Positions 1 to 64,000 of a DNA stretch of 64,000 bases are shown here, piece by piece. This DNA comes from an uncultured Gammaproteobacteria bacterium (GTDB lineage Bacteria; Patescibacteriota; Microgenomatia; UBA10105; UBA927): positions 261,408 through 325,407 of the forward strand of contig CAYGFH010000001.1 in assembly GCA_964349125.1 (NCBI GenBank), in the 5' to 3' direction. The translations under genes were made by a program, and so were the position numbers. The stretch's first letter is position 1. Each line of letters opens with the position of its first letter. Under the pieces are notes generated by a model that worked only from the letters and a program-made list of their open reading frames with translations, was not told the origin of the DNA and made no database searches.

Positions 1-560
1 TATTTTAGTTACTCGTTTTAACCCAGTTGCCGTACCTTTCACTCCGTACACTATGGAACCGACCACGCCTATTTCGCTGTATGCATCACTTCTGACTATG
101 TGTCGCATTGCCACATTGCGGGCTCCTGCCCATCCGCAAAACGCGTCGTGCATAGCAACAATACCGCCCTTTGTCACAAATTTCGACCATACCAGATAAT
201 CTTCACTCGCATGTGGCTCATCATGAAGGCCGTCTATAAAGAGCAGTTTTATTGGTTTCTTCCACATCTTGGCTGCGGTTTTAGACGTCGTAACAAGTGC
301 TGTGATTTTTTTTGAAACGCCGGCACGTGAGATATTTTTCCTGAAATTACCATATGTGGGAGCCAGCACACCGCCGCTCACATTGCCTTTATGCGGATCT
401 ATTGCTGTGACATGCACACTCCCCTGTGCCAAAAAAATAGTGGACTTGCCCTCATAGCTTCCTATCTCAACAACTTCGCCCGGAAGAGAATTTTGACACC
501 CTGCAGCTTTGAGTAAAAAGGCGCCCTCATGGGGAGTAAGCCATCCGGGGATAGTGTAAA
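1..560 (-). CDS. class I SAM-dependent methyltransferase (partial; C-terminus lies beyond window start)
   Basis: Manual minus-strand translation from the ATG at 560-558 gives MSVSWVYTIPGWLTPHEGAFLLKAAGC...VVEIGSYEGKST...LFIDGLHDE..., typical of Methyltransf_24/FkbM-like SAM methyltransferases. The frame stays open to position 1. It is not in the ORF track because it is truncated. Confidence 0.5.
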
Positions 561-572
561 CCCATGACACGC

Positions 573-1304
573 TCATTTTTGGGCAACGATTATAAGATTT
601 GCACTGGAGTGTTCGTCATAGGGTTGGAATGCATAGTCACCGAAGTAGGAAACGTCACGAAACGGCACTGTTGTGAGAGCCTGCGATATGACGGACTTTC
701 TCATGGCATTATATGTCGTGGAGGTAAACGCGTGTTCCATTTGTGAGTCACCACGCTTAACATATAAAATATTAAACGTCATCGTCGTATCGGTATAGTC
801 ACATATAAAATAAAATGCATCGTTCTGATTAATACGTGCAGGAATAAATTTGGGTTTTGTGTCCAATAAAGAATCCGTAATACCGTTTGTAATCACCAGT
901 ACCCCACCGGGATTCAGTGCATCATGCATAGATTGCAGTGCAGTATGTAAATCCGCCGGATTCAGCATGTATGGCAAACTTGTGGTCAGACATGTAACCA
1001 TATCGAATTTTTCTGACCATGATGCTTGAAGTTCTCTAAAATCCTGTTGTTTGAGAGGAATATGTAATCCGTTTGTATTCTCTGCGGCTATCTTAAGCAT
1101 CTCACCAGAAATATCCGACCCCGATGCGCGCAAACCCATCTCATGAAACAGAGATAGATGTATCCCGGTACCACAGGCACAATCAAGGACAGTACCTACA
1201 TTGTATTTTTCCACCAACGAATCGAAAAACGGACGCTGAAGATACACATCCTCTTTTGGGTTTAAAATATCATAAATGTCAGCAAGAATTTTATACTCGT
1301 CCAT
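573..1304 (-). CDS. class I SAM-dependent methyltransferase
   Basis: 243-aa ORF containing the SAM-binding motif LDCACGTG (GxGxG-like) and an acidic residue after beta-2 (GSDISGEM). Confidence 0.7.
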   Translation of the reverse strand: MDEYKILADIYDILNPKEDVYLQRPFFDSLVEKYNVGTVLDCACGTGIHLSLFHEMGLRASGSDISGEMLKIAAENTNGLHIPLKQQDFRELQASWSEKFDMVTCLTTSLPYMLNPADLHTALQSMHDALNPGGVLVITNGITDSLLDTKPKFIPARINQNDAFYFICDYTDTTMTFNILYVKRGDSQMEHAFTSTTYNAMRKSVISQALTTVPFRDVSYFGDYAFQPYDEHSSANLIIVAQK

Positions 1305-1312
1305 ACTGTATA

Positions 1313-1579
1313 TTATGTTACATCACCGTTTTCTGTAATCTTTTCATCTTCGTACGGACCGATAATATGCCTGTATAATTCATGTGCGATTGCCGAAAGC
1401 ACTCCCATGGCGCGGTTATAGTGAAAGTATTTTCTCGGATATACATGTTTGATAATCCGTGTGACTGAATAATTGAGTACTCCGTCCTGCTCCTCCATCG
1501 GAAGTTTTTTTATGTACTCCAAGAGCGGCTCCATTTTAGAATCGACATCGGGTCTTTGATTGTTCAATATATATGGCAT
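1313..1579 (-). CDS. hypothetical small protein
   Basis: 88-aa ORF packed tightly between flanking minus-strand genes. No recognisable motif. Confidence 0.3.
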   Translation of the reverse strand: MPYILNNQRPDVDSKMEPLLEYIKKLPMEEQDGVLNYSVTRIIKHVYPRKYFHYNRAMGVLSAIAHELYRHIIGPYEDEKITENGDVT

Positions 1580-1602
1580 ACTATCCTCCTGTCGCTAGAA
1601 TA

Positions 1603-2478
1603 TCACGTACGTGTTTTAATCGCATCTATAATTTGGGAATAATCATAATCCGACAACCCCTGCTCGTCTGCTCGGATATACGCTGATTCCACGAGCGATA
1701 AAAGGGAGAAATCGCTATCTGTATTTTTTTCCTGCGATGCCAGAGACAAATCCTTACGCATGTTTTTTATCGTGAAATTCAACGGGTATTGTCCGGTGAC
1801 ATAGTTTTGAATTTTTCGCGTCATAGCCAGTGAAACTGCGGGTGTCGTAGAAAGAGCATCGGCCAGGGATTTACGGGACAAACCCATCGCATCAGCGAGA
1901 ATCATCCCTTCTGATAACGACACCAGTGAACTTGCGATAAGAAAGTTGTTTATCATCTTTATTGCCTGCCCAGATCCGACACCTCCCATATAGTGCAAAT
2001 TGTTCCCCATGGATTCAAATACTGCACGAAGACGATCATATGTTTCCCTGGAACCGCCAACAAATATTGTCAGTTCTCCTGTTTGAGCTCCGTATGTGCC
2101 ACCTGTTACCGGTGCGTCCAGAAATTCCAATCCATATCGTTCCAATTTCTTACCGATTGCACAGGCTGCAGTTGGCCCTATGGTACTCATATCAATGAGG
2201 ACACGAGTCTTCCCATTTGCGGTGATTACGCCGTGCTGTCCAAAAACAACATCTTCCACATCACGGGCTGCAGTCACCATGGTAATAATCACATCGCAGT
2301 GTTCCACAAGCTCTTTGGGTGAAGAGACGACACGGACTCCAAGTTTTTTAAATTCGTCAGCTTTTCCGCTTGAACGGTTATAGACTGACAGCGGGAATCC
2401 GGCCGAATGAATATTTTTTGCCATGAGATTTCCCATCAGGCCCAGCCCTATAAAACCGATCGACATAGTGTGTTTCAT
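1603..2478 (-). CDS. NAD(P)-dependent oxidoreductase, 3-hydroxyisobutyrate dehydrogenase / 2-hydroxy-3-oxopropionate reductase family
   Basis: N-terminal Rossmann motif IGFIGLGLMGNLMAKN. Length 291 aa and the overall pattern are typical of the HIBADH family. Confidence 0.75.
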   Translation of the reverse strand: MKHTMSIGFIGLGLMGNLMAKNIHSAGFPLSVYNRSSGKADEFKKLGVRVVSSPKELVEHCDVIITMVTAARDVEDVVFGQHGVITANGKTRVLIDMSTIGPTAACAIGKKLERYGLEFLDAPVTGGTYGAQTGELTIFVGGSRETYDRLRAVFESMGNNLHYMGGVGSGQAIKMINNFLIASSLVSLSEGMILADAMGLSRKSLADALSTTPAVSLAMTRKIQNYVTGQYPLNFTIKNMRKDLSLASQEKNTDSDFSLLSLVESAYIRADEQGLSDYDYSQIIDAIKTRT

Positions 2479-3305
2479 ATAAAATATTGATTTCTGTTTT
2501 TTATTTCTCCGATAATCAATTGAATCATATCGTCATATGAATATTCAGGCAAGTGCAGCGAACGGAGTTTCGTAAGATCTTCTGTGAGTACAACACCGTG
2601 ATCGTCAGCATCAAGTACACCCACAGTAATACCAAATGCACCAAGGATATCGCGGGCAACATCAAATCGTGTTTTGAGATCGGCAGTCCCAACAGGTATC
2701 GTCTCACCCCAAATTCCTGATTCCAAAGAGTGGTGTATCACAGCGGAGATATGTCCGATGTATGTTGGCTGAAATTTCCATGTAGTATCATACACAACAT
2801 CTGATTTTGCCTCCAGATGTCGAAGCATTTTATTAAATGACCGATCACTTGTTGAATTTGGACTGACTCCCAAAATGAGAGAAGGCCTAATAATGAGATA
2901 TCGTACCCCTGATTTTTTTAGGAGTGATTCAGCTTCATGTTTGGTTCTGCCATACACGGTTGACATATCCACGGCAGAGTATGAAGAAATATATATAACG
3001 GAAGCTGAAGTTGTTCTGGCCGCATCTATTATATAGTTCATAGATGTTTGATTCACACGAATTGCCTCGTCAGGGTGTGCCTCACACCATGCCGGACTAG
3101 CGTTATTTGCGGCATGAATAATGACATCCGGAAAAATATCGGAAATAACCGTTGAGACAGCGGAGACATCAGTTACATCCAGATGAACATATTCATCGGA
3201 TAGATTGTGGGAAGAAAATGTACCCACAACGTCATGATGTTGCTTCAGATCCCTATATAGTCTGGCACCTAAATAACTGCTTGCTCCAATCAGTAAGAGT
3301 TTCAT
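2475..3305 (-). CDS. NAD-dependent epimerase/dehydratase family protein (RmlD-like sugar-nucleotide reductase)
   Basis: N-terminal MKLLLIGASSYLGARLY glycine-rich Rossmann motif. 276 aa. Overlaps the upstream gene by 4 bp, suggesting an operon. Confidence 0.6.
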   Translation of the reverse strand: MKLLLIGASSYLGARLYRDLKQHHDVVGTFSSHNLSDEYVHLDVTDVSAVSTVISDIFPDVIIHAANNASPAWCEAHPDEAIRVNQTSMNYIIDAARTTSASVIYISSYSAVDMSTVYGRTKHEAESLLKKSGVRYLIIRPSLILGVSPNSTSDRSFNKMLRHLEAKSDVVYDTTWKFQPTYIGHISAVIHHSLESGIWGETIPVGTADLKTRFDVARDILGAFGITVGVLDADDHGVVLTEDLTKLRSLHLPEYSYDDMIQLIIGEIKNRNQYFI

Positions 3306-3431
3306 AACCGTATTATCGCATGGATATACCGTTCACGATCACAATTGTTACGAGTATAAACCTATCTACGCTGTTTTGGTATCCTAGTATGTGCAAAATG
3401 CACAGGACTGGTATATCCCATTGCCTACACG

Positions 3432-3992
3432 ATGTATACTTCTACAAATACTATGCCATCCCCTGCTGTTCTCATCATCGGTTTGATTTTAGGCGTGTCG
3501 GCGGTTATGCTCCCGAGACTTGACGGGTCATCACACGTACAAGGCCCGCTTACATCCTCTGACGGAAAGGCTATTGTTTTGGATTTTTCTACTCCAACAC
3601 CAACAGCAACCTCAACGCCCAGCCCTACTCCATCCCCAAAACCGACTCACACTCCAACGCCGACAATCACTCTTTCACCAACGCCGACTCCGTACACCTA
3701 TTCCAGGGAGCAGATGGATGAATGGTTTACCAGATATGCGAACCACTACAGTGTGGACAGGTCGAAACTTTGGAATATTGCCGTATGTGAAACGGGACTC
3801 CGGCCGAATGCAGTCAATTGGATTTACGGAGGATTATTTCAATTTTCGCCAAACACCTGGGTGTCAAACAGGAAACTGATGGGAATGGACACAAATGCTG
3901 ATTTACGATTTAATCCGGAAGAGGCCATCCGTACAGGCGCGTTTGTGTTATCTACCCGAGGATCAGGAGCATGGCCGAGTTGCGCAAAATAA
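3432..3992 (+). CDS. secreted transglycosylase-like (Rpf/SLT-like) protein with Pro/Thr-rich linker
   Basis: N-terminal transmembrane/signal segment, a PT-rich linker (TPTPTATSTPSPTPSPKPTHTPTPTITLSPTPTP), and a C-terminal domain (VCETGLRPNAVNW..GLFQFS..TW) resembling the transglycosylase-like PF06737 family. Confidence 0.6.
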   Translation: MYTSTNTMPSPAVLIIGLILGVSAVMLPRLDGSSHVQGPLTSSDGKAIVLDFSTPTPTATSTPSPTPSPKPTHTPTPTITLSPTPTPYTYSREQMDEWFTRYANHYSVDRSKLWNIAVCETGLRPNAVNWIYGGLFQFSPNTWVSNRKLMGMDTNADLRFNPEEAIRTGAFVLSTRGSGAWPSCAK

Positions 3993-4038
3993 CAGAAACA
4001 GTCAGGCGTAGCAATCGCGAGTATAGTACTCTGCTTTC

Positions 4039-4599
4039 ATGAAACCGAAAAAGTACGATACAATACGTACCATGCGTATAGAAGCAATAGCTGTCACATC
4101 ACGCGATGGAAAAATCACAAATAGTGCTGGCGATTCGCATTCATGGATTTCCGAAGAAGACCAACAGGTATTTTCCAGAATCAAATCAGGGTTCCCTCTC
4201 ATTGTCATGGGTAGAAAAACATATGAAGCAATTAAACCGGTTCTAAAGCTTTCGCCCTCGGTGTTGCGGGTCGTGCTCACACATACTCCAGAGGCGTATG
4301 CGGATGAGGCAGTTCCCAATGAGCTTGAGTTTATGTCAGCATCGCCAACAGATCTCATAAATCTGTTGGAACGTCGGGGATACACTTCCATGCTTCTGGC
4401 AGGCGGAGCGAATGTCTATACAGAATTTATTCGCGAGCACCTTGTTGACAGACTGCACATTACCGTTGAGCCGATTGTGTTTGGCGGTGGACTCCCTTTT
4501 GTTGATCGAATTGATATACAAGATATCACCACACGCCTTGAATCCAGGCAATTAAACGATAGCGGAACGGTATATACCTTGTACGAATGTAATAACTAA
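4039..4599 (+). CDS. dihydrofolate reductase family protein (RibD C-terminal domain-like)
   Basis: Motifs MGRKTYE and LLAGGANVYTEF. About 186 aa, typical of the RibD_C/DHFR-like family. Confidence 0.65.
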   Translation: MKPKKYDTIRTMRIEAIAVTSRDGKITNSAGDSHSWISEEDQQVFSRIKSGFPLIVMGRKTYEAIKPVLKLSPSVLRVVLTHTPEAYADEAVPNELEFMSASPTDLINLLERRGYTSMLLAGGANVYTEFIREHLVDRLHITVEPIVFGGGLPFVDRIDIQDITTRLESRQLNDSGTVYTLYECNN

Positions 4600-4600
4600 T

Positions 4601-5341
4601 ATGCATATCACTACCATACGGACAGAAAAAATCACGCCACGTTCCACTTCTGTGGATGAGTTATTAACAAGGTACTGTGCGGATATAGAAGAAAATACAA
4701 TTATCGTCATCACTTCGAAAGTTGTATCAATGTGCGAAGGGTCAGTCGTGAAAAAGAGCACACAGACAAAAGGAGATCTGGCTGCCGCTGAAGCGGATCT
4801 CTATATACCACCTTCCCGGAGTAAATACGATGTCACACTCACCATAAAAAATAACCAACTGATTCCATCTGCGGGTATTGATGAATCCAACAGTGACGGA
4901 CACTTTGTATTTTGGCCGAAGGATCCGCAAAAGAGCGCAAACACGGCACGTGAATATATGGTGAACACGTTTGGTAAAAAAAACACCGGTGTGATTATCT
5001 CCGACAGTAAGACCACTCCTCTTCGCTGGGGCATAACCGGCACTTCTATCGCGCATAGCGGATTTGTGGCGTTAAATGACTACATCGGAAAACCTGATAT
5101 ATTCGGCAGGCCACTTACGATGACCAAAGTAAATGTTGTTGACGCACTCGCTGCGGCTGCTGTACTGGTAATGGGTGAATCAAACGAACAGACACCGCTT
5201 GCAATCATAACCGATGTTCCGTTTGTAGAGTTCCAGGGGCGAAACCCCACCAACCAGGAACTGGATGACCTGCATATCCCCCTTGAGGATGACGTGTACG
5301 CCCCGATTCTCACTACAGCAGATTGGGTACAGCGGAAGTAA
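4601..5341 (+). CDS. F420-0:gamma-glutamyl ligase (CofE)-like protein
   Basis: ITSKVVSMCEGSVV and a Gly-rich core resemble the CofE family. The start is 2 bp after the stop of the DHFR-like gene, so they are probably co-transcribed. Confidence 0.6.
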   Translation: MHITTIRTEKITPRSTSVDELLTRYCADIEENTIIVITSKVVSMCEGSVVKKSTQTKGDLAAAEADLYIPPSRSKYDVTLTIKNNQLIPSAGIDESNSDGHFVFWPKDPQKSANTAREYMVNTFGKKNTGVIISDSKTTPLRWGITGTSIAHSGFVALNDYIGKPDIFGRPLTMTKVNVVDALAAAAVLVMGESNEQTPLAIITDVPFVEFQGRNPTNQELDDLHIPLEDDVYAPILTTADWVQRK

Positions 5342-5345
5342 TGAA

Positions 5346-5894
5346 TTAGCCGTTCGTTTTGAGTTTCACCGCGTATTTTTCTCTCAGATGCGCTAATTTT
5401 GGTGAGATAACCACTTGACAATATGGCATGTATGAATTTTTTGCATAATACTCTTTGTGTGATAGGTCTGCTTCAAAAAACATATCCAATTGCTTAATTT
5501 CCGTTACGATACCTGTCTTGAATTCGCCAGAATTATTCAGTTCATATATAAGATCCTGCACGACTATGCGCTGCTGTTCATTTGTGTACAGTACGATTGA
5601 GCGGTACTGTGTTCCTTCATCCGCTCCCTGGCGATTCAGCGATGTTGGATCATGTGTATGGAAGAATATATCAAGAACATCCCGAAGAGGTATGATATAC
5701 GGATCGAATTCTATTTTCACAACCTCGGCATGACCGGTTTTTCCGGTACACACCATTTCATAGGTAGGATTTGCCACACTGCCCCCTGCGTATCCGGGCT
5801 GAAGTGAGATAACGCCACGAACGAGACTGAAGACAGCCTCTACACACCAAAAACACCCTCCACCCAACACTATTGTTTGATTATTTGTCTGCAT
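5346..5894 (-). CDS. msrA: peptide methionine sulfoxide reductase MsrA
   Basis: Active-site motif GGGCFWC near the N-terminus. 182 aa. Confidence 0.85.
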
Positions 5895-6273
5895 GCTTAG
5901 GAATGAATTTCAATGAAATAGAATTGATACAATGTCGTGTGTTTTTGGGCGTGAGTTGTTCCCCCACAAACACGTGCCCCAAGTGCCCTCCACAGCGAGC
6001 ACATATGATTTCGGTACGATCACCATCGATATCCGGTTGTTTTTTTACACCCCCTGGAATTTCCTGATCAAAGCTTGGCCAACCGCAACCAGAATGAAAT
6101 TTTGCATCAGATACATAGAGCGGGTTATCACACTGACGACACATATACGTGCCTTCGACGAAAAAATCATAATATGTACCGCTTCCTGGGATCTCGGTTT
6201 TTTTGTGAATAAGGACATCCGTCTCTTCGGAGGTCAGATGATTGTATGCCATATCTCCAGTATACCAGCACAA
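5881..6273 (-). CDS. msrB: peptide methionine-R-sulfoxide reductase MsrB
   Basis: CxxC...CxxC zinc motifs ([14 protein letters not shown]) and the RHCINS catalytic motif. Overlaps msrA by 14 bp, suggesting an msrB-msrA operon. Confidence 0.85.
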
Positions 6274-6313
6274 AAGGCATAAAGTATTCTATACTGATAC
6301 TTGGAGATACTTT

Positions 6314-8722
6314 GTGAATATCCAACAGCACAATCACCAGCGGGATATAACAATAGACGCTATGCGGGGAATTGCCGTCATGCTCATGATATTGGCTCAC
6401 GCGATATTCTTTTTTCATGACGGTACGAGTGTATTTTTAAACCTATTTGAACGGTTTGCAAACACCGTGACTCTCACTCTCTTCATATTTGTTTCGGGGA
6501 TATCCACTGCAAAATCAGCAGCGAAATCAAGCCACCTGACTCTGAAAGAACAAAGTATTTCCACGGTAAAATATATCGGCGTTATATACTTTGTGTATGC
6601 GACAGCAGTAATTGTATACTTTGCGCTGACCCGCGAAGTATTAACAGATATAGCCCGTAGCGAAAAAATCATCAGTGCCTTGGTATTCCTGAGCCCCCCA
6701 AATTTCATGGAATACATGATACTTTTTATGTTTTTTCCCCTACTCTCGCACGTCAGACGATTATCTGGATACATCAAACATGTACAACTCTCACAACTGA
6801 TCATCGGAGTGAGTGTTTGTTATGCGGCAGGGTTGTATCTGTACACACTTCCTGCCGAGGGAGTTTTGCTTTCTATAAAAGAGTTGATAGTGGGAGGTGA
6901 TCAACTTCTCCGATTCCCCTTACTATTCTATCTTCCTATATATATGGTAGGCATGTGGTGGGAATCCCGGCACTCACCTTTAGTTCTCGGATTATTTTCC
7001 ATCTTCACTCTGACTCTGCATATTAGCTCTATTGCGCTGGGTTCTCCCGTGTTATCTCTTGATGTGCGGTGGCCACCATCTGTCGGGTTTCTGACTGTGG
7101 GAGTAACAACAGCTATGTTTATTCAATATGCGCTTATGTACCTAAGCACAATTCCCCGTGTGAGACGTGTTACCGCGTATGTTTCGTATATCGGGAAAGA
7201 CGCGCTGGATTTTTGGCTCTCACACATAGTAATTCTTTTGATATATCAATATGCCATTTCATACAAGAGTCCGCATATCCTGGTGGTCCTGTCTATGACT
7301 GTCGCAGTGCTGCTTATTTCCACAATCGTCTCTTCTATCGGAATCACAAATGCGATATCACTTAAAAAAATTGGACCTCTTTCCATAGTGCCGCTCTCTA
7401 CAAGAAGATTCAGGAAGCGGTACATTACTCTGCTGTTTTTTTCCGGATTAGTTATAGGTACAACACTTCTCACTGTACCGTCCAATACGTTATACGGATC
7501 TGCAATGCCAAGTAATTCTTTTGCCGGAATAGTCAGGACTTCGGAAATCCGGGAAGTACGATTACACTCCGAGCGGAAATGGCATATTCGAAGCGGTAAC
7601 ACTGTTTCATCTGTGGATATATCACTTGAAGCGTTCGATCAATACAATAAACCAGCCAGTGTGGAATCGTCACGAATACAACTCTATGCCGCACAGTCAC
7701 TGCTTTCAAATGCAGTTATAGACGCAACGGATACCGGTGCCAGAATACGTATCCCCGCGTCTGTGTTTCCGTCGGGGACAATTGAGCTGTCTGCTAAGAT
7801 TCAATCAGCGGATACATATATTGAGACAAACACAGTATCCATACTTGTATCGGAACCTCTCTATGTGGCGTGGACGTTTGACTGGGAAGGCTGGGAAGTG
7901 AGTCAGGATGCTATCGCAAAACTTATTGAAATTCAAAAAATATATGCACCCATCCCGTATACGCATTTCGTAAATCCGAGAATATTTATTACAAATTCAT
8001 TGTCAGAAACCCAAAATGCATATAGTAAAGAATACCTTCTTAATCAACAATCAGCAGGTAATGAAATTGCGCTCCATTTGCACATGCACTACGACCTTGT
8101 CGAAGCCGCAGGAGTCACTCCCCAAACTAAGACACACTGGGGACTCAGGTCTGCAGAAGGATATGATGTCCCAACGACAGAGTATACCCCGCAGGATTTT
8201 GAAAAGATTGTTGCCAAAGCGAATGATATTCTCCAAGAAACTGGGTTCACAAATGTTAACGGTTATAGGGCCGGAGGATGGTTCATATCAACGGAGCAGC
8301 TCCAGGTATTGCAATCGCTTGGTTTTACGTATGACTCATCAGGCAGAGATAAACCGGCGTCCGGTGCATTTAAAAATATTCCCTGGAATTTACCTCTCGG
8401 CGCCCAGCCATATACGATTTCCAGCGGTAAAGACGGTGAACATCCAGGACAAACATTCTTGGAAATCCCAAATAATGGAGGCTCCACATATGAGCAAACA
8501 GTAGCGGAACTTCGAAAACGTATCTCTGATGTGTATATATCTGGGCCACTTGATGAACCAAAATCGCTTGTATTTGTCTCTCACCCACAATTTGCCTCCC
8601 GTGAGTTTCCAAAAATTCCGGAGATACTCAACACTGTATTGAACCAGTCATATAGGAACGATACCGGTCCGGTAGTATTTTCGACGGTTCGCGATATTCA
8701 AACACAATGGAAATCCCAATAA
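6314..8722 (+). CDS. membrane acyltransferase-3 family domain fused to a polysaccharide-deacetylase-like (NodB/CE4-like) C-terminal domain
   Basis: The N-terminus (DAMRGIAVMLMILAH) and about 10 predicted transmembrane helices are typical of acyltransferase_3. The C-terminal ~350 aa carry TFDWEGW, HLHMHYD and RAGGW motifs resembling NodB-type deacetylases. The start is uncertain (GTG 6314 or ATG 6362); the ORF-track start at 6242 overlaps msrB. Confidence 0.55.
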   Translation: MNIQQHNHQRDITIDAMRGIAVMLMILAHAIFFFHDGTSVFLNLFERFANTVTLTLFIFVSGISTAKSAAKSSHLTLKEQSISTVKYIGVIYFVYATAVIVYFALTREVLTDIARSEKIISALVFLSPPNFMEYMILFMFFPLLSHVRRLSGYIKHVQLSQLIIGVSVCYAAGLYLYTLPAEGVLLSIKELIVGGDQLLRFPLLFYLPIYMVGMWWESRHSPLVLGLFSIFTLTLHISSIALGSPVLSLDVRWPPSVGFLTVGVTTAMFIQYALMYLSTIPRVRRVTAYVSYIGKDALDFWLSHIVILLIYQYAISYKSPHILVVLSMTVAVLLISTIVSSIGITNAISLKKIGPLSIVPLSTRRFRKRYITLLFFSGLVIGTTLLTVPSNTLYGSAMPSNSFAGIVRTSEIREVRLHSERKWHIRSGNTVSSVDISLEAFDQYNKPASVESSRIQLYAAQSLLSNAVIDATDTGARIRIPASVFPSGTIELSAKIQSADTYIETNTVSILVSEPLYVAWTFDWEGWEVSQDAIAKLIEIQKIYAPIPYTHFVNPRIFITNSLSETQNAYSKEYLLNQQSAGNEIALHLHMHYDLVEAAGVTPQTKTHWGLRSAEGYDVPTTEYTPQDFEKIVAKANDILQETGFTNVNGYRAGGWFISTEQLQVLQSLGFTYDSSGRDKPASGAFKNIPWNLPLGAQPYTISSGKDGEHPGQTFLEIPNNGGSTYEQTVAELRKRISDVYISGPLDEPKSLVFVSHPQFASREFPKIPEILNTVLNQSYRNDTGPVVFSTVRDIQTQWKSQ

Positions 8723-10674
8723 TTTCACTTTCATTTGAGTTCTTGTTTACGTATTACCTTAGTTCTTTTCTTGTTGCGTCGATTGCGGCGTTTATATTTA
8801 TCCGTGCAATTGCCACGCACAATATATTGCATCATAAATATCTCTTAGGTCTCATCCTTATTGTCATAGCAGGAACAAACATCTTTACCGGAATTTCCCT
8901 TGCATCACGCGCATCAAAAGTTCCGGCGTTATCCCACACAACGCCAAAGAATTCGCAAATACTATCAGCTAATCACCCGACGATACGTATAGAATTTACT
9001 GATCCGGTAGTATTCTCAACCGTTAAAATAAACACATTCCCCGAAAATGAATTAACCGTCACGCCGCACGGATATCTGTTCAATATCATTCCCATTGGCA
9101 GATCCCTCAGCATTACCCCATCCAAGTCCTTTACGCCGGGATCGCCCATCATGGTGTATATATCAAATATTGAAGGGCCTCTCACACATGGGTATGGCGG
9201 AGAAACACTTCTTGAACTGCAGTCAGAAGCACTGCCTAAAGTTGAATCTATCTCATTACCCGCACAGGTACACGATGTAGCAACAAATCAAGAAATTCGC
9301 TTACGGTTGGATAAAACAGCCGAAGCACTCAGTTCTTGGCAAGTCCGGTCAAACCCTGAAATGCAATTTGATCTGATAAGTAGCAACGATGAGATTATCA
9401 TCAGACCCAAGACTCCATACAAACAGAGCACAAAGTACAGTGTAGTCGCATCGCAATTTCCATATATCACAGACTATAAAACACAGGACCGTACTCTCGA
9501 TTTTACAGCGGCTACTGAGACAACAATACAGTTCACAACTGTCAGCCCGCCGTTTGTAAAACATATTTCTCCATCGGGAGATACTGTTTTTCCCGAGCAG
9601 GACATTGTCGTAGATTTCAAACATCCGATGAACGCATCTGACTCGGGCAAGTTTATTTCAATTTTATCCGGTGTTCCTCACAGGGTGATCTGGGAAGAAA
9701 ACGATACGAGGTTGAGGATAAAACATGATCCGCTCCCCAAACAATCATCAATATCCGCAATACTCAAACGAGGATTGCAGACGAAACAGGGAGGTAGTAT
9801 CGAAGATGATATTCGCTATGAATTCAAAACTCCAGGCCGAGTCGCGCTACTTACAAGCACACCCCGAAACGGTGAGACGGGAGTTTTGACAGATACCACA
9901 ATACAACTTACAGTAAATCAGCCTGTGGAGAAAACGAGTATAGTTCGGGCGTTATCGGTATCTCCGGCTTTTGAATATACGACAATCGCAAGCGAATCAA
10001 GCATCCTGATACTTCCCACTGGGGAATTAAAGCCGGATACTACATACACCATTCGACTAGCCCCATCTGTGCAGAGTGTGTATGGTTTACCTGCCGAGGA
10101 TGCCATGAGCATTTCATTCTCTACAAGGTCACCGCAGACGTTGCTGCAAGTACCGTTTTATAAACAGGAATCCTCTTTTACCTGCAATATCGCTGCAGCA
10201 AAAATGCTACTGGCGTACAGACGTATACAGGTAAGCGAGCAGGCAATTATCGATGCGATAGGGAGTGGAGGAAAAAGAGGGTCAGGTAATCCTCATCTGA
10301 GCTATGTGTCTGACTACGGAACGTATTGGTCAGCGATTTCAAAGGGTGTTTCCCGATTCGCGCCTAATACCGTGATACAAAATGGGACTCTCAGGCAAAT
10401 TACCTCCTATATACAGTCAGGAATTCCCGTCATGATTTGGGGACAAAACGGATGGAGCGACCCGCATGATATATCGTGGACCACACCCGATGGAGTGTAC
10501 ATAAAAGCAATCAATGGCATGCATTCATCGGTTGTACGGGGATTTGCCGGAACTGCAGATAATCCGACGGATATTTACTTGAATGACCCCTGGCGTGGAC
10601 AATACTCCATACCGGTAAAGGAATTTCTACGTCGTTGGGGATATTTTAATACCGCGCTAATACTCGACAAATGA
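8707..10674 (+). CDS. membrane-anchored protein with Ig-like (SbsA-like) repeats and a C-terminal peptidase C39-like domain
   Basis: N-terminal transmembrane helices and repeated beta-rich segments. The C-terminus (QVPFYKQESSFTCNIAAAKMLLAY...H..) has the C39_2-like Cys/His arrangement. Confidence 0.5.
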   Translation: MEIPIISLSFEFLFTYYLSSFLVASIAAFIFIRAIATHNILHHKYLLGLILIVIAGTNIFTGISLASRASKVPALSHTTPKNSQILSANHPTIRIEFTDPVVFSTVKINTFPENELTVTPHGYLFNIIPIGRSLSITPSKSFTPGSPIMVYISNIEGPLTHGYGGETLLELQSEALPKVESISLPAQVHDVATNQEIRLRLDKTAEALSSWQVRSNPEMQFDLISSNDEIIIRPKTPYKQSTKYSVVASQFPYITDYKTQDRTLDFTAATETTIQFTTVSPPFVKHISPSGDTVFPEQDIVVDFKHPMNASDSGKFISILSGVPHRVIWEENDTRLRIKHDPLPKQSSISAILKRGLQTKQGGSIEDDIRYEFKTPGRVALLTSTPRNGETGVLTDTTIQLTVNQPVEKTSIVRALSVSPAFEYTTIASESSILILPTGELKPDTTYTIRLAPSVQSVYGLPAEDAMSISFSTRSPQTLLQVPFYKQESSFTCNIAAAKMLLAYRRIQVSEQAIIDAIGSGGKRGSGNPHLSYVSDYGTYWSAISKGVSRFAPNTVIQNGTLRQITSYIQSGIPVMIWGQNGWSDPHDISWTTPDGVYIKAINGMHSSVVRGFAGTADNPTDIYLNDPWRGQYSIPVKEFLRRWGYFNTALILDK

Positions 10675-11741
10675 ATTCACGAAATGTGAAGATAGTGATA
10701 CTCATTGGCATCCTGTGTATTACCATCATCAGATGTTTGCATTTTTCCTGGGCAGCTCCCCCTCAGAGATGGGACGAACAAACAAATGAACAGGTTATCA
10801 GTGAATTGAGGGATTCGGGGAACACGTTTTTTTTAACATATACTCACAAACCTTTTTTTGAGAAACCACCGGTGTGGTATGCTGTAGTCGCAACTATATC
10901 ACGCATCACACACATATCCCCTCTCGTGGCAGCAAGACTTCTGAGTGCTGTGAGCGGTTTTTTTATCATACTGCTTTCATGTACTGTGGCGTATCGCTGG
11001 TGGGGATTTGCCGCCGGTATTATCACCTGGAGTGTACTGATTTCCACAAACCATTTATTTATTACCAATCCCAACTCAGTATTTTCCACACATACCGTAC
11101 GCTCTGCCGACAGTGATATATTTTTTATGTTATTGATGCTTGTTGCCAGTGTGCTATGTGTGTATGCTCACGCATCCCGTAAGACATATATAGCCATAGG
11201 ATGTATCACTGCGATTGCGGTTTTGACGAAAGGCCCTCTTGCCATGGTGCCCATCGTCACAGCAACGATCATCCCCTATCTGTCGCAGTCACAAAAGTAT
11301 ACTCCCAACATCCGTTTCGCGTGGGTATACGCAACACTAGTACCTCTCTTATGGTTCTTATATATGACAGTCAATTTCGGGTCACAGTTTATAACAGAGC
11401 ATATCGGGTATCACATAGTCCAGCGGGTAATCACCCCTATAGAAACTCATACCGGCTCTGTGTTCTTCTATATGCGGTTGCTAAGTATGAAGCCGCTATT
11501 TCTATTTTTTGAGGTATACCTGTTATCAGTCTTTGTATATTTTCGATATAAAATCATCCGATCAGACATACCACTTATGCACGTATGCACTACGTCTATT
11601 GTGCTACTGTGTATCCCCAGTGTGGTGCAAACTAAACTGGCATGGTATATCCTTCCGTTTTACCCATACGCTGCACTCACAATCGCAGGAATTGTTACTA
11701 CCAGTAAAGTATTCAGGACATTTTCAGCAAAATGGATATAA
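10671..11741 (+). CDS. glycosyltransferase family 39 (ArnT/PMT-like) membrane protein
   Basis: Multi-transmembrane protein with an N-terminal loop (TYTHKPFFEKPPVWYAVVA) matching the ArnT/PMT family signature. Confidence 0.65.
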   Translation: MNSRNVKIVILIGILCITIIRCLHFSWAAPPQRWDEQTNEQVISELRDSGNTFFLTYTHKPFFEKPPVWYAVVATISRITHISPLVAARLLSAVSGFFIILLSCTVAYRWWGFAAGIITWSVLISTNHLFITNPNSVFSTHTVRSADSDIFFMLLMLVASVLCVYAHASRKTYIAIGCITAIAVLTKGPLAMVPIVTATIIPYLSQSQKYTPNIRFAWVYATLVPLLWFLYMTVNFGSQFITEHIGYHIVQRVITPIETHTGSVFFYMRLLSMKPLFLFFEVYLLSVFVYFRYKIIRSDIPLMHVCTTSIVLLCIPSVVQTKLAWYILPFYPYAALTIAGIVTTSKVFRTFSAKWI

Positions 11742-11749
11742 TATGAAGT

Positions 11750-12424
11750 ATGAAGATCTTGGTCGTCGAAGACGAACATAGAATTGCCGCATCCATAAAA
11801 AAAGGACTGGAGTTGGAAAAATATGCGGTGGACACCGCATACTCGGGTACCGATGGCTATGATCTGGCCATTACGGAGGAGTACGACTGTATCGTACTGG
11901 ACCTGATGTTACCTGGTATGAATGGCATAGAGGTATGCACACGCCTCAGGTCAGAGAACATACATACCCCTATTATTATGCTCACCGCCAAAGGACAGCT
12001 ACAGGACAAACTATCAGGGCTGAATTCAGGAGCGGATGATTACCTGACTAAACCGTTCGCATTTGAGGAATTAATCGCACGAATCCGTGCTCTGGTGCGA
12101 AGGCCGAAGAAGACAGTGTCCACTGTACTGGAACTTGGGACACTATCGCTTAACACTACAACGTACGAAGTCAAACGAAGCGGGCGGATTATTTCATTAT
12201 CCAGCAAGGAATTTTCACTTCTCGAATATCTGCTCAGACATGCAAATACCGTTGTGACAAAGGATCAGATAATTTCCCATGTATGGGATTATGAAGCGGA
12301 TATTCTCCCGAATACTGTCGAGGTGTACGTGAAAAATTTACGAAGTAAAATTGATGTACCATTCGCGGGAGAGAAAGCACTCATACAAACCGTACGCGGA
12401 TTTGGGTATAAACTGACTAACTAA
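11750..12424 (+). CDS. OmpR-family two-component response regulator
   Basis: Receiver domain (MKILVVEDE...DLMLPGMNG) plus a winged-helix trans_reg_C domain (VVTKDQIISHVW...VYVKNLRSKI). Confidence 0.85.
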   Translation: MKILVVEDEHRIAASIKKGLELEKYAVDTAYSGTDGYDLAITEEYDCIVLDLMLPGMNGIEVCTRLRSENIHTPIIMLTAKGQLQDKLSGLNSGADDYLTKPFAFEELIARIRALVRRPKKTVSTVLELGTLSLNTTTYEVKRSGRIISLSSKEFSLLEYLLRHANTVVTKDQIISHVWDYEADILPNTVEVYVKNLRSKIDVPFAGEKALIQTVRGFGYKLTN

Positions 12425-12427
12425 TAT

Positions 12428-13441
12428 ATGTTTCAATCCGCACGACTAAAACTCACCGCCTGGTATCTGGTTATCATATTATGCATAAGTTTTGCCTTCA
12501 GCGCAGTTATCTATGCATTCTTATCACGGGAAGTTGAACGGTTCGCAAAAGTCCAGAGACTCCGAATCGAGAGACAACGCACACCATTTGGTTTTATACC
12601 GCAACCTGAACAAATCTCCATTGCGCTTGATCCTGACTTAATTGCAGAAACGAAACATAGAATTCTATATACTCTGGTTGTGATTAACGGATGCATCATG
12701 GTCATAGCCGGCGGTCTCGGATATATATTGGCAGGACGGACACTGTCACCGATACAAAAAATGGTTGATGAGCAGTACCGATTTGTCCAGGATGCATCTC
12801 ATGAACTTCGCACTCCCCTCACCTCACTCAAAAGCGCTCTTGAAGTAAGTTTGCGTGATAAAAAAGCGACTTTAGGGGAACTCAAAATGATCATACGGGA
12901 TGCAATTGGCGATACCAATAAGTTGCAGGCTCTCACAGATGCACTGCTCAAACTGGCACAGTATGAAAAACCGGAAATTCATATAGCACATGAGCCTGTG
13001 GATTTGCAGAGCGTAATTTCAGCAGCAAGCGCATCTGTAAAAGCAGTCGCAAAGCAGAAGAAAATAACCATACAGATGCCCACTGATTCATGTATAGTGA
13101 AGGGTCACGAGCAAAGCATAACAGAAGTGTTTATCATACTGCTTGAAAATGCCATAAAATACAGCAACCTGAAAAGCACAATTACAATTGATGTGAAACG
13201 GAAAGATCAGCATGCATATATTTCTGTGGCAGATCACGGATTCGGAATCAGTGAGGCAGATCTTCCACATATTTTTAAACGGTTTTACCGGGCAGATAGT
13301 GCACGGACAAAAAGTGATCAGTCAGGATATGGCCTTGGACTATCCATCGCAAGACACTTGGTGAGTTTGAATAACGGTTCTATCACAGTGGAGAGCATTC
13401 CTGAATCAGGATCAGTCTTTACGGTGATATTGCCTGTTTGA
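12428..13441 (+). CDS. sensor histidine kinase
   Basis: Two transmembrane helices, H-box (ASHELRTPLT), and HATPase N and G boxes (LLENAIKY, GYGLGLSIA). Confidence 0.8.
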   Translation: MFQSARLKLTAWYLVIILCISFAFSAVIYAFLSREVERFAKVQRLRIERQRTPFGFIPQPEQISIALDPDLIAETKHRILYTLVVINGCIMVIAGGLGYILAGRTLSPIQKMVDEQYRFVQDASHELRTPLTSLKSALEVSLRDKKATLGELKMIIRDAIGDTNKLQALTDALLKLAQYEKPEIHIAHEPVDLQSVISAASASVKAVAKQKKITIQMPTDSCIVKGHEQSITEVFIILLENAIKYSNLKSTITIDVKRKDQHAYISVADHGFGISEADLPHIFKRFYRADSARTKSDQSGYGLGLSIARHLVSLNNGSITVESIPESGSVFTVILPV

Positions 13442-14778
13442 TTCAGCATATTTTCAGACGATATTGGTATGATACAACTATGAAACAAAGACTTTCTCAT
13501 ATATACCAATGGTTTGCCAGTTTGGCTGTTCTGCCAAAGTTAGCCATTGTCATCATACTCGTGTTCCTCGGATGGTTTGGTGTAAAAAATATGTCCTCTG
13601 CAAAAACTGTAGAAGTGCAGTATCAGACAGAAACAGCGAAAAAAGATACACTGATAGTCTCAATAACAGCATCGGGTCAAATTTCCGCAGCAAATAGCGC
13701 ATCTGTATCCACACAGACTTCAGGAGTTGTGAAAAAGATATTTGTCACCAACGGGGCAAAAGTAAAAGCCGGAGATCCGATTGCGGAAGTTGATCTGGAT
13801 CTGGAAGGAAAACAGAGATCCGCGCAGGCGTACGCCAGTTATCAGAGCGCAAAGAATTCTCTCGACAGCGCAAATGCAAACTACTATTCTCTACAGTCCA
13901 GCTTGTATACCCAGTGGAAAACATATATGGATAAGGCTGAAAACTCCACCTATACAAATCCAGACGGATCACCGAACGCTGATCAACGCAATCTCCCCGG
14001 ATTTGCAAGCACTCAGGCGGACTGGCTGGCTGCCGAAGCTAAATTTAAAACTCAACAGGGAGTTATAGCGCAGGCACAAACATCTGTTAGTAGCGCATGG
14101 GCTTCGTACCAACAATCATCCCCTATTATATATGCGCCTATATCAGGTACTATCACAGGACTTGCACTTCAAATAGGCGGAGTTCTCTCTTCACAAACAA
14201 GCTCTACTGGAAATTCCACATCACAGAGAATAGCAAATATTATTACCGAGGCAGCTCCCCAGGTAACAGTGCAACTGGCTCAAATAGACGTGCCCAAAGT
14301 GCATATAGGTGACAAGGCAACAATATTGTTGGATGCGCTTCCTGATAAAACGTTCACTGGATCAGTTATCAGTATTGATACCGTAGGAAGCATATCCTCG
14401 GGCGTAACGTCATACCCGGCTATTATTAAGTTAGATCTTGCCTCTAGCGATATATTATCGAACATGTCGGCGACCGCAAAGATCATAACAGTCACAAAAG
14501 ATAACGTCGTACTGGTGCCTAGTGCTGCCATACAAGCTGTGAACGATGAAACTACGGTTCGTATAATGAAAAACAATACAGTCACATCTGTTCCTGTTGA
14601 AGTAGGCGATTCGAATGATACACAAACAGAAATTAGAAGCGGCGTATCCGAAGGTGATGTAGTTGTGACAGGGAGTACCAATTCTTCGGCAACAAAAGAA
14701 TCTTCATCCACAACGTCTCCGTTTAGTGCCTTCGGCGGACGAGGAATGGGAGGAGGAGCGGTCATACGAACACGATAA
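13438..14778 (+). CDS. efflux transporter periplasmic adaptor (HlyD/MacA-like)
   Basis: N-terminal transmembrane anchor, a coiled-coil region, and the beta-barrel/lipoyl pattern typical of membrane fusion proteins. Lies upstream of a MacB-type ABC pair. Confidence 0.65.
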   Translation: MIQHIFRRYWYDTTMKQRLSHIYQWFASLAVLPKLAIVIILVFLGWFGVKNMSSAKTVEVQYQTETAKKDTLIVSITASGQISAANSASVSTQTSGVVKKIFVTNGAKVKAGDPIAEVDLDLEGKQRSAQAYASYQSAKNSLDSANANYYSLQSSLYTQWKTYMDKAENSTYTNPDGSPNADQRNLPGFASTQADWLAAEAKFKTQQGVIAQAQTSVSSAWASYQQSSPIIYAPISGTITGLALQIGGVLSSQTSSTGNSTSQRIANIITEAAPQVTVQLAQIDVPKVHIGDKATILLDALPDKTFTGSVISIDTVGSISSGVTSYPAIIKLDLASSDILSNMSATAKIITVTKDNVVLVPSAAIQAVNDETTVRIMKNNTVTSVPVEVGDSNDTQTEIRSGVSEGDVVVTGSTNSSATKESSSTTSPFSAFGGRGMGGGAVIRTR

Positions 14779-14782
14779 CCTC

Positions 14783-15496
14783 ATGAATACACAACCGATT
14801 ATACAGGCTTCACACCTATCAAAGGTTTATAGAATGGAAGGTCTTGAAACCACGGCGCTTGGTGATGTGTCATTCACCATCCAAAAAGGCGAATTTGTGG
14901 CGATAATGGGACCATCAGGATCCGGAAAATCAACACTGATGCATATATTGGGAGCACTTGATAAACCATCAGGCGGAACATATATCCTTGATGGGGAAAA
15001 TGTAGAGAAATTATCGGATGATGAACTTGCCGATATTCGCAATAGAAAAATCGGATTTATTTTTCAGGCATTTAACCTATTGCCCCGCACCACAACACTG
15101 CAAAATGTCATGGTTCCTATGATGTATGCCGGTGTACCCAAACAACAACGGATTGAGAAAGCAACACAACTGTTGTCATTGGTGGGATTGGGTGACAGAT
15201 TATCACATACATCAAATCAGATATCCGGCGGACAGCAGCAGCGAGTAGCAATAGCGCGTGCATTGACTCTGGATCCCGCCCTCCTTTTGGCAGATGAACC
15301 GACAGGTAATATCGCTTCGGCGCAGGCCGAGGAAATTATGGCAATATTTCAGAAATTGAATGACGATGGTCATACTGTTGTTATGATCACCCATGAACCG
15401 GATATCGCAGATCACGCAAAACGGATTATCCTCATTCGGGACGGTGCAATTGTGAGTGACAAAAAAAATATAAAGCAAAAAAAATCTCACAAATAA
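14783..15496 (+). CDS. ABC transporter ATP-binding protein (MacB/LolD-type)
   Basis: Walker A (GPSGSGKST), signature ([15 protein letters not shown]) and Walker B ([10 protein letters not shown]). The ATG at 14783 follows the macA-like stop. Confidence 0.85.
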
Positions 15497-15497
15497 T

Positions 15498-16721
15498 ATG
15501 GATTACGCAGAATTATTCATCGAAAGTATACGGACGCTTGCAGTAAATAAAATGAGAACAAGTTTGGCAATACTTGGTATTGTTATCGGGATTGGAAGCG
15601 TCATAGCACTTGTTTCCTTGGGTCAGGCGACTCAACAATCAATCGAGACTCAAATCCAGTCACTTGGCGCGAATTTACTGACAGTAATCCCGGGTGGACA
15701 ACAATCTGGGGCTGTGAGAGGAGCCGCAGGTGGGAGTAATACATTAACTCTTGATGATGCCAAAGCAATCGAGTCTGCATCGTCAATCACAACGATAAAG
15801 AGCGTGTCACCAGAGCTGTCCCGACGGACACAAGTGACAACGGGGAAAACAAATACGAATACACAAATAGTAGGTGTAGTTCCTGTATACACTGATGTAC
15901 ATAAAGTAACAATTGACCAGGGATCGTTTATCACAAAACGCGATGTTGATGGCATGACAAAAGTTGCGGTAATAGGCCCTCAAGTTGCAACAGATTTATT
16001 TGGTGAACAGTCATCCCCCATAGGTCAGACAATCCGCATAAATGGAAAAACCTTCACCGTAATTGGTACCACAGTATCAAAGGGAGGGTCGGGGTTTCAA
16101 AACCAGGATGACATCGTGTATATTCCCCTTTCTACCGCACAAAAACAAATATTTGGAGTCGAGTATGTAAGCACAATTGCACTTGAAGCCAAAAGCGCTG
16201 AGGTGATGACAACTGCTCAAAATGAAGTCGGCTATTTTCTTCTTGCTAGACATAAATTTTCAGATCCCTCTCAGGCAGATTTTGCAATATTTTCCCAGGC
16301 GGATATACTCAATGCTGCTTCTTCCACTACGGGGACGTTCACGGCTCTCTTATCGGGAATTGCAGCGATATCACTCTTGGTGGGAGGCATCGGCATTATG
16401 AACATTATGCTTGTTACTGTCACTGAGCGCACCCGCGAGATTGGCCTTCGTAAGGCTCTTGGCGCAAAGAAAAAAGCTATAACCATGCAATTTCTTGCTG
16501 AATCTATCATGCTCACATTCACTGGAGGAATAATCGGTATTTTACTTGGCATCGGAATCTCATATGTGGTTACCATACTCATGAACGCTCCCTTTATTTT
16601 ATCGATACCATCCATCGTTCTTGCTTTTGCAGTATCAGCAGGGATAGGCGTGTTGTTTGGTTGGTACCCGGCCCGCAAAGCGGCTGAACTGCAACCTATC
16701 GAAGCGTTGAGGTATGAATAA
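15498..16721 (+). CDS. ABC transporter permease (MacB/FtsX family)
   Basis: MacB_PCD-like periplasmic domain followed by an FtsX transmembrane bundle (REIGLRKALGA). Confidence 0.8.
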   Translation: MDYAELFIESIRTLAVNKMRTSLAILGIVIGIGSVIALVSLGQATQQSIETQIQSLGANLLTVIPGGQQSGAVRGAAGGSNTLTLDDAKAIESASSITTIKSVSPELSRRTQVTTGKTNTNTQIVGVVPVYTDVHKVTIDQGSFITKRDVDGMTKVAVIGPQVATDLFGEQSSPIGQTIRINGKTFTVIGTTVSKGGSGFQNQDDIVYIPLSTAQKQIFGVEYVSTIALEAKSAEVMTTAQNEVGYFLLARHKFSDPSQADFAIFSQADILNAASSTTGTFTALLSGIAAISLLVGGIGIMNIMLVTVTERTREIGLRKALGAKKKAITMQFLAESIMLTFTGGIIGILLGIGISYVVTILMNAPFILSIPSIVLAFAVSAGIGVLFGWYPARKAAELQPIEALRYE

Positions 16722-16783
16722 TTTTCAGCAAAATTTCAGATGATCAGGATATACTATTCACACATCAATTGAAGGAGGAATAT

Positions 16784-17248
16784 ATGAAACAAATAGCGAA
16801 ACAATCATCAACAACCATAATCGCGCTCATAGTTGTGATAGGTCTGGTTAGCTTTTTTGGCGGGATGAAATTCGAAGCCTACAAATCGGCAAAAAATCGT
16901 TCGTTTATGATGGGACAATTCCAGGGACAAAGATCAGGCGGCTCAGGGCAATTCGCTGCAGGTAGGACGGGAAATCGCATGATGACAGGATCAAGACCGG
17001 TATCCGGAGAAATTCTCAGTGCAGATGAAAAATCCATAACGGTGAAGCTGATGGACGGTTCAAGTAAGATTGTGATCCTATCTGAAAAAACTAGTATAAA
17101 TAAAGCTGCAGAGGCAACAAAAGACGATTTAACAGCCGGAGTCCGGATAAACGTATTCGGTACGGAAAACGCAGACGGTAGCGTGACTGCCGCTAACATT
17201 CAACTAAATCCGATGCTCCGGGTTCCGGAAACCAAGGTGGAGAAATAA
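16784..17248 (+). CDS. secreted/membrane-anchored DUF5666-like protein
   Basis: Strong RBS (GAAGGAGG) 6 bp upstream of the ATG at 16784. N-terminal transmembrane helix and a Gly-rich linker. Confidence 0.45.
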   Translation: MKQIAKQSSTTIIALIVVIGLVSFFGGMKFEAYKSAKNRSFMMGQFQGQRSGGSGQFAAGRTGNRMMTGSRPVSGEILSADEKSITVKLMDGSSKIVILSEKTSINKAAEATKDDLTAGVRINVFGTENADGSVTAANIQLNPMLRVPETKVEK

Positions 17249-17297
17249 AACCAAGGTAGATCGGTGACTTAGTATCTCCAGTTAACATGTGTACCTG

Positions 17298-18239
17298 TTA
17301 ATTGATAATTGTATCGATCGGATACTGATGCTTCTTCTCCTGAAAATTGACCAGTAATTCAGCCAATAATCCTGTGGAAAACAATTGTATGCCACAGACA
17401 ACAAACAGCACACCCATCAGAAGAAGTGGTCTTCTCCCAATAGATATTCCGATAAAATGCAGATATGTAAGATAAAATAGCGGCAATAAGCCGGCAACTC
17501 CCATAAGTCCGCCTGCCAATCCAAACACATGAAGCGGCCTGGTTTTAAATGATGTGATAAATAGTGTGGTCACAAGGTCAAACGCAGCTCGGATAATCCG
17601 TTCGCTTCCGAATTTTGATTTTCCGAACTTTCGCTCATGATGGGATACCACAACCTCGCTCACACGAAATCCCCGTGAGGCTGCTAACACTGGTATGTAT
17701 CTGTGCAACTCTCCGTATAACTCAAGTTCCGACGCGACTTCCCTTTTCATGACTTTTAATCCACAGTTCATATCGTGCAACGAGACAGAAAAAAAACGCG
17801 ACACCACTCCGTTAAACATGTGTGACAATCGGATTTTCTCCCGCCTGTCATTTCTGTCTTTACGCCAACCTACTATAAAATCTGCCCTGTTTTCACGAAT
17901 CTCTTTGATCGCTGCGCCCAGTTGACTGGGATCATCTTGCAAGTCAGCATCCAATGTAATTACCAATTGACCATGCGTATATAAAAACCCCGCACTCAGT
18001 GCAGCGGATTTCCCCAAATTTTTTCGGAATTTGATTATGATCATGTGGGATCTAATTCTTTTTTTAATCCGTAGCATTTCTTCAAACGAGCCATCAGTAC
18101 TCCCATCATCTATACAAATAAATTCAATTGTTTCTTTTCGTTTTGCAAAAAAATCCTCACAGGAAGAAAAAAGTTCCTCTAAACTGTCTTTTTCGTTGTA
18201 TATGGGTAAGACGATGCTATGATGTATTGTTTGCTTCAT
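17298..18239 (-). CDS. glycosyltransferase family 2 (polyprenol-phosphate-sugar synthase, Ppm/GtrB-like)
   Basis: DXD motif (LDADLQDDP), ICIDDGSTDGS, and C-terminal transmembrane helices. Confidence 0.75.
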   Translation of the reverse strand: MKQTIHHSIVLPIYNEKDSLEELFSSCEDFFAKRKETIEFICIDDGSTDGSFEEMLRIKKRIRSHMIIIKFRKNLGKSAALSAGFLYTHGQLVITLDADLQDDPSQLGAAIKEIRENRADFIVGWRKDRNDRREKIRLSHMFNGVVSRFFSVSLHDMNCGLKVMKREVASELELYGELHRYIPVLAASRGFRVSEVVVSHHERKFGKSKFGSERIIRAAFDLVTTLFITSFKTRPLHVFGLAGGLMGVAGLLPLFYLTYLHFIGISIGRRPLLLMGVLFVVCGIQLFSTGLLAELLVNFQEKKHQYPIDTIIN

Positions 18240-18241
18240 AC

Positions 18242-19741
18242 TTATTTTTTCTTAAAAGCAAAGAAATTGCCTTCCTGTGCTATAAGCACATACTGCCCGT
18301 TTACAAGTAGTTCTCTGACCGTGTTTCGCTGCGCTTCTCCGCTTGGCCACGCGTACGTATCGCCTAAATATACCACAGTATAATCTGCCTTGTCTGCATT
18401 AATGGGGAAATTATACAGATACTTCCTCTGCGAAAAATGAGCTCCTATGTTGTTGGTCACTGACACTGATTGGGTGCTATCAATCGATGCGGCTACGGCA
18501 TTCATAGTCTGCCTCTCCGGAACCGGTGTTATAAAATGCCAAAACCATTGAGTCTTACCTGACGGAAATTCACCCCATAAGTAGAGTGATATAGACATGC
18601 ATACGGAAATATACGCGAGAATAATCGGCAATTTCCGTATAAAACCGGGCAGGTTTATACGTGTTATCAGACGATGTGCTATGGCGTATCCATGTATTGC
18701 CGATACCATAAGGAATGGAATTATCGTGCTCGTATACTGATAATCTATCTGGCGCATCAGTGTATTGTTACTGAGAGCATTTATGAGTATGCTTTCCATT
18801 GAGAATAGGAGCGCAAACGGTGATACAAGCGGTAAAAATCCCAGCGGAAAGAGCAGTTGATAGTAGTAATACAATCTGTCGGGCCGCGATAATACTGCAA
18901 TAATACCAAGCGGATTTATGAGTAAATTCTTGAATATTTCATTTAGTCCCCCTCCAAATTCGGATAGATAAGAAAGGGCAAAATGCTGCTTCACCGGGGA
19001 AACCGCCGGTATCGCAATCCAAAATAGTATGTAGAATATCGCTCCACTCAGGGCAACTATAGGGATTCCTATTCGAGGGGACTTTTTCCAAATCGAAATA
19101 TATATTCCCATGAGCGCGATGGTAATCCAAATATGTTCTTTTCCAAGTGCAGATAGAACGGCAAAAATAATAAACGGTAGATATTTCCCTTTCACCATGT
19201 ACCAGTATGCAAACAGCAGAAACGTTGTCGTTAATGAGACTGCATGGAAATCATGGAGCATGTTGCGTCCCAAGGGCGGATATAATAAATAGAGCGCAGC
19301 AAAAAATACTGCAATCCGCTCGGATTTAAGTACATGAATTGCAATCCAGTACACAGGAATTGCTCCGATGCCAACAATGATCACCTGTAGAAGCAGCAAT
19401 ACTCTTGGATCCGACCATACCATATAGAGAGGAGATATAAGTATTAATAAAAAATCAGCATGCACAGCCAATCGTGATAACTGGGAGGTTCCCATGGGGT
19501 CAGTCAGTGTAAACCCGTTTCCGTTCACCACATTCCATATTGTCTGATCCATGTTACCCAGATCGAGTCTTCTGGAGTGGAAATTATCGTGGCGCAGTAC
19601 AGCGACAGAACCAAAGAAAAGAACGAATGAAAAAATCAGTGCTGTCAGTAGTGTATGAGGCCTTGATAAAACTGAATGTATTTTTTGCATTTGTCGCATT
19701 ATACCAATATTAGGATTATAACAGGTATATACGCGGTACAT
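18242..19741 (-). CDS. DUF2079-family integral membrane protein (putative GT-C-like glycosyltransferase)
   Basis: 499 aa with more than 10 transmembrane helices. The 3-bp gap to the GT2 gene suggests an operon. Confidence 0.55.
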   Translation of the reverse strand: MYRVYTCYNPNIGIMRQMQKIHSVLSRPHTLLTALIFSFVLFFGSVAVLRHDNFHSRRLDLGNMDQTIWNVVNGNGFTLTDPMGTSQLSRLAVHADFLLILISPLYMVWSDPRVLLLLQVIIVGIGAIPVYWIAIHVLKSERIAVFFAALYLLYPPLGRNMLHDFHAVSLTTTFLLFAYWYMVKGKYLPFIIFAVLSALGKEHIWITIALMGIYISIWKKSPRIGIPIVALSGAIFYILFWIAIPAVSPVKQHFALSYLSEFGGGLNEIFKNLLINPLGIIAVLSRPDRLYYYYQLLFPLGFLPLVSPFALLFSMESILINALSNNTLMRQIDYQYTSTIIPFLMVSAIHGYAIAHRLITRINLPGFIRKLPIILAYISVCMSISLYLWGEFPSGKTQWFWHFITPVPERQTMNAVAASIDSTQSVSVTNNIGAHFSQRKYLYNFPINADKADYTVVYLGDTYAWPSGEAQRNTVRELLVNGQYVLIAQEGNFFAFKKK

Positions 19742-19847
19742 CTGAATATACGCTTAAAATCGGTAAATCTTCAGATATTTTTCAGGATTTCGTATCAGAA
19801 TTACGTAATTGAGAACACAATGATACATTGTTATACTCAATTCACCT

Positions 19848-21260
19848 ATGAAATTGAAAGTAGTTATAGTGATAGTGGCTGTTTTACTCCTGATTGCAGC
19901 CGGCTTTGCCTTCTGGCAACTCAAGTCTCTGGCGGGAAAGACTATAATCAACAATCCCGAGCCTAAAGAAGAATCATATATCACCATCGAAGATAAGCTG
20001 AAGCATAAAAAACCGTTTAGCATACTTCTTTTAGGGTATGCGGGTGGCAAACATGATGGCACGTATCTGACAGATTCGTTAATGGTCGCGAGAATTGACC
20101 CAGCCACGAAAAATGTGTACTTACTCTCTATCCCAAGAGATACGTGGGTAGGCCTTCCAACAGCAGACGGAACATCCCACCACTGGAAGATAAACGCAGC
20201 ATATCAAATAGGATTGGATGACAAAGGATATCCAAATAAACCACCTGAATTCAAAGGAGAAGCAGGTGGTGCAAATCTTGCAAAATATGCCGCATCACAG
20301 GTTACAGGGCAACCGATAGATGGCATAGTTGCCATCGATTTTGCGGGGTTTAAAAATACGATTGATACATTGGGTGGTATAGACATTGAAGTGGAAACGA
20401 CGTTTGATGACTATGCATATCCGCTGGATGTCATACCTGACGAATCATGCGGACATTCGCCTGAGGATATTGAAAAATTCACTGCAACTGCTTCGGCTGA
20501 ACCTCTGCATTGGGAATATTTTTCGTGCAGATACAAACACCTCCACTTCGATAAAGGCATGACGCATATGGATGGAACTACTGCGCTCGAATATGTGAGA
20601 TCTCGCCACAGTGCGGTTGACGGATCTGATTTTGGAAGAGCGAAACGCCAAAGAAATCTTCTACTCGCAGTCAAACAAAAAATTCTTTCCGCGGGATTTA
20701 TTCCAAAGATCATTCCGTTTGTCGAGAGTCTCGGCAACGACTTAAAAACAGATATCTCCCTTACGGATATAAAGGCTATAATCCAAAATATAAATGAACT
20801 TGGAAGTTACCAGATACACACGTATGCACTCACTGACAAAAATTATCTTAATATCACCACAGCTACGAGTGGTGCCTCAATACTGGCACCAAAAGCCGGT
20901 ATCGACACATGGACAAATATTCATGAATGGGTAGCTGACATATACTCCGGAAAACCGGAAAAAGTCCCCATGATTGTCAGAGTAGAAAACGGAACAAAGA
21001 CATCAGGTCTCGCCATTAAAGCAACCCAGACACTTCAGGGATTATCAATTTTGACTGTGGATCCCATAAACAGCAAGGTTAAAACAGAAAAGACATCGGT
21101 AATTGTCTATAATAAAAATATTCAGACTGAGGATATAAATAAGGTGCTCAAGGCGTTTAATGTACCGTCCGCAACGTTTGATACCCACACCACAGATGAG
21201 TATTCCGTCAGTGTTATCCTCGGAGATGATTACGCGAAATCATTATTATCCTCACAGTAA
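19848..21260 (+). CDS. LytR-CpsA-Psr (LCP) family protein
   Basis: N-terminal transmembrane helix. Core motifs LLLGYAGG...R.DT.. and SIPRDTWV are typical of LCP phosphotransferases. Confidence 0.75.
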   Translation: MKLKVVIVIVAVLLLIAAGFAFWQLKSLAGKTIINNPEPKEESYITIEDKLKHKKPFSILLLGYAGGKHDGTYLTDSLMVARIDPATKNVYLLSIPRDTWVGLPTADGTSHHWKINAAYQIGLDDKGYPNKPPEFKGEAGGANLAKYAASQVTGQPIDGIVAIDFAGFKNTIDTLGGIDIEVETTFDDYAYPLDVIPDESCGHSPEDIEKFTATASAEPLHWEYFSCRYKHLHFDKGMTHMDGTTALEYVRSRHSAVDGSDFGRAKRQRNLLLAVKQKILSAGFIPKIIPFVESLGNDLKTDISLTDIKAIIQNINELGSYQIHTYALTDKNYLNITTATSGASILAPKAGIDTWTNIHEWVADIYSGKPEKVPMIVRVENGTKTSGLAIKATQTLQGLSILTVDPINSKVKTEKTSVIVYNKNIQTEDINKVLKAFNVPSATFDTHTTDEYSVSVILGDDYAKSLLSSQ

Positions 21261-21363
21261 CATAAATTCCTCATTTGAATTTGATGCAACGCCACTTTTC
21301 CGTGTTTTGATCAATCCTGTGTATATACACCACCCAAATGTGAATACATGAGTATTGACAAAC

Positions 21364-21376
21364 GCAACTAAGTTGC
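21364..21376 (+). promoter_or_regulatory. putative Fur/Zur-family operator (inverted repeat GCAACT-A-AGTTGC) between -35 TTGACA (21355-21360) and -10 TATCAT (21379-21384)
   Basis: Perfect 6-bp inverted repeat with a 1-nt spacer, placed exactly in the spacer of a sigma70-like promoter directly upstream of the Fur-family and ZIP transporter operon. Confidence 0.5.
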
Positions 21377-21390
21377 ATTATCATACCCAT

Positions 21391-21795
21391 ATGAATGTGG
21401 CAGAGATACTTACATCGTTAAGGTCCAAGGGGCTTCGAACTTCAAAAACCAGAAAGGCAATGCTGGATATTTTTTCCTCCGCACATGGTCCTATCGATGC
21501 GCACGTTTTATTGGATAAGCTGCGAGTCAACAAAACCACAATTTACAGAGAGATAACCACGCTCATTCAGGAAGGTATACTGTCGGAAATAGATTTTGGA
21601 GATGGTAAAAAACGATATGAACTTGCCTCACTTTCACACCATCACCACCTGATATGCACCAAATGTAAAACTATTGAGGAGTATGCTGTGGAAACAGATT
21701 TGTCTACAGAGGAAAGTCGTATACAAAAACAGCATGCGTTTATAGTGCAAAAACACGCATTGGAGTTTTTCGGCGTTTGTAAACACTGTCAATAA
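21391..21795 (+). CDS. Fur-family transcriptional regulator (Zur-like)
   Basis: The ORF track starts at TTG 21355; the likely true start is ATG 21391 (MNVAEILTSLRSKGLR...). The C-terminus has HHHLICTKC...CKHC metal-binding motifs. Confidence 0.75.
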   Translation: MNVAEILTSLRSKGLRTSKTRKAMLDIFSSAHGPIDAHVLLDKLRVNKTTIYREITTLIQEGILSEIDFGDGKKRYELASLSHHHHLICTKCKTIEEYAVETDLSTEESRIQKQHAFIVQKHALEFFGVCKHCQ

Positions 21796-21796
21796 T

Positions 21797-22537
21797 ATGA
21801 ATTATTTATTTGCGATTATTGCCGTAGTTATTGTAAGTCTCTTATCCCTGCTTGGAGCGGGACTTCTCTTGTTTGGACGCATCCATTTAAAGAAGATCAT
21901 GAGCCCACTCATAGCTATATCATCCGGCGTGCTGTTGGGAAGTACATTTTTTGATCTCATACCTGAAAGCCTTGAGCACATGCCAGATACTGCGTTTGTC
22001 TTTATACTCACAGGCATCATAGTATTTTTTTCTCTCGAAAAGCTGTTAAATTGGCACCACCATATAGATGGTGACCATGCGGGAGAAACGAAAGTTCCGG
22101 GATATTTATCACTCATCGGTGACGGTATACATAATTTTATCGACGGCGTAGTTATTGGAGGGGCTTTCCTAGTCTCCATACCACTCGGTATATCTGTCAC
22201 TACAGCGGTGATAGCTCATGAAATACCCCATGAGCTGGCTGACTTTACCATACTGCTACATAGCGGATTTTCTAACAAAAAAGCCCTGCTCTATAATTTT
22301 TTATCTGCCACCACAGCTATTCTGGGAACTGTAACTGTGCTCGTAATGGATTCATTTGCACATTCACTTATTCCCTATCTCATTCCGTTTGCTGCAGGAA
22401 ATTTCCTGTACATAGCCATGAGTGATTTAATTCCAGAGCTGCACCATAAAAACTCCAAACTTATTTCCGTTGTGCAGATCGCACTATTGGTAACAGGTGC
22501 TTTGGCTATTTATATGATGCCGGGGCACGATCATTAG
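21797..22537 (+). CDS. zupT: ZIP-family divalent metal (zinc) transporter
   Basis: ZIP signatures HNFIDG and HEIPHELADF, a His-rich loop (HHHIDGDH) and about 8 transmembrane helices. Confidence 0.8.
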   Translation: MNYLFAIIAVVIVSLLSLLGAGLLLFGRIHLKKIMSPLIAISSGVLLGSTFFDLIPESLEHMPDTAFVFILTGIIVFFSLEKLLNWHHHIDGDHAGETKVPGYLSLIGDGIHNFIDGVVIGGAFLVSIPLGISVTTAVIAHEIPHELADFTILLHSGFSNKKALLYNFLSATTAILGTVTVLVMDSFAHSLIPYLIPFAAGNFLYIAMSDLIPELHHKNSKLISVVQIALLVTGALAIYMMPGHDH

Positions 22538-23718
22538 AACGTAGGCGGCTCATACCCGAATATATATAGTTCTTCCTGCGCTCGGGTAACGCCGGTATAA
22601 AGCCACCGCTTCCAATCATCATCTGACATTTTTCCAAACCGCTCTTCCATCAGTATCACCCTCTTTGCCTGACTACCCTGAGCTTTGTGTACGGTAAGCG
22701 CATACCCAAAATCAAAAAGGTCCCCCTGTTTGGACAGTGCTCTGTTTGGCGTCATGTTTAACGATTCCTGTGCTGTGAATTGATCCTTGTATATAAGACC
22801 GCTGTACACTGACTCTTCCCCATCCATTTGTATTTCAGCTTCGTACCAGGCACTATCTGTTGATCGTATATGCAAAACGGTTCCCAACATGCCATTAAAT
22901 ATTTTCTTCTTGTGATTGTTCCGTAAACAGATCACCCTATCCCCGCTCACGGGCTCGGCGGTCTCAATACCCGCCATCGCGCGCATATGTGCATTTAGTT
23001 TTTTCCGCGTTGCATTAAATCCGCATAAAAGAAGTGTATCGGAGATATCACCTGAGAGCAGTTCACCGAGCGCCTCCTGAGACTCCGAATCTCCCTTATT
23101 GTATTTCACGACACCCTTTCCGTAGCGGCCAACAGGAATGGATCCATGTGTCCTCGCGAGTATTGATACTTCTATGATCGGATTATCTTTCGATTGTCTG
23201 TGAATTTCTTCAAGTTTTAAATCTGTTTTACCCATCAGATTAAAATTTCCCTGTATCGGTGGTAGCTGGCCGTGATCACCGACAACAACCATGGGCTTGC
23301 CGTATCTTTTCAGGTGTTCCCATATCATTCCGTCAACCATCGAGGCCTCATCGATAATGATAAGGTCACATTCGATTTCATCTTTTTGTTTCCATCCGAC
23401 AATTTCTTCACAATCATTTACAACTGGAGAGTATATGAGTGAATGAATTGTTCCCACAGAATCCTTTTTAAACGTGGATAGCGTTCGTTCTATTGTTTGT
23501 GACAGGACCCTGGATGCTTTACCGGTAAAGCTGACGAATGCGACACGAATCCCCGTATGATGCGTTTCCAGTTCCTGCCTAAAATGACCGATCAACGTCG
23601 TTTTTCCCGTACCCGCATACCCACCCAATGTAACATACTGCATTGATCCTTTGTCTTTCTCGTACCATTCGATGAGCGCTGCCAACACGTGTTGCTGATC
23701 TTTTGAGAGGGTTTCCAT
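22534..23718 (-). CDS. RecD/Dda-like superfamily-1 DNA helicase (AAA_30 plus UvrD_C_2-like)
   Basis: Walker A (GYAGTGKT), Walker B (IIIDEASMV), motif III (VVVGDHGQLPPI) and a C-terminal motif (TVHKAQGSQ). Confidence 0.7.
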   Translation of the reverse strand: METLSKDQQHVLAALIEWYEKDKGSMQYVTLGGYAGTGKTTLIGHFRQELETHHTGIRVAFVSFTGKASRVLSQTIERTLSTFKKDSVGTIHSLIYSPVVNDCEEIVGWKQKDEIECDLIIIDEASMVDGMIWEHLKRYGKPMVVVGDHGQLPPIQGNFNLMGKTDLKLEEIHRQSKDNPIIEVSILARTHGSIPVGRYGKGVVKYNKGDSESQEALGELLSGDISDTLLLCGFNATRKKLNAHMRAMAGIETAEPVSGDRVICLRNNHKKKIFNGMLGTVLHIRSTDSAWYEAEIQMDGEESVYSGLIYKDQFTAQESLNMTPNRALSKQGDLFDFGYALTVHKAQGSQAKRVILMEERFGKMSDDDWKRWLYTGVTRAQEELYIFGYEPPTF

Positions 23719-23776
23719 AGAGATATTACTATACTACAATTACAGAACACAGGAATCAGTAGTACACGCAATCCAT

Positions 23777-24094
23777 ATGCACACAGTATCTGCAACATAT
23801 CTACATACACTCGGCAGTGCAATGGTTGGGCTGCTTGGAGCAGAAACCCCTTACCCCGTATACTTCAAGACTAGATGGGGTATACATACATTTGGGATGA
23901 AATTCCCTATTGATGTCATCATCCTTGATGATACGTATCGTGTGGTCCGGACGCGCATCGCATTACCCCCAAATAGGGTGTTTGTTTGGAATCCTAGATA
24001 CCATCACGTCATCGAGTTACCCGCTCTTTCAGTGCCGAAGCAACGTATTCAAATGGGAGAAAAAATTCAGATTGTAAACACGAGGCGCAGTTGA
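23777..24094 (+). CDS. DUF192 domain protein
   Basis: FKTRWGIHTFGMKFPIDVIILD matches the DUF192 core. Confidence 0.6.
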   Translation: MHTVSATYLHTLGSAMVGLLGAETPYPVYFKTRWGIHTFGMKFPIDVIILDDTYRVVRTRIALPPNRVFVWNPRYHHVIELPALSVPKQRIQMGEKIQIVNTRRS

Positions 24095-24097
24095 TAT

Positions 24098-24457
24098 TTA
24101 CGACGCGATCATCCGGATACCGATGAGTACCAGTGCCCCGCCAAATATACGGGTAATAAGCTTTGTCGGCAATTCTGTTGCAAGCTGTCCACCAATCAGC
24201 CCGCCAATAATAAAACCAATACAAATAAGTAAGGCTATCTTCATATCCACATACCCTTGCTTGTAATACGCCCATGCGGCAAAAATACCGATTGGCGGGA
24301 CCAATAGCGCAAGAGTGGTTCCCTGTGCCATTTGTTGTGAAAGTCCGAAAATAAAAACAAGAGCAGGGATGATGATGATTCCCCCGCCAATACCGATAAT
24401 GCCGCTTAACATGCCAGCGAAAAGCCCAAGTATAATAAATCCAAGAATATAAATCAT
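24098..24457 (-). CDS. TauE/SafE (DUF81) family membrane protein, single-repeat short form
   Basis: 119 aa with four transmembrane helices and the Gly-rich GGG(I/V) motifs typical of TauE half-repeats. Confidence 0.6.
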   Translation of the reverse strand: MIYILGFIILGLFAGMLSGIIGIGGGIIIIPALVFIFGLSQQMAQGTTLALLVPPIGIFAAWAYYKQGYVDMKIALLICIGFIIGGLIGGQLATELPTKLITRIFGGALVLIGIRMIAS

Positions 24458-24469
24458 AGTGTCAATGTA

Positions 24470-24667
24470 TTACTGCGCATAACTCTCTAGATACCCGCAT
24501 TTTCCGCAGCGGTATGTGGTGACAGGAAGCGCATTATCCAACCCAACACCCAGTGTGTGTATACCTGTTCCCCAGTTTTGCCTAGTTTGATGCCCAAAAT
24601 TCTCCTTATCCCCTATAAATCCCTTCTCCATTACTACGTTGCACTTTGGACATTGTTTTTCGTTCAT
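24470..24667 (-). CDS. small zinc-ribbon protein
   Basis: 65 aa with two CxxC pairs (CPKC...CGKC). Confidence 0.4.
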   Translation of the reverse strand: MNEKQCPKCNVVMEKGFIGDKENFGHQTRQNWGTGIHTLGVGLDNALPVTTYRCGKCGYLESYAQ

Positions 24668-24692
24668 AGCAGATGCCCTCCAATAAACACTA

Positions 24693-26012
24693 CTACTCCA
24701 GTTTGAACGTTCTATCTAAAAATATTGCCATAGCAGCACGGGTCGTGGGCGCATTTGGACAGAACCGAAGTGGCGAGATACTGCATCCGGCAGTCAAACC
24801 GTCCTGTGTGTAGAATTTCTCTATAAATCCACCAAATTGTGCATTTTTTGGCACGTCCAGAAACACATCACCGACAGCTGCTGGAGGCGCATACGCTTTT
24901 CCATACCGTGTTTTCAGAATAAATACGGATGCCTGTGCTCGGGTAAGTGCCTGATCTGGACAAAACGTATCTGCACCACAACCACTGGTAATACCATCCC
25001 TATATAGCTCTTCTATAAACGCTCTAAATGGATGCCCATCAGGAACATCCGAAAATATCGGTGCAGACTCGAGTTTGGGAGAGTATGATGATCCTTTATT
25101 TGCCCGAACTATCATAACAGCGGCCTGAGCCCTCGTCACCGGTGATTCAGGGCAATACCCCAGAGGATTTTGTCTGCATCCACTGGTGATTCCGTTTCTA
25201 TATATACGCTGTATGGACGAAAAAGCCCAATGGTTTACAGGGACATCAGAAAATATCTGAGGTCTATCCATAAGCCGCTCCAACATAACAGCCATGAATG
25301 CCCTTGTGGCTATTTTTTGTGGACAATATGAACGAGGTCCACCGTCACAATCCAATGCAGTCTCCGCAGAATTTGACCAGCGGGTATTAACGAGGCCATC
25401 TTTATATAACTGTTCAATATAACTGGCGGCAAATGTTGATTTTTTGACATCACTCAGCAGTGTTCCTGTGGCTTCAGGAGGAGTATATCCTTTGCCATGA
25501 ATCGCAATACTCAAGAAGATAGCAAGCTCCGCCCTATTTAGGGCTTTAGTCGGACAGTAGTTGAGAGGAGATTTACTGCATCCGCTAGTTACGCCATCCC
25601 TATAGAGCTGTTCCATAAATCCCCTCATCGGATCATCGGAGACAACATCGGCGAATATCGGAGTAGTGGCTTTTTCAGGCACAAAGTCCCTCCCGTGCAA
25701 CGCACGGACCATAAAAACCGCTGCAGATGCGCGTGTAACAGGCTCCGATGGGCAAAATTTTAACGGATTGGAAGAACATCCTCCGGTCAACCCCAACGAA
25801 TAAATTCTCTCAATTGCGGAAAACGCGTATGAATTAACAGGAACGTCCTGAAACGTGGTCAAACCGTTTCTCTGTTCGGATGCCCGTGATCTAAGTTCAG
25901 TACCACCCTGCATCGCGACATATCCTACTGCCAGTGCAATAACGCCAAACGCGATGGTAAAAACCAATATAAATATTTTTGAATAATTATGACCATGTAT
26001 TGTCGTGCTCAT
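24693..26012 (-). CDS. secreted repeat protein with seven tandem ~60-aa Cys-containing repeats
   Basis: N-terminal transmembrane/signal segment, then seven repeats of the pattern F(S/A)D(V/I)P..HW/A..I..LY..G(I/L)T.GC......YCP....TRA.AA. Confidence 0.55.
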   Translation of the reverse strand: MSTTIHGHNYSKIFILVFTIAFGVIALAVGYVAMQGGTELRSRASEQRNGLTTFQDVPVNSYAFSAIERIYSLGLTGGCSSNPLKFCPSEPVTRASAAVFMVRALHGRDFVPEKATTPIFADVVSDDPMRGFMEQLYRDGVTSGCSKSPLNYCPTKALNRAELAIFLSIAIHGKGYTPPEATGTLLSDVKKSTFAASYIEQLYKDGLVNTRWSNSAETALDCDGGPRSYCPQKIATRAFMAVMLERLMDRPQIFSDVPVNHWAFSSIQRIYRNGITSGCRQNPLGYCPESPVTRAQAAVMIVRANKGSSYSPKLESAPIFSDVPDGHPFRAFIEELYRDGITSGCGADTFCPDQALTRAQASVFILKTRYGKAYAPPAAVGDVFLDVPKNAQFGGFIEKFYTQDGLTAGCSISPLRFCPNAPTTRAAMAIFLDRTFKLE

Positions 26013-26242
26013 ATATTTTTAGTTTGACATAAAGTTACCGAAAGTCAACACTATGATAGTGCAAAAATGCTGAATCTTTTGTATACTTAATTACTATTTA
26101 AAATCAACTGACTATGATAATACCGTTTTTAGCCTGAAGGGAGTAGAGACCCTTCGAAGCACTCCCCTTCGAATCATACCAACCGATTTAGCATTTCCGT
26201 ACTTTAGCTTTCATCATGCGATGGCATACAGAGGAGGTACAC

Positions 26243-27886
26243 ATGCCTGTTGAAATGGATTCCAGAGCAGCGGCAGAAGAACAGGGTTACTTCCAGCAAC
26301 TCGCAGCGCTTCCGTGCGAAGCATGCTCAGCATGTGGCTTATGCGAAATCACCTCCACAAAAATTGATTTTATGGGAAATATATCAAACCTTTCCGATGT
26401 GAACGAAGCAGAAAAACCAAAATTGGAAATGCTCTTTAAAATGGCTGGGTTTGAACAAAAAATATTACACTGGGATGAGTCTGTAGGAGATACCGGGAAA
26501 TTTGAATTCACAAGATTTGGCAGAACATTCAAGGGTGAACTACATCGGAGTGGCGATATAATACTCTCAGTAGAACTTGTCCAAAGCCCTGTCCACACGA
26601 TGGAACAATTCCATCAGATGCAGAAATCTGTTGCTGCCGGTCCCGCGGAAATATCTCCCAATAGTCAATCACAGGGTGAACGGGAGCAGACACGACAGAC
26701 GGATACACAAACCGAAACGGTTGCCACAGTATCCACAGTCATATCGAAAACTGATCAGCACATACCCATACAGGACACCCATATCGCACATGTTAATACC
26801 CTGCTTGAAGCAGACGATTATACGGAAACAATACAGGAATACCATGAGGAAGAAAACACTGAGGCAAACGTAAATCCGGTGCGGATGAAAATTATGAGTA
26901 ACACAAAAATACAGGAAATTCACTATGTGGCACCCCAAGTGTCAGATGTCGAGCATACCGTTTTGCCGAGCAGTGTAGAATACAACCAGTGGAAAAGCGA
27001 GAAACCGTTTGAGGATTGGCAAATAACTCCCCTTCGATCTATATCATTTCTCGATGAAGAGTCGACACCCGCAGCGTCGGATGCAGTTCACACAGAATCA
27101 GTACACGAAATGGTTCCACAGCCAAAACCCTCTGACAGTTCTGAATTTGACAGTACCATATCCGTCTCATTACCCGAGGAGTACCTACTCACAGAACCTA
27201 CACATCAGCCCTCAATACCTGATCGTGAAAATGTTCTGTCTATGGTGGAGACACATAAGCATGCAGAGCGGGAAATGTTTAATTTTATCTCAGAAATTCA
27301 AGCCGCAATTGATATACAGGAGAACACACAAGTGATACATGAGAAATCGAAGCGGGAAACAACTATCCCCGTTGAGACTTCGGTATCCGATGTACATGGA
27401 GAAGCAAAAAATATTCACTTTGCACCGACAAACCAGTCTGAGCATGTCATCATACAATATTTGATAGCCGCAAAAGCACGTATCCAAATTGCATCCGGCC
27501 AAATTCAACTCCAACATACATCGGAAACAACCGGTGATATCTCTGTAAAGGAAAATACGTATAGTATTTCCCAATCAGGAAAAGAACACACCATATCAAT
27601 CGTTGTAAAAAATGATGCTACTCTGGAAATAATCGGAACAGTAGAAGCGCTTCGCGCGCTGGGGATACTACTGTTAGAACTACAGTTGGCACAAACGAAA
27701 CATGCGCACACAAAGGTTCCTGATTTGGCGGATATGGAGACAGCACCGGAAGAAATATCCCCGATCACGATACAGTCTGTACAGATATCTGTTGTGGAGG
27801 AATATGTGTATTTCCTGCGCTATCTGTTGTGGATGGCTGTTTCCGAAGAAATAGAAAAGTCACATCTGCTCAACATGTGTCTGTAA
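26243..27886 (+). CDS. hypothetical acidic protein with N-terminal Cys cluster
   Basis: GGAGG RBS at 26231-26235 before ATG 26243. Contains CEACSACGLC near the N-terminus. Highly acidic (E/D/T/Q-rich) and has no recognisable domain. Confidence 0.5.
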   Translation: MPVEMDSRAAAEEQGYFQQLAALPCEACSACGLCEITSTKIDFMGNISNLSDVNEAEKPKLEMLFKMAGFEQKILHWDESVGDTGKFEFTRFGRTFKGELHRSGDIILSVELVQSPVHTMEQFHQMQKSVAAGPAEISPNSQSQGEREQTRQTDTQTETVATVSTVISKTDQHIPIQDTHIAHVNTLLEADDYTETIQEYHEEENTEANVNPVRMKIMSNTKIQEIHYVAPQVSDVEHTVLPSSVEYNQWKSEKPFEDWQITPLRSISFLDEESTPAASDAVHTESVHEMVPQPKPSDSSEFDSTISVSLPEEYLLTEPTHQPSIPDRENVLSMVETHKHAEREMFNFISEIQAAIDIQENTQVIHEKSKRETTIPVETSVSDVHGEAKNIHFAPTNQSEHVIIQYLIAAKARIQIASGQIQLQHTSETTGDISVKENTYSISQSGKEHTISIVVKNDATLEIIGTVEALRALGILLLELQLAQTKHAHTKVPDLADMETAPEEISPITIQSVQISVVEEYVYFLRYLLWMAVSEEIEKSHLLNMCL

Positions 27887-27898
27887 CGACTGACGCAT

Positions 27899-28327
27899 CT
27901 ACAATTTATACCGTTCCATTTTTCGAAGCGTCTTTGATTCATGTTCTTTATAGAATTCAGATGTCATATCACTACCGCATGTAAATATATCTCCTCCGTC
28001 ATGAATTAATTTAAACTGGGTCACATCATATGATGCGGAATCAACAGTAATAATACACCGTGCGTCAGGCGAAGCAGTTGGTGAAGGCTCCTCCACTTTC
28101 GGCTCAGAGGTTGGAGTGCCCGTTTGTATACTGTTGTTTTCTTGTGATGGCTGCGGAGACTGTGTGATGGAAGGTGGAGTTACACGCTTATCCATGGACG
28201 CATCTCGTATAGCCGTATTTGATGCACCTACGACGGAACCGACAGAATATACACACACACCAAACACAGCGGTAAAGCTGCATACAGTGAGTATTTTCAA
28301 TAACCGATCAATAGGAAAATTCCTCAT
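27899..28327 (-). CDS. membrane-anchored cytochrome b5-like domain protein with P/T/S-rich linker
   Basis: N-terminal transmembrane helix. The C-terminus (ASYDVTQFKLIHDGGDIF...EFYKEHES) matches the cytochrome b5 fold (VYDVTKF..HPGG) with two candidate His heme ligands. Confidence 0.5.
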   Translation of the reverse strand: MRNFPIDRLLKILTVCSFTAVFGVCVYSVGSVVGASNTAIRDASMDKRVTPPSITQSPQPSQENNSIQTGTPTSEPKVEEPSPTASPDARCIITVDSASYDVTQFKLIHDGGDIFTCGSDMTSEFYKEHESKTLRKMERYKL

Positions 28328-29198
28328 AACATACCATTCTGGGGTTCACCCCTTCTCTGTACAGCTGATCCTTCATAGAGTGCATCATAGGTTCGGGGCC
28401 ACACAAGAGATACATGGTTTTCCCCGTATGCGGCGTATCTGCAAGCACATCGCGTGCAGTCAGCCGGGATCCGGATTCAGTTATCCGCACATGATACTCA
28501 ATGTTTGATTGTGTTTCTGAAAAGTATGTTTCCAAATGGAGATCTTCAACATCTTTTTTTGAGCGGACACTATAATAGAGATGAAACGTAGTCTTAGGCA
28601 ACTGTTTTGCAAAATGCCTGATCATGCCCAAAAATGGAGTGATACCGATACCGCCTGCTATGCACACAACTGTGTCTTTGCCGAAAATTTTCTCATAGAG
28701 TGTGCCGTACGGACCGTATACTACTGCTGTATCTCCCGCTTTTATGACTGAGAGTTCCCTGGTAAAATCCCCGACAGGCTTTATCCATATTTCCATATAC
28801 CCGTCTGTTGGCACAGACACTAACGAAAATGGATGTGTTTCTTTTTTAAATCCGTCTTTTTGAAACCCAACATATACGAACTGCCCGGGAATATAGTTCA
28901 TTTCCTTTCCTGTTGGTATAATCCGAAACATTTGCCAACCGCTTTGTGAACGTCTGACCGATGAAACTATATATGAATATCTGGGACCAACAATATGATA
29001 GAGTAACTGCCTATATACGAAAGAAAACAATCCAAGTCCAAAATATGTGAGTATATACGCCCGCAGCGGGAAATACCCTGAAATATCGCTTTCGATTAAC
29101 AAAGAATGTATAAACCCCAGCACAAATGATACGATGAAAAATGTTTGGACGCGTACAAAAGTCTGATATTCAAGTCTCGCAAATACCACCAAAGCCAA
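28308..29198 (-). CDS. NOX/ferric-reductase-type FAD- and NAD(P)-binding domain (C-terminal part of a split FRE-like oxidoreductase)
   Basis: FNR-like motifs (GGIGITPF, CGPEPMM). The ORF begins with a non-ATG start and overlaps the upstream transmembrane-domain ORF by 103 bp in another frame. Confidence 0.65.
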   Translation of the reverse strand: MALVVFARLEYQTFVRVQTFFIVSFVLGFIHSLLIESDISGYFPLRAYILTYFGLGLFSFVYRQLLYHIVGPRYSYIVSSVRRSQSGWQMFRIIPTGKEMNYIPGQFVYVGFQKDGFKKETHPFSLVSVPTDGYMEIWIKPVGDFTRELSVIKAGDTAVVYGPYGTLYEKIFGKDTVVCIAGGIGITPFLGMIRHFAKQLPKTTFHLYYSVRSKKDVEDLHLETYFSETQSNIEYHVRITESGSRLTARDVLADTPHTGKTMYLLCGPEPMMHSMKDQLYREGVNPRMVCYEEFSY

Positions 29199-29593
29199 AA
29201 TAATGCTGAGAGACCAAAAGAAAGAATGCCCGCGGTATAGGCAATATTATCTGAGGGCAACAGCAGTTTTGTAAGCATCAATGGAAGATTCGTATAGTGC
29301 AGGAGGAGCCCGATAAAGTGTGAGGATAATAACATAAACGAAATTCTTCCCATCCGCTGATGGATTCGATACACGGTATCAAGTCCTCCAAACATCTGCT
29401 CGAGAAAACCAATCCTGCTTGAAAGGAAAGAAGTGAGGGCATATGACACGACGCCAAGAAGGCCTGAAATCTGGGCGAAGGAAAGCCATGGTTTACGCAT
29501 CACCTCCGGTACACCCGATTTGGATAACAGAAAAAGCTCAATACAAAATAAGAATGATAACGCTATAAAGACTAATCCGTATCGTGATTTCAT
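29096..29593 (-). CDS. ferric reductase-like transmembrane domain (N-terminal part of a split FRE/NOX-like oxidoreductase)
   Basis: Four or five transmembrane helices, with a His pair 14 residues apart in one helix (HQRMGRISFMLLSSH), characteristic of bis-heme ferric reductase domains. Confidence 0.55.
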   Translation of the reverse strand: MKSRYGLVFIALSFLFCIELFLLSKSGVPEVMRKPWLSFAQISGLLGVVSYALTSFLSSRIGFLEQMFGGLDTVYRIHQRMGRISFMLLSSHFIGLLLHYTNLPLMLTKLLLPSDNIAYTAGILSFGLSALFWLWWYLRDLNIRLLYASKHFSSYHLCWGLYILC

Positions 29594-29950
29594 AATGCTA
29601 ATGTTCCTATGACCGGGTACTTCTGTTTTACTATCGATCCGCCAGCAATTCGAAGCATGACTGTAGCATCAGTACCGGCGAGGAAATGATATGCACCTCC
29701 GGGAGCGTAGTATGCACTTCCTGAAGATACATCATAAATATTTCCTTCGAATGCTAACAGTATTTGCTGATATTTTCCTGAACCGGTGTTCAGATAATTC
29801 CTGCAGTGTGTACTCTTTGACGCTTCCATGGCTCTTGCCTATATCTGGATATTGTTTTGCGCCCAGCCGTATTGCCGTGATATAAATGCTTAAACTGGCC
29901 AGAAATACCCCAACAAATAACACAGTGTAACGTTCCAACACTATCTTCAT
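29590..29950 (-). pseudogene. cytochrome b5-like domain protein, apparently disrupted by a 1-nt frameshift near 29805-29812
   Basis: Frame A (29950 downwards) gives a transmembrane anchor plus EYTLQELSEH, the start of the cyt b5 domain. Frame B (ORF 29590-29829) continues with GSGKYQQILLAFEGNIYDVS...APGG...AGTDAT. Removing one C in CACCGG joins the frames into a canonical b5 domain. Confidence 0.4.
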
Positions 29951-30017
29951 GAGTACTGATTATACTATGACACCATGGGCAAAAAATGATGTTGGTCACA
30001 CAAAGAAGATTTTTGGC

Positions 30018-30836
30018 CTATGGATTCTGTTCTTGTTCTTTTTCAAGTTCAGCAATTCTGTTTTTCAGTTCTATCATCTTTAACTCTCTATCCACCATCG
30101 TGCTATTGAGCAATTCTAATTCTGAAATATGAGTATTTCTTTCCTTCACTTCTGAACGATATTGCAGTTCTGCAGCCTTCAGATCAGATAGTATAGGTAA
30201 ATACTCTGACGCGGGCACAGTTGTATCTTTAACACATTCGTATACATCAGGTGGTATATAGTGTGGACTTTTGATTTGTATATCGTCTACACGTATTTCC
30301 GGATGGACCCGAAGAACATTATAGACAGTTCCATAGGAAATTTTATTGGCATCATATAGGCATAACCCGACAATGGGCATCGTTGAAGTCAACCTGTTTA
30401 CCATTGATTCATAGTCCAACAGTCTCCCGATGCTTTCTTCGTTAGCAAGACTCCAAACCACATCGCCTGATACATATATGCCTTTGTATTTCTCCTGTAT
30501 CGCACAGGTGCAAATATCCTTAAAAATACTCAGGGTTCGATTTGCGTCAAAAATACCCGTTTGTGCATATGTGTCCCGTGCTGAAAAATGGATAAATTGT
30601 CCACTAGTTATGTACGGAGTTAAATCAAAGTCTTTTTCACGAAACAGACCTATCAGATCATCTTTTGTATACGAATCTGTCGTACATACACACTTGTACT
30701 GTGAGGTAAGTCCTCGTACAAAAAATGGGGTAATCAAATCCGCATGTTCCTGGGAAGAAGCGTACAATTGGCAGGAATGCGACCCATTATGACCGTCATG
30801 CACGCGTTGCTGTTGCCCTTCTGTAACCTGATGCAT
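30018..30836 (-). CDS. MEDS-domain sensor protein with C-terminal coiled coil
   Basis: The N-terminal HSCQLYASSQEHADLITPFFVRGL pattern resembles the MEDS (DcmR-like) domain. The C-terminal ~60 aa are heptad-rich (ELELLNSTMVDRELKMIELKNRIAELEKE). Confidence 0.5.
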   Translation of the reverse strand: MHQVTEGQQQRVHDGHNGSHSCQLYASSQEHADLITPFFVRGLTSQYKCVCTTDSYTKDDLIGLFREKDFDLTPYITSGQFIHFSARDTYAQTGIFDANRTLSIFKDICTCAIQEKYKGIYVSGDVVWSLANEESIGRLLDYESMVNRLTSTMPIVGLCLYDANKISYGTVYNVLRVHPEIRVDDIQIKSPHYIPPDVYECVKDTTVPASEYLPILSDLKAAELQYRSEVKERNTHISELELLNSTMVDRELKMIELKNRIAELEKEQEQNP

Positions 30837-30897
30837 ACCTATCCTATAAGGATAGTACTGGTGATTGGAAAATGCAAATTTTAGGTGTTGAGATTTG

Positions 30898-31341
30898 CTA
30901 TTTGGACAGGATGTGTACTATCAGGATTGATGCTATAAGGATATTGATAAACCCACTGACAAACCAGGCCATTAGCAAAACTGATGGAACGTTGAACATC
31001 ACACAAGTCGGTATTGTGAAAAATATAAATGAACAGGCAACCAGGATGTCTGCGAAAAAAAATATCCTCTGCCACCTTTTCTTCGGCAGATAGTCGCGCA
31101 GGTAATAATAGATAATGCACAAGGATACGCCTATCGTAAACATAGCAACTGTTGAGGCAATAAAATACTCCGTTGAAGTAAAACGCATGGGTATACTCCA
31201 CAATCCTTTATACTGTGGCATCAGGTAATACTTGGAAGTAAAAATAGATTCTATATAACGTATGATGGAGGCGGCTGTCGTGTACAGTACTCCAATAAGT
31301 AATACGTTTCCCCATGCTATCTGACGTATCCATGAAATCAT
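30898..31341 (-). CDS. hypothetical integral membrane protein
   Basis: 147 aa with four predicted transmembrane helices. Overlaps the downstream gene by 4 bp. Confidence 0.4.
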   Translation of the reverse strand: MISWIRQIAWGNVLLIGVLYTTAASIIRYIESIFTSKYYLMPQYKGLWSIPMRFTSTEYFIASTVAMFTIGVSLCIIYYYLRDYLPKKRWQRIFFFADILVACSFIFFTIPTCVMFNVPSVLLMAWFVSGFINILIASILIVHILSK

Positions 31342-31922
31342 ATTGCGGGTCCCAAAGGCAGAATGATTTTTTTATGAACTTCGTTTGCTACCTGAGCAAC
31401 TGCCGTATAGAATGCAAGAAGTCCGCAGATAATTCCTACAAATCCTGCAACCGTCAGTATCAACTGGCTGCCGGTAATATTTCCCAAAGCCAATAACACG
31501 AAAAGCAGTGTAAGGGTGCCAAATACTAATTGTAGTGCGCGGTTTATCCTACGTGTGCATACAAAAAACGTAAATGTCAAAAATCCCCAGAGGAACAGAT
31601 AATACCCCATGGAGAGCGGATCGGCAGGAGCAGTAATCCCCAGCTTTGGGAGAATCCAGATTGCAACAAGGCTGAGCCAGAAAAATCCATACGAAAGAAA
31701 CGCGGTAGTACCAAACGTGTTTCCCTTTTTCCATTCCATCAATCCTGCGACAATCTGGGCCAATCCACCGTAAAAGAGTCCCATGCCGATAATCATGGCG
31801 TTGATCGGGAAAAATCCTGCATTATGCAGATTTAATAGAATTGTGGTCAAACCAAATCCCAACAGCCCCAGAGGAGCCGGATTTGCAGATGTATCTTTGA
31901 TCGTCGTCGTCGTTTCAGTCAT
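31338..31922 (-). CDS. satP: GPR1/FUN34/YaaH (SatP) family acetate/succinate channel
   Basis: NPAPLGLLGFGLTT motif and six transmembrane helices. 194 aa. Confidence 0.8.
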   Translation of the reverse strand: MTETTTTIKDTSANPAPLGLLGFGLTTILLNLHNAGFFPINAMIIGMGLFYGGLAQIVAGLMEWKKGNTFGTTAFLSYGFFWLSLVAIWILPKLGITAPADPLSMGYYLFLWGFLTFTFFVCTRRINRALQLVFGTLTLLFVLLALGNITGSQLILTVAGFVGIICGLLAFYTAVAQVANEVHKKIILPLGPAI

Positions 31923-31985
31923 AGGCAGTAATCTAAGTAAGACATACGTGAGGGCATGCTGTCAACGATAGAACCTGTATTTAGG

Positions 31986-32384
31986 TTATGTGGTAATCTC
32001 CCAGATATGGTTATCCGGATCTTTGAAGTATGCGACAGATTGTCCCCAAGACATGTTGGATGGTCCTGAAAATATCTGTATCCCCTTCTCTCTTAACTCT
32101 TCACAGCTTTTTGCTATGTCCTCCACCTGATACGCATATACTGCACCGCCTCCAGAAGTCATATGTGAAGCGGGAAACATGGAAGTTGCCTGATCTTTTT
32201 GAAAAATAGCAAGAAGTGTATCCCCCAGTTTAAAATCCGCGTATTTCCCATCTTGTGAGTTCAGTATAAGTCCTAAGGTATCGCGGTAAAATCGCAGCGA
32301 AACTTCAAAATCGTGTACAAGCAAACAGACAGCATAGAGTGATTTCATACTATGAGTATACTCCCGGCTCTCTCTACTACTCAA
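31986..32384 (-). CDS. VOC-family (glyoxalase/bleomycin resistance) protein
   Basis: 132 aa with the pattern H..........D and the C-terminal HIWEI characteristic of the VOC fold. Confidence 0.65.
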   Translation of the reverse strand: MSSRESREYTHSMKSLYAVCLLVHDFEVSLRFYRDTLGLILNSQDGKYADFKLGDTLLAIFQKDQATSMFPASHMTSGGGAVYAYQVEDIAKSCEELREKGIQIFSGPSNMSWGQSVAYFKDPDNHIWEITT

Positions 32385-32440
32385 TTCCCAATCACGGCTG
32401 TTTTGCGGTATAATAAACTCCTACATATGATCTTGCGGGA

Positions 32441-32766
32441 TCTTTTTTCATACTGAGCAAAGCTGCGAGATCGTATAATGGTAGTACGCATCCCTCTGGA
32501 GGATGTTATCTAGGTTCGAGTCCTAGTCTCGCAGCTTTGCTCAGTAGAAATGGTAGTACGTCCCGATGAACATCGGGATTATCTATGTTCGGGAATGAGG
32601 AGTATTATCGAAGTGGCGATTCCGATAATATGCGGATCATTCATGGGTCTCGCCAATAGCGGACGAACATCGTCCTAGTCCCGCAGCTTTGCTAATATAA
32701 AGCACTACTCAGTAGTACGTCCCGCTAAGAGGAATTATCTAGATTCGAGTCATAGTTACGGAGCAA
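32441..32766 (+). repeat. composite tRNA-Gln-derived repeat, copy A
   Basis: Contains a 5' tRNA stub TGCGGGATC (32441-32449), a full tRNA, two tRNA-3'-half-derived hairpin modules, an inverted repeat (ATTATCGAA...TTCCGATAAT) and a second copy of the tRNA 3' end (TCCTAGTCCCGCAGC). About 85% identical to copy B at 34425-34790. Confidence 0.8.
32464..32534 (+). tRNA. tRNA-Gln (anticodon CUG)
   Basis: Hand-folded cloverleaf: acceptor TGCGAGA/TCTCGCA (7 bp, U1:A72), U8, D-stem GTAT/GTAC, D-loop AATGGTA (GG), anticodon stem CATCC/GGATG, loop CU-CUG-GA, variable TTAT, T-stem CTAGG/CCTAG, T-loop TTCGAGT, discriminator G73. No encoded CCA. Confidence 0.8.
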
Positions 32767-32833
32767 GTTGGTTTTAGGATCAATTTTTATCGCCCCTGAA
32801 TGGAAAGTTCGAACTTTCTGGTATAATTACTTC

Positions 32834-33229
32834 ATGAATGATGACCTAAAAAAGATAATTGAGAGTTCCTCTTTTGTTGTTCACGAGGGTAAGTTTGTTT
32901 ACACCAAAGTAAAAACTGCTCCAGAGATTAACAAGCATTTTCTGGTAAGCAAAGATGCTGATGAAATTACCGTTGTTACTAAAGAAGAGAATCTCACGGA
33001 AATAGACGTTATTGAGAGAAATAAAGATAACTATTCGTTGATTGAATTAAAAGTATCCGTTCCATTTTATTCTGTTGGTTTTCTTGCCACAGTAAGCTCT
33101 GAAATAGCAAAACTGGGAATGAATATACTTATCATTTCTACTTACTCAAAAGATTACATTATGGTTCGAATTGAACATACGGAAAAAGCAATTCAAACAT
33201 TAACGAGTCTGGGATTTTCTAAGAAATAA
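32834..33229 (+). CDS. small ACT-like domain protein (cargo gene 1 of the tRNA-Gln-flanked cassette)
   Basis: The ORF track starts at TTG 32768 inside the repeat; the likely start is ATG 32834 (MNDDLKKII). The C-terminal region (NILIISTYSKDYIMVRIEHTEKAIQTL) resembles ACT_7-type domains. AT-rich codon usage. Confidence 0.45.
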   Translation: MNDDLKKIIESSSFVVHEGKFVYTKVKTAPEINKHFLVSKDADEITVVTKEENLTEIDVIERNKDNYSLIELKVSVPFYSVGFLATVSSEIAKLGMNILIISTYSKDYIMVRIEHTEKAIQTLTSLGFSKK

Positions 33230-33276
33230 GTTCTGATACTTTCTGTCAAAAGAAGTCAAATGTTTTGACCTAAAAA

Positions 33277-33723
33277 ATGGCTATCATGTGGCAAACGATA
33301 GAACCTTTACACAATCAACGTATGCTATCAAAACGATTTCAATTAATTTTAGTTTTATCTTTACTTCTCAACTACCTTCATGGTTTTGAATGTATCCTGA
33401 CAAAGTTTTACGACCTTCAGCCAAATTTTTATTTCTTTACTGAATACTTACATAGTATTCATGAGAGCGTTTATTTTGTTTTCCATGGAACCTTTTGGGT
33501 ATTCATCCTCTTGGCATTCTTTTTACTCAAAGGTGGGAAGTGGATTTTTATTCCACTTGCATTGTATGGATCTGTTTTCTTTACTGAGTTTCACCACTTT
33601 GTTAGAGGAGTATTGATGATGAGCTACTACCCCGGAATGATTACTTCATTGTTTTTCCCAATACTTGGAGTTTTTTACTGGAAAGAAGTCTTACAGCTTT
33701 GGAAAAAGGTTTCAAAGAGCTAG
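33277..33723 (+). CDS. small integral membrane protein (HXXEE-like motifs)
   Basis: 148 aa with four transmembrane helices and motifs LHGFEC and EFHHF. AT-rich. Confidence 0.4.
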   Translation: MAIMWQTIEPLHNQRMLSKRFQLILVLSLLLNYLHGFECILTKFYDLQPNFYFFTEYLHSIHESVYFVFHGTFWVFILLAFFLLKGGKWIFIPLALYGSVFFTEFHHFVRGVLMMSYYPGMITSLFFPILGVFYWKEVLQLWKKVSKS

Positions 33724-33751
33724 ATAATAGGTTCATCAGGTGGAGTAAAAC

Positions 33752-34378
33752 ATGAAATACTATCTTTCATCATATAAACTAGGCAACAGTACTAAAAAAC
33801 TTGAAGCGTGGGTAGCAAACACCTCTCGCAAATTTGCATATATTCCAAATGCTCGCGATTTCACCAATGCTGACCCAGAAAAGAAAAGGCACGACACAGA
33901 AGAAGACATGAATCAACTCCATAAATTAGGAATAGAGGTGGAGTTATTAAATTTAAAAGATTATTTTGATAGACAAGTAGAATTAAAACGAAAATTGGAT
34001 TCTCTAAACGGAGTTTATATAAGTGGCGGAAATTCATTTGTTCTTCGGCAGGCAATGAAACTAAGTGGACTAGATAAATTAATTTTGGAAATGAAGAGTA
34101 GAGACGATTTTATTTACATCGGCTATAGTGCTGCAGTCTGTGTTTTATGCTCTAACCTGAAATACTATGCCATCACCGACGATGCAAATGATTTTCCATA
34201 TCCACAACTTAAAAAACAGGTTTGGAATGGCTTGGGAGTTTTGGAATATATTTTTGAGCCGCATTATCATTCTGACCACCCCGAATCTGCTAGTACAGAT
34301 AAAGAGATACAGAAACTAATCGAGGACAAAGTATTGTTTAAGGCATTCAAGGATGGAGAGGTTTTAATAATTGAATAG
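33752..34378 (+). CDS. peptidase S51 (dipeptidase E / cyanophycinase-like) family protein
   Basis: VYISGGNSFVLRQAM and IGYSAAVCV (Ser nucleophile context) are typical of the PepE/S51 class-I glutamine-amidotransferase-like fold. Preceded by a GGTGGAG RBS. Confidence 0.7.
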   Translation: MKYYLSSYKLGNSTKKLEAWVANTSRKFAYIPNARDFTNADPEKKRHDTEEDMNQLHKLGIEVELLNLKDYFDRQVELKRKLDSLNGVYISGGNSFVLRQAMKLSGLDKLILEMKSRDDFIYIGYSAAVCVLCSNLKYYAITDDANDFPYPQLKKQVWNGLGVLEYIFEPHYHSDHPESASTDKEIQKLIEDKVLFKAFKDGEVLIIE

Positions 34379-34424
34379 ATATTTATAGGATCGAACTGCT
34401 CCAGGCCTGTGCGATCAACACTGT

Positions 34425-34790
34425 TCAGTAATACGTCCCGCTTAGCGGGATTATCTGGGTTCGTTTAAAATTGAATACATATTGCAAAGCTGCGGGATTC
34501 GTATTTTTGTTTAGTGAGCAGCGCTGCGGGATCGTATAATGGTAGTACGCATCCCTCTGGAGGATGTTATCTAGGTTCGAGTCCTAGTCCCGCAGCACTG
34601 CTCAGTAGTACGCCCCGACGGATGCGTCGGGATTATCTAGGTTCGGGAATGAGGAGCATTATCGAAACTGCGATTTCGATAATATGCAGATCATTCATGA
34701 AAGCGCGAAGCGCTGAACATCGTCCTAGTCCCGCAGCACTACTCAGTAGTACGCCCTGATCTAGATTACACTTAAGAGATGCCACTTGAT
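34425..34790 (+). repeat. composite tRNA-Gln-derived repeat, copy B
   Basis: Has the same module order as copy A plus an extra upstream hairpin module (34425-34465). Includes a 5' tRNA stub (CAAAGCTGCGGGATTCGTAT, 34478-34497), a full tRNA, a perfect 10-bp inverted repeat (ATTATCGAAA-6 nt-TTTCGATAAT, 34658-34683) and a second tRNA 3'-end copy (TCCTAGTCCCGCAGC, 34724-34738). Confidence 0.8.
34525..34595 (+). tRNA. tRNA-Gln (anticodon CUG), second copy
   Basis: Identical to the 32464 copy except for a compensatory change in the acceptor stem (G5:C68 here, A5:U68 in copy A). The cloverleaf folds by hand. Confidence 0.8.
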
Positions 34791-35258
34791 TTGGTTTTTC
34801 TTTTTTCATTAAATATCTTTGTACATTATCGCACTGATATTCCTCAATCCATTCAATACAATATTTACCATATGACAACATCAGAAAAAGTAAAAAACAT
34901 GCTTTTTTGGGGATTTATACTCTGGCTGGTCGGGTATATTGCAGGAATCGTATTATTTTTTATTGTACCCAAGGAGTATATCGGTTGGATTATTACCCCA
35001 CTGGCTACCATATTTATTATCTGGGTATTGATGCGCAAGGTTAAGAGGCCGGAGTTGATGTGCTACTTTGGAACCGGACTCATTTGGACTGTCATGGCTG
35101 TCGTATTGGATTACCTGTTTAATGTCGTTCTGTTTAAAATTGGAAATTCGTATTACCAGCCGGATGTTTTCTTATATTATATTCTCACGTTCACCCTCCC
35201 GATTGCCGTAGGATACTGGAAATATACACATAAATCCCCAAAGGCAAAACTGTTTTAG
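34779..35258 (+). CDS. hypothetical integral membrane protein
   Basis: 159 aa with four transmembrane helices. Confidence 0.45.
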   Translation: MPLDLVFLFSLNIFVHYRTDIPQSIQYNIYHMTTSEKVKNMLFWGFILWLVGYIAGIVLFFIVPKEYIGWIITPLATIFIIWVLMRKVKRPELMCYFGTGLIWTVMAVVLDYLFNVVLFKIGNSYYQPDVFLYYILTFTLPIAVGYWKYTHKSPKAKLF

Positions 35259-35318
35259 GGTTACTGGGTCCTGGTATAGAGTTATTGATAGGTCGAAGTG
35301 TTTACTACCGGTTCAGAA

Positions 35319-35756
35319 CTATTTTATTTGACCTGCCCCACCCGCTTTTTCCGCTTTCTTTATAATTTCCACAAGTATGGACGTGTCTATATCTTCGAGT
35401 TTTTTAAACCGTATGCAACTTTTGCCAATGCTTGCTTTGGGCAGGGAATCTCTATATTCATCTGCTATATACTTCCCATCTTCCATCGAACATACGTAGA
35501 GTGAAATATAATTTTTCTGATTCGCTAGAGCTATCAAAGACCAATCACCCTCCCTCCCGCTTGCATATCGGTAGGGATATGTTCCATATCCAATCATGCC
35601 GGATAGGATACGCGGCTTGAGTTTCGGCACAGTTTTTTGAATCAATACATGAAGTGCTTCAATATGGTTCTTTCGCGGTTCGGGAACTGCAGCAATATAT
35701 TCTTCAGGGCTCTGGGCAGATGTCGGCTTAAACATATTCATAGCCTTGTATAACAA
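35319..35756 (-). CDS. DUF1801 (YdhG-like) domain protein
   Basis: SPEEYIAAVPEPRKNHIEALHVLIQKTVPKL...IGYGTY pattern matches DUF1801. Confidence 0.6.
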   Translation of the reverse strand: MLYKAMNMFKPTSAQSPEEYIAAVPEPRKNHIEALHVLIQKTVPKLKPRILSGMIGYGTYPYRYASGREGDWSLIALANQKNYISLYVCSMEDGKYIADEYRDSLPKASIGKSCIRFKKLEDIDTSILVEIIKKAEKAGGAGQIK

Positions 35757-35761
35757 ACATA

Positions 35762-36133
35762 CTACTGTGGTTTATGCAGTATCTTTTCCATGGTTTTTCC
35801 TTTTGCGAGTTCTTCGACCAGTTTATCCAGATAGCGGATTTCGCGCATAATCGGTTCTTCTATCTGGGCCAGTTTGACCCCACAGATAGTACCGGTAATA
35901 AGTGACCTTTGAGGGTTCATGCGTGGCGCGTTACTAAAAAACGTTTCAAAGTCCGTTTCTTTTTTTAATTCGTTTTCGAGTTCTTTCTGACTATATCCTG
36001 TTAACCACCTGATTATTTCATCGACTTCCTCTTTGGTGCGACCCTTTCTCTCTGCCTTCGCGACATATGCAGGATACACGCGTGCCACACTCATGGTATA
36101 TATTCGAAGAATTGTTGCCTCATTTGTTTTCAT
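35762..36133 (-). CDS. DUF2200 domain protein
   Basis: [37 protein letters not shown] is the canonical DUF2200 N-terminus. Confidence 0.6.
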
Positions 36134-36245
36134 ACCCTCATTGTATCATCTCACTTTGTGATTCAATTCTTCAGGATTGATTTCCCGCAGTATAATGAAA
36201 AAGACACATGAACATTAGCTATACTGAACACTTTCTGAAGTTACC

Positions 36246-36647
36246 ATGCAATTGGATTTGTTTGTCCAAACAGTGAAGAGAAAAAAATCGACACGGATGT
36301 CCACCGATGAATGGACAGTCAAGGATGAACTCTGCCACATTGTGTTTTGGCATGAACACTACGCTGCAAATTACAAGGCATTAGCCGAACACACTGACCC
36401 GCCAATGCCCCAGGACATGTCCTCTATAAACATCGCGGGCGTGTTATGGTTAAGACAGTACTCCATAAAAGAACTGCTTCGCAGACTACAGGAAGCTCAC
36501 GATTCTCTGTATACCAGCACAGTGGTGCATAAGGTCCCGCAGATGACATACAGCAAAGGTGGCCGGACATACAAGACAGGAGAATTTCTGAAAATGATCT
36601 CACGACACATTCAAACACATACTTCCAGAGCGCAACGAGAATCATAA
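36246..36647 (+). CDS. DinB/ClbS-like four-helix-bundle protein
   Basis: DELCHIVFWHEHYAANY His-containing helix, typical of the DinB_2/DfsB-like fold. Weak assignment. Confidence 0.4.
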   Translation: MQLDLFVQTVKRKKSTRMSTDEWTVKDELCHIVFWHEHYAANYKALAEHTDPPMPQDMSSINIAGVLWLRQYSIKELLRRLQEAHDSLYTSTVVHKVPQMTYSKGGRTYKTGEFLKMISRHIQTHTSRAQRES

Positions 36648-36677
36648 TAATGAATATAGATTCTGTGATAAAATTCG

Positions 36678-39200
36678 ATGATGGATAATTTCTTTACAAA
36701 ATCTGCAGACGAGACAATAAAAATATTGCAAAGTAATTTCAACGGATTATCACAGCTAGAAGCCGATAGACGTCTCATAAAATTTGGCAAAAATATTCTC
36801 ACAGAAGAAAAAATTAACTATATTCAACTATTGGTTAGACAAATTAGAAATCCGATAATTTACATACTCATTTTAGCCGGAGTCATCTCGCTATTTATTG
36901 GAGACATCAAAGATTTCTCCGTAATCCTTGTTGTCATTATTGTCAATACAATTATTGGATTCTGGCAGGAATTACGCGCAGAGGTATCTACTCAAGCGTT
37001 ACGAAAAATGACGGAGACCCAAGTAACTGTAAAGCGTGATGGCAGGTCAAGGATGATACCTTCGTCTGATTTGGTTCCGGGAGATATGGTCACGCTTCGC
37101 GAGGGAGATGTCATAGGGGCAGATTTGCGACTTTTAGAATCTAACATGCTGCAGTTAAACGAGTCTGCAATTACTGGTGAATCTATGCCAGTTGAGAAAA
37201 ATGCCAACACAATACTATCTGAAATGGCACAGGTATTCGAGCTCGAGAACATACTTCTTTCCGGCACAGTAGTTGTAAAAGGAACTGGCCTCGGAATAGT
37301 TATATACACCGGCAAGAGTACATATTTGGCATCGATAGCAAAAAAAGTACTTGAGAAATCTCCTGATAGCCCTCTGACAATCGCACTTTCGCGATTTTCG
37401 AAAAACTACCTGGTTATTATTTTTATTTTAATCGGACTTATCGGAGCAATTATGCTGTATCAGAAACATTCCCCATTTGAAGTATTTTATGCGCTTCTTG
37501 CTGTTTTAGTTTCGGCAATCCCTGAAGGACTGCCCATCGTTTTGACGCTTTCACTGGCAGTTGGGTCAATACAGCTAGCTAAACATGGTGTTTTGACTCG
37601 CCATCTTCCTGCAGTAGAAACCTTGGGTAGTACAACATTAATCGCATCAGATAAAACTGGAACTATAACAAAAGGACAATTAACTGTGGCAAAATTCTAC
37701 ACTCAGACTTTTGAAACACTTCGATTAATCGCTGCATTAGCAAATGAGTCTATAGATGGTAAATCCGGCGATCCCTTGGATATCACGCTGGCGAAATGGT
37801 TGGGAAGCGATTTCATAAAACTAAAAAGGACATATTCTACAACTAAAATGCACCCCTTTGACCCTGTACATAAATATACAGCAATAACTGTATCTGGGGA
37901 AAAAGATACCATAACATACATAAAAGGTGCATTCGAGACACTTGCAAAATTATCAAATAACTCCAAAGTTCATTTAAAAAATCTTACTACCGAGCACGAC
38001 CAAATGGCTAAAGAAGGTCTCAGAGTGCTTGCGTTTGGCAAATCCACCAGTTCAGGGAATTTTGAAACATGGCAAATTGATATTGTAGGACTTATTGGAT
38101 TTATAGACCCTCCAAAAACTGGAGTCAAAGAAGCCGTGAAGGCAGCACAGGACGCTGGAGTAAAAATTATTATGATTACTGGAGATAACCCAATAACTGC
38201 TGAAGCCATAGCCAGACTGGTTGGAATCTATAAAGAGGGAGATATCGTAATGACTGGTAAGGAAATTGACGCGCTCAATGATTCAGACCTTGAGAAGAAA
38301 CTACCACGTACTTCAGTATTGGCAAGGATTGTCCCTGAACACAAGTACAGGATCGTCAAATTACTTCAAAATAAAGATGTTGTGGCTATGACAGGAGACG
38401 GGGTAAATGATGTGCTTGCGCTTAAAGCAGCTGATCTGGGTATTGCAATGGGATCAGGAACAGAAGCCGCTAAATCAACAGCAAAAATGATTTTACTGGA
38501 CGACAATCTTTCTGTGATCGTTGAGGCTATCAGACGTGGCAGAATAATAGCTGACAACATTAGAAAAGTTATTTATTATCTAGTAGTCACTAATCTGTCA
38601 CAAATTTTTCTTATATTTTCCTCTATTCTGTTAAATTTACCTTTTCCACTGAAACCTATCCATATTCTCTGGATTAATCTGGTTACTGATGGTGTTCAGG
38701 ACAAAACGTTTCCATTTATTGGTGAAGAGGGAAATGTTATGACTCGACCACCTCAAAAAATTTCCGAAATGTTTTTCAATCGCACTCAATTACAAAACAT
38801 CATCTATGGCGCAATCGCATTGGGCTTACCAAACCTACTTTTATATCTCTATATGCTTCCTAGGTTCTCTCCTGGCGAGACAACAACCACAGTCTTTACA
38901 TCCATGGTTATAGCACAGTGGATAAACGGAATACATGCACAGAAGAATACTGAGCCATTCTTCAAAAATATTCACAGAAGCATTTTTATAAATCCGTCTA
39001 TTTGGATAGGCGTGTTGGCAGGTATCATGCTACAAAGCATAGTCATCTTTTGGATGAACGAGTGGTTTGAAACCGTGCGAATAAGTATATCTCATTTCAG
39101 ACTAATCGGATTAACTTCAGTATGTATATTTTCACTACTGGAGATCAAAAAATGGATAATATTCTATCTGAATACCAAACGTATCCAAAATCTACATTGA
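36678..39200 (+). CDS. P-type cation-transporting ATPase (P2/P3-type, Ca2+/Mg2+-like)
   Basis: DKTGTIT phosphorylation motif, TGDN, GDGVNDVLALKAADLGIAMG hinge motif and 10 transmembrane helices. 840 aa. Confidence 0.85.
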   Translation: MMDNFFTKSADETIKILQSNFNGLSQLEADRRLIKFGKNILTEEKINYIQLLVRQIRNPIIYILILAGVISLFIGDIKDFSVILVVIIVNTIIGFWQELRAEVSTQALRKMTETQVTVKRDGRSRMIPSSDLVPGDMVTLREGDVIGADLRLLESNMLQLNESAITGESMPVEKNANTILSEMAQVFELENILLSGTVVVKGTGLGIVIYTGKSTYLASIAKKVLEKSPDSPLTIALSRFSKNYLVIIFILIGLIGAIMLYQKHSPFEVFYALLAVLVSAIPEGLPIVLTLSLAVGSIQLAKHGVLTRHLPAVETLGSTTLIASDKTGTITKGQLTVAKFYTQTFETLRLIAALANESIDGKSGDPLDITLAKWLGSDFIKLKRTYSTTKMHPFDPVHKYTAITVSGEKDTITYIKGAFETLAKLSNNSKVHLKNLTTEHDQMAKEGLRVLAFGKSTSSGNFETWQIDIVGLIGFIDPPKTGVKEAVKAAQDAGVKIIMITGDNPITAEAIARLVGIYKEGDIVMTGKEIDALNDSDLEKKLPRTSVLARIVPEHKYRIVKLLQNKDVVAMTGDGVNDVLALKAADLGIAMGSGTEAAKSTAKMILLDDNLSVIVEAIRRGRIIADNIRKVIYYLVVTNLSQIFLIFSSILLNLPFPLKPIHILWINLVTDGVQDKTFPFIGEEGNVMTRPPQKISEMFFNRTQLQNIIYGAIALGLPNLLLYLYMLPRFSPGETTTTVFTSMVIAQWINGIHAQKNTEPFFKNIHRSIFINPSIWIGVLAGIMLQSIVIFWMNEWFETVRISISHFRLIGLTSVCIFSLLEIKKWIIFYLNTKRIQNLH

Positions 39201-39201
39201 G

Positions 39202-39867
39202 TTATTTCCAATCAATAGGCGTCTTACCATGCTCAGAAAGATATGCGTTACATTTGGAAAAATGGTGATTGCCGTAAAATTTCGTGACCGAAAATGGCGA
39301 GGGGTGAGAACTTGCAAGCACAAGATTGTTCTCTCTGTTTATCACACTCCCCTTTTCCTGTGCATACCTGCCCCAAAGCATGTATACAATATGCTCACGT
39401 TTGGCGTTGAGTACCGTTATCACACTGTTTGTAAACTCTTCCCACCCGAGTCCGGCGTGGGAAGCGGGTGTATCTGCAAGAACCGTAAGTACGCTGTTGA
39501 GCATCAGAACTCCCTGACTCGCCCAGCGGGTCAGATCACCTGAGGCAAGAGGCGTTATACCAAGATCATTTTTAATTTCTTTATAGATATTCTGCAGTGA
39601 CGGTGGAAGTTTGATGCCATCGTTCACTGAAAATGATAATCCGTTTGCCTGGTGCTCCCCATGATACGGATCTTGGCCTATGATCACCACTTTTACTTCG
39701 CCCAGAGGACAGAGATCAAATGCGCGAAAGACATTGGGGGCGGGGGGAAACACCGTTTTTGTTTTATACTGTTCCCGCACGGTGTCAGTAAGTGTTTGCC
39801 AATATGGTTTTTCAAACTCAGGCAGTAGTACCAGTTTCCAGCTTGGATGAATCTTTACGTCATGCAT
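39202..39867 (-). CDS. ung: uracil-DNA glycosylase, family 1
   Basis: Motifs GQDPYHG and HPSPLS-like HPSPFS. 221 aa. Confidence 0.85.
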   Translation of the reverse strand: MHDVKIHPSWKLVLLPEFEKPYWQTLTDTVREQYKTKTVFPPAPNVFRAFDLCPLGEVKVVIIGQDPYHGEHQANGLSFSVNDGIKLPPSLQNIYKEIKNDLGITPLASGDLTRWASQGVLMLNSVLTVLADTPASHAGLGWEEFTNSVITVLNAKREHIVYMLWGRYAQEKGSVINRENNLVLASSHPSPFSVTKFYGNHHFSKCNAYLSEHGKTPIDWK

Positions 39868-39961
39868 AATTGAATTTCATTATACACAAAAACTAACCGA
39901 GTTGGAGTGAAAAATCTGATTAATCTTTATAAGCCAGATTGAACCTGGTATAGTTGTTTTT

Positions 39962-42622
39962 ATGGTTATGCAAACCTTTTCCACTCCCATGATGCGGCAG
40001 TATTATGATATACGCAAAAAATTTCCGGGATGCCTCCTGTTTTACCGCATGGGAGATTTCTATGAGCTTTTTCTGGAAGATGCATACATTGGAGCGAAGG
40101 TACTCAATATTACCCTCACCAGTAAAGCAGGAGGAAAAGATGGCAGAATTCCCATGGCAGGAATACCATATCATGCCGTGGACAGTTATCTGGCAAAGCT
40201 TATCAAAGCGGGATACAAAGTCGCCATCTGTGAGCAACTCTCACCACCAAATACGCGTGGACTCGTAGAACGGGATGTGGTGCGTGTTGTCACACCTGGC
40301 ACAATGCTTGATGAAAACTCTCTGGAGAAAAAAGAAAATAATTATCTGGTAAGTATAATGGTAACATCAGATCGAGCAGCCATCGCTGTTGCTGACCTAT
40401 CCACCGGATACTTTGCGGTATCGGAAAAAGAAGGCATATATAAACAATGGCTATTGGATGAACTCGCCCGTCTCTCCCCCAGCGAATGTATTTTGCCTGA
40501 TCTTCTCTATAACGATACCTCACTCCTAAAGCTCATCAAGGCGCAGCAAGGCATGAATATATATAGCTTGAAGACATGGGATCAATATGTGAAACACGCT
40601 GAGAAATTACTGAAAGAACACTTTGGAGTACGGACTCTGGCAGCATTCGGTATTGAGGGAAAACCATTGTCACTTGAAGTGGCGGCAGCACTCCTAGGAT
40701 ACCTGCAGGAAACACAAATGACAACAGTGAAACATATCCGTACCATCGATGTGTACGAATCTGATGCCACAATGGTATTGGATAAATCCACAATACTCAA
40801 TCTAGAATTATTTGCAACGATACGGGATCATGACACACACGGATCACTCCTTTCAGTATTAGATGACACAGTTACCGCCATGGGTGGACGCCTGCTCAAG
40901 ATATGGCTCAAAAAACCACTAATATCAACGGAAGAAGTGACTGCTCGTCATGATGGCGTCGGAGTTTTTTTATCGGAACATAAAAAACGTGAGAGCGTCA
41001 GAAAACAGATGGAGGAAGTCAACGATGTCGAGAGGATATTGTCCCGACTTTCCGTAAATATTGGTAACGCCAGGGATCTGGTAAATATACAGAAATCACT
41101 GGAAAAAATTCTGGAAATACGTGCATTTTTGGAAAAAGATACGGTTCTGCACACGCATATTTGCAGTGATATTGCCGGTGCCATTACGCCTGATATTCTG
41201 ACTGTCATTACCAACATCAAACATACCATAGTTTCCGAACCTCCGATTGATATAAAAAACGGCGGGATGATTCAAAATGGAATACATGCCCAGCTGGACA
41301 AATTGCGTAGCATCATTGGCAACAGTAAGGAATGGATAGCAGAGCTTGAGAAGTCCGAGCGCGAAAAAACCGGTATAGGGTCATTAAAGATTCGCTACAA
41401 TCAGGTATTCGGATTTTATATTGAAATCAGCAAGTCCAACTTACATCTGGCACCCAAAACATACATGAGGAAACAAACTCTGGTGAATGCCGAGAGGTTT
41501 ATAACCAATGATCTTAAAAAACATGAAGAAATCATTCTGAACGCGCAGGAAAAAGCAAATGAATTGGAGTATGAATTGTTCACAGAAGTGCTGAGGCATA
41601 TGCTCGAGTTTACACCCGCTATACAACAGGCAGCTCAGGCGATAGGAACACTTGATTGCATTACCACATACGCACACATAAGTCAGAAATATGGATACGT
41701 AAGGCCGACTCTTCGAAGCGACGGAGAAATTTACATAGATCAGGGACGACACCCCGTTGTAGAAAGACTGCTAGGCATGGATTCGCAATTTGTCCCCAAC
41801 AATACGCAGTTGGGCAACACATCACAGAGTATGCTTCTGATCACAGGGCCTAATATGGCAGGAAAATCTGTATATATACGGCAAGTTGCCCTTATAGTAC
41901 TCCTTTGTCAGATCGGTTGTTTTGTACCCGCAAAGAGTGCTCACTTATCTATGGTCGACAGGATATTCGTGAGATCAGGTGCATCTGACGTTATCACTTC
42001 CGGACTGTCCACATTTATGGTGGAGATGGTGGAAACTGCACAAATATTGCGAAACGCCACTGAGAAATCACTGATTATCATGGATGAAATTGGTCGCGGT
42101 ACAAGTACATATGATGGTATATCTATAGCTTGGGCAGTCGCGCAGTATATCGCCACGCATTTTCCATCAGCTCCAAAAACACTCTTTGCCACCCACTATC
42201 ATGAACTGCAGATTTTGGAAAAGGAATATCCAAGCGTCATCAAAAATTACCATATGGCGGTTGCTGGAGAAGCAGAATCACCGATTTTTTTACATACCTT
42301 ATTTCCAGGAGGGGCATCTCATTCATTTGGCATAGCGGTTGCAAAACTGGCAGGTATTCCTGATGAAGTATTGAAAGAAGCACGAATCATGCTGAAGCAT
42401 CTGGAAGAGCGTAGTCAGTCAGAAATAGCAGAACACGACACGGCTACTCTTCCTACTGCTCAAGATAAACAAACAGTTGCGCTCTACCTGATTCAAAACG
42501 AATTGGCGAAGATTGATATTGCTCATATGACACCAATAGATGCAATGAACAAACTGGCCCAGTTGCAAGAACAAGTAAAGCTTTTACAAACCGCTTCCAA
42601 AGCGTTTCGGGATATAGACTAA
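39962..42622 (+). CDS. mutS: DNA mismatch repair protein MutS
   Basis: N-terminal mismatch-binding motif (TPMMRQYYDIRKKFPGCLLFYRMGDFYELF), Walker A (GPNMAGKS) and the DEIGRGTSTYDG motif. Confidence 0.9.
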   Translation: MVMQTFSTPMMRQYYDIRKKFPGCLLFYRMGDFYELFLEDAYIGAKVLNITLTSKAGGKDGRIPMAGIPYHAVDSYLAKLIKAGYKVAICEQLSPPNTRGLVERDVVRVVTPGTMLDENSLEKKENNYLVSIMVTSDRAAIAVADLSTGYFAVSEKEGIYKQWLLDELARLSPSECILPDLLYNDTSLLKLIKAQQGMNIYSLKTWDQYVKHAEKLLKEHFGVRTLAAFGIEGKPLSLEVAAALLGYLQETQMTTVKHIRTIDVYESDATMVLDKSTILNLELFATIRDHDTHGSLLSVLDDTVTAMGGRLLKIWLKKPLISTEEVTARHDGVGVFLSEHKKRESVRKQMEEVNDVERILSRLSVNIGNARDLVNIQKSLEKILEIRAFLEKDTVLHTHICSDIAGAITPDILTVITNIKHTIVSEPPIDIKNGGMIQNGIHAQLDKLRSIIGNSKEWIAELEKSEREKTGIGSLKIRYNQVFGFYIEISKSNLHLAPKTYMRKQTLVNAERFITNDLKKHEEIILNAQEKANELEYELFTEVLRHMLEFTPAIQQAAQAIGTLDCITTYAHISQKYGYVRPTLRSDGEIYIDQGRHPVVERLLGMDSQFVPNNTQLGNTSQSMLLITGPNMAGKSVYIRQVALIVLLCQIGCFVPAKSAHLSMVDRIFVRSGASDVITSGLSTFMVEMVETAQILRNATEKSLIIMDEIGRGTSTYDGISIAWAVAQYIATHFPSAPKTLFATHYHELQILEKEYPSVIKNYHMAVAGEAESPIFLHTLFPGGASHSFGIAVAKLAGIPDEVLKEARIMLKHLEERSQSEIAEHDTATLPTAQDKQTVALYLIQNELAKIDIAHMTPIDAMNKLAQLQEQVKLLQTASKAFRDID

Positions 42623-42624
42623 GT

Positions 42625-44286
42625 ATGATTACTATTCATGAACTATCCCCACTGGTTGTGGCAAAAATTGCAGCAGGAGAGGTTATCGAACGCCCCTCTT
42701 ACGCAATCAAAGAATTGATCGAAAATGCCATAGATGCGCAAGCTACAGAAATAAAAATTCACATCGAGGAGGCAGGACTCGCTAAACTTCAGGTGATAGA
42801 CAACGGCATAGGCATGTCTGAAGAAGATGTGATGGAATGCTGGAAACCTCATACAACCAGTAAGCTGGAAAGCGAATATGATCTTCATACCATCCGAAGT
42901 TTTGGTTTCAGGGGAGAAGCGCTCTCTTCATTGGGAGCCATAAGCAAGATCACAATTCAAAGTAGACAACAGGCCTCTCCTACAGGGTTTTCAGTAAGTA
43001 TACGCAATGGAACGCTTGATCGATCGTCCGTCGTAGGGATGTCTATGGGGACAATCGTGACTGCTGAAAATCTCTTTGAAAAAATTCCCGCTCGAAAAAA
43101 ATTTCTGAAATCTTCACAAACTGAATTACGCTACTGTATTGGTATGGTCGAACAGTTCGCGATGAGCTATCCCGATATACAATTTACGCTTACCCATGGA
43201 AAAAAGACAGTACTGACTTTCCCCCCAGCAAAAGAAAGGATAGATCGTATTGCACAAATATTAGGAGATATTACCTGTTCGTTTCTGATACCCTTTAAAA
43301 AAGAGAAAAGTTATATCGCCATCGAAGGATATATTGCTAAACCACAAATGCATAGCAGTACACAAAGCAAACAATACCTATTTCTAAACGGCAGAGCAGT
43401 CAGTGATAAATCAGTAGCGATGGCAGTCAAAGAGGCCTATGGGACTATGCTTGAATCCAATACGTATCCCCTTTTTGTCCTATACATTTCGCTACCTTAT
43501 GACATGGTGGACATCAATGTTCATCCGCGTAAAGAACAGGTAAGCTTCACCGATGCCAGATTCTTATTTCAAACAGTTAAAGATATGATCGCAGAAGTAC
43601 TTGGAGAACATAATCTTGTATATGAAAATCTTTCGTGGAAAAAAACAGGGGCGGGACTAGCCAACAGTTTCGCGGGAAATTTACTAAAAGAATCTGTACT
43701 AAATGCTGAAAAATATGCAGTTGAACACCCATCTTTTATCCAGCAATTCCATAGATTATATATCATAGTTACAACGAAACATTCACTCCATATATATGAT
43801 CAGCATGCCGCACATGAACGCATATTGTTTGAGAAACTCAAAAATGAATTTCTGATACTAAAAGGAGAAAAGAAATCAATAGTACTTTCAACACCTATCA
43901 GACTCATATGCACAAAACGTGAGCAATTAACACTGAACGAACATATTGGAGAGTTTGAAAAACTGGGATTTACGTTCAAAGGCGACAATATAACACATAT
44001 TCCTTTACTCTTTAAGGATAGAAATCCGAATGATTTTATACAACGTATGCTCGAAGATCTGGAGGTCACACACAAACCAAAGGCTGTAGACACTATGTCA
44101 GAAGAAATGCTAGCGTTCCTCGCGTGCAGAGCTGCAGTAAAAGCAGGAGATCTTTTATCAGAAGTACAAATGAAAACAATAGTGCAGGAATTGGAAACCA
44201 CTCCGAATAAATCGACTTGCCCGCATGGCAGACCCACACAGGTAGCAATGCATGTTCATGAACTCAATAGTCTGTTTAAGCGATGA
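42625..44286 (+). CDS. mutL: DNA mismatch repair protein MutL
   Basis: GHKL ATPase motifs (ELIENAIDA, DNGIGM, GFRGEAL). The C-terminal dimerisation domain contains a CPHGRP motif. The 2-bp gap after mutS suggests an operon. Confidence 0.9.
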   Translation: MITIHELSPLVVAKIAAGEVIERPSYAIKELIENAIDAQATEIKIHIEEAGLAKLQVIDNGIGMSEEDVMECWKPHTTSKLESEYDLHTIRSFGFRGEALSSLGAISKITIQSRQQASPTGFSVSIRNGTLDRSSVVGMSMGTIVTAENLFEKIPARKKFLKSSQTELRYCIGMVEQFAMSYPDIQFTLTHGKKTVLTFPPAKERIDRIAQILGDITCSFLIPFKKEKSYIAIEGYIAKPQMHSSTQSKQYLFLNGRAVSDKSVAMAVKEAYGTMLESNTYPLFVLYISLPYDMVDINVHPRKEQVSFTDARFLFQTVKDMIAEVLGEHNLVYENLSWKKTGAGLANSFAGNLLKESVLNAEKYAVEHPSFIQQFHRLYIIVTTKHSLHIYDQHAAHERILFEKLKNEFLILKGEKKSIVLSTPIRLICTKREQLTLNEHIGEFEKLGFTFKGDNITHIPLLFKDRNPNDFIQRMLEDLEVTHKPKAVDTMSEEMLAFLACRAAVKAGDLLSEVQMKTIVQELETTPNKSTCPHGRPTQVAMHVHELNSLFKR

Positions 44287-44331
44287 ATATACATAACATA
44301 TATTTTGTAATTTGACATACATTTAATTCTT

Positions 44332-44961
44332 TTGTACGCTATTCTTGTGACTGATTTGAGAATGCTTGAACAGATAGAAAATCTTATCGCTCTTTTTAAC
44401 TCTCTTCCGGGAGCATATCTCATTCTCTCCCCTGACGATGACTTTACAATCCTTGCCGTGGATGATGCGTACTTACAAGCTACAAACACCATTCGAGATC
44501 GTATAGTCGGAAGGCCACTTTTTGAAGTATTCCCCGATGACCCTCAAGATATTGGAGCCACTGGTGTGCATAATCTCACGGAATCTCTTCGTACTACGAT
44601 TCGTGAAAAGAAGCCACATAAAATGCCAGTACAAAAGTATAATATCCCGCAACCAGGAAGTGCATTATTTCAGGAAAGATATTGGAGCCCAATTAATACA
44701 GCAGTTATGGACAAGGATGGCAACGTTATCTGCATAATTCACCATGTCTCAGATGTTACGGAATATGCTAAGCTTGAGGATTCATTTCATACTGCCTCCA
44801 ACATAATCAAAGAGTCCAGTTCAGAGTTAATTAATAAGGTAAAAAAACTACAGGAACTCAATGCGCTTCTCATACAAAGGGAAGCAAAAATGTCCCAATT
44901 AAAAGAAGAAAATGTAAGATTGCAGAAAATGATAGTAGAGTTGCAGGAAAAAATTGTGTAA
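44332..44961 (+). CDS. PAS-domain protein with C-terminal coiled coil
   Basis: PAS-like core (ILAVDDAYLQATNTIRDRIVGRPLFEVFP...WSPINTAVMDKDGNVICIIH). The C-terminal 60 aa are heptad-rich. The ORF-track start is TTG; the first ATG is at 44362. Confidence 0.5.
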   Translation: MYAILVTDLRMLEQIENLIALFNSLPGAYLILSPDDDFTILAVDDAYLQATNTIRDRIVGRPLFEVFPDDPQDIGATGVHNLTESLRTTIREKKPHKMPVQKYNIPQPGSALFQERYWSPINTAVMDKDGNVICIIHHVSDVTEYAKLEDSFHTASNIIKESSSELINKVKKLQELNALLIQREAKMSQLKEENVRLQKMIVELQEKIV

Positions 44962-45175
44962 GGGCAGATCCTCTTTCTCTCACACACGGATGTGTCTATA
45001 GTAAATATTTAATGATGCGTCCTACGTACCATATATAAAAATCTAACGAGAGATCAGTGGTCTGCCGTATATGTTTAATAGTATTTTACTCACTGACACG
45101 GCTGATAATTTGCTTTTTGTATTTCTACTTCCACCGGTTAGGCATTTCTGAAATGATGGGTGCCAGAATATCTTG

Positions 45176-45439
45176 CTACTCATCATATGGAGTTTTTATA
45201 ACTTTTTTCATGATCCACCATGGTTTTGTCCACCCATGTGTATGATAACGGAATAAAAAATGAATAAAAAAACCAAATACGATCGAAATCTTTATAAAAA
45301 TCCATACCGCACTCAAGCCTGCCAGACTGTGGACTATGGCAAGGATGATACATATAATGACCCATTTCCGGATACGAAATGAACTATCCTGACCATGCAT
45401 AACTATATAGAACTCCCTTTGTATACGTTTTTTCATCAT
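45176..45439 (-). CDS. small membrane protein
   Basis: 87 aa with two transmembrane helices. Abuts the racemase gene. Confidence 0.35.
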   Translation of the reverse strand: MMKKRIQREFYIVMHGQDSSFRIRKWVIICIILAIVHSLAGLSAVWIFIKISIVFGFFIHFLFRYHTHGWTKPWWIMKKVIKTPYDE

Positions 45440-45440
45440 G

Positions 45441-46130
45441 CTAAGCTTGTATTTCCCGTACTGTAGCTTTTACTAAGATTTCCATAGAATCATATATATG
45501 TATACGATCGTTCTTAGGAATGAGTAACTGCAGATCTGTACAAGCCAACACAACATCCTGCACACCTTTTTGAACTAAACGCCCGATACAATTTAATAGA
45601 GATTCCCGATCTTCTTTATCGTACTTGTTTATAACGAGATTATTTATTAATATACCGATTTTTTCCTGATCGACAGTATCTGGAAGAACGATAGCAATAC
45701 CGTTTTTTCCCAGCGGAGATTCATACAGTTTTTTTCCTATTGTTGATTTTGTAGCCAATAATCCAATTTGTGTAATGTGTTTACGTTTTAGAAACGCCGC
45801 TGTTTCCTCAACAATACTTAAGACAGGAATCTTTACTGCACTTCTGACGTGTTCAATAAACATATGAACTGAATTGCACGGGATGACAATGAAGTCCGCC
45901 CCTCCCTTTTCGAGACGCACTGCCGCATCCTGTAAATATGGGATATATCTATTTTCCCCCACAGCTTTTGTAATTAAATCCTCTTCGATTTGATACGGAA
46001 GAGGAATACTCCACATAAGAAGTGGTGGTCTTTCCACAGCATGTTCCTGAAACATAGTATAAATAACTTCCTGATAGAATTGTGCTGTTGTTTCAGGTCC
46101 AAGGCCTCCGATAATTCCAGCGGTTTTCAT
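45441..46130 (-). CDS. aspartate/glutamate racemase family protein
   Basis: MKTAGIIGGLGPETT N-terminus. The Cys/Thr catalytic dyad context is typical of Asp/Glu/hydantoin racemases. Confidence 0.75.
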   Translation of the reverse strand: MKTAGIIGGLGPETTAQFYQEVIYTMFQEHAVERPPLLMWSIPLPYQIEEDLITKAVGENRYIPYLQDAAVRLEKGGADFIVIPCNSVHMFIEHVRSAVKIPVLSIVEETAAFLKRKHITQIGLLATKSTIGKKLYESPLGKNGIAIVLPDTVDQEKIGILINNLVINKYDKEDRESLLNCIGRLVQKGVQDVVLACTDLQLLIPKNDRIHIYDSMEILVKATVREIQA

Positions 46131-46338
46131 ATATTCATAATACTATAAATGAGATTGAAATATACTGTTCTAACAGTTTTTCCAATAGAACGCTGTGTTA
46201 TATCGGAACAATTGTGCACAGTGCCTTCAAAGAGAGATGCTCGATGCATCGATGTATGAGGAGAACGCAATTTTAACGCATACCTATTTGCATGTGTGGC
46301 GGGTTTTGCTCTCTCTTTTTAAAAAACTATTCGCATTA

Positions 46339-46701
46339 TCACTTCTTTCGCGTTGTTTGCATATCCTTCACTCTCGATAAAACGATTTTTCTAACCAGTG
46401 CTAATGGCAACGGCGTATCGAGTGGAAACTGTAGTGTTCCCTTTCCCTTTATATACGGTTTCAGTTCATCTTTAAAACGTGCTATGCCTGACGGTGCTGG
46501 ATAAAATCCTATATGTCCTTTATACCCAGCGAAATGCACCAGATTTTTACCATACAACGTGTATGTTGGAATTCCATATTTGATGCATTCCACTGCCTCC
46601 GGAACTGATTTTTGTATCATCTGCCTAATAGACTGTAATTTACTTTGAGTATCCGGAGAAAATTCTTGTATATGCTCGTCTATGGATTTTGACACTTTCA
46701 T
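46339..46701 (-). CDS. DUF1801 (YdhG-like) domain protein
   Basis: IDEHIQEFSPDTQSKLQSIRQMIQKSVPEA...HFAGYKGHIGFY matches DUF1801. Confidence 0.55.
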   Translation of the reverse strand: MKVSKSIDEHIQEFSPDTQSKLQSIRQMIQKSVPEAVECIKYGIPTYTLYGKNLVHFAGYKGHIGFYPAPSGIARFKDELKPYIKGKGTLQFPLDTPLPLALVRKIVLSRVKDMQTTRKK

Positions 46702-46720
46702 ACGTGAGATCCGTATCGTG

Positions 46721-47911
46721 TTATTTTTTTGCAGGCTTTTGTGACATGCTTCTGATAATAAGCGCCACTCCTGATATAGCCACTACAAATAACAGAATTC
46801 CGATAATTGGGCGATAGAAAACCCACGCAATTCCGATGGTAACTGATGTTCCTATAAGCGTAAAAAGGCCTGAGATAAGGGTCACACCACTTCCGACAAT
46901 TCTCCCAACAAAAGGGACAACGGAAGCAATAACAGGCAACACACCAAACACCATTGACACACCTATAAACATAGCGAGAGCACCTGCACCGCGAATAATC
47001 CATGTCATCACCACATTTGATGAGATAGCTGTATCAAACATTTCTTTTGCCGTATGCTCGCCCAATTGAATCATACTTATTGTCCTGTTGTTTTTTGTTG
47101 GATACGAAACCAACGTATCGCCTGTCTGCTTGCTGATCACACTTAATCGCTGCGGAGCAATATACTCATACTTTATCCTGGTATCGCCAACAGACGGTTC
47201 AGCAGATGATAGCGTCTGATAATAAATCATATTCCCATCCAACTCCAATTTTTCCTGCGTGCTGTACGGGAGAGTGCTGAGCATCTCCTCTGTTATGGTA
47301 AACGGGGTATACCCTGAGAGTGATTCCAATAGCTCATTTGAAAGGATATACGATCCTACACTCACATTCTCGGCGAGCCATTCTTTGTTTTGGAAGCGTT
47401 TCTCCACGGGATTTTGATGTGCTTCTTTTTCCTTGAATGATGATGAGTCAATACGCGTATCGCTCCACTTTTTGCTGTAGGTATATTTCGTAGTAGTCTC
47501 TGTTCCTCCACCTAATTTTTCTCTGGTGGAGCTTTGAGTATCCTCGTCCCACTGATACATTTCCACAATTCTTTTTAACTTTAACGCATTTGTCCCAACG
47601 CCGAAATCGACGTCGGTGAGCGTGCTTGGAGTCTTTGCATCACCCGAAAAATGTATGAGCTTTCCTTCATGATCAGGCGTTTTGGTATCAGGGTTTACCG
47701 ACACAACCAATGAAGCGCCTTCACGTAGACTCTGATCCGTTTTGACTGCACGCCCTTCATTCCAAAAAAGAATAAAAATTGATCCGATAACAAGGATGAA
47801 ACCAAAAAATACATTTTTAACTGAGGCCCCTAATCGGGAAAACCATGATGTAGATGTCGTTATCGTTGTAGCCATATAACTATTATACGAATATTGTGAG
47901 ATGTATAGCAA
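46721..47911 (-). CDS. TMEM43-family membrane protein
   Basis: N-terminal transmembrane helix followed by a WNEGRAV motif and a C-terminal transmembrane cluster, as in bacterial TMEM43 (PF07787) proteins. Confidence 0.5.
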   Translation of the reverse strand: MLYISQYSYNSYMATTITTSTSWFSRLGASVKNVFFGFILVIGSIFILFWNEGRAVKTDQSLREGASLVVSVNPDTKTPDHEGKLIHFSGDAKTPSTLTDVDFGVGTNALKLKRIVEMYQWDEDTQSSTREKLGGGTETTTKYTYSKKWSDTRIDSSSFKEKEAHQNPVEKRFQNKEWLAENVSVGSYILSNELLESLSGYTPFTITEEMLSTLPYSTQEKLELDGNMIYYQTLSSAEPSVGDTRIKYEYIAPQRLSVISKQTGDTLVSYPTKNNRTISMIQLGEHTAKEMFDTAISSNVVMTWIIRGAGALAMFIGVSMVFGVLPVIASVVPFVGRIVGSGVTLISGLFTLIGTSVTIGIAWVFYRPIIGILLFVVAISGVALIIRSMSQKPAKK

Positions 47912-48019
47912 CTTACGTGACGCAGGTATTACAACTATTTTCTATCCCAGCTGAGACTCTTTCGAGATACCATATTCGTTTTTTGTGAATCACTTCACAA
48001 TATATGGTAGACTATCTGT

Positions 48020-48364
48020 ATGTTAGCTTTGGTCCTATTTATATTATTTGGACTACTATTTGGATATTTCGCGACTATTAATACCACACTCGCGTCCGTT
48101 CATTTCGGATCCGCATCCATAAACAGCGTTCCTATGTATGTGATAGTGTTGGCATCTTTTGCCATCGGCGTGCTGTTTGCAGCGATGTTCTATACCCTTC
48201 GGTCTATATCGGCAAAGCTCGCAGTCAACAAAAAAGAAAAAGAACTAGCAGATGCAAAAGAAGAAGCGGTACAGTTAACCAAAAAAATTCATATCCTTGA
48301 AATTGAGAACGCTAAATTACAGACGAAAAATGGAGAGTTGCCGCAAGATGATGATTCCCTATGA
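48020..48364 (+). CDS. LapA-domain (DUF1049) membrane protein
   Basis: Two N-terminal transmembrane helices plus a C-terminal coiled-coil tail. Overlaps the NUDIX gene start by 4 bp. Confidence 0.55.
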   Translation: MLALVLFILFGLLFGYFATINTTLASVHFGSASINSVPMYVIVLASFAIGVLFAAMFYTLRSISAKLAVNKKEKELADAKEEAVQLTKKIHILEIENAKLQTKNGELPQDDDSL

Positions 48365-48843
48365 TGTCGATACTCGCTCGATTATGGAAGGCCCTCAAAC
48401 TTCCAAAAGGTGTACAACTGAATCTCATGCGTATATTGCAGGATCAATTCCTGGTAGGTGTAACAGGCGTCATATTTAATGAACGTAATGAAGTACTTCT
48501 TTTTAAGCACACGTATAGACAGAGAAGCTGGGGATTCCCGGGAGGATATTTAAAAGCAAAAGAACACCCCAAAGAAGGTTTGGAACGAGAAGTGCATGAA
48601 GAATCAGGAATGGTCATAAGTGCTGATACCAGGTATAAGATACGCACAGACAGGGATACCGCCAGACTCGATATAGTATATATAGGTACATACATGGGAG
48701 GAGAATTCACTCCATCTGCTGAGGTGACTGAGGCGAAATTTTTTTCCTTTGATACGCTTCCGTTACTTCGAACTACCGACCTGTTATTACTGGAAAAAGT
48801 ACTGGCTCAAAGAAAACGGGAACAGCAAACCGCGGTACGATAA
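48361..48843 (+). CDS. NUDIX hydrolase
   Basis: Nudix box GGYLKAKEHPKEGLEREVHEESGM. Confidence 0.75.
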   Translation: MMSILARLWKALKLPKGVQLNLMRILQDQFLVGVTGVIFNERNEVLLFKHTYRQRSWGFPGGYLKAKEHPKEGLEREVHEESGMVISADTRYKIRTDRDTARLDIVYIGTYMGGEFTPSAEVTEAKFFSFDTLPLLRTTDLLLLEKVLAQRKREQQTAVR

Positions 48844-48851
48844 GGATACTA

Positions 48852-49187
48852 TCAGAACAGTTTCCCGCCAACAACAGCATCATCTAAATCCGGTCTGATA
48901 AGCACACACTCGTGAGTACTATCGGGAACCCCCAGTGTCAACACTTCACTGATAAATGGCCCTATCTGTCGTGGCGGGAAATTTACCACTCCCAATATTT
49001 TTTTCCCAATCAGCTGTTCTTTAGAATAGTATTTGACGAGCTGCGCGCTTGAATGTTTGATTCCTATCTCTGTGCCGAAATCTATTGTCAGTTTAAACGC
49101 AGGTTTTCGCGCCTCAGGAAAATCCTGAACATCAATAATTTTCCCTACACGGATATCCAAGATGTTAAAATCATCTATAGTTGCCAT
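48852..49187 (-). CDS. csaA: tRNA-binding protein (CsaA/EMAP-domain)
   Basis: ILDIRVGKIIDV...KLTIDFG...VNFPPRQIG matches the CsaA/Trbp111 OB-fold. Confidence 0.75.
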   Translation of the reverse strand: MATIDDFNILDIRVGKIIDVQDFPEARKPAFKLTIDFGTEIGIKHSSAQLVKYYSKEQLIGKKILGVVNFPPRQIGPFISEVLTLGVPDSTHECVLIRPDLDDAVVGGKLF

Positions 49188-49230
49188 ATTGGTTTCCTCT
49201 CAGGTGTCCAGTATATCATTGATCCAATTT

Positions 49231-50364
49231 TCACAGAGACATGGGATGTATACGGATAATCTTATCATCACGCTCTTTTTTTTGTCCTCGACCATCTGTA
49301 TTACTTGTCGTGATATAGAAATACCCATCCGGCCCTACTACGATGGTACGAATCCGTCCGAATTCACTTGTAAAGTGAGCAGAAAGATCCAGTTTTGTAT
49401 CTGAAACAATCTGTGCCTTATATATAGATTCCCCCCGAAGACCAGAAAAATATAGTGAACCGTTATACTGCGTCAATCCGGCCGGAGCCCACGTGTCTGA
49501 AGTGCCTGAATGAAGTATAGGCGCACTATATCCAGACTGTTTCTGATCTCCCTTCAGTATGGGCCAACCATAATTCCCGCCCTTTTGTATGAGATTGACT
49601 TCGTCGTATCCGGTTTGGAGTCCTGATGGGCCATGCTCGATTTGCCACAATCTTCCTGAAGAATCCCACGCTAATCCTTGCGGGTTTCTATGCCCCAGAG
49701 AGTACACTGCATTGCCAAATGGATTATCTTCAGGGATTGTACCATCATCTTTGATACGAAGAATTTTTCCGTTTAATGAGTTTTTGTCCTGCGCGCTTGT
49801 CGGATTTTCAGCATCTCCTGTCGTGATATATACATATCCGTCCGGACCGAATTGAATCCTTCCACCATCATGATTAGATGACCCCTTAATACCATCCAAT
49901 ATATTTTTTCTGTCGGTTAACGTTTCGCCACTCAACGTGTATCGCTCCACCCTATTGGCTATACCTGTATTATCCTGAGTTGTAGAGTACAGATAGACAT
50001 AGTTGTTTACTAAAAAATCAGGATGAAGAGCCATGCCTAACAGCCCCCCTTCTCCTATGTGTTTTACGCCCGAGATTTCTGCAATAAGCTTTGTTTGAGT
50101 TCCGATTTTCAATACCCTTCCAGATCGCTCTGTGACCAACAAATCACCAGAGGGCAAAAATGCGATATCCCACGGAATACGTAAATTTTCCGCAATGATA
50201 ACCGGGCCTATTGTGGCAGGTGTGATAGAGGCAATTTGCGGACTAATGCGCTGTTGAATCATTGCGCCCGGCCTCGGACGAAACAATAGATATGAGACAT
50301 CCCTCCTCCATACGAGTATGGCGACGAGAATACAAAGCACAACAACAATACCCACTCGATTCAT
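49231..50364 (-). CDS. PQQ-dependent sugar dehydrogenase (soluble glucose/sorbosone dehydrogenase family)
   Basis: N-terminal transmembrane/signal segment. Beta-propeller repeats with HDGGRI and NPQGLAWD motifs typical of SGDH. Confidence 0.75.
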   Translation of the reverse strand: MNRVGIVVVLCILVAILVWRRDVSYLLFRPRPGAMIQQRISPQIASITPATIGPVIIAENLRIPWDIAFLPSGDLLVTERSGRVLKIGTQTKLIAEISGVKHIGEGGLLGMALHPDFLVNNYVYLYSTTQDNTGIANRVERYTLSGETLTDRKNILDGIKGSSNHDGGRIQFGPDGYVYITTGDAENPTSAQDKNSLNGKILRIKDDGTIPEDNPFGNAVYSLGHRNPQGLAWDSSGRLWQIEHGPSGLQTGYDEVNLIQKGGNYGWPILKGDQKQSGYSAPILHSGTSDTWAPAGLTQYNGSLYFSGLRGESIYKAQIVSDTKLDLSAHFTSEFGRIRTIVVGPDGYFYITTSNTDGRGQKKERDDKIIRIHPMSL

Positions 50365-50455
50365 CTTTGTGAGAATATCACACTGTTATATGCATAACAA
50401 ACATTCGAATACACCTTGTGTACTATGTAGGTAACCGACTAAGATTGAAATAGCT

Positions 50456-51439
50456 ATGATTTCTCAAAATGCATTGTTATCTCGGGTACAGTTGCATATG
50501 CCTCTCATGCAATTGGCAAATAGAATCGCTGAAACGTTCAGATTAGGAAGTGTCCTGTCATTTGAATTATTACCGGTCGGGTACGAAGAAGTAAATGCCC
50601 TTTTAACCACATCAACAGGCAAATACATTGTAAAAATATTCTCGAAAGACAAAAGTCTCAAGGCCATCCAATCAAATGTCAGAGCACTCATGGCATATAG
50701 TGCAGGCGGCATTCCGGTTCCGAAACTTTTTCCATTCGCACATAATTCGTATCTCTATAAAATCCCCGAAGAAGCTGATACCTACCTTGTGGTTATGGAG
50801 TATTTTGACGGAAAAAGATTTACTGATATTTCCCCCACAGTCAAAGATAAGAGGCTGATAGTGGATATCATGGCAAATATACATGAGTTACGATTTCAAA
50901 CAAGCACACAGTACGACGCATGGCTCACCATAAACCTGCAAAAAGAATTCGCTGAAAAATCAACATATCTCACAGATAAACAATTGCAGGTAATTAAACC
51001 TGTTGTCGATCGGTTTTCTCAGATTCAATTTGATGAATTTCAAAAGACCACCACGCACCTGGATCTCCATCGAGAGAATGTGATGAAAGACGCGGCAGGA
51101 CGGTATTGTATATTGGATCTGGCCAGCACCGACCTCAACTATACGGTTATTGATATCGCTACCTATTTCGCACTATTTTGCACTGAGTTTACCCAAAATG
51201 CCCGGGAGAATATATATATGTATAGAGAACTGCTCGCACGATATACAAAACAAAGAACGCTTTCCCCATATGAGAGCGCGCAATTGATGACACTTATTCA
51301 GGCTACATTTGCATCTAATCTGTTGATCCCGGCGTATCTGATTGCTTCCGGAACCGATGAGAACCCTGCGCAAACTCTGTATTATCGATCAATGGGTGAA
51401 CAGGGATTGGAGTTATTCAAAGATATCCGAACAATGTAA
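50456..51439 (+). CDS. phosphotransferase-family kinase (APH / homoserine kinase II-like)
   Basis: Catalytic HLDLHRENVM (HxDxxxxN) and a downstream ILDLAS (D[FL]A/E-like) motif. Confidence 0.65.
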   Translation: MISQNALLSRVQLHMPLMQLANRIAETFRLGSVLSFELLPVGYEEVNALLTTSTGKYIVKIFSKDKSLKAIQSNVRALMAYSAGGIPVPKLFPFAHNSYLYKIPEEADTYLVVMEYFDGKRFTDISPTVKDKRLIVDIMANIHELRFQTSTQYDAWLTINLQKEFAEKSTYLTDKQLQVIKPVVDRFSQIQFDEFQKTTTHLDLHRENVMKDAAGRYCILDLASTDLNYTVIDIATYFALFCTEFTQNARENIYMYRELLARYTKQRTLSPYESAQLMTLIQATFASNLLIPAYLIASGTDENPAQTLYYRSMGEQGLELFKDIRTM

Positions 51440-51456
51440 ATGGATAGATGGGTCCG

Positions 51457-51996
51457 TCACGTTGTGTCCATGATTTCAAGTATCATGCGTGTGGTTTTAA
51501 AGTTACGCATCGTGACATCTTTATAGGTTTTTTTTCCGATAAACTTTGAGAATTTACTCTTTGTAAGACCATCCATTTTTGTCGACATATATAATACGCC
51601 GGGACCTGAGTGTAAAAAATCTATGTCATCGTGTATCTCAACCTGAGAAGCGACCTCCTCTACTGTGACAGGCTCCCGAACAAAAGTAATATAACACCTC
51701 AAATCATTTTCTTTCACCCACGTGCTCGGGACTCCTGACAGAATGGTACGCATTTCTTTGTGAGACCTGATTACGACCTTGGAAGAATACGAAAAGGCTT
51801 TTGAGAGCACTGTCTCAAGATGCTCCACGATTTTGGCTTTATCCTGTAGGCCTGAATTAAAGATAACATTTCCCGACTGTATAAAGGTTATAACTCCCGT
51901 ATATCCAGCTCTTTCGAACACAGCCTTAAGATCTGCCATCTTTATGATATTATTCCCGCCAACATTTATCCCTCTCAGGAGTGCTACATATTTCAT
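51457..51996 (-). CDS. DUF1697 domain protein
   Basis: LLRGINVGG hallmark near the N-terminus. Confidence 0.7.
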   Translation of the reverse strand: MKYVALLRGINVGGNNIIKMADLKAVFERAGYTGVITFIQSGNVIFNSGLQDKAKIVEHLETVLSKAFSYSSKVVIRSHKEMRTILSGVPSTWVKENDLRCYITFVREPVTVEEVASQVEIHDDIDFLHSGPGVLYMSTKMDGLTKSKFSKFIGKKTYKDVTMRNFKTTRMILEIMDTT

Positions 51997-52166
51997 ATTC
52001 GTATTCTACCCTATATCACGATGCAGTATATACATATGCAGAACAATTCACTCTCCACATGTTTTGAACTTCTAAAAGCATAGATTATGTCAGCATGCAA
52101 ACGTCTGAATGAATTTGAAATTTTTTATAAATAGTAATACTACTATCATTGATATAAAATAATCTA

Positions 52167-52979
52167 ATGATTTTAATTTATATACTACTAGCTGTTGTAT
52201 TAATACCATGGCTCTATGGTTTTTATATTTCCAACGATCTCTCGGTTAAAAACGGAGATCTGACGAAATACAAAAACATGCTCGTCGTTTATCCGCATCC
52301 TGATGATGAAACACTTGCTTCTGGAGGGATAATCAGAAATTTTTCCGATCTGCAACGTGATGTGACACTCATCGTTCTGACCCGAGGAGAAAAAGGAAAT
52401 GATGATGCGCATTTGGACAACTCCCTTAAAAAAATCCGAGAACAGGAGCTTCAAAGTGCTGCACAAACACTGGGAGTTAAAAAAATCATATTGGAAGATT
52501 TTGGTGACGGTGAACTGTCAAAAAATAAGAAAGAAGTACAGGCATATCTGCAAAAACAAATCGTAGACATCAAGCCGGATCTGATTCTCACCTATGACCT
52601 TGCCGGTCTGTATGGTCATGCTGATCATATAGTAACTTCGGAGATTTTGACCGATCTGGTTATCAAAAAATACCCGCATATTGCGCTTATCTATGCCGCG
52701 CTGCCCAAAAAAACTCTCTCCATGATTACGCTTCCTGAACATATGGCCAAAGATCCCGCTTACGCGAAACGCCGGGTAACACCAACCATGAAAATTTGGA
52801 TTGGAACAAATATATATTACCGAATTCGTGCGCTGTACCGGTATAGGAGTCAACTGTACTCGTTTCGTAAATCATTTCCAATACCGTGGATACCGCTCTG
52901 GTACTACTACTCCATGCAGGTCTTTGAGTACTACCACAACGCACATGAGCCATCCCATACGCCATACATGGTACAATAG
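52167..52979 (+). CDS. PIG-L/LmbE-family N-acetylglucosaminyl deacetylase
   Basis: VVYPHPDDETLASGG zinc-binding motif and HADH. Confidence 0.7.
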   Translation: MILIYILLAVVLIPWLYGFYISNDLSVKNGDLTKYKNMLVVYPHPDDETLASGGIIRNFSDLQRDVTLIVLTRGEKGNDDAHLDNSLKKIREQELQSAAQTLGVKKIILEDFGDGELSKNKKEVQAYLQKQIVDIKPDLILTYDLAGLYGHADHIVTSEILTDLVIKKYPHIALIYAALPKKTLSMITLPEHMAKDPAYAKRRVTPTMKIWIGTNIYYRIRALYRYRSQLYSFRKSFPIPWIPLWYYYSMQVFEYYHNAHEPSHTPYMVQ

Positions 52980-52984
52980 AAGCT

Positions 52985-53953
52985 ATGTTAGTGGATAATA
53001 TCAAGCTTACAGTCAAAGCAGGCAAAGGTGGCAATGGGTCTGCGCACCTTCTGCGCAATGGTCAAACCGCCAAGGGTGGACCTGACGGTGGTCACGGTGG
53101 TAACGGCGGAGACGTGTATGTGTGCGGCTCACACAATCTAACGGATTTGGCTGATTTCCGATTTAATAAAGTGATAGAAGCTGAAGATGGCACGGATGGT
53201 GCAGGACAAAAAATGTTCGGCAGAAACGGTGAAGACATCACATTTTACCTTCCATTGGGAACCAGAATTACCGATGAGGACACAGGAAAAACGCTTGAAA
53301 TTGTGGACGAAACGACACACATTAAAATCGCTCAGGGAGGAACAGGCGGACAGGGAAATATCGCATTCAAATCCCCGACCAATCAGACACCCCGATACGC
53401 TGAACCAGGAAAGCCGGGAGACGAACGCCATTTATTTCTCGAGCTTCGACTCATAGCACAGATTGGCCTTATAGGCCTGCCAAATGCCGGTAAAAGCAGT
53501 TTGCTCTCAGTTCTCACCAATGCACGACCCGCCATAGGAGCATACCCGTTTACCACACTGGAGCCGAATATCGGAATGTTTGATACACACGCGATTGCAG
53601 ATATCCCGGGACTGATACAAGGCGCCTCCGAAGGCCGTGGTTTGGGCATCAATTTCCTCAAACATATAGAGAAAACAAAGATCCTGATTCACTGCATAGA
53701 TGCATCCACTACTACACCAAAAAAAATATACGATACGATCCGCAAGGAGCTTGCGAAATTTGATGCAAATCTTCTGACAAAGCCTGAATATATCCTTTTG
53801 ACAAAAATTGATTTGGTGGAAGAGAAAGCATATAAGAAGATAAGGGTGTTTTTCGAAAAGCTGGGACACAAAGTATTTGTTTCCTCCATATATAATCAGG
53901 AAAGTGTTGATTCCCTAAAAAACACCCTGAAACAACTGCTGGGCAGTACATAA
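52985..53953 (+). CDS. obg: GTPase Obg
   Basis: Gly-rich Obg fold (GGNGGDV), G1 (GLPNAGKSS), G3 (DIPG) and G4 (TKID). Confidence 0.85.
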   Translation: MLVDNIKLTVKAGKGGNGSAHLLRNGQTAKGGPDGGHGGNGGDVYVCGSHNLTDLADFRFNKVIEAEDGTDGAGQKMFGRNGEDITFYLPLGTRITDEDTGKTLEIVDETTHIKIAQGGTGGQGNIAFKSPTNQTPRYAEPGKPGDERHLFLELRLIAQIGLIGLPNAGKSSLLSVLTNARPAIGAYPFTTLEPNIGMFDTHAIADIPGLIQGASEGRGLGINFLKHIEKTKILIHCIDASTTTPKKIYDTIRKELAKFDANLLTKPEYILLTKIDLVEEKAYKKIRVFFEKLGHKVFVSSIYNQESVDSLKNTLKQLLGST

Positions 53954-53978
53954 CGCTTCTGTAATACAGATTTTCCGT

Positions 53979-55064
53979 ATGCTCAATTATTATCAACCGT
54001 TTCTATTGCCGTTTCTCCGTCTTACCCAATACAGCATGCCGCACGGTATCAAAAGAAGATATTTTATTTCATTCGAGGATGCTCTGTGGAATGTATTTGC
54101 CTCTCGGAAATTTCCTAAAGGAGCGGTCATACTCATGCCGGATTTTTATTGCATGGACGTAGTCGAAAACATCCGCGCGCACGGGTATACCCCTATCCTC
54201 TATCCCGTCGACAAGCATTTCCAGATACAAAAGAACTCACTCGAACGATTTCGAAAGAAATATACTCCCCACGCCATGGTATTTTTTCATGCATGTGGAA
54301 TCAGAAACACACTGCTCTCTGATCGATCATATATACGGAGTATTTCAAAAAAGATGCTGATTATAGAGGATGCAGTTCACATGCTTCTAAATCCTGAGGA
54401 AATCGACCTTGTAAGTGACACTCATATAGTGGTGGATAGTCTCCGAAAGACAAGTCCCCTTCCCGGCAGTTTTCTTTACGGAACTCCCAAAGCCATCGAC
54501 AGTGTCAAGTCACCGTATACACATGAGTATGTGTATCTGTGCTACACATTTGTCCTATTTATGCTTTTTCGTTTTGTCTTTGTAGCCGGCATACTCTCCC
54601 GATCAGATCTTCTCATCAGATTCGCGCACACAAAGATACTGAAAAAACATGATGATGTCATTGGAGATAGCCGTGCGGGACACGAGGGGATTTGGTTCAT
54701 ACCTTTCATCCATTCGTTTATACATTTTCAAAAAATCGAACAGATTAAAAGAAATCAGGCAGAACGATACACACACACACTGCAAAAACCATATGGTACG
54801 AACGATAATCGCTACACAATTCGGATCCCTGAGAAGGATTTTGGTTCGCTTCATGTGTACCCTGTGGGATATAGGATTTCACAGTCAGTATCCCACGACA
54901 CTATTAACTCCGTGTTTGAAAAACGCGAGTTCCCGATCTGGACAAAATTTCCCGATTGCCCATGGAGTAAAAGATATGCAGTTGTATTTCTCCCCCTTGG
55001 CTTCCATGTGGAGTATAATGAGATTGATATTGTTTGCCGATTAATTAACAGCTGTAGACCATGA
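53979..55064 (+). CDS. hypothetical protein (weak DegT/DnrJ-aminotransferase-like central region)
   Basis: 361-aa ORF with a real ATG start. The central HAMVFFHACGIRN...MLIIEDAVHML resembles the DegT family PLP-region pattern, but the remainder does not. Confidence 0.35.
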   Translation: MLNYYQPFLLPFLRLTQYSMPHGIKRRYFISFEDALWNVFASRKFPKGAVILMPDFYCMDVVENIRAHGYTPILYPVDKHFQIQKNSLERFRKKYTPHAMVFFHACGIRNTLLSDRSYIRSISKKMLIIEDAVHMLLNPEEIDLVSDTHIVVDSLRKTSPLPGSFLYGTPKAIDSVKSPYTHEYVYLCYTFVLFMLFRFVFVAGILSRSDLLIRFAHTKILKKHDDVIGDSRAGHEGIWFIPFIHSFIHFQKIEQIKRNQAERYTHTLQKPYGTNDNRYTIRIPEKDFGSLHVYPVGYRISQSVSHDTINSVFEKREFPIWTKFPDCPWSKRYAVVFLPLGFHVEYNEIDIVCRLINSCRP

Positions 55065-55540
55065 TGAAAAAAATATTCAGAAAAAAAGAAGCACGCATTC
55101 CATTTACGAAGGATGGGTACGAGCAGATACTTCTTGAGAAAGCGAAATTACTCTCCGAACGACCGGAGGCAGTGGAGCATTTACGCAAAGCCCGGGAAAT
55201 GGGTGACCTCAGTGAAAACGGGTACTATAAAGCATCCAGACAACGCCTGACATTTTTGGATGGCCGCATCCGCAGAGTCGAGCGGTTGGTAAAACTGGCT
55301 AAAATCGTGGAATCATCTAATACCGGATTTGTTGACATCGGAAGTACCGTGACAATTCAGGGTGAGGGAGCAACGTACACATACAATATTGTCGGCGGGT
55401 ACGAATCAGATCCGACAAAAAAAACAATTTCACACATATCCCCACTGGGGAAAGCACTTATGGGGAAAAAGAAAGATGATACCGCAGTTATGCATGCGCC
55501 GGCCGGCATAAAAACATACCTCATACTCGATGTTTCATAA
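55061..55540 (+). CDS. greA: transcription elongation factor GreA
   Basis: N-terminal coiled coil (GYEQILLEKAKLLSE...GDLSENGYYKASRQ) and a C-terminal FKBP-like domain. Confidence 0.8.
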   Translation: MMKKIFRKKEARIPFTKDGYEQILLEKAKLLSERPEAVEHLRKAREMGDLSENGYYKASRQRLTFLDGRIRRVERLVKLAKIVESSNTGFVDIGSTVTIQGEGATYTYNIVGGYESDPTKKTISHISPLGKALMGKKKDDTAVMHAPAGIKTYLILDVS

Positions 55541-56559
55541 TGGATACCCGCAAACGACATGAGCATATCGATGCCGTAAAAGCTATTGCAACACTTATTG
55601 TCATGATCACGCATGTACTTGCGTATCATTTAGGGAATGCGTCGACATGGTTTTTATGGAATTATTCGCATTTTGTGGTTGTCGGCCTTGTGTTTTGTTC
55701 CTCTTACCTGTTTGCTCAGACGCATCCAATCGGTCCATATAGAATATCGTTTGAGCACATAAAAAAGAGATTTCTCCGACTGTACACACCATATCTTATA
55801 TATATTTGTATTCACGCAGTACTTATGAATATGTTTCCAAACCTGTTTTTGGGATATGGCTGGAAAAAGACATGGGAATTTTTTGTTTTAACTATCACTC
55901 TCGCCGGTGGTGTGGATTTCGGATGGCTTACTGTATTATTTATCCAGATAGCGTTACTTTCTCCGTTTATACTGTTTATCACTCGACACAAAACACTTCG
56001 GACTGTGTACGCGGGAGGTATGATCCTGTTTATTATCATAACGACCTTCCTCAGGATACCTGTGTCGTATTCCAGACTAATTGCTTGGCTGCCTTGGTCA
56101 AGTATCGTTTTTCTTGCGTTTAGGTATGCTGATTGGGAGAAAGAATCGCCAAAACGCATGAGAAACATAACAGTAGCGCTGACCATCGCAAGCGGCACTG
56201 TATGGCTGTGCTTTCACATGATCCTGCTATGGATGAATCTGCCGTATGCATTTAGTAGTCATAAGTACCCACCTGATATTTCATACCTCTCATATGGAGT
56301 CGCATTCACAGGACTACTGCTTTTAATTCTGGCAAAATTTCAACCCCTCCCTCCATGGATTTCCCATCAGATCACATACATAAGTAAACAATCATATCAA
56401 CTCTTTTTTATCCATTTTATTTACCTCGATTTGATCATGACACGCTTCAGGTCTCATTGGATTCTGGAATGTATAACTGTTATAACACTTACTCTGAGCA
56501 CCTCACTGGTAATTCGACTGGTCACATCACGATTGTCCAAGGTGCAACATCCCCTCTGA
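55540..56559 (+). CDS. acyltransferase-3 family membrane protein
   Basis: 339 aa with about 10 transmembrane helices and an N-terminal IDAVKAIATLIVMITH pattern. Confidence 0.6.
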   Translation: MDTRKRHEHIDAVKAIATLIVMITHVLAYHLGNASTWFLWNYSHFVVVGLVFCSSYLFAQTHPIGPYRISFEHIKKRFLRLYTPYLIYICIHAVLMNMFPNLFLGYGWKKTWEFFVLTITLAGGVDFGWLTVLFIQIALLSPFILFITRHKTLRTVYAGGMILFIIITTFLRIPVSYSRLIAWLPWSSIVFLAFRYADWEKESPKRMRNITVALTIASGTVWLCFHMILLWMNLPYAFSSHKYPPDISYLSYGVAFTGLLLLILAKFQPLPPWISHQITYISKQSYQLFFIHFIYLDLIMTRFRSHWILECITVITLTLSTSLVIRLVTSRLSKVQHPL

Positions 56560-57402
56560 TGATCGTTCAATCAGGCGTTCCCTGATCAGTGCCGCTATTT
56601 GAGAAGAAATAAATAATTCAGGTTTACCATACATCAACAGGAAAGATGCAATAAGGTCTCTCTCTTTTCGTGGAGAATCACGTAGTGCATCAATAATCCT
56701 GCCTCGAATGAATCGTGGCGTGTCTTTAAAGACAACAGTTGTTTTTTCCCTCGATGTGTTGTGTATTTTTTTTCGTATCACAGTCGGCATAACGAGTGAT
56801 CCGTAATCCATAAGCGCCTGGTGCCATTCCCACGATTTTCCGACGGGAAGCAATTCATCAGCCATTTCCTGAATACTGTTGGGTGATTGCGGAATGTCGT
56901 CAAAAAAATAATGTACGAATATCTGACGAATGTTTGTATCTACCATCGCCACATCCCGTTTCCAAGCAAATACCTGGATTGCCCGAGCTGTATACAGTCC
57001 GATACCGGGAAGATCCAGTAAATCAGATTCAGTGCGTGGAAATTCTCCCCGGAATTTGATTGCAATTGTTTGTGCGGTCTGTTGAAGGTACTTCGCCCGA
57101 CGGTTATACCCCATCCCTTTCCATACGCGCAGAATTGTGGCAAGCGGACTTTGGGCAAGCGCAGTAACGGTCGGGAACTCCCGTATAAATTCCGAATATT
57201 TGGGTAACACCCGGGATACCTGGGTTTGCTGGAGCATAACCTCTGAAATGAGTATGTGGTATGGGTTATGTGTATGCCTCCACGGAAGATCTCTTTTATG
57301 TGTTTTCCACCAGGAAAAAATCTTTCTATGGAACGCTTTTTTTTTAATAGATGAACACTTCATGGGACGAATTCTATCACTCTGATTTCTCATGATATTC
57401 AA
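56527..57402 (-). CDS. HhH-GPD DNA glycosylase (MutY/Nth family), apparently lacking the 4Fe-4S Cys cluster
   Basis: Helix-hairpin-helix (LLDLPGIGLYTARAI) and a catalytic Asp (VDTNIRQIF). No Cx6Cx2Cx5C in the C-terminus. Confidence 0.7.
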   Translation of the reverse strand: MNIMRNQSDRIRPMKCSSIKKKAFHRKIFSWWKTHKRDLPWRHTHNPYHILISEVMLQQTQVSRVLPKYSEFIREFPTVTALAQSPLATILRVWKGMGYNRRAKYLQQTAQTIAIKFRGEFPRTESDLLDLPGIGLYTARAIQVFAWKRDVAMVDTNIRQIFVHYFFDDIPQSPNSIQEMADELLPVGKSWEWHQALMDYGSLVMPTVIRKKIHNTSREKTTVVFKDTPRFIRGRIIDALRDSPRKERDLIASFLLMYGKPELFISSQIAALIRERLIERSSEGMLHLGQS

Positions 57403-57517
57403 ATAGGCATTTGATTATTTTTGAACTGTATACCCCTCTCTGCTTCAAATCGCATGAAGTAACTGATTTTTGGTGATCATCCGGATGGCACTATATCAGA
57501 CTTCTGTTGCCAAAATA

Positions 57518-57565
57518 AAGCTAAGCTTTTTCGGGAGAATTTCGCCAGAAAGCTTAGCTTTACAC
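57518..57565 (-). terminator. perfect 13-bp inverted repeat (AAAGCTAAGCTTT / AAAGCTTAGCTTT) with 19-nt loop, putative intrinsic terminator or operator
   Basis: Lies 18 bp past the stop of minus-strand gene 57583-58458. Followed on the minus strand by the T-rich TTATTTTGG. Confidence 0.4.
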
Positions 57566-57582
57566 GTGGTATATCCGAAAAA

Positions 57583-58458
57583 TTATGGTGTCGGTGTTGC
57601 TGTGAGTGTTGCTGTCACTGTTGCCGTCACGCTGACTGTTGGCGAAACTGTGGCAGTCACAGTTGGTGTAGCTGTCACACTGGCAGACGGGACAACCGGC
57701 AAACTATAATCTTTCACATGTTTAACTTCAGTTACTGTATTATTTGAACTGTTCCAAAGGCCTTTTACCCGAACTCTGTCGCCTACTTTAATATCCGTTT
57801 TTACGATTGGCTGTTCTTTGCGATTTGTATACTTCGTTGATGAAGAAACAGTCACCGTTTGGTCTGCTCTTTTTTCACCGACAGTATTCATAACCCAACC
57901 ATTTGAAAGCAGGGAAGTGACTTCTCCCACAAAAACTCCAAATCGTTTTTGTATGGAAATATCTCTCACAACACATGCCTCTATGATTGTTTTTTCTTCA
58001 TTCTGAAACCGTCCTGCCACATTTACAGAATCTCCTACTGTAAATTCAGCAAGCGCAGATGATCCCCAGAATCTTCGACGGAATTGTGTGGTGCACTTCT
58101 CGAATGTGCCGGTAAGAACAGTATACGATTTTCCGTTTTTTTCCACTGTAAGTGTGGTACCTGAAATCGCCGTCAACTTACCTGATCCAAACGAAATACG
58201 CGCTTTGAACATAGCTTTGACTGCTGCAACTTTTGATGCGACTCGTTCCCGTACATCTTCACGGAAATCTTTTCGCTCCTCAACAAGATTTCGCTTTGCT
58301 TCCAGAACATCTTTCCGAGCTTCACGCAGTGTTTCTGCCTGGACAGATGAAATACCTGGAAATGCGAACAATAGACTGGAGAGAACAAAAATTGAGAGTA
58401 TTGTTTTTTTCATAGTGTGTTCCTTTCGTTGTGTAGGTAATACGCGCGAGCATGGCAA
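57583..58458 (-). CDS. secreted DUF5667-like protein with C-terminal Val/Thr/Ala/Pro-rich tail
   Basis: N-terminal signal/transmembrane segment and a coiled-coil N-domain. The C-terminal TATPTVTATVSPTVSVTATVTATLTATPTP is low-complexity. Confidence 0.45.
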   Translation of the reverse strand: MPCSRVLPTQRKEHTMKKTILSIFVLSSLLFAFPGISSVQAETLREARKDVLEAKRNLVEERKDFREDVRERVASKVAAVKAMFKARISFGSGKLTAISGTTLTVEKNGKSYTVLTGTFEKCTTQFRRRFWGSSALAEFTVGDSVNVAGRFQNEEKTIIEACVVRDISIQKRFGVFVGEVTSLLSNGWVMNTVGEKRADQTVTVSSSTKYTNRKEQPIVKTDIKVGDRVRVKGLWNSSNNTVTEVKHVKDYSLPVVPSASVTATPTVTATVSPTVSVTATVTATLTATPTP

Positions 58459-58510
58459 AAAGTTTCATCCACTTCTTCCCGACGTACGTCGGGACTTCGT
58501 GGTGCAGGCA

Positions 58511-58960
58511 CTATTCGCTTACTTCGTACGTTACAAGTACTTCTGTCTCTGCGACCTTTCCGTTTGCATCCACTGCTGTCACGATAATCGAATTTTCGCC
58601 CTCATCAAGCGCCACGGTCAATGAAAAATTTCCATTGGCATCAGAGATTCCCTCTGCTTCGTTGGCAAACACTTCTGCTTTTGGTGATGTTTTTCCTTTT
58701 ACCGCCACCTTTGATGTGGACACACTTCCACCCGTTTTTGGGGACGAAATAGTTAAGCTTATTTCAGAAACACTCGATATCGATTCATTCACGATGTCAG
58801 TATTCGAAACGGATGGAAAGACTGACGAATCATCAGATACTATCTCCTGATTCTCCACTGTAGTATCGGATTCATTTTTTTGTTTGCCCGAAAATACAAA
58901 AGCTCCCGTGCCAACAAGTATCATGACTAGTATTACGATGATAATGCTTTTATTTGTCAT
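58511..58960 (-). CDS. secreted Ig-like (bacterial Ig-fold) domain protein
   Basis: Signal/transmembrane segment followed by a ~90-aa beta-rich domain (ISSPKTGGSVSTSKVAVKGKTSP...NGNFSLTVALDEGENSIIVTAVD). Confidence 0.45.
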   Translation of the reverse strand: MTNKSIIIVILVMILVGTGAFVFSGKQKNESDTTVENQEIVSDDSSVFPSVSNTDIVNESISSVSEISLTISSPKTGGSVSTSKVAVKGKTSPKAEVFANEAEGISDANGNFSLTVALDEGENSIIVTAVDANGKVAETEVLVTYEVSE

Positions 58961-58992
58961 ACGACACCTCCCGTGGAGCTATTGTTACAGGA

Positions 58993-59370
58993 TTAGGAAT
59001 ATTTATCAAGGTGTTTAAGTTTATTCATTATTTTTGCCCGCTTTGTTTGCGTAACCAGTATGACACCAATCATCATGATGATAATCAGCAGTACGATTAG
59101 CAACAAATTTTGTGGTATTTCATCCCAAAAGACTATAAGCGCATCTTTCCAGAAATCTCGTATGATTTCCGGGTCCTGGGTAAACAACTCAAATAAATCA
59201 AATGCCCGCTTTGATAGCAAGTCATTGATAATCAGTATAAATCCACCAATACTCAAGACACAAAGTACTGCTACTCCCCCGATAAACAACGTGAGGAATC
59301 GTGAAATTCCCACACGCTCATATTGACTGACATGTTTCATAACATCGTGAGTAACATCAATTTTTTTCAT
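58993..59370 (-). CDS. putative anti-sigma factor (single-pass membrane protein)
   Basis: Overlaps the ECF sigma gene stop by 4 bp. Short cytoplasmic N-terminus followed by a transmembrane helix. Confidence 0.45.
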   Translation of the reverse strand: MKKIDVTHDVMKHVSQYERVGISRFLTLFIGGVAVLCVLSIGGFILIINDLLSKRAFDLFELFTQDPEIIRDFWKDALIVFWDEIPQNLLLIVLLIIIMMIGVILVTQTKRAKIMNKLKHLDKYS

Positions 59371-59921
59371 GGTGTATATTTCTTTTTAAATGCATCTTTT
59401 GCCCGCTTCAAATGTGTACGAACCGTATTTATGGGCATATGTGTCGCTTTTGAAATTTCCTCGTACGACAGATCTTCAAAGTAATACATTGATAATATCA
59501 TGTTATATTTTTGCTCCAACGATTGCACCACTGCTCGTACTCTCTCATATTGGTCCTTTCTCAGGTAATTTTCTATAAACGATTCATCATCCTGAATATC
59601 CCCTATAGCCTCCAGTGACACGAGTTGCTTCTTTTTTCGAAGTAACGAAAACGCGGCGTTTTTTGCTATCTCAAATAAAAACGTCGAAAATTTCTTTTTT
59701 CTGTCTATTGTTTCGATAACCTGGTATACCTTTACCAGAGCATCCTGCACAATATCGCGGGAAGCAGCCTCATCCCGGAGTATGCGTACAATAAAGAAAT
59801 AGAGGGCCTGCTGATATCGATGTACCAGTTGTTCATATGCACTGATATCCCCCTGCTGGATTGCCAGTACGAGCTCTTCATCTGTCAAAGGTTTCATGTG
59901 TACATTGTCTGTCGCATTCAT
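59367..59921 (-). CDS. ECF-type RNA polymerase sigma-70 factor
   Basis: Sigma70 region 2 (YEQLVHRYQQALYFFIVRIL) and region 4 helix-turn-helix (LSYEEISKATHMPINTVRTHLKRA). Confidence 0.8.
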   Translation of the reverse strand: MNATDNVHMKPLTDEELVLAIQQGDISAYEQLVHRYQQALYFFIVRILRDEAASRDIVQDALVKVYQVIETIDRKKKFSTFLFEIAKNAAFSLLRKKKQLVSLEAIGDIQDDESFIENYLRKDQYERVRAVVQSLEQKYNMILSMYYFEDLSYEEISKATHMPINTVRTHLKRAKDAFKKKYTP

Positions 59922-59957
59922 GTAAATGCATTATAAGCTACTTCAGTAAGAATGCGA

Positions 59958-60093
59958 CACAAAGGGCTGTATTCACTCATTTCTCAACAAGAAATTCGCG
60001 AACAGACCCTTAGGCCCTCAGGTAAATATTCTCAGGGCACAAAGGGTTGTAATCACTCATTTCTCAACAAGAAATTCGCGAACAGACCCTTAG
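59958..60093 (+). repeat. tandem direct repeat: two 56-bp copies (59958-60013, 60038-60093), 80-bp period
   Basis: Copies CACAAAGGG(C/T)TGTA(T/A)TCACTCATTTCTCAACAAGAAATTCGCGAACAGACCCTTAG differ at 2 positions. Each contains TTTCT-CAACA-AGAAA and the palindrome TTCGCGAA. Located in the divergent region between the ECF sigma gene and era. Confidence 0.85.
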
Positions 60094-60110
60094 TATAGTA
60101 CAATTGACGT

Positions 60111-60974
60111 ATGCAATCAGGAATTGTCGCACTTATCGGAAGACCAAACGTTGGAAAATCGACGCTGTTAAACCATATATTGGGTCACAAAGTTTCCATC
60201 ACTTCGCCCAAACCGCAGACCACCCGTTTCAATTTGGAGGCGGTGTATGAAGATGAGCGGGGTCAACTGCTGTTTATTGATACACCGGGTATCTTCGGAA
60301 GAGTGAATGACCAGGTCGGTAAACGCATAAATATGCAGGCTGAAGAGTCATTAGCTGGAGAGGTGAATGTCATTGTGTATATGATTGACCATACACGGGA
60401 ACGTGATTTTGAGGAAAATAAAGTATTGGGAATTGTAAGAAAGAGTAAAGCCAAAAAAATCCTCGTTATCAATAAAATAGATGTCAAATCCCCATCACAC
60501 AGAATCCAATATACTTTTATGGAAGAAGAGTTTGATGATGTTGTGGAGATTTCAGCGCTTGAACACAAAAATATTCCCACACTGCTGGATGCTATTTTTG
60601 AGTATATTCCGGTAGGAGAAAAAATCGTGGATATGTCTACTCTGGCTCAGCCGGCACTCAACTTGGACAGCAAAACATTTATTGCAGAGTGTATCCGGGA
60701 AAAAGCTTTTCTGTTTCTTCGAAAAGAAGTGCCCTACTCTCTGACGGCTGTTGTCGATGAGACGGCAGAACGTCCCAACGGGACTATATACATAAAAGCC
60801 AGAATACTGACAAATGCCGACAGATATAAAGCGATGATTGTCGGAAAATCGGGATATATGATCAAGGAGATAAGTATGGCCGCCCGAAAAGAGCTCGAAA
60901 CAGCAACCAACAAAAAAGTCTATCTGGAACTCACTGTTGAAACTGACACTCATTGGTCAGAGTATTTGGCCTGA
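60111..60974 (+). CDS. era: GTPase Era
   Basis: G1 (GRPNVGKST), G3 (DTPG), G4 (NKID) and a C-terminal KH domain. Confidence 0.9.
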   Translation: MQSGIVALIGRPNVGKSTLLNHILGHKVSITSPKPQTTRFNLEAVYEDERGQLLFIDTPGIFGRVNDQVGKRINMQAEESLAGEVNVIVYMIDHTRERDFEENKVLGIVRKSKAKKILVINKIDVKSPSHRIQYTFMEEEFDDVVEISALEHKNIPTLLDAIFEYIPVGEKIVDMSTLAQPALNLDSKTFIAECIREKAFLFLRKEVPYSLTAVVDETAERPNGTIYIKARILTNADRYKAMIVGKSGYMIKEISMAARKELETATNKKVYLELTVETDTHWSEYLA

Positions 60975-61010
60975 CGTACAATTTCGACCATACCATAGTT
61001 CGTGGCTATA

Positions 61011-62405
61011 TTACTTCACACTCAATCTGACAAGCGTTTCTTCCTTACCAAGAATTTCGAGAGATTCAAGCAGCGGTGGCCCGACTGTCTTACCTGTGAC
61101 GGCTACTCGAAGTTCCATAAAAATATCTTTTGGCTTTATGTTTGATTCGGTGGCTTTCGCTCGAATTGCCGCTTCCATTGCACCGTGTGTAAATTCGCTA
61201 TCTTTGAGCGCTCCTATGAGCAAGTCTATGAGGTTCGGATTAAGCGGATGTTCGAATGATGTGGGTTTCTCAAAAAAGAATCCCGCTAAAGAATAAAATT
61301 CTGATACCAGTTTCATTCTATCCCGAATAAGGGGAAGGATTTTTTTTAGTATACTCTCAGGGAGGGATAGATCCCTGTGAAAATCTGATATCAGAGCCAT
61401 AAGCTCTTCGTCTGATTTCACCTTCAAATACTCCCCGTTCATCCAACGTAGTTTTTCTGTATCAAAAATAGGTGCGGTTGTCTGAACACCCTCCAGTGTG
61501 AATTTCTCAGTCATTTCATCGACAGAAAAAATATCCCGACCTCCCGGAAATGACCATGCCATTGTTGCCAGATAATTTTTTATCGCTTCCGGTAAAAAAC
61601 CCTTTGCCTTATAGTCAGCCACCCACACCGGATTTTTACGTTTACTTAATTTACTTCTGTCGGGATTGCGAAGGACAGACACGTGTGCAAATACCGGCGC
61701 CTCCCAACCAAAAAACTGGTACAGCAAAATATGTTTAGGTGTCGATGGTATCCACTCTTCCCCACGTATGATATGCGAAATGCCCATGATATGGTCATCA
61801 ACGACAACGCCAAGGTGATAGGTGGGAAACCCATCTGACTTCAAAAGAACCTGATCATCTATCAGTTTATTTTCAAACGATATCTCGCCGCGAATGGCGT
61901 CATGAAAAGACGTGACACCGCTATCTGACACATTGAGCCTGATAACGTATTTTTCTCCTGAAGATGCACGTTTTTCTGACTCTGTACTATCCAACGTTTT
62001 ACAAAGTCCATCGTACATTGGAGGCAAATGTTGCGCTTCTTGATTTTTGCGCATCTCATCCAAACGTGACGGCGTGCAGAAACAATAGTACGCATGTCCA
62101 TCTGATATTAGTTTTTTCGCGTAGTCTGTATATATAGGCAACCGTTCTGATTGTCGGTACGGCGCATGAGGGCCTCCGATATCAGGACCTTCCGCATGGG
62201 GAATACCAAGCCATTCAAGTGACTGTAAAATTCGTTCCTCGGATCCTTCCACGCGTCTGGTGCGATCCGTATCCTCTATGCGTATAAGAAAATCCCCTCC
62301 GTGTTTTTTTGCAAATACGTAGTTTATCAGTGCCGTATAGGCATTTCCTATGTGTAAATCCTGACCTGTTGGGGACGGTGCGATACGCGTTCTGATTCGT
62401 GTCAT
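61011..62405 (-). CDS. gltX: glutamyl-tRNA synthetase
   Basis: HIGH motif (HIGNAYTA), KMSKS-like (KLSKR) and the IEDTDRTR context. Confidence 0.9.
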   Translation of the reverse strand: MTRIRTRIAPSPTGQDLHIGNAYTALINYVFAKKHGGDFLIRIEDTDRTRRVEGSEERILQSLEWLGIPHAEGPDIGGPHAPYRQSERLPIYTDYAKKLISDGHAYYCFCTPSRLDEMRKNQEAQHLPPMYDGLCKTLDSTESEKRASSGEKYVIRLNVSDSGVTSFHDAIRGEISFENKLIDDQVLLKSDGFPTYHLGVVVDDHIMGISHIIRGEEWIPSTPKHILLYQFFGWEAPVFAHVSVLRNPDRSKLSKRKNPVWVADYKAKGFLPEAIKNYLATMAWSFPGGRDIFSVDEMTEKFTLEGVQTTAPIFDTEKLRWMNGEYLKVKSDEELMALISDFHRDLSLPESILKKILPLIRDRMKLVSEFYSLAGFFFEKPTSFEHPLNPNLIDLLIGALKDSEFTHGAMEAAIRAKATESNIKPKDIFMELRVAVTGKTVGPPLLESLEILGKEETLVRLSVK

Positions 62406-62523
62406 GATGGATTGATTCTATCACTTCTGCACCGTATACTGAAACAGGGAGTAGGATGTAGGTTGTAGATGGTAGGATGCATGATTCTACTAGCTACATG
62501 CTACTTCCTATCTCCAAAATTAC

Positions 62524-63579
62524 TTGCCCATGTCACTGACTGAAACCGCATATTACACACGACGTGCCATCAATTGGACGATTATAGGAGTTGTCAGCTA
62601 TTTCATCCTCCGAATTTTTTGGGGTGTGATTGTCATCGTTTGGTTTATGGTCTTTCCCCCGCTGGCACCACCACCTAACCACGCGTTCGGGAAATTACCG
62701 GCAATTAAATTCCCGGCTGTGGCCTCTGGATCTGCGCAACTTACCTACCAACTTGAAACAATCGATGGCTCGTTACTTGTCGCAAGTGAATCCGCAGGAG
62801 TATATTTCATGCCAAAATCCGCTCCAAATCTATTGGGACTCAATAAGGCCGAAGAGTTTGCGCGGGAACTTCAATTTGATCCGACGCCGATTCAGGAAAA
62901 CAAAAATATATACCGGTTCAATGATCCCGAAAACCCGCTTCGGAGACTCAGATATGATATCGTTTCCAAAAATTTCATAATCAGATACGCATTTGAACGA
63001 GATGCTTCACTGTTTATCGAAAAAAACTTTTCATCGACTGAAACGCTAAAACTGGAAGCGTATGCTGCGCTGCAATCAAATGGTCTGCTGCAGGATGATA
63101 TCGATGACACAAATGCCACTATCTCATACTTACGGCTTCTGAGTGACCAACTCATCCCTACAACCAGTCTGTCCCAAAGTGACGCAGTACGCATTGATTT
63201 TTTCCGTAAACCAATTGGATCCACAAGAATTGTGACACCCACCTACGATGAAGCTCCCATCTCCATACTGTTGTCAGGGGCATCGAGCGCAAAGAAACGT
63301 ATAATTCAATTTGCATACACCTATTGGCCAATAGATTATCAAACAAGCGCAACATACGCGCTAAAAACCACAGCGACTGCCTGGACAGAATTACAGGAGG
63401 GAAAAGGATATATAGCCAAGTACCCGAAAAATTCTACAGTGGCAACAGTCCGCAATGTCTACATCGCATACTACGATTCGTTTGACCCGCAGATTTATCT
63501 ACAACCGGTATTCGTCTTTGAGGGTGATAACGGATTCGTAGGATATGTTCCCGCAATAGTCCCTGAATGGACAGAATAA
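62524..63579 (+). CDS. hypothetical membrane-anchored protein
   Basis: 351 aa with an N-terminal transmembrane helix and a Pro-rich segment. No recognised motif. Adjacent to a D,D-carboxypeptidase gene. Confidence 0.4.
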   Translation: MPMSLTETAYYTRRAINWTIIGVVSYFILRIFWGVIVIVWFMVFPPLAPPPNHAFGKLPAIKFPAVASGSAQLTYQLETIDGSLLVASESAGVYFMPKSAPNLLGLNKAEEFARELQFDPTPIQENKNIYRFNDPENPLRRLRYDIVSKNFIIRYAFERDASLFIEKNFSSTETLKLEAYAALQSNGLLQDDIDDTNATISYLRLLSDQLIPTTSLSQSDAVRIDFFRKPIGSTRIVTPTYDEAPISILLSGASSAKKRIIQFAYTYWPIDYQTSATYALKTTATAWTELQEGKGYIAKYPKNSTVATVRNVYIAYYDSFDPQIYLQPVFVFEGDNGFVGYVPAIVPEWTE

Positions 63580-63670
63580 GGAGACAACACGAACAAAACG
63601 TTTGATTGGAACGATCAGGTATTATAGTTCCCCTAGAGACTGTGAGACAGCGCTAATAGTGTAATGCCGT

Positions 63671-64000
63671 TTAATATGCTTTCCACTGGATATTGGTAAA
63701 CACCCAATCAATCAATTTTGACGTATCTAAAAATCTGTCCTGACTCTTGAGCACCACAATTATCACCCGATGGCCGTGCCGTTCGACGACGGTAATCAGG
63801 TTTTCGCCGGCTTCTTCTGTCCAACCGGTTTTTATCCCCCCGACACCCGGAATTTTACCGAGGAGCTGGTTTACATTTTTGAGCGGGTGGAAATACGTAT
63901 GGGTCACATCTGAAACGGTAATTTGCGGTATGGCGACCATCTTCGCGATGACTGGATTGCCAAGTGCTATATTTCCCAGTCTGGCAAGATCAGTTGGAGT
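63671..64000 (-). CDS. dacA: D-alanyl-D-alanine carboxypeptidase (serine-type, PBP5-like), C-terminal part; N-terminus beyond window end
   Basis: KIPGVGGIKTGWTEEAGENLITVVERHGHRVIIVVL matches the KTG motif and C-terminal region of S11 peptidases. The frame stays open to 64000. Confidence 0.6.
   Translation of the reverse strand, partial: TPTDLARLGNIALGNPVIAKMVAIPQITVSDVTHTYFHPLKNVNQLLGKIPGVGGIKTGWTEEAGENLITVVERHGHRVIIVVLKSQDRFLDTSKLIDWVFTNIQWKAY

Follow-up and report, generated by a model that had tools for sequence, protein, structure and literature searches.

The locus raises the question of whether two similar composite repeats, each containing a tRNA-Gln(CUG) gene and pieces of tRNA sequence and together bracketing an AT-rich cassette of three genes, are the scar of an integrative element that targeted a tRNA gene and then decayed, as the original prediction proposed, or whether they have another origin. 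The locus was analyzed within a window of 64 kb, by which we mean the whole stretch of DNA under study, and its arrangement is identical across three independent assemblies. The host is a small-genome bacterium of the Patescibacteria/CPR; similar composites occur in eight other contigs (labelled L006, L007, L012-L015 and L017-19), which are Gottesmanbacteria-like.

Two composite repeats and the cassette between them

The composites are about 330-370 bp long and 86% identical over 243 shared positions, close to the ~85% first estimated, with blocks of 105 and 73 nt at 90%. Every module that had been predicted in them (5' stub, hairpin module, inverted repeat, second tRNA 3' end and further 3'-derived module) is present in its predicted position (Table 1). 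The motifs of these modules are commoner than expected by chance, their observed counts being reached in none of 100 shuffles, and in the window they are confined to both composites, apart from scattered matches with one or two mismatches. As anticipated, each composite includes a complete tRNA gene: ARAGORN detected exactly two tRNAs in the window, both tRNA-Gln with the anticodon CTG (32464-32535 and 34525-34596). Both have an anticodon loop of 7 nt and score above the gathering score (29) of the Rfam model RF00005, with 60.5 bits (32464-32534) and 60.0 bits (34525-34595).

The interval between the composites is indeed AT-rich; the stretch 32768-34378 has 34.2% GC, the lowest of any 1.6 kb in the window (mean 42.2%, sd 2.1). 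The predicted nature of its three products, an ACT-like, a small membrane and an S51 protein, agrees with the Pfam matches, that for the membrane protein being weak. The gaps between these genes (47 and 28 nt) carry no repeat, and an integron cassette array was rejected, given that no integrase is recorded among the genes called within ~10 kb and that these gaps lack an attC-like repeat. The closest homologs of the three genes sit in unrelated contexts, and the genes do not form a unit elsewhere; the closest S51 homolog likewise adjoins a tRNA-Gln(CUG).

Table 1. Features of the locus, in window coordinates
Feature	Positions	Strand	Basis or remark
Left flank, glyoxalase/VOC protein	31986-32348	-	Also adjoins the nest in L006 and L015
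Promoter-like site, TTCCCA-18-TATAAT	32385-32414	+	TTTGCGGTATAAT motif also in L006, L007, L012-L015, L017
Copy A, 5' stub: 5' acceptor strand of O (TGCGGGATC)	32434-32442	+	Pairs with 32679-32685 in predicted fold
Copy A, leader arm of helix prolonging the tRNA acceptor stem	32451-32463	+	Arms of 20 nt, 100% complementary; covariation
Copy A, complete tRNA-Gln(CUG), CCA not encoded	32464-32534	+	ARAGORN, Rfam
Copy A, trailer arm of extended helix (first base, discriminator G)	32534-32546	+	Complementarity, covariation
Copy A, remainder of O (M1A), beginning with D-arm	32543-32686	+	Sequence, predicted fold, tiling
M1A, hairpin module	32552-32591
M1A, GC hairpin replacing the anticodon arm	32561-32578		Followed by variable region and T-stem 5' strand, to 32591
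M1A, T-loop insert	32592-32672		~81 nt, structured; contains the inverted repeat
M1A, inverted repeat ATTATCGAA../..TTCGATAAT	32604-32629
M1A, T-stem 3' strand, acceptor 3' strand and G73; second tRNA 3' end (TCCTAGTCCCGCAG)	32673-32686
Copy A, further O-type 3' portion (M2A): degenerate hairpin and acceptor strand	32711-32763	+	Repeat comparison
Cargo gene 1, ACT-domain protein, 131 aa	32834-33229	+	Pfam ACT_7, 8e-11
Cargo gene 2, small membrane protein, 148 aa	33277-33723	+	Weak HXXEE match, 0.004
Cargo gene 3, peptidase S51/dipeptidase E-like protein, 208 aa	33752-34378	+	Pfam Peptidase_S51, 3e-20
Copy B, O core (M0): D-stem 3' strand, hairpin (34436-34450), T-stem 5' strand, TTCG	34427-34463	+
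Copy B, leader-arm remnant (GCAAAGC) and O 5' stub TGCGGGATTCGTAT	34484-34504 (stub 34491-34504)	+	Sequence, direct repeat
Copy B, leader arm of extended helix	34512-34524	+	Arms 90% complementary; covariation
Copy B, complete tRNA-Gln(CUG)	34525-34595	+	ARAGORN, Rfam
Copy B, trailer arm of extended helix	34595-34607	+	Complementarity
Copy B, remainder of O (M1B)	34604-34736	+
M1B, hairpin module (hairpin 34613-34632)	34604-34645
M1B, T-loop insert	34646-34722
M1B, inverted repeat in T-loop insert	34658-34683
M1B, 3' strands; second tRNA 3' end	34723-34736
Copy B, truncated further O-type module (M2B)	34744-34769	+	Repeat comparison
Right flank, resident membrane protein, 128 aa	34872-35258	+	Directly follows the single nest in L015

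A tRNA-Gln unit inside a split pseudo-tRNA

Each composite is a nest, in which a hairpin-closed tRNA-Gln(CUG) unit lies inside a loop of a pseudo-tRNA derived from tRNA-Gln, here named O. The unit is closed by its leader and trailer, which pair with each other in a covarying helix of 13-20 bp and prolong the acceptor stem of the tRNA by 9-14 bp or more. This helix was found in 9 of 10 loci with differing sequences, and both sides had changed in 11 of 14 pairs; 82% of the leader/trailer cells are paired, against 34-49% with a slid partner, and none of 500 shuffles reached the observed values. The mismatches in the helix show no G-U bias (about five G-U against four A-C), so that selection at the RNA level is not separated by them from selection at the DNA level.

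Acceptor, D and T elements are kept in the pseudo-tRNA, whereas a GC stem of 5-6 bp with a loop of 3-5 nt takes the place of the anticodon arm; the consensus of O is TGCGGGA TC GTAT AAYGGTA GTAC G TCCCG-CTNNG-CGGGA TTAT CTWGG TTCGAAT CCWAG TCCCGCA G. In nine units, drawn from seven loci, the pieces of O (5' stub, middle and 3' end) together cover a tRNA body once and once only. The tRNA is inserted in the D-loop of O in the window copies and in the T-loop in some relatives, and in places one O is nested within another, up to three levels in L006 and L014. The nested helices also appear in the predicted folds (z-scores -4.9 and -4.0). The modules M0, M1 and M2 gave no tRNA match to RF00005 even at E <= 5; they are unlike a tRNA in their short anticodon loop (3-5 nt) and in a body split by inserts. 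In copy B, M0 has neither a 5' partner nor an upstream promoter, and at the point where it meets the next unit it matches the junction of the T-loop insertion in L006.

In the relatives, the TTTGCGGTATAAT motif of the promoter-like site precedes the outermost 5' acceptor strand by 5-21 nt, and the conservation of a putative promoter in this position suggests that the nest is read as one transcription unit.

The core of O is conserved at ~95% identity even though the genes of the genomes compared share only 65-71%, a sign that O is under constraint and at odds with the proposal of a decayed element. Coding DNA is 65-71% identical between L007, L012 and L013, yet their 37-nt core varies in loop bases only; in L012 and L013 the inner tRNAs have diverged at many positions. 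In two pattern scans for which a tRNA was not a requirement, all five true matches had O beside tRNA-Gln(CUG). The outer acceptor helix shows a single compensatory change (A5/T68 in L015), which could alternatively come from gene conversion off the inner tRNA.

Relatives and the origin of the duplication

In all the nest-bearing relatives (L006, L007, L012, L013, L014, L015 and L017-19) the nest is single and free of cargo, so the idea that the repeat modules are tied to the cargo was rejected. The nest lies between obg/greA and a glyoxalase gene in L017-19, beside obg or greA in L013 and L007, and beside the glyoxalase gene in the window, L006 and L015. Related bacteria carry the nest once and without cargo, which marks it as an RNA-gene architecture passed on by descent rather than a scar left by an integrating element.

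The original prediction looked to relatives for an empty locus, such as is expected of an island, and the sister contig L015 provides one: a single nest lies directly between a glyoxalase gene (85% identical to that of the window) and the gene for the 128-aa membrane protein, and its right flank is homologous to the window DNA from M2B (34744) to the membrane-protein gene. As the flanks are shared and L015 has a single nest between them, the cassette together with one of the nest copies amounts to an indel of 2.06 kb between direct repeats, which most likely arose by homologous recombination between nest copies and not by an integrase. Copy A is 91% identical to the nest of L015, and copy B is 85-86% identical to both, which places the divergence of copy B before the split of the two genomes. 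Foreign DNA with a diverged nest was most likely gained here; the alternative is a loss from L015 by repeat-mediated deletion. The stretch from the glyoxalase gene to UDG differs in gene content in 4 of 4 relatives examined. The ~2 kb that follow copy B (membrane protein, DUF1801, DUF2200 and DinB), which had been tentatively added to the accessory tract, are syntenic and 77-96% identical in L016, and thus are resident genes and not part of the insert.

From the proposal of a tRNA-targeting element there remain, then, direct repeats that bracket an AT-rich three-gene insert at a tRNA locus, whereas its integrase/att origin was not sustained. A decayed element at tRNA-Gln, with the tRNA 3' ends as attL and attR and the integrase since lost, would account for these repeats around the cargo, for the empty site, for the variable neighbourhood and for the tRNA-Gln(CUG) beside the closest S51 homolog. 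Nonetheless, we consider it very improbable, because att recombination makes neither 5' stubs nor nesting, and the pieces tile one tRNA-like body around a complete tRNA. An att repeat in the form of a short, 3'-only tRNA duplicate was likewise rejected; the repeats are whole nests, each with a complete tRNA, a 5' stub and fragments, and at 330-370 bp and only 86% identity they are not a short identical core. The same modules occur in single copy and cargo-free in the eight contigs, copy B predates the split from L015, and elsewhere the three cargo genes do not occur as a unit. Moreover, the precomputed Pfam matches include no integrase or recombinase domain within ~10 kb on each side of the S51 gene (about 23.8-44.4 kb), in line with the earlier remark that no integrase remains, and none was found among the called genes of L015 or L016; the viral contigs searched gave no matches to the locus.

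Competing explanations and known systems

Our best explanation, which as a whole has in our judgement about an even chance of being correct, is that the duplicated tRNA-Gln nest is a gene architecture specific to one Gottesmanbacteria-like clade of Patescibacteria, that it yields one precursor and that it was duplicated here by recombination. We favour the reading that O is a co-transcribed, tRNA-like processing scaffold. The entire nest would be transcribed as one precursor; the long helix would make the tRNA a poor direct substrate of RNase P, since one report (PMC9433436) describes inhibition of the bacterial enzyme by pairing that extends the acceptor stem, so a double-strand-specific nuclease probably opens the helix before RNase P acts. 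RNase P, RNase Z or the CCA-adding enzyme probably uses the conserved, elbow-forming core of O as a tRNA-like handle or punctuation mark; another possibility is the release of O as a split, anticodon-less tRNA mimic. Against this explanation, L016 has a plain tRNA-Gln(CUG) with the helix and without O, and O is thus dispensable at a tRNA locus, while in L017-19 only the 5' stub of O remains. Between the window and its close relatives L015, L006 and L016 the arrangement shifts fast, and M2A, M2B and the L012 acceptor strands are degenerate, neither of which is expected of a precisely required RNA; in addition, a tRNA-like elbow would be expected to suffer from insertions in the D- and T-loops.

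Several of these observations suit other readings. The tRNA unit or O could be a small non-autonomous mobile element that inserts itself into tRNA-Gln-like loops, in which case the nests would be accumulated self-insertions, and O would be highly alike in different lineages through spread or gene conversion and not through function. Such selfish nesting, which we regard as unlikely, fits the matryoshka-like nests of up to three levels, the two insertion sites (D-loop and T-loop), the inverted repeats that edge the inserted units, the patchy occurrence (O is absent from L016 and a remnant in L017) and the fast rearrangement. However, the junctions lack target-site duplications, the called genes near the nests (L001, L015-L019) include no transposase, integrase or reverse transcriptase, and no copy away from tRNA-Gln(CUG) was found in any locus or scan; the locus is also syntenic across lineages, which argues for vertical inheritance, and the inverted-repeat sequences differ by lineage and covary, unlike a conserved transposase site. 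A MITE or similar small transposon was rejected on the same grounds: covarying arms, no target-site duplication and copies all at tRNA-Gln(CUG). It is also improbable, to a somewhat greater degree, that slippage, unequal crossing-over and gene conversion among tRNA fragments, helped by the palindromic leader and trailer, left non-functional debris, with the window duplication as one more such event. A 36-nt tandem duplication in L014 (trailer arm, spacer and 3' end), the resemblance of copy B to a recombinant of an L006-type arrangement, the degenerate M2A and M2B, a decayed 3' end upstream of M0 and the lack of O in L016 and L017 are what such a process would leave; yet in nine units the 5' and 3' pieces complete each other without overlap or gap, and the O-specific hairpin is kept, with only its loop bases varying, where coding DNA is 65-71% identical. 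This hairpin is absent from any tRNA, so gene conversion from a tRNA cannot maintain it.

Among known systems, tRNA-targeted islands and prophages resemble the locus in having cargo beside a tRNA gene, direct repeats with tRNA 3' sequence, absence from a relative and an atypical base composition; here, in contrast, no integrase was found in the ~10 kb on each side, and the repeats are nests of 330-370 bp with 86% identity that include 5' fragments and are cargo-free in relatives. The mascRNA of the MALAT1 3' end and the t-elements of plant mitochondria are cloverleaf-like mimics with intact acceptor, D and T parts and a reduced, non-decoding anticodon arm; they are co-transcribed with another RNA, and the mimic is where RNase P and RNase Z cleave. 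The O consensus shares their acceptor, D and T elements and reduced anticodon arm. These mimics are contiguous and eukaryotic or organellar, whereas O is always split, bacterial and tied to one tRNA species, and its processing is inferred.

The disrupted tRNA genes of archaea (multi-intron, split and permuted; PMC4033280) are similar in their non-canonical interruptions, which include the D- and T-loops, in the complementary flanks that close the interruption and in a position that varies between related genomes. In contrast, the locus described here lies in a bacterial genome, where a complete functional tRNA interrupts a pseudo-tRNA that lacks an anticodon; the junctions are flanked by long irregular helices, and inspection by eye did not reveal the canonical 3-4-3 bulge-helix-bulge. 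The "tRNA-Other" of Bacillus cereus (PMC3399842) is likewise a tRNA-like gene that does not decode and that borders a variable genomic region, but it is contiguous and stand-alone with a reported regulatory phenotype, while O is nested with a real tRNA. No match to the Y RNA family was obtained at E <= 5 in 32300-34900, and an identity with the bacterial Y RNA YrlA was rejected. YrlA (PMC4201824) also combines a tRNA-like module with a long helix, in which the two RNA ends pair; its long stem replaces the anticodon stem and binds Ro/Rsr, whereas in the nests the helix prolongs the acceptor stem of a complete tRNA.

Anatomy of the tRNA-Gln nests

ARAGORN calls only two tRNAs in the window, both tRNA-Gln(CUG) genes that score 60 bits against Rfam and lie where the original prediction had placed them, and each is surrounded by a composite of 330-370 bp in which all six predicted modules were found. 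Where they can be aligned (243 positions), the two composites, copy A and copy B, are 86% identical, and identity rises to 90% in one block of 105 nt and another of 73 nt. The same arrangement is found in three independent assemblies. The signature motifs are strongly enriched at both composites; elsewhere in the window they give just scattered matches with 1-2 mismatches.

The leader and the trailer of each tRNA are complementary to each other and carry the acceptor stem on through the discriminator base; each arm is 20 nt long, and complementarity is 100% for copy A and 90% for copy B. The upstream stub duplicates tRNA positions 1-9 or 1-13. The downstream piece begins at the D-arm, has a GC hairpin instead of the anticodon arm, and continues with the variable region, the T-stem 5' strand and TTCG; after a structured insert of ~80 nt it is followed by the T-stem 3' strand, the acceptor 3' strand and G73. 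The stub, the middle piece and the 3' end together make up one tRNA-like body, which we call O, and in the window copies the helix-closed tRNA occupies the D-loop of O and the second insert its T-loop. The predicted minimum-free-energy folds of the two copies recover this nesting (z = -4.9 and -4.0), and we refer to such a composite as a nest.

The T-loop insert is kept in copies A and B and in the nest of the related contig L015, and in its predicted fold a GAATGA/TCATTC helix surrounds a ATTATCGAAA/TTTCGATAAT hairpin; next comes a second hairpin, which varies in sequence from copy to copy but keeps its pairing. A small ORF in this insert, M(R/Q)IIH..., is probably non-coding, given that its first 5 codons alone are conserved and that it overlaps the helix arms. 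Copy A and the relatives L006, L007 and L012-L015 share a promoter motif (TTTGCGGTATAAT) that precedes the outermost 5' strand by 5-21 nt; it is also found upstream of the stub in L017 and is absent from copy B.

Several other identities were considered for the composite. The O hairpin could plausibly be an intrinsic terminator where O is placed 3' of the tRNA, but it precedes the tRNA in L007, L006 and L014. The triplets of the hairpin loop (TTA, TCA, TAG, TGA, TAA) were discarded as stop codons or suppressor anticodons, since a 5-nt loop cannot present an anticodon, and are taken as a coincidence. In the composite region Rfam gave no match to Y RNA, tmRNA, group I introns or other families, the two tRNAs alone passing the gathering threshold, and the nest fails the tests that define a Y RNA. 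Both copies also weakly resemble the Streptococcus sRNA SpF41, at 27-30 bits where the gathering score is 52, because of their tRNA part; the consensus of this family folds like a tRNA in which a very short arm takes the place of the anticodon arm.

Positions of the features in the window and in the comparison contigs
Feature	Sequence	Position
Nest, copy A	window	~32434-32763
Nest, copy B	window	~34427-34769
tRNA-Gln(CUG), copy A	window	32464-32535
tRNA-Gln(CUG), copy B	window	34525-34596
SpF41 resemblance, copy A	window	32460-32558
SpF41 resemblance, copy B	window	34521-34639
T-loop insert, copy A	window	32592-32672
T-loop insert, copy B	window	34646-34722
Promoter-like sequence of the ACT gene	window	32813-32833
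Plain tRNA-Glu(CUC)	L020-L022	7964-8038
Tandem duplication	L014	971-1050
Junction of outer pseudo-tRNA and obg	L013	about 3098-3112, minus strand
S51 peptidase gene next to tRNA-Gln(CUG)	L027	1932-2636
UDG remnant and AT-rich end	L006	4512-5367
Glyoxalase-to-UDG tract	L016	968-9923
CBASS-like pair	L035/L036	813-2242

Arrangement and conservation of the nests among relatives

A scan of 185,579 species genomes with the hairpin-module pattern returned two genuine matches, L006 and L007 (Candidatus Gottesmanbacteria), and JGI metagenomes yielded three more, L012-L014; chance matches made up 5 of the 7 and 1 of the 4 hits, respectively. Viral contigs gave zero matches, or chance matches without tRNA context, in three pattern scans. 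Every true match has a tRNA-Gln(CUG) at no more than about 100 nt. The loci L015, L016 and L017-19 were reached through homologs of the glyoxalase gene that flanks the nest, and both sets of relatives indicate that the organism is a Gottesmanbacteria-like member of Patescibacteria. The record of L006 is labelled Gammaproteobacteria yet is syntenic with the Patescibacteria window, and the label looks wrong.

The layout differs from locus to locus. The tRNA lies inside the D-loop of O in L013 and L012 and inside its T-loop in L007; in L006 and L014 it is inside the T-loop of one pseudo-tRNA, O1, which has a helix of its own and lies in turn inside the D-loop of another, O2. L015 is laid out as copy A, L017-19 keep only the 5' stub and the helix-clamped tRNA, and L016 only the latter. 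In each of nine O units, drawn from seven loci, the O consensus is tiled once by the pieces, although the local alignments over-extend a few bases at some junctions and leave small apparent overlaps; a single tiling argues for insertion into O and not for independent partial duplications. In L014 a 36-nt tandem duplication (trailer arm, spacer, T-stem 3' strand, acceptor 3' strand) corresponds to slippage between the repeated 3' ends within the nest.

In L017-19 obg, the tRNA and the glyoxalase gene all lie within 3 kb; the nest adjoins obg or greA in L013 and L007, and the glyoxalase gene in the window, L006 and L015. No nest is found upstream of the window obg. These neighbourhoods are compatible with one ancestral nest position between obg/greA and the glyoxalase gene. 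The Gottesmanbacteria contigs L020-L022 carry a plain tRNA-Glu(CUC) between greA and the glyoxalase gene, where relatives have tRNA-Gln(CUG). In L013 a single C separates the discriminator G of the outer pseudo-tRNA from the ATG of obg; a cut at the pseudo-tRNA 3' end would yield an almost leaderless obg mRNA. As mobile structures, a MITE or IS was dismissed (no target-site duplication, no dispersed copies), and so was an integron (no attC-like repeats between the cassette genes).

The leader/trailer helix covaries. In a gap-free alignment of ten loci both sides have changed in 11 of 14 pairs, and 82% of the cells are paired, against 34-49% in slid registers; none of 500 shuffles matched the observed values. 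Positions -2/-1 are almost always GC, pairing with G73 and C74. A more distant tRNA-Gln(CUG), in L027, has no leader/trailer helix and encodes CCA instead. The 37-nt core of O is also conserved: only two or three loop bases differ among L007, L012 and L013. These contigs share 65-71% identity in protein-coding DNA, and many positions distinguish the inner tRNA of L012 from that of L013. Gene conversion from the tRNA cannot maintain the O-specific hairpin. For the outer acceptor helix, one compensatory change (G5-C68 in the window, A5-T68 in L015) may be taken as weak support.

The cassette and the variable region

The interval between the nests had been described as AT-rich, and with 34.2% GC these 1.6 kb are indeed the window minimum at that length (mean of 1.6-kb stretches 42.2%, sd 2.1); the cargo is likewise the predicted one, an ACT_7 protein, a small membrane protein (weak HXXEE match) and an S51 peptidase. 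The suggested comparison with an empty site in relatives was answered by L015, in which a single nest stands directly between the glyoxalase gene (85% identical) and a gene for a 128-aa membrane protein (62%), and the sequence to its right is homologous to the right flank of copy B. Thus the window equals L015 plus one 2.06 kb repeat period, made of one nest copy and three genes, and the two differ by an indel between direct repeats. The L015 nest shares 91% identity with copy A, and copy B shares 85-86% with either of them, which gives the tree ((A, L015), B), so that copy B predates the split or came from outside. The three cassette genes are missing at the locus in L006, L015 and L016, and their closest homologs (S51 82%, ACT 86% identical) are in unrelated contexts. 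From these sequence comparisons we infer that foreign DNA was gained via homologous recombination anchored on the nest; a repeat-mediated deletion in L015 is a possible alternative.

An exception among the contexts is the best S51 homolog (82%), in L027 and also in L028, which starts 4 nt downstream of the ordinary CCA-encoding tRNA-Gln(CUG), a gene free of O modules as well; hence linkage of the S51 peptidase gene to tRNA-Gln(CUG) is seen in a second, independent genome. L035/L036 carry a CBASS-like pair (SMODS/CD-NTase and a Cap15-type effector) beside a restriction-modification S subunit, some 6 kb away from the closest ACT homolog. Directly upstream of the ACT gene the window has a separate promoter-like TGGTATAAT, which resembles the -10 region before the nests.

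That the following ~2 kb may belong to the same accessory tract, as had been suggested, is not borne out: the membrane protein, DUF1801, DUF2200 and DinB genes are syntenic and 77-96% identical in L016, and are therefore resident. L016 lacks the P-type ATPase. Directly after the nest of L006 the UDG gene survives as no more than its last 31 codons, 74% identical to the window UDG, and about 760 nt of AT-rich DNA with no long ORF then run to the contig end. The differences in gene content in L006 and L016 make the glyoxalase-to-UDG interval a variable region. The tract of L016 includes SLFN_AlbA_2/HATPase_c_4, HEAT-repeat, polysaccharide deacetylase and DUF998 proteins among its accessory genes, and is typical of a gene-turnover hotspot.

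Possible roles of the nest and comparison with known systems

The main interest of the locus is the nested architecture and not the presumed island. The original prediction read the duplicated tRNA 3' ends as the attL/attR scar of a decayed integrative element; the cassette and its low GC would suit this model, but no integrase is seen within about 10 kb, there is no short 3'-only att repeat and the modules occur without cargo, and we regard it as very unlikely. A selfish, self-nesting element would agree with the pseudo-tRNAs set inside one another; against it, no transposase, integrase or reverse transcriptase is found among the genes called around the nests of L001 (the window's own locus) and L015-L019, and we consider it unlikely. 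Several features count against a strict need for O: L016 and L017-19 lack it or retain a reduced form beside the tRNA, other copies are degenerate, and the layout varies even between close relatives. The missing and degenerate copies would fit neutral recombinational debris, a reading that the single tiling of the O units and the conserved O hairpin oppose and that we find decidedly improbable. A comparison of G-U with A-C mismatches in the helices (RNA- versus DNA-level selection) gave no clear bias.

That the nest is a functional tRNA precursor, with O as a tRNA-like element, seems to us an evenly balanced proposition. The whole nest would be transcribed as one precursor. Bacterial RNase P is inhibited when additional pairing lengthens the acceptor stem (PMC9433436), so a double-strand-specific RNase would probably open the leader/trailer helix first. 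O retains the elbow G18/G19 and TTCG, and probably serves tRNA-processing enzymes as a tRNA-like handle or as a punctuation mark; alternatively, it might be released as a two-piece, anticodon-less tRNA mimic. A further proposal, which we consider unlikely, is that the nest is an undescribed kind of bacterial RNA gene of Gottesmanbacteria-like CPR bacteria. It would encode a conserved tRNA-Gln mimic that has no anticodon and never occurs in one piece: a functional tRNA-Gln(CUG), closed by its helix, would always interrupt the D- or T-loop, with up to three levels of nesting in some cases. If so, it would entail a non-canonical excision pathway, possibly with rejoining or two-piece assembly analogous to archaeal tRNA splicing, and its products would be a tRNA and a tRNA-like RNA with its own putative function.

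The nest reveals a conserved tRNA mimic, and it indicates that tRNA-fragment arrays beside variable gene content are not always integrase scars; nests can be long homology anchors through which small accessory genes are gained and lost where obvious mobile-element machinery is missing from the genome. If the functional-precursor reading holds, the nest would offer a natural example of a tRNA fold lodged in the loops of a second one, and would point to an unusual tRNA maturation in CPR bacteria, given that the long leader/trailer helix should block direct access of RNase P.

The mascRNA-type tRNA-like processing mimics have a reduced anticodon arm, a trait that O shares with them. The helix-closed interruptions in the D- and T-loops resemble those of archaeal disrupted tRNA genes (PMC4033280). 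No description of nested tRNA/pseudo-tRNA genes in Patescibacteria was found in the searchable literature, and a paper on group I introns in Patescibacteria tRNAs (PMC13011429) mentions neither tRNA-Gln, nor the T-loop, nor nesting. We place the nest with the tRNA-like and disrupted tRNA genes; if it is a functional precursor, bacteria would have in it a counterpart of the archaeal disrupted tRNA genes.

Follow-up and report, generated by a model that had tools for sequence, protein, structure and literature searches.

Disabled copies of tRNA-Gln(CUG) enclose the live gene in two nested complexes of a CPR bacterium

The 64-kb window, by which we mean the whole stretch of DNA that was analyzed, contains two live tRNA-Gln(CUG) genes that the original prediction had overlooked, and the repeat modules that it rightly took to be derived from tRNA are copies of these two genes. 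All features described here lie on the plus strand. Gene A was located at 32464-32535 by ARAGORN and the Rfam tRNA model (RF00005, 60.5 bits); its acceptor stem is TGCGAGA/TCTCGCA and the CCA end is not encoded. Gene B lies at 34525-34596 and was found by the same programs (about 60 bits). In the annotation of the complexes the two genes are given as 32464-32534 and 34525-34595. Each live tRNA is enclosed by a 20-bp helix composed of the acceptor stem and a 13-bp extension. At gene A, the 5' extension TACTGAGCAAAGC (32451-32463) pairs with the 3' extension GCTTTGCTCAGTA (32534-32546), which covers the discriminator G73, paired to C-1, and the resulting 20-nt arms are 100% complementary. Cassette B (34512-34607) likewise consists of a 5' extension TAGTGAGCAGCGC, the tRNA and a 3' extension GCACTGCTCAGTA, with 20-nt arms that are 90% complementary. 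In an alignment of nine such cassettes 93% of the cells in the extension and acceptor helix are paired, changes on both sides are found in 10 of 20 pairs, and none of 500 shuffles matched the observed values; in the inner cassette of a related locus, L018, the extension is unrelated in sequence yet paired.

The modules were found where they had been predicted, give or take a few bases. M1 (32544-32591) comprises the D-arm GTAGAAATGGTAGTACG of an outer tRNA copy, a hairpin TCCCGATG-AA-CATCGGGA that stands for the anticodon arm, a variable region, the 5' strand of the T-stem and the T-loop motif TTCG; its hairpin is intact, but with TTATCTATGTTCG. M2 (32703-32764) is a decayed remnant of an outer layer, in which an extension-like CACTACTCAGTA and the sequence GTAGTACG are followed by a broken hairpin, TCCCGCTAAGAGGAA; the motif TTATCTAGATTCG is present, the T-arm is mutated but uninterrupted, and the acceptor 3' strand that follows is degenerate. 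M3 (34419-34463), a direct repeat of M2 (82%) and homologous to pseudo-tRNA 1 of locus L006, represents the 5' part of an outermost pseudo-tRNA up to the T-loop TTCG and contains the hairpin TCCCGC-TTA-GCGGGA, while M4 (34597-34645) is made up, over 34605-34645, of GTAGTACG, the hairpin CCCGACG-GATG-CGTCGGG and TTATCTAGGTTCG. M5 (34737-34775), finally, is a truncated outer remnant in which CACTACTCAGTAGTACG is followed by decayed sequence, with a homologous remnant in locus L024. A covariance model of the module scored M1 to M4 at 52, 54.6, 57.6 and 49.6 bits, and M5 at only 12.7 bits. Four full copies are thus present where at least five had been claimed, the fifth being a stub that lacks both the hairpin and the T part.

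The motifs of the modules are present in numbers far above chance: with up to two mismatches, TTATCTAGGTTCG yielded 7 matches against 1.3 expected, a number attained in 0 of 100 shuffles, and CCTAGTCCCGCAG yielded 4 against 0.46 expected. The replacement of the anticodon arm by hairpins of variable sequence and conserved pairing is borne out by the alignment, where 7 of 9 modules have fully paired hairpins with differing tops. Within the window this applies to the three intact hairpins, which differ in sequence, and not to M2 and M5, where the hairpin is broken or missing. The base of the hairpin, TCCCG/CGGGA, is invariant across genomes that share only about 55% protein identity. The loops of the hairpins measure 2-4 nt, and neither ARAGORN nor the Rfam tRNA model called any module as a tRNA; only the two live genes were recognized, in agreement with the view that the modules cannot act as tRNAs. 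An unfiltered search of the entire 64-kb window with the module covariance model returned only the known copies in the two complexes and the two real tRNAs. Dispersed copies of the kind expected from a MITE- or REP-like family are absent from these 64 kb, and in other genomes with copies all of them are located at tRNA-Gln loci, which argues against the MITE-like family that had been considered.

The order of elements is the same in each complex: a promoter-like site, a short strand a0, a 13-nt arm, the live tRNA, the complementary 13-nt arm, and then the rest of an older gene with its D-arm, a GC hairpin for the anticodon arm, a T-arm with an insert-bearing loop, and the acceptor 3' strand, c0. 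The promoter-like site TTCCCA-18-TATAAT (32385-32414; 10/12 matches) would drive complex A and is conserved in L024 and L006, where the TATAAT box has the same context. It is followed by a0(A) (32434-32450), in which TGCGGGATC (32434-32442) corresponds to the 5' acceptor strand and positions 8-9 of the disabled outer tRNA-Gln and is succeeded by a T-rich linker. Beyond M1, the T-loop of the outer copy is split by a structured insert of 78 nt (32592-32669) that contains a P1 helix GAAUGA/UCAUUC, a symmetric GGA/GGA internal loop, a P2 hairpin and a second hairpin. The segment c0' (32670-32693) then supplies the rest of the T-loop, the T-stem 3' strand CCTAG, the acceptor 3' strand TCCCGCA, G73 and CTTTGCT. 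In complex B, the region 34464-34511 combines a T-loop-type linker TTTAAAATTGAATACATATT, comparable to ATTGAAAATATACATATGT-TAGCAAAG in L006, an extension-like GCAAAGC, a0(B) TGCGGGATTCGTA (34491-34503) and a T-rich linker. Its T-loop insert of 74 nt and c0 TCGTCCTAGTCCCGCAG occupy 34646-34736, and the downstream flank matches that of the single shell in L024. After their inserts of 78 and 74 nt, M1 and M4 both resume in TCGTCCTAGTCCCGCAG, the 3' strands of T-stem and acceptor.

As the matching 5' acceptor strand stands upstream of the intervening live tRNA-Gln, each module is the 3' part of a pseudo-tRNA that encloses the live gene. The modules are the 3' two-thirds of disabled outer tRNA-Gln(CUG) copies around a live tRNA-Gln(CUG) gene, and two statements of the original prediction have to be revised: the 5' acceptor strand held to be missing is found in TGCGGGATC and TGCGGGATTCGTA, and the D-arm, likewise held to be missing, is complete in M1. 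At the related loci a0 stops at tRNA positions 9-13 and the module restarts in the D-loop or D-stem, so that the two add up to about one tRNA. Note that a0 begins 7-19 nt past the TATAAT box, a distance similar to that of an un-nested tRNA-Gln gene (11 nt, L005).

Folded as a single RNA strand, a complex is predicted to form a cloverleaf within a cloverleaf. In each of A, B and L024 the minimum-energy fold is a nested cloverleaf (z-scores from -5.7 to -6.5), none of 200 shuffles being equally stable, and a0(A) is paired to 32679-32685. In these folds the modules appear as part of the nested outer pseudo-tRNA, at variance with the free-standing 3' halves that had been described. Mismatches in some outer stems, affecting the T-stem in window A and in L011 and the acceptor in pseudo-tRNA 1 of L006, count against a maintained pairing, and the outermost layers are decayed (M2, M5 and the outer layer of L018), as is expected of fossils. 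A different use of the shell is conceivable, with its pieces acting as functional small RNAs such as an acceptor/T-arm minihelix that presents the T-loop insert and would be released from the tRNA precursor by RNase P and RNase Z. The hairpin arms TCCCGC/GCGGGA are identical in sequence to the acceptor strands, the predicted folds of L011 and L006 pair the 3' arm of the hairpin with c0 to give an insert-bearing acceptor/T-arm minihelix, and the structure of the insert is conserved. In the folds of window A, window B and L024, however, the local hairpin is preferred, the inserts fall into two unrelated types (GGAATGAGGAG... and CCCGCCTGC..., the latter in L011 and L006), and no Rfam family matches the insert, so that we consider small RNAs of this kind quite improbable.

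A reading of the hairpins and the adjacent UUAUCU as intrinsic terminators of the tRNA gene fares worse still. A terminator scan did flag one hairpin (32560-32579), but its count remained at shuffle level (2 versus 1.6 expected) and the U tract is weak. Moreover, in L006 and L018 the same hairpin is found upstream of the live tRNA inside the nest, where a terminator would be harmful. On the basis of the scan count and of these hairpin positions we regard the terminator reading as very improbable and have set it aside.

The same design recurs in Microgenomates-type CPR genomes that stem from different studies, at L024, L006 (three layers), L011, L018 (three layers), L004/13/16, L026-28 and L021/22; the tRNA-Gln loci carry 1 to 3 layers with the insertion in the D-loop or the T-loop; the sample compared is small, comprising about 10 independent loci. 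The arrangement is no assembly artefact, since two ENA assemblies and a Logan contig of a different run agree on it exactly. A metagenome scan by hairpin pattern produced 0 matches, and a scan by tRNA pattern retrieved 11 loci, with extensions or nests in 6 of them (L013, L016, L018, L021, L022; L013 and L016 duplicate L004). Homologues of the glyoxalase gene that flanks the complexes were not syntenic with this locus (P0007, P0008, P0012, P0013, P0016 and P0043); on the contigs of P0012 a nested tRNA-Gln occurs some 2.4 kb away from the glyoxalase gene, whereas the other five yielded no new complexes. The tRNA-Glu of L029, another tRNA that we examined, has neither extension nor nest. We have not found a nested tRNA-Gln arrangement described in the searchable literature. 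Within the complexes, gene callers place spurious ORFs and assemblers break contigs.

L024 is the closest relative that we found and contains a single complex. Its shell parts are 84-88% identical to those of the window, whereas identity drops to 61% in adjacent intergenic DNA and to 55-72% at third codon positions; the shell is thus more conserved than silent codon positions. The outer acceptor covaries, being TGCGAGA/TCTCGCA in L024 and TGCGGGA/TCCCGCA in window A. The T-loop insert is common to window A, window B, L024 and L009, with 86% identity between insert A and L024 and compensatory changes in 9 of 25 pairs that preserve its helices as far as the distant L009. In L009 a canonical terminator separates the tRNA from the downstream T-arm fragment, which may therefore not be co-transcribed there; the fragment is nonetheless conserved. 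We also considered that the T-loop insert could be a collapsed tRNA cassette and discarded the idea, as local alignments to tRNA or cassette were not clearly above shuffles, save for a trivially shared 3' junction.

A distance of 2,061 bp separates complexes A and B, which enclose three cargo genes (32834-34378, from Pfam and gene calls) that are all absent from this position in L024, encoding an ACT-domain protein (32834-33229), an HXXEE-like membrane protein (33277-33723) and a peptidase S51 (33752-34378). In L024, the one complex is located between the glyoxalase and membrane-protein genes, which in the window stand on either side of A and B. Relative to L024 the window thus contains a 2,061-bp insertion between two copies of the complex, with M2 and M3 flanking its three genes. 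The flanks of L024 are borne by a0(A) and c0(B), and c0' with its extension (32679-32692) is perfectly complementary to the extension and a0 at 34484-34497 (14 nt, 100%). This comparison shows that the complexes act as recombination sites as well, in keeping with the recombination substrate named in the original prediction. The second complex of the window came in by recombination inside a complex, when a 2,061-bp DNA that brought its own complex along with the three genes was joined, Campbell-style, to the single resident one. Conversion is indicated in the T-insert, whose first and second halves form a mosaic of A, B and L024. The islet has glyoxalase, YaaH, MEDS, DUF1801, DUF2200 and a P-type ATPase as its neighbours. 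A homologue of the S51 gene (82%) in L037 is situated 5 nt downstream of a plain, different tRNA-Gln(CUG), and another in L038 (74%) has no tRNA nearby; that the islet travels with tRNA-Gln is no more than suggested by this pair.

Direct repeats of tRNA sequence that bound inserted DNA are a hallmark of att sites, and such repeats are what A and B represent around DNA that L024 lacks. Serial att-site scars, one of the possibilities named in the original prediction, would have been left by integrase-bearing elements that entered tRNA-Gln, duplicated part of the gene and were later lost. The break points in the T-loop also coincide with a known integrase sublocation in tRNA genes, and partial copies adjoin an intact gene as in att-site tRNA duplications. 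A precedent for a stranded 5' fragment is tRNA-Thr of Caldiarchaeum, where a recombinase element left such a fragment 1.8 kb upstream of the replacement gene (PMC3293823), as here a 5' fragment is stranded upstream of the replacement copy. Nevertheless, neither the islet nor the roughly 4 kb to each side of it contains a recombinase, and no tyrosine or serine recombinase gene lies at an end of the insert, whose genes are ACT, HXXEE-like and peptidase S51. Att scars copy the 3' end of a tRNA faithfully, whereas here the anticodon arm is replaced, structured inserts of 74-78 nt split the T-loop and 5' fragments occur as well. A covarying inverted repeat surrounds the live tRNA, and the cassettes, about 100 nt long, are free of genes. 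In contrast to att-site systems, the inserted unit may consist of this tRNA and inverted repeat alone, the old gene encloses the new one, the loops are capped by hairpins, the shell is conserved and the host is a CPR bacterium. Viral contigs contained neither the tRNA/module pattern nor the cassette pattern (0 matches each), and the single match to the hairpin pattern (L039), isolated and devoid of tRNA-like flanks, is probably due to chance. Classical serial att-site scars are in our view improbable.

Archaeal and algal disrupted tRNA genes, with non-canonical introns or as split and permuted tRNAs, are also interrupted in the D- or T-loop region and have complementary leader and trailer helices around tRNA parts (PMC4033280, PMC3978253). 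In those systems the pieces are spliced at a bulge-helix-bulge motif into a working tRNA, whereas here the working tRNA is the insert, the helix is continuous (20/20 paired in A, with no 3-nt bulges and no bulge-helix-bulge at the junctions), and joining the outer pieces would yield an RNA without an anticodon in a bacterial host. An archaeal origin (Methanosarcina) with such processing, hinted at by the MEDS domain, the YaaH transporter and a GC content of 42%, was dismissed in view of bacterial GluRS, MutS/MutL and LCP-family proteins, of homologues named Gottesman-, Woese- and Pacebacteria, and of matches to CPR genomes.

Bacterial rRNA intervening sequences are extended stem-loops within hairpin loops that RNase III excises without re-ligation. 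The complexes share with them a long, near-perfect helix in the loop of a structural RNA gene, here the tRNA-bearing 20-bp helix in the outer copy's D- or T-loop, and by analogy this helix is a plausible RNase III substrate; they differ in that the helix ends in an essential tRNA at its tip and sits in a dead tRNA as host. Further tRNA-like handles and scaffolds are those of the mascRNA type, plant mitochondrial t-elements, the tRNA-like domain of tmRNA, and YrlA. All of these place a tRNA-shaped fold without a decoding anticodon beside another RNA, as is the case here, although the present shell is a recent copy of the neighbouring tRNA-Gln and no independent family. Rfam 15 gave only tRNA at gathering thresholds, and also at E values up to 10 over 32300-34900; non-tRNA families were absent at gathering score from the window and at E<0.05 from the region, the two sub-threshold SpF41 matches being the tRNAs themselves.

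Maps of formally similar appearance are generated by nested insertion and by tandem copies with deletions. The complexes might be neutral debris of tandem or Campbell-type tRNA-Gln duplications followed by partial deletions, which persists because most deletions between the repeats would destroy an essential tRNA. Perfect palindromes can also arise neutrally, by template switching at quasi-palindromes, which would perfect the hairpins and inverted repeats, and tRNA-like parts could stay alike, even if functionless, through gene conversion from the live tRNA. A recent recombinational duplication is visible in the window itself, L018 has 36-nt tandem repeats of 3' pieces, the outer layers M2 and M5 are visibly decaying, conversion is indicated by the T-insert mosaic, and parts of the T-insert weakly resemble pieces of tRNA or cassette, albeit with scores that are not significant. 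Debris would however not be expected to exceed silent sites in conservation as the shell does, nor to keep the base of its hairpins invariant between such distant genomes. The T-insert furthermore has no donor in the live tRNA and retains its helices through compensatory changes, and a0 and the module are complementary parts of one tRNA at several independent loci. We therefore judge this neutral origin to be rather unlikely.

The reading that we favor, with somewhat better than even confidence, is a serial insertion of cassettes into a resident tRNA-Gln gene whose dead pieces are kept folded in a shared transcript, the complexes serving as recombination sites. A helix-flanked tRNA-Gln cassette would have been inserted repeatedly into the resident gene, either in the D-loop after positions 9-13 or in the T-loop after U54-U55-C56/G57. 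Each insertion would kill the resident copy and supply its replacement, and it would be tolerated because the cassette replaces the function that it destroys, while the decay of older layers would proceed outward. No enzyme or mechanism of cassette insertion was found. All layers probably belong to one transcript and include strands with the same sequence as parts of the live tRNA or with the complementary sequence, and selection would for this reason keep each dead piece locally paired. The extension helix would lock the live tRNA's own ends, a0 would pair with c0 and the hairpins would cap the loops. In this way the live tRNA would be free to fold, and RNase P and RNase Z could release it, perhaps once RNase III has cut the 20-bp helix.

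A bolder version, which we regard as possible and yet probably incorrect, holds that the inverted-repeat-bracketed tRNA-Gln cassette of about 100 nt is a selfish or self-renewing unit that homes into the loops of its own gene, its shells being exapted as a precursor scaffold, possibly as minihelix-borne small RNAs, and as portable homology by which CPR bacteria acquire genes. Turnover of a tRNA gene by insertion of a replacement copy was not found in the searchable literature; if the proposal is correct, tRNA genes in the ultra-small CPR bacteria could be rebuilt by a replacement copy inserted into the old one. The complexes would also be relevant to annotation, given the spurious ORFs and contig breaks they cause, and would provide a natural case of selection on the folding of non-functional RNA segments that insulates an essential RNA in a shared transcript. 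In genomes with very few mobile elements, the conserved tRNA-Gln complex would then be a landing pad for the gain of genes.

The interval 32430-34775 contains two tRNA-Gln(CUG) genes, at 32464-32535 and 34525-34596 (ARAGORN; 60 bits with the Rfam tRNA model), which the original prediction had omitted; an encoded CCA is absent from the live gene. The predicted hairpin repeats (modules 1-5) lie around these genes in two complexes, A (with the first gene) and B (with the second), and their proposed derivation from tRNA holds, since each of the five duplicates segments of tRNA-Gln(CUG). The repeats are real, although their context had been misread. Their shared motifs occur far above chance in pattern searches (TTATCTAGGTTCG with at most two mismatches, 7 matches versus 1.3 expected; CCTAGTCCCGCAG, 4 versus 0.46), and a covariance model from nine aligned modules, scanned over the full 64 kb with filters off, matched four full modules at 50-58 bits, both real tRNAs at 34.5 bits and one stub at 12.7 bits. 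The claim of five hairpin modules therefore stands as four full copies and a stub, but an intact hairpin is found in only three, that of module 2 being broken and module 5 being truncated. As the same search of the 64 kb matched only the modules of the two complexes and the real tRNAs, with no dispersed copies, a MITE-like family is not supported. Two ENA assemblies and an independent Logan contig show the identical arrangement, so that it is not an assembly artefact. Note that ORFs of 58-82 amino acids over complex B, at 34633-34881 (minus strand) and 34514-34759 (plus strand), are annotated as genes in public assemblies (4882-5130 in L001 and L002); they overlap tRNA, insert and shell and are almost certainly spurious.

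In both complexes the live tRNA is flanked by 13-nt extensions of its acceptor stem, which yield a continuous 20-bp helix (100% complementary in A, 90% in B); tRNA and arms together are referred to as the cassette. A promoter-like TTCCCA-18-TATAAT lies upstream of a 5' acceptor fragment, a0, which reads TGCGGGATC in A (32434-32442) and TGCGGGATTCGTA in B (34491-34503) and is followed in each case by a T-rich linker. On the 3' side of the helix we find, in this order, the D-loop with the 3' strand of the D-stem (GTAGAAATGGTAGTACG in A, GTAGTACG in B), a GC hairpin in the exact position of the anticodon arm, the variable region with the 5' strand of the T-stem, ending in TTCG, an insert of 78 nt (A) or 74 nt (B), and finally TCGT-CCTAG-TCCCGCA-G, which represents the remaining T-loop, the 3' strands of T-stem and acceptor stem (the latter termed c0) and the discriminator. 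From the order of these parts, a0, module and c0 form one disabled tRNA-Gln, the shell, with the live gene in its D-loop. The modules had been taken for isolated 3' halves, but a0 supplies the matching 5' acceptor strand upstream of the live tRNA. The minimum-energy fold of both loci as single strands is a nested cloverleaf, with energies of -107.7 and -110.5 kcal/mol (z -6.5) that none of 200 shuffles equalled.

Bacterial GluRS, MutS/MutL and an LCP-family protein are encoded in the window, the neighbouring glyoxalase has homologues named Candidatus Gottesman-, Woese- and Pacebacteria, and sequence comparison places the window with Microgenomates-type CPR/Patescibacteria. Public genomes and metagenomes were scanned with the tRNA-Gln/module pattern and loci near protein homologues were also fetched; our conclusions rest on the resulting sample of few genomes, with about ten independent tRNA-Gln loci. 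The MAGs of L006, L008 and L009 are titled 'uncultured Gammaproteobacteria' and encode proteins 47-80% identical to those of the window, in partial synteny; these titles are probably mislabelled. Plain, un-nested genes are found in L005, L008, L010, L012, L023 and L037, and the extension in L025 is just ~7 bp long and imperfect. Nesting recurs at related loci. The closest relative found, L024, shares the design of complex A, and L011, from a Gottesmanbacteria genome, consists of a0, helix, tRNA, helix, D-arm, the hairpin TCCCGC-TTT-GCGGGA, a T-arm with a different GC-rich insert, and c0. L006 and L018 are three-layered: a pseudo-tRNA, itself within the D-loop of an outer copy, carries one hairpin in its D-loop and another as its anticodon arm, and its T-loop holds the live tRNA together with that tRNA's own helix and linkers. 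Only a0 and the helix are present in L004, L013, L016 and L026-L028; L021 and L022 show the helix and a downstream T-arm with two hairpins, and L009 a downstream T-arm fragment whose insert is of the same family as the window's.

The fragment a0 terminates at tRNA positions 9-13 and is continued downstream by the module from within the D-loop or D-stem; insertions into the T-loop come after TTC or TTCG, and the tRNA sequence resumes at TCG. The distance from TATAAT to a0 is 7-9 nt in four nested loci (L004, L011, L018, L026) and 18-19 nt in the window, L024 and L006. As the un-nested L005 gene starts at a similar distance, 11 nt after its TATAAT box, we take a0 to be the start of the original resident gene. 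In L018, positions 965-1075 hold three tandem 36-nt units of 3' extension, AATAAAA, 3' part of the T-loop, and 3' strands of T-stem and acceptor stem; 3' shell pieces are evidently able to amplify in tandem. The leader 5' of a0 in L004, L013 and L016 (about 6018-6040 in L004) contains a hairpin, TTGCGGG-tgcatcat-CCGCAA, made of both acceptor strands and a loop, that resembles a tRNA shell in complete collapse. In L008 (after 7419) and L023 (after about 400) small GIY-YIG nuclease genes directly follow the un-nested tRNA-Gln, and L027 has a GIY-YIG ORF at 4354-4623 that L026 and L028, although near-identical, lack; such genes may be mobile nucleases tied to tRNA loci.

Across nine cassettes, 93% of cells in the extension and acceptor helix are paired and 10 of its 20 pairs have changed on both sides, values reached by none of 500 shuffles, and the signal is lost when the 3' partner is slid. 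Pairing is intact even in the unrelated extension (GTCATCACCGC/GCAGTGATGAC) carried by the L018 inner cassette, and the outer acceptor covaries between close relatives (TGCGAGA/TCTCGCA in L024 versus TGCGGGA/TCCCGCA in complex A). The module hairpins have an invariant base, TCCCG/CGGGA, and variable tops; with seven of the nine aligned modules fully paired, the original prediction was right that pairing is kept. That these hairpins are terminators is unlikely, given a terminator scan whose count lay at the shuffle level and their position in L006 and L018. In the conserved fold of the T-loop insert, helix P1 (GAAUGA/UCAUUC) is followed by an internal loop of symmetric GGA/GGA form, the P2 hairpin and then a further hairpin; double changes preserve 9 of its 25 pairs, also in L009, whose proteins are only 47-66% identical to the window's. 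The symmetric 3x3 purine loop separating P1 and P2 (32612-32614 with 32647-32649; 34666-34668 with 34697-34699), GGA opposite GGA with an AGA in copy B, is conserved across four loci and may serve as a protein-binding site.

Between L024 and the window, the shell parts are 84-88% identical, helix and tRNA 98%, the next intergenic stretch 61%, and third codon positions of the flanking genes 55-72%. Since its identity exceeds the intergenic and third-position values, the shell is not drifting freely. Neutral debris of duplication and deletion would be consistent with the mosaicism and with the decay of outer layers, but it is at odds with the conservation of the shell and with the compensatory changes. 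Some outer stems have mismatches and the outermost layers are decayed. Perfect palindromes can originate neutrally by template switching, and the tRNA-like parts could be kept uniform by conversion with the live gene, a process that could not sustain hairpin or insert. Shell pieces may possibly act as independent small RNAs.

L024, with a glyoxalase 85% identical to the window's, has one complex, between the glyoxalase gene and a membrane-protein gene. As the window has the former gene left of A and the latter right of B, it has gained an extra 2,061 bp, the spacing of the repeat. This segment comprises module 2, three genes (ACT-domain, HXXEE-like membrane protein and peptidase S51), module 3 and the second complex, with modules 2 and 3 as direct repeats (82% identical) bracketing the genes. 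The 3' shell end of A and its flank (32679-32692) are perfectly complementary to the flank and a0 of B (34484-34497), and the flanks of a0 in A and c0 in B match those of the single shell of L024. Complementary inner ends together with outer ends that carry the L024 flanks are characteristic of a single crossover by which a circular DNA, with its own three-layer complex, joined the resident one. The proposed role in recombination is thus upheld in that the segment absent from L024 was gained through the complex. Classical integrase att scars would also fit an insertion flanked by repeats, but there is no recombinase gene in or near the 2,061-bp segment, 5' fragments are present, arms are replaced, the inverted repeat covaries, and the 100-nt cassettes carry no genes. 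In L037 (1932-2636) a homologue of the window's peptidase S51 gene, 82% identical, begins 5 nt beyond an un-nested tRNA-Gln(CUG) that differs in sequence; this second genome thus also links S51 to tRNA-Gln, a hint that DNA adjoining tRNA-Gln is what is exchanged. A 394-aa ORF at 22534-23718 (minus strand) partly matches RecD2 helicase and the helicase region of TraA relaxases.

The closest known systems include tRNA-gene fragments left behind by integrative elements, such as the Caldiarchaeum case (PMC3293823), disrupted tRNA genes of archaea and algae (PMC4033280, PMC3978253), rRNA intervening sequences and tRNA-like processing handles, but none of these has a live tRNA nested in its own disabled copies. 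No description of such nesting in CPR or other bacteria was found in the full-text literature searched, whose incomplete coverage makes this absence of evidence only.

We infer that a tRNA-Gln cassette bracketed by inverted repeats entered the D- or T-loop of a resident gene and was tolerated because it supplied a working copy under the resident promoter; repeated insertion would then build up layers, the older of which decay. A single transcript would span all layers, and since these contain strands that match segments of the live tRNA or their complements, selection would keep every dead piece locally paired. The extension helix would join the live tRNA's own ends, a0 would pair with c0, and hairpins would cap the D-loop, substitute for the anticodon arm and fill the T-loop. 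Note that the hairpin arms TCCCGC/GCGGGA are identical to the acceptor strands; folds predicted for L011 and L006 join a0 to the 5' arm and c0 to the 3' arm, and this alternative pairing would give an acceptor/T-arm minihelix bearing the insert. With the dead pieces locally paired, the live tRNA would be free to fold and RNase P and RNase Z could release it; the 20-bp helix would also suit RNase III. Owing to the direct repeats between layers most simple deletions would be lethal, which would slow loss of the shell.
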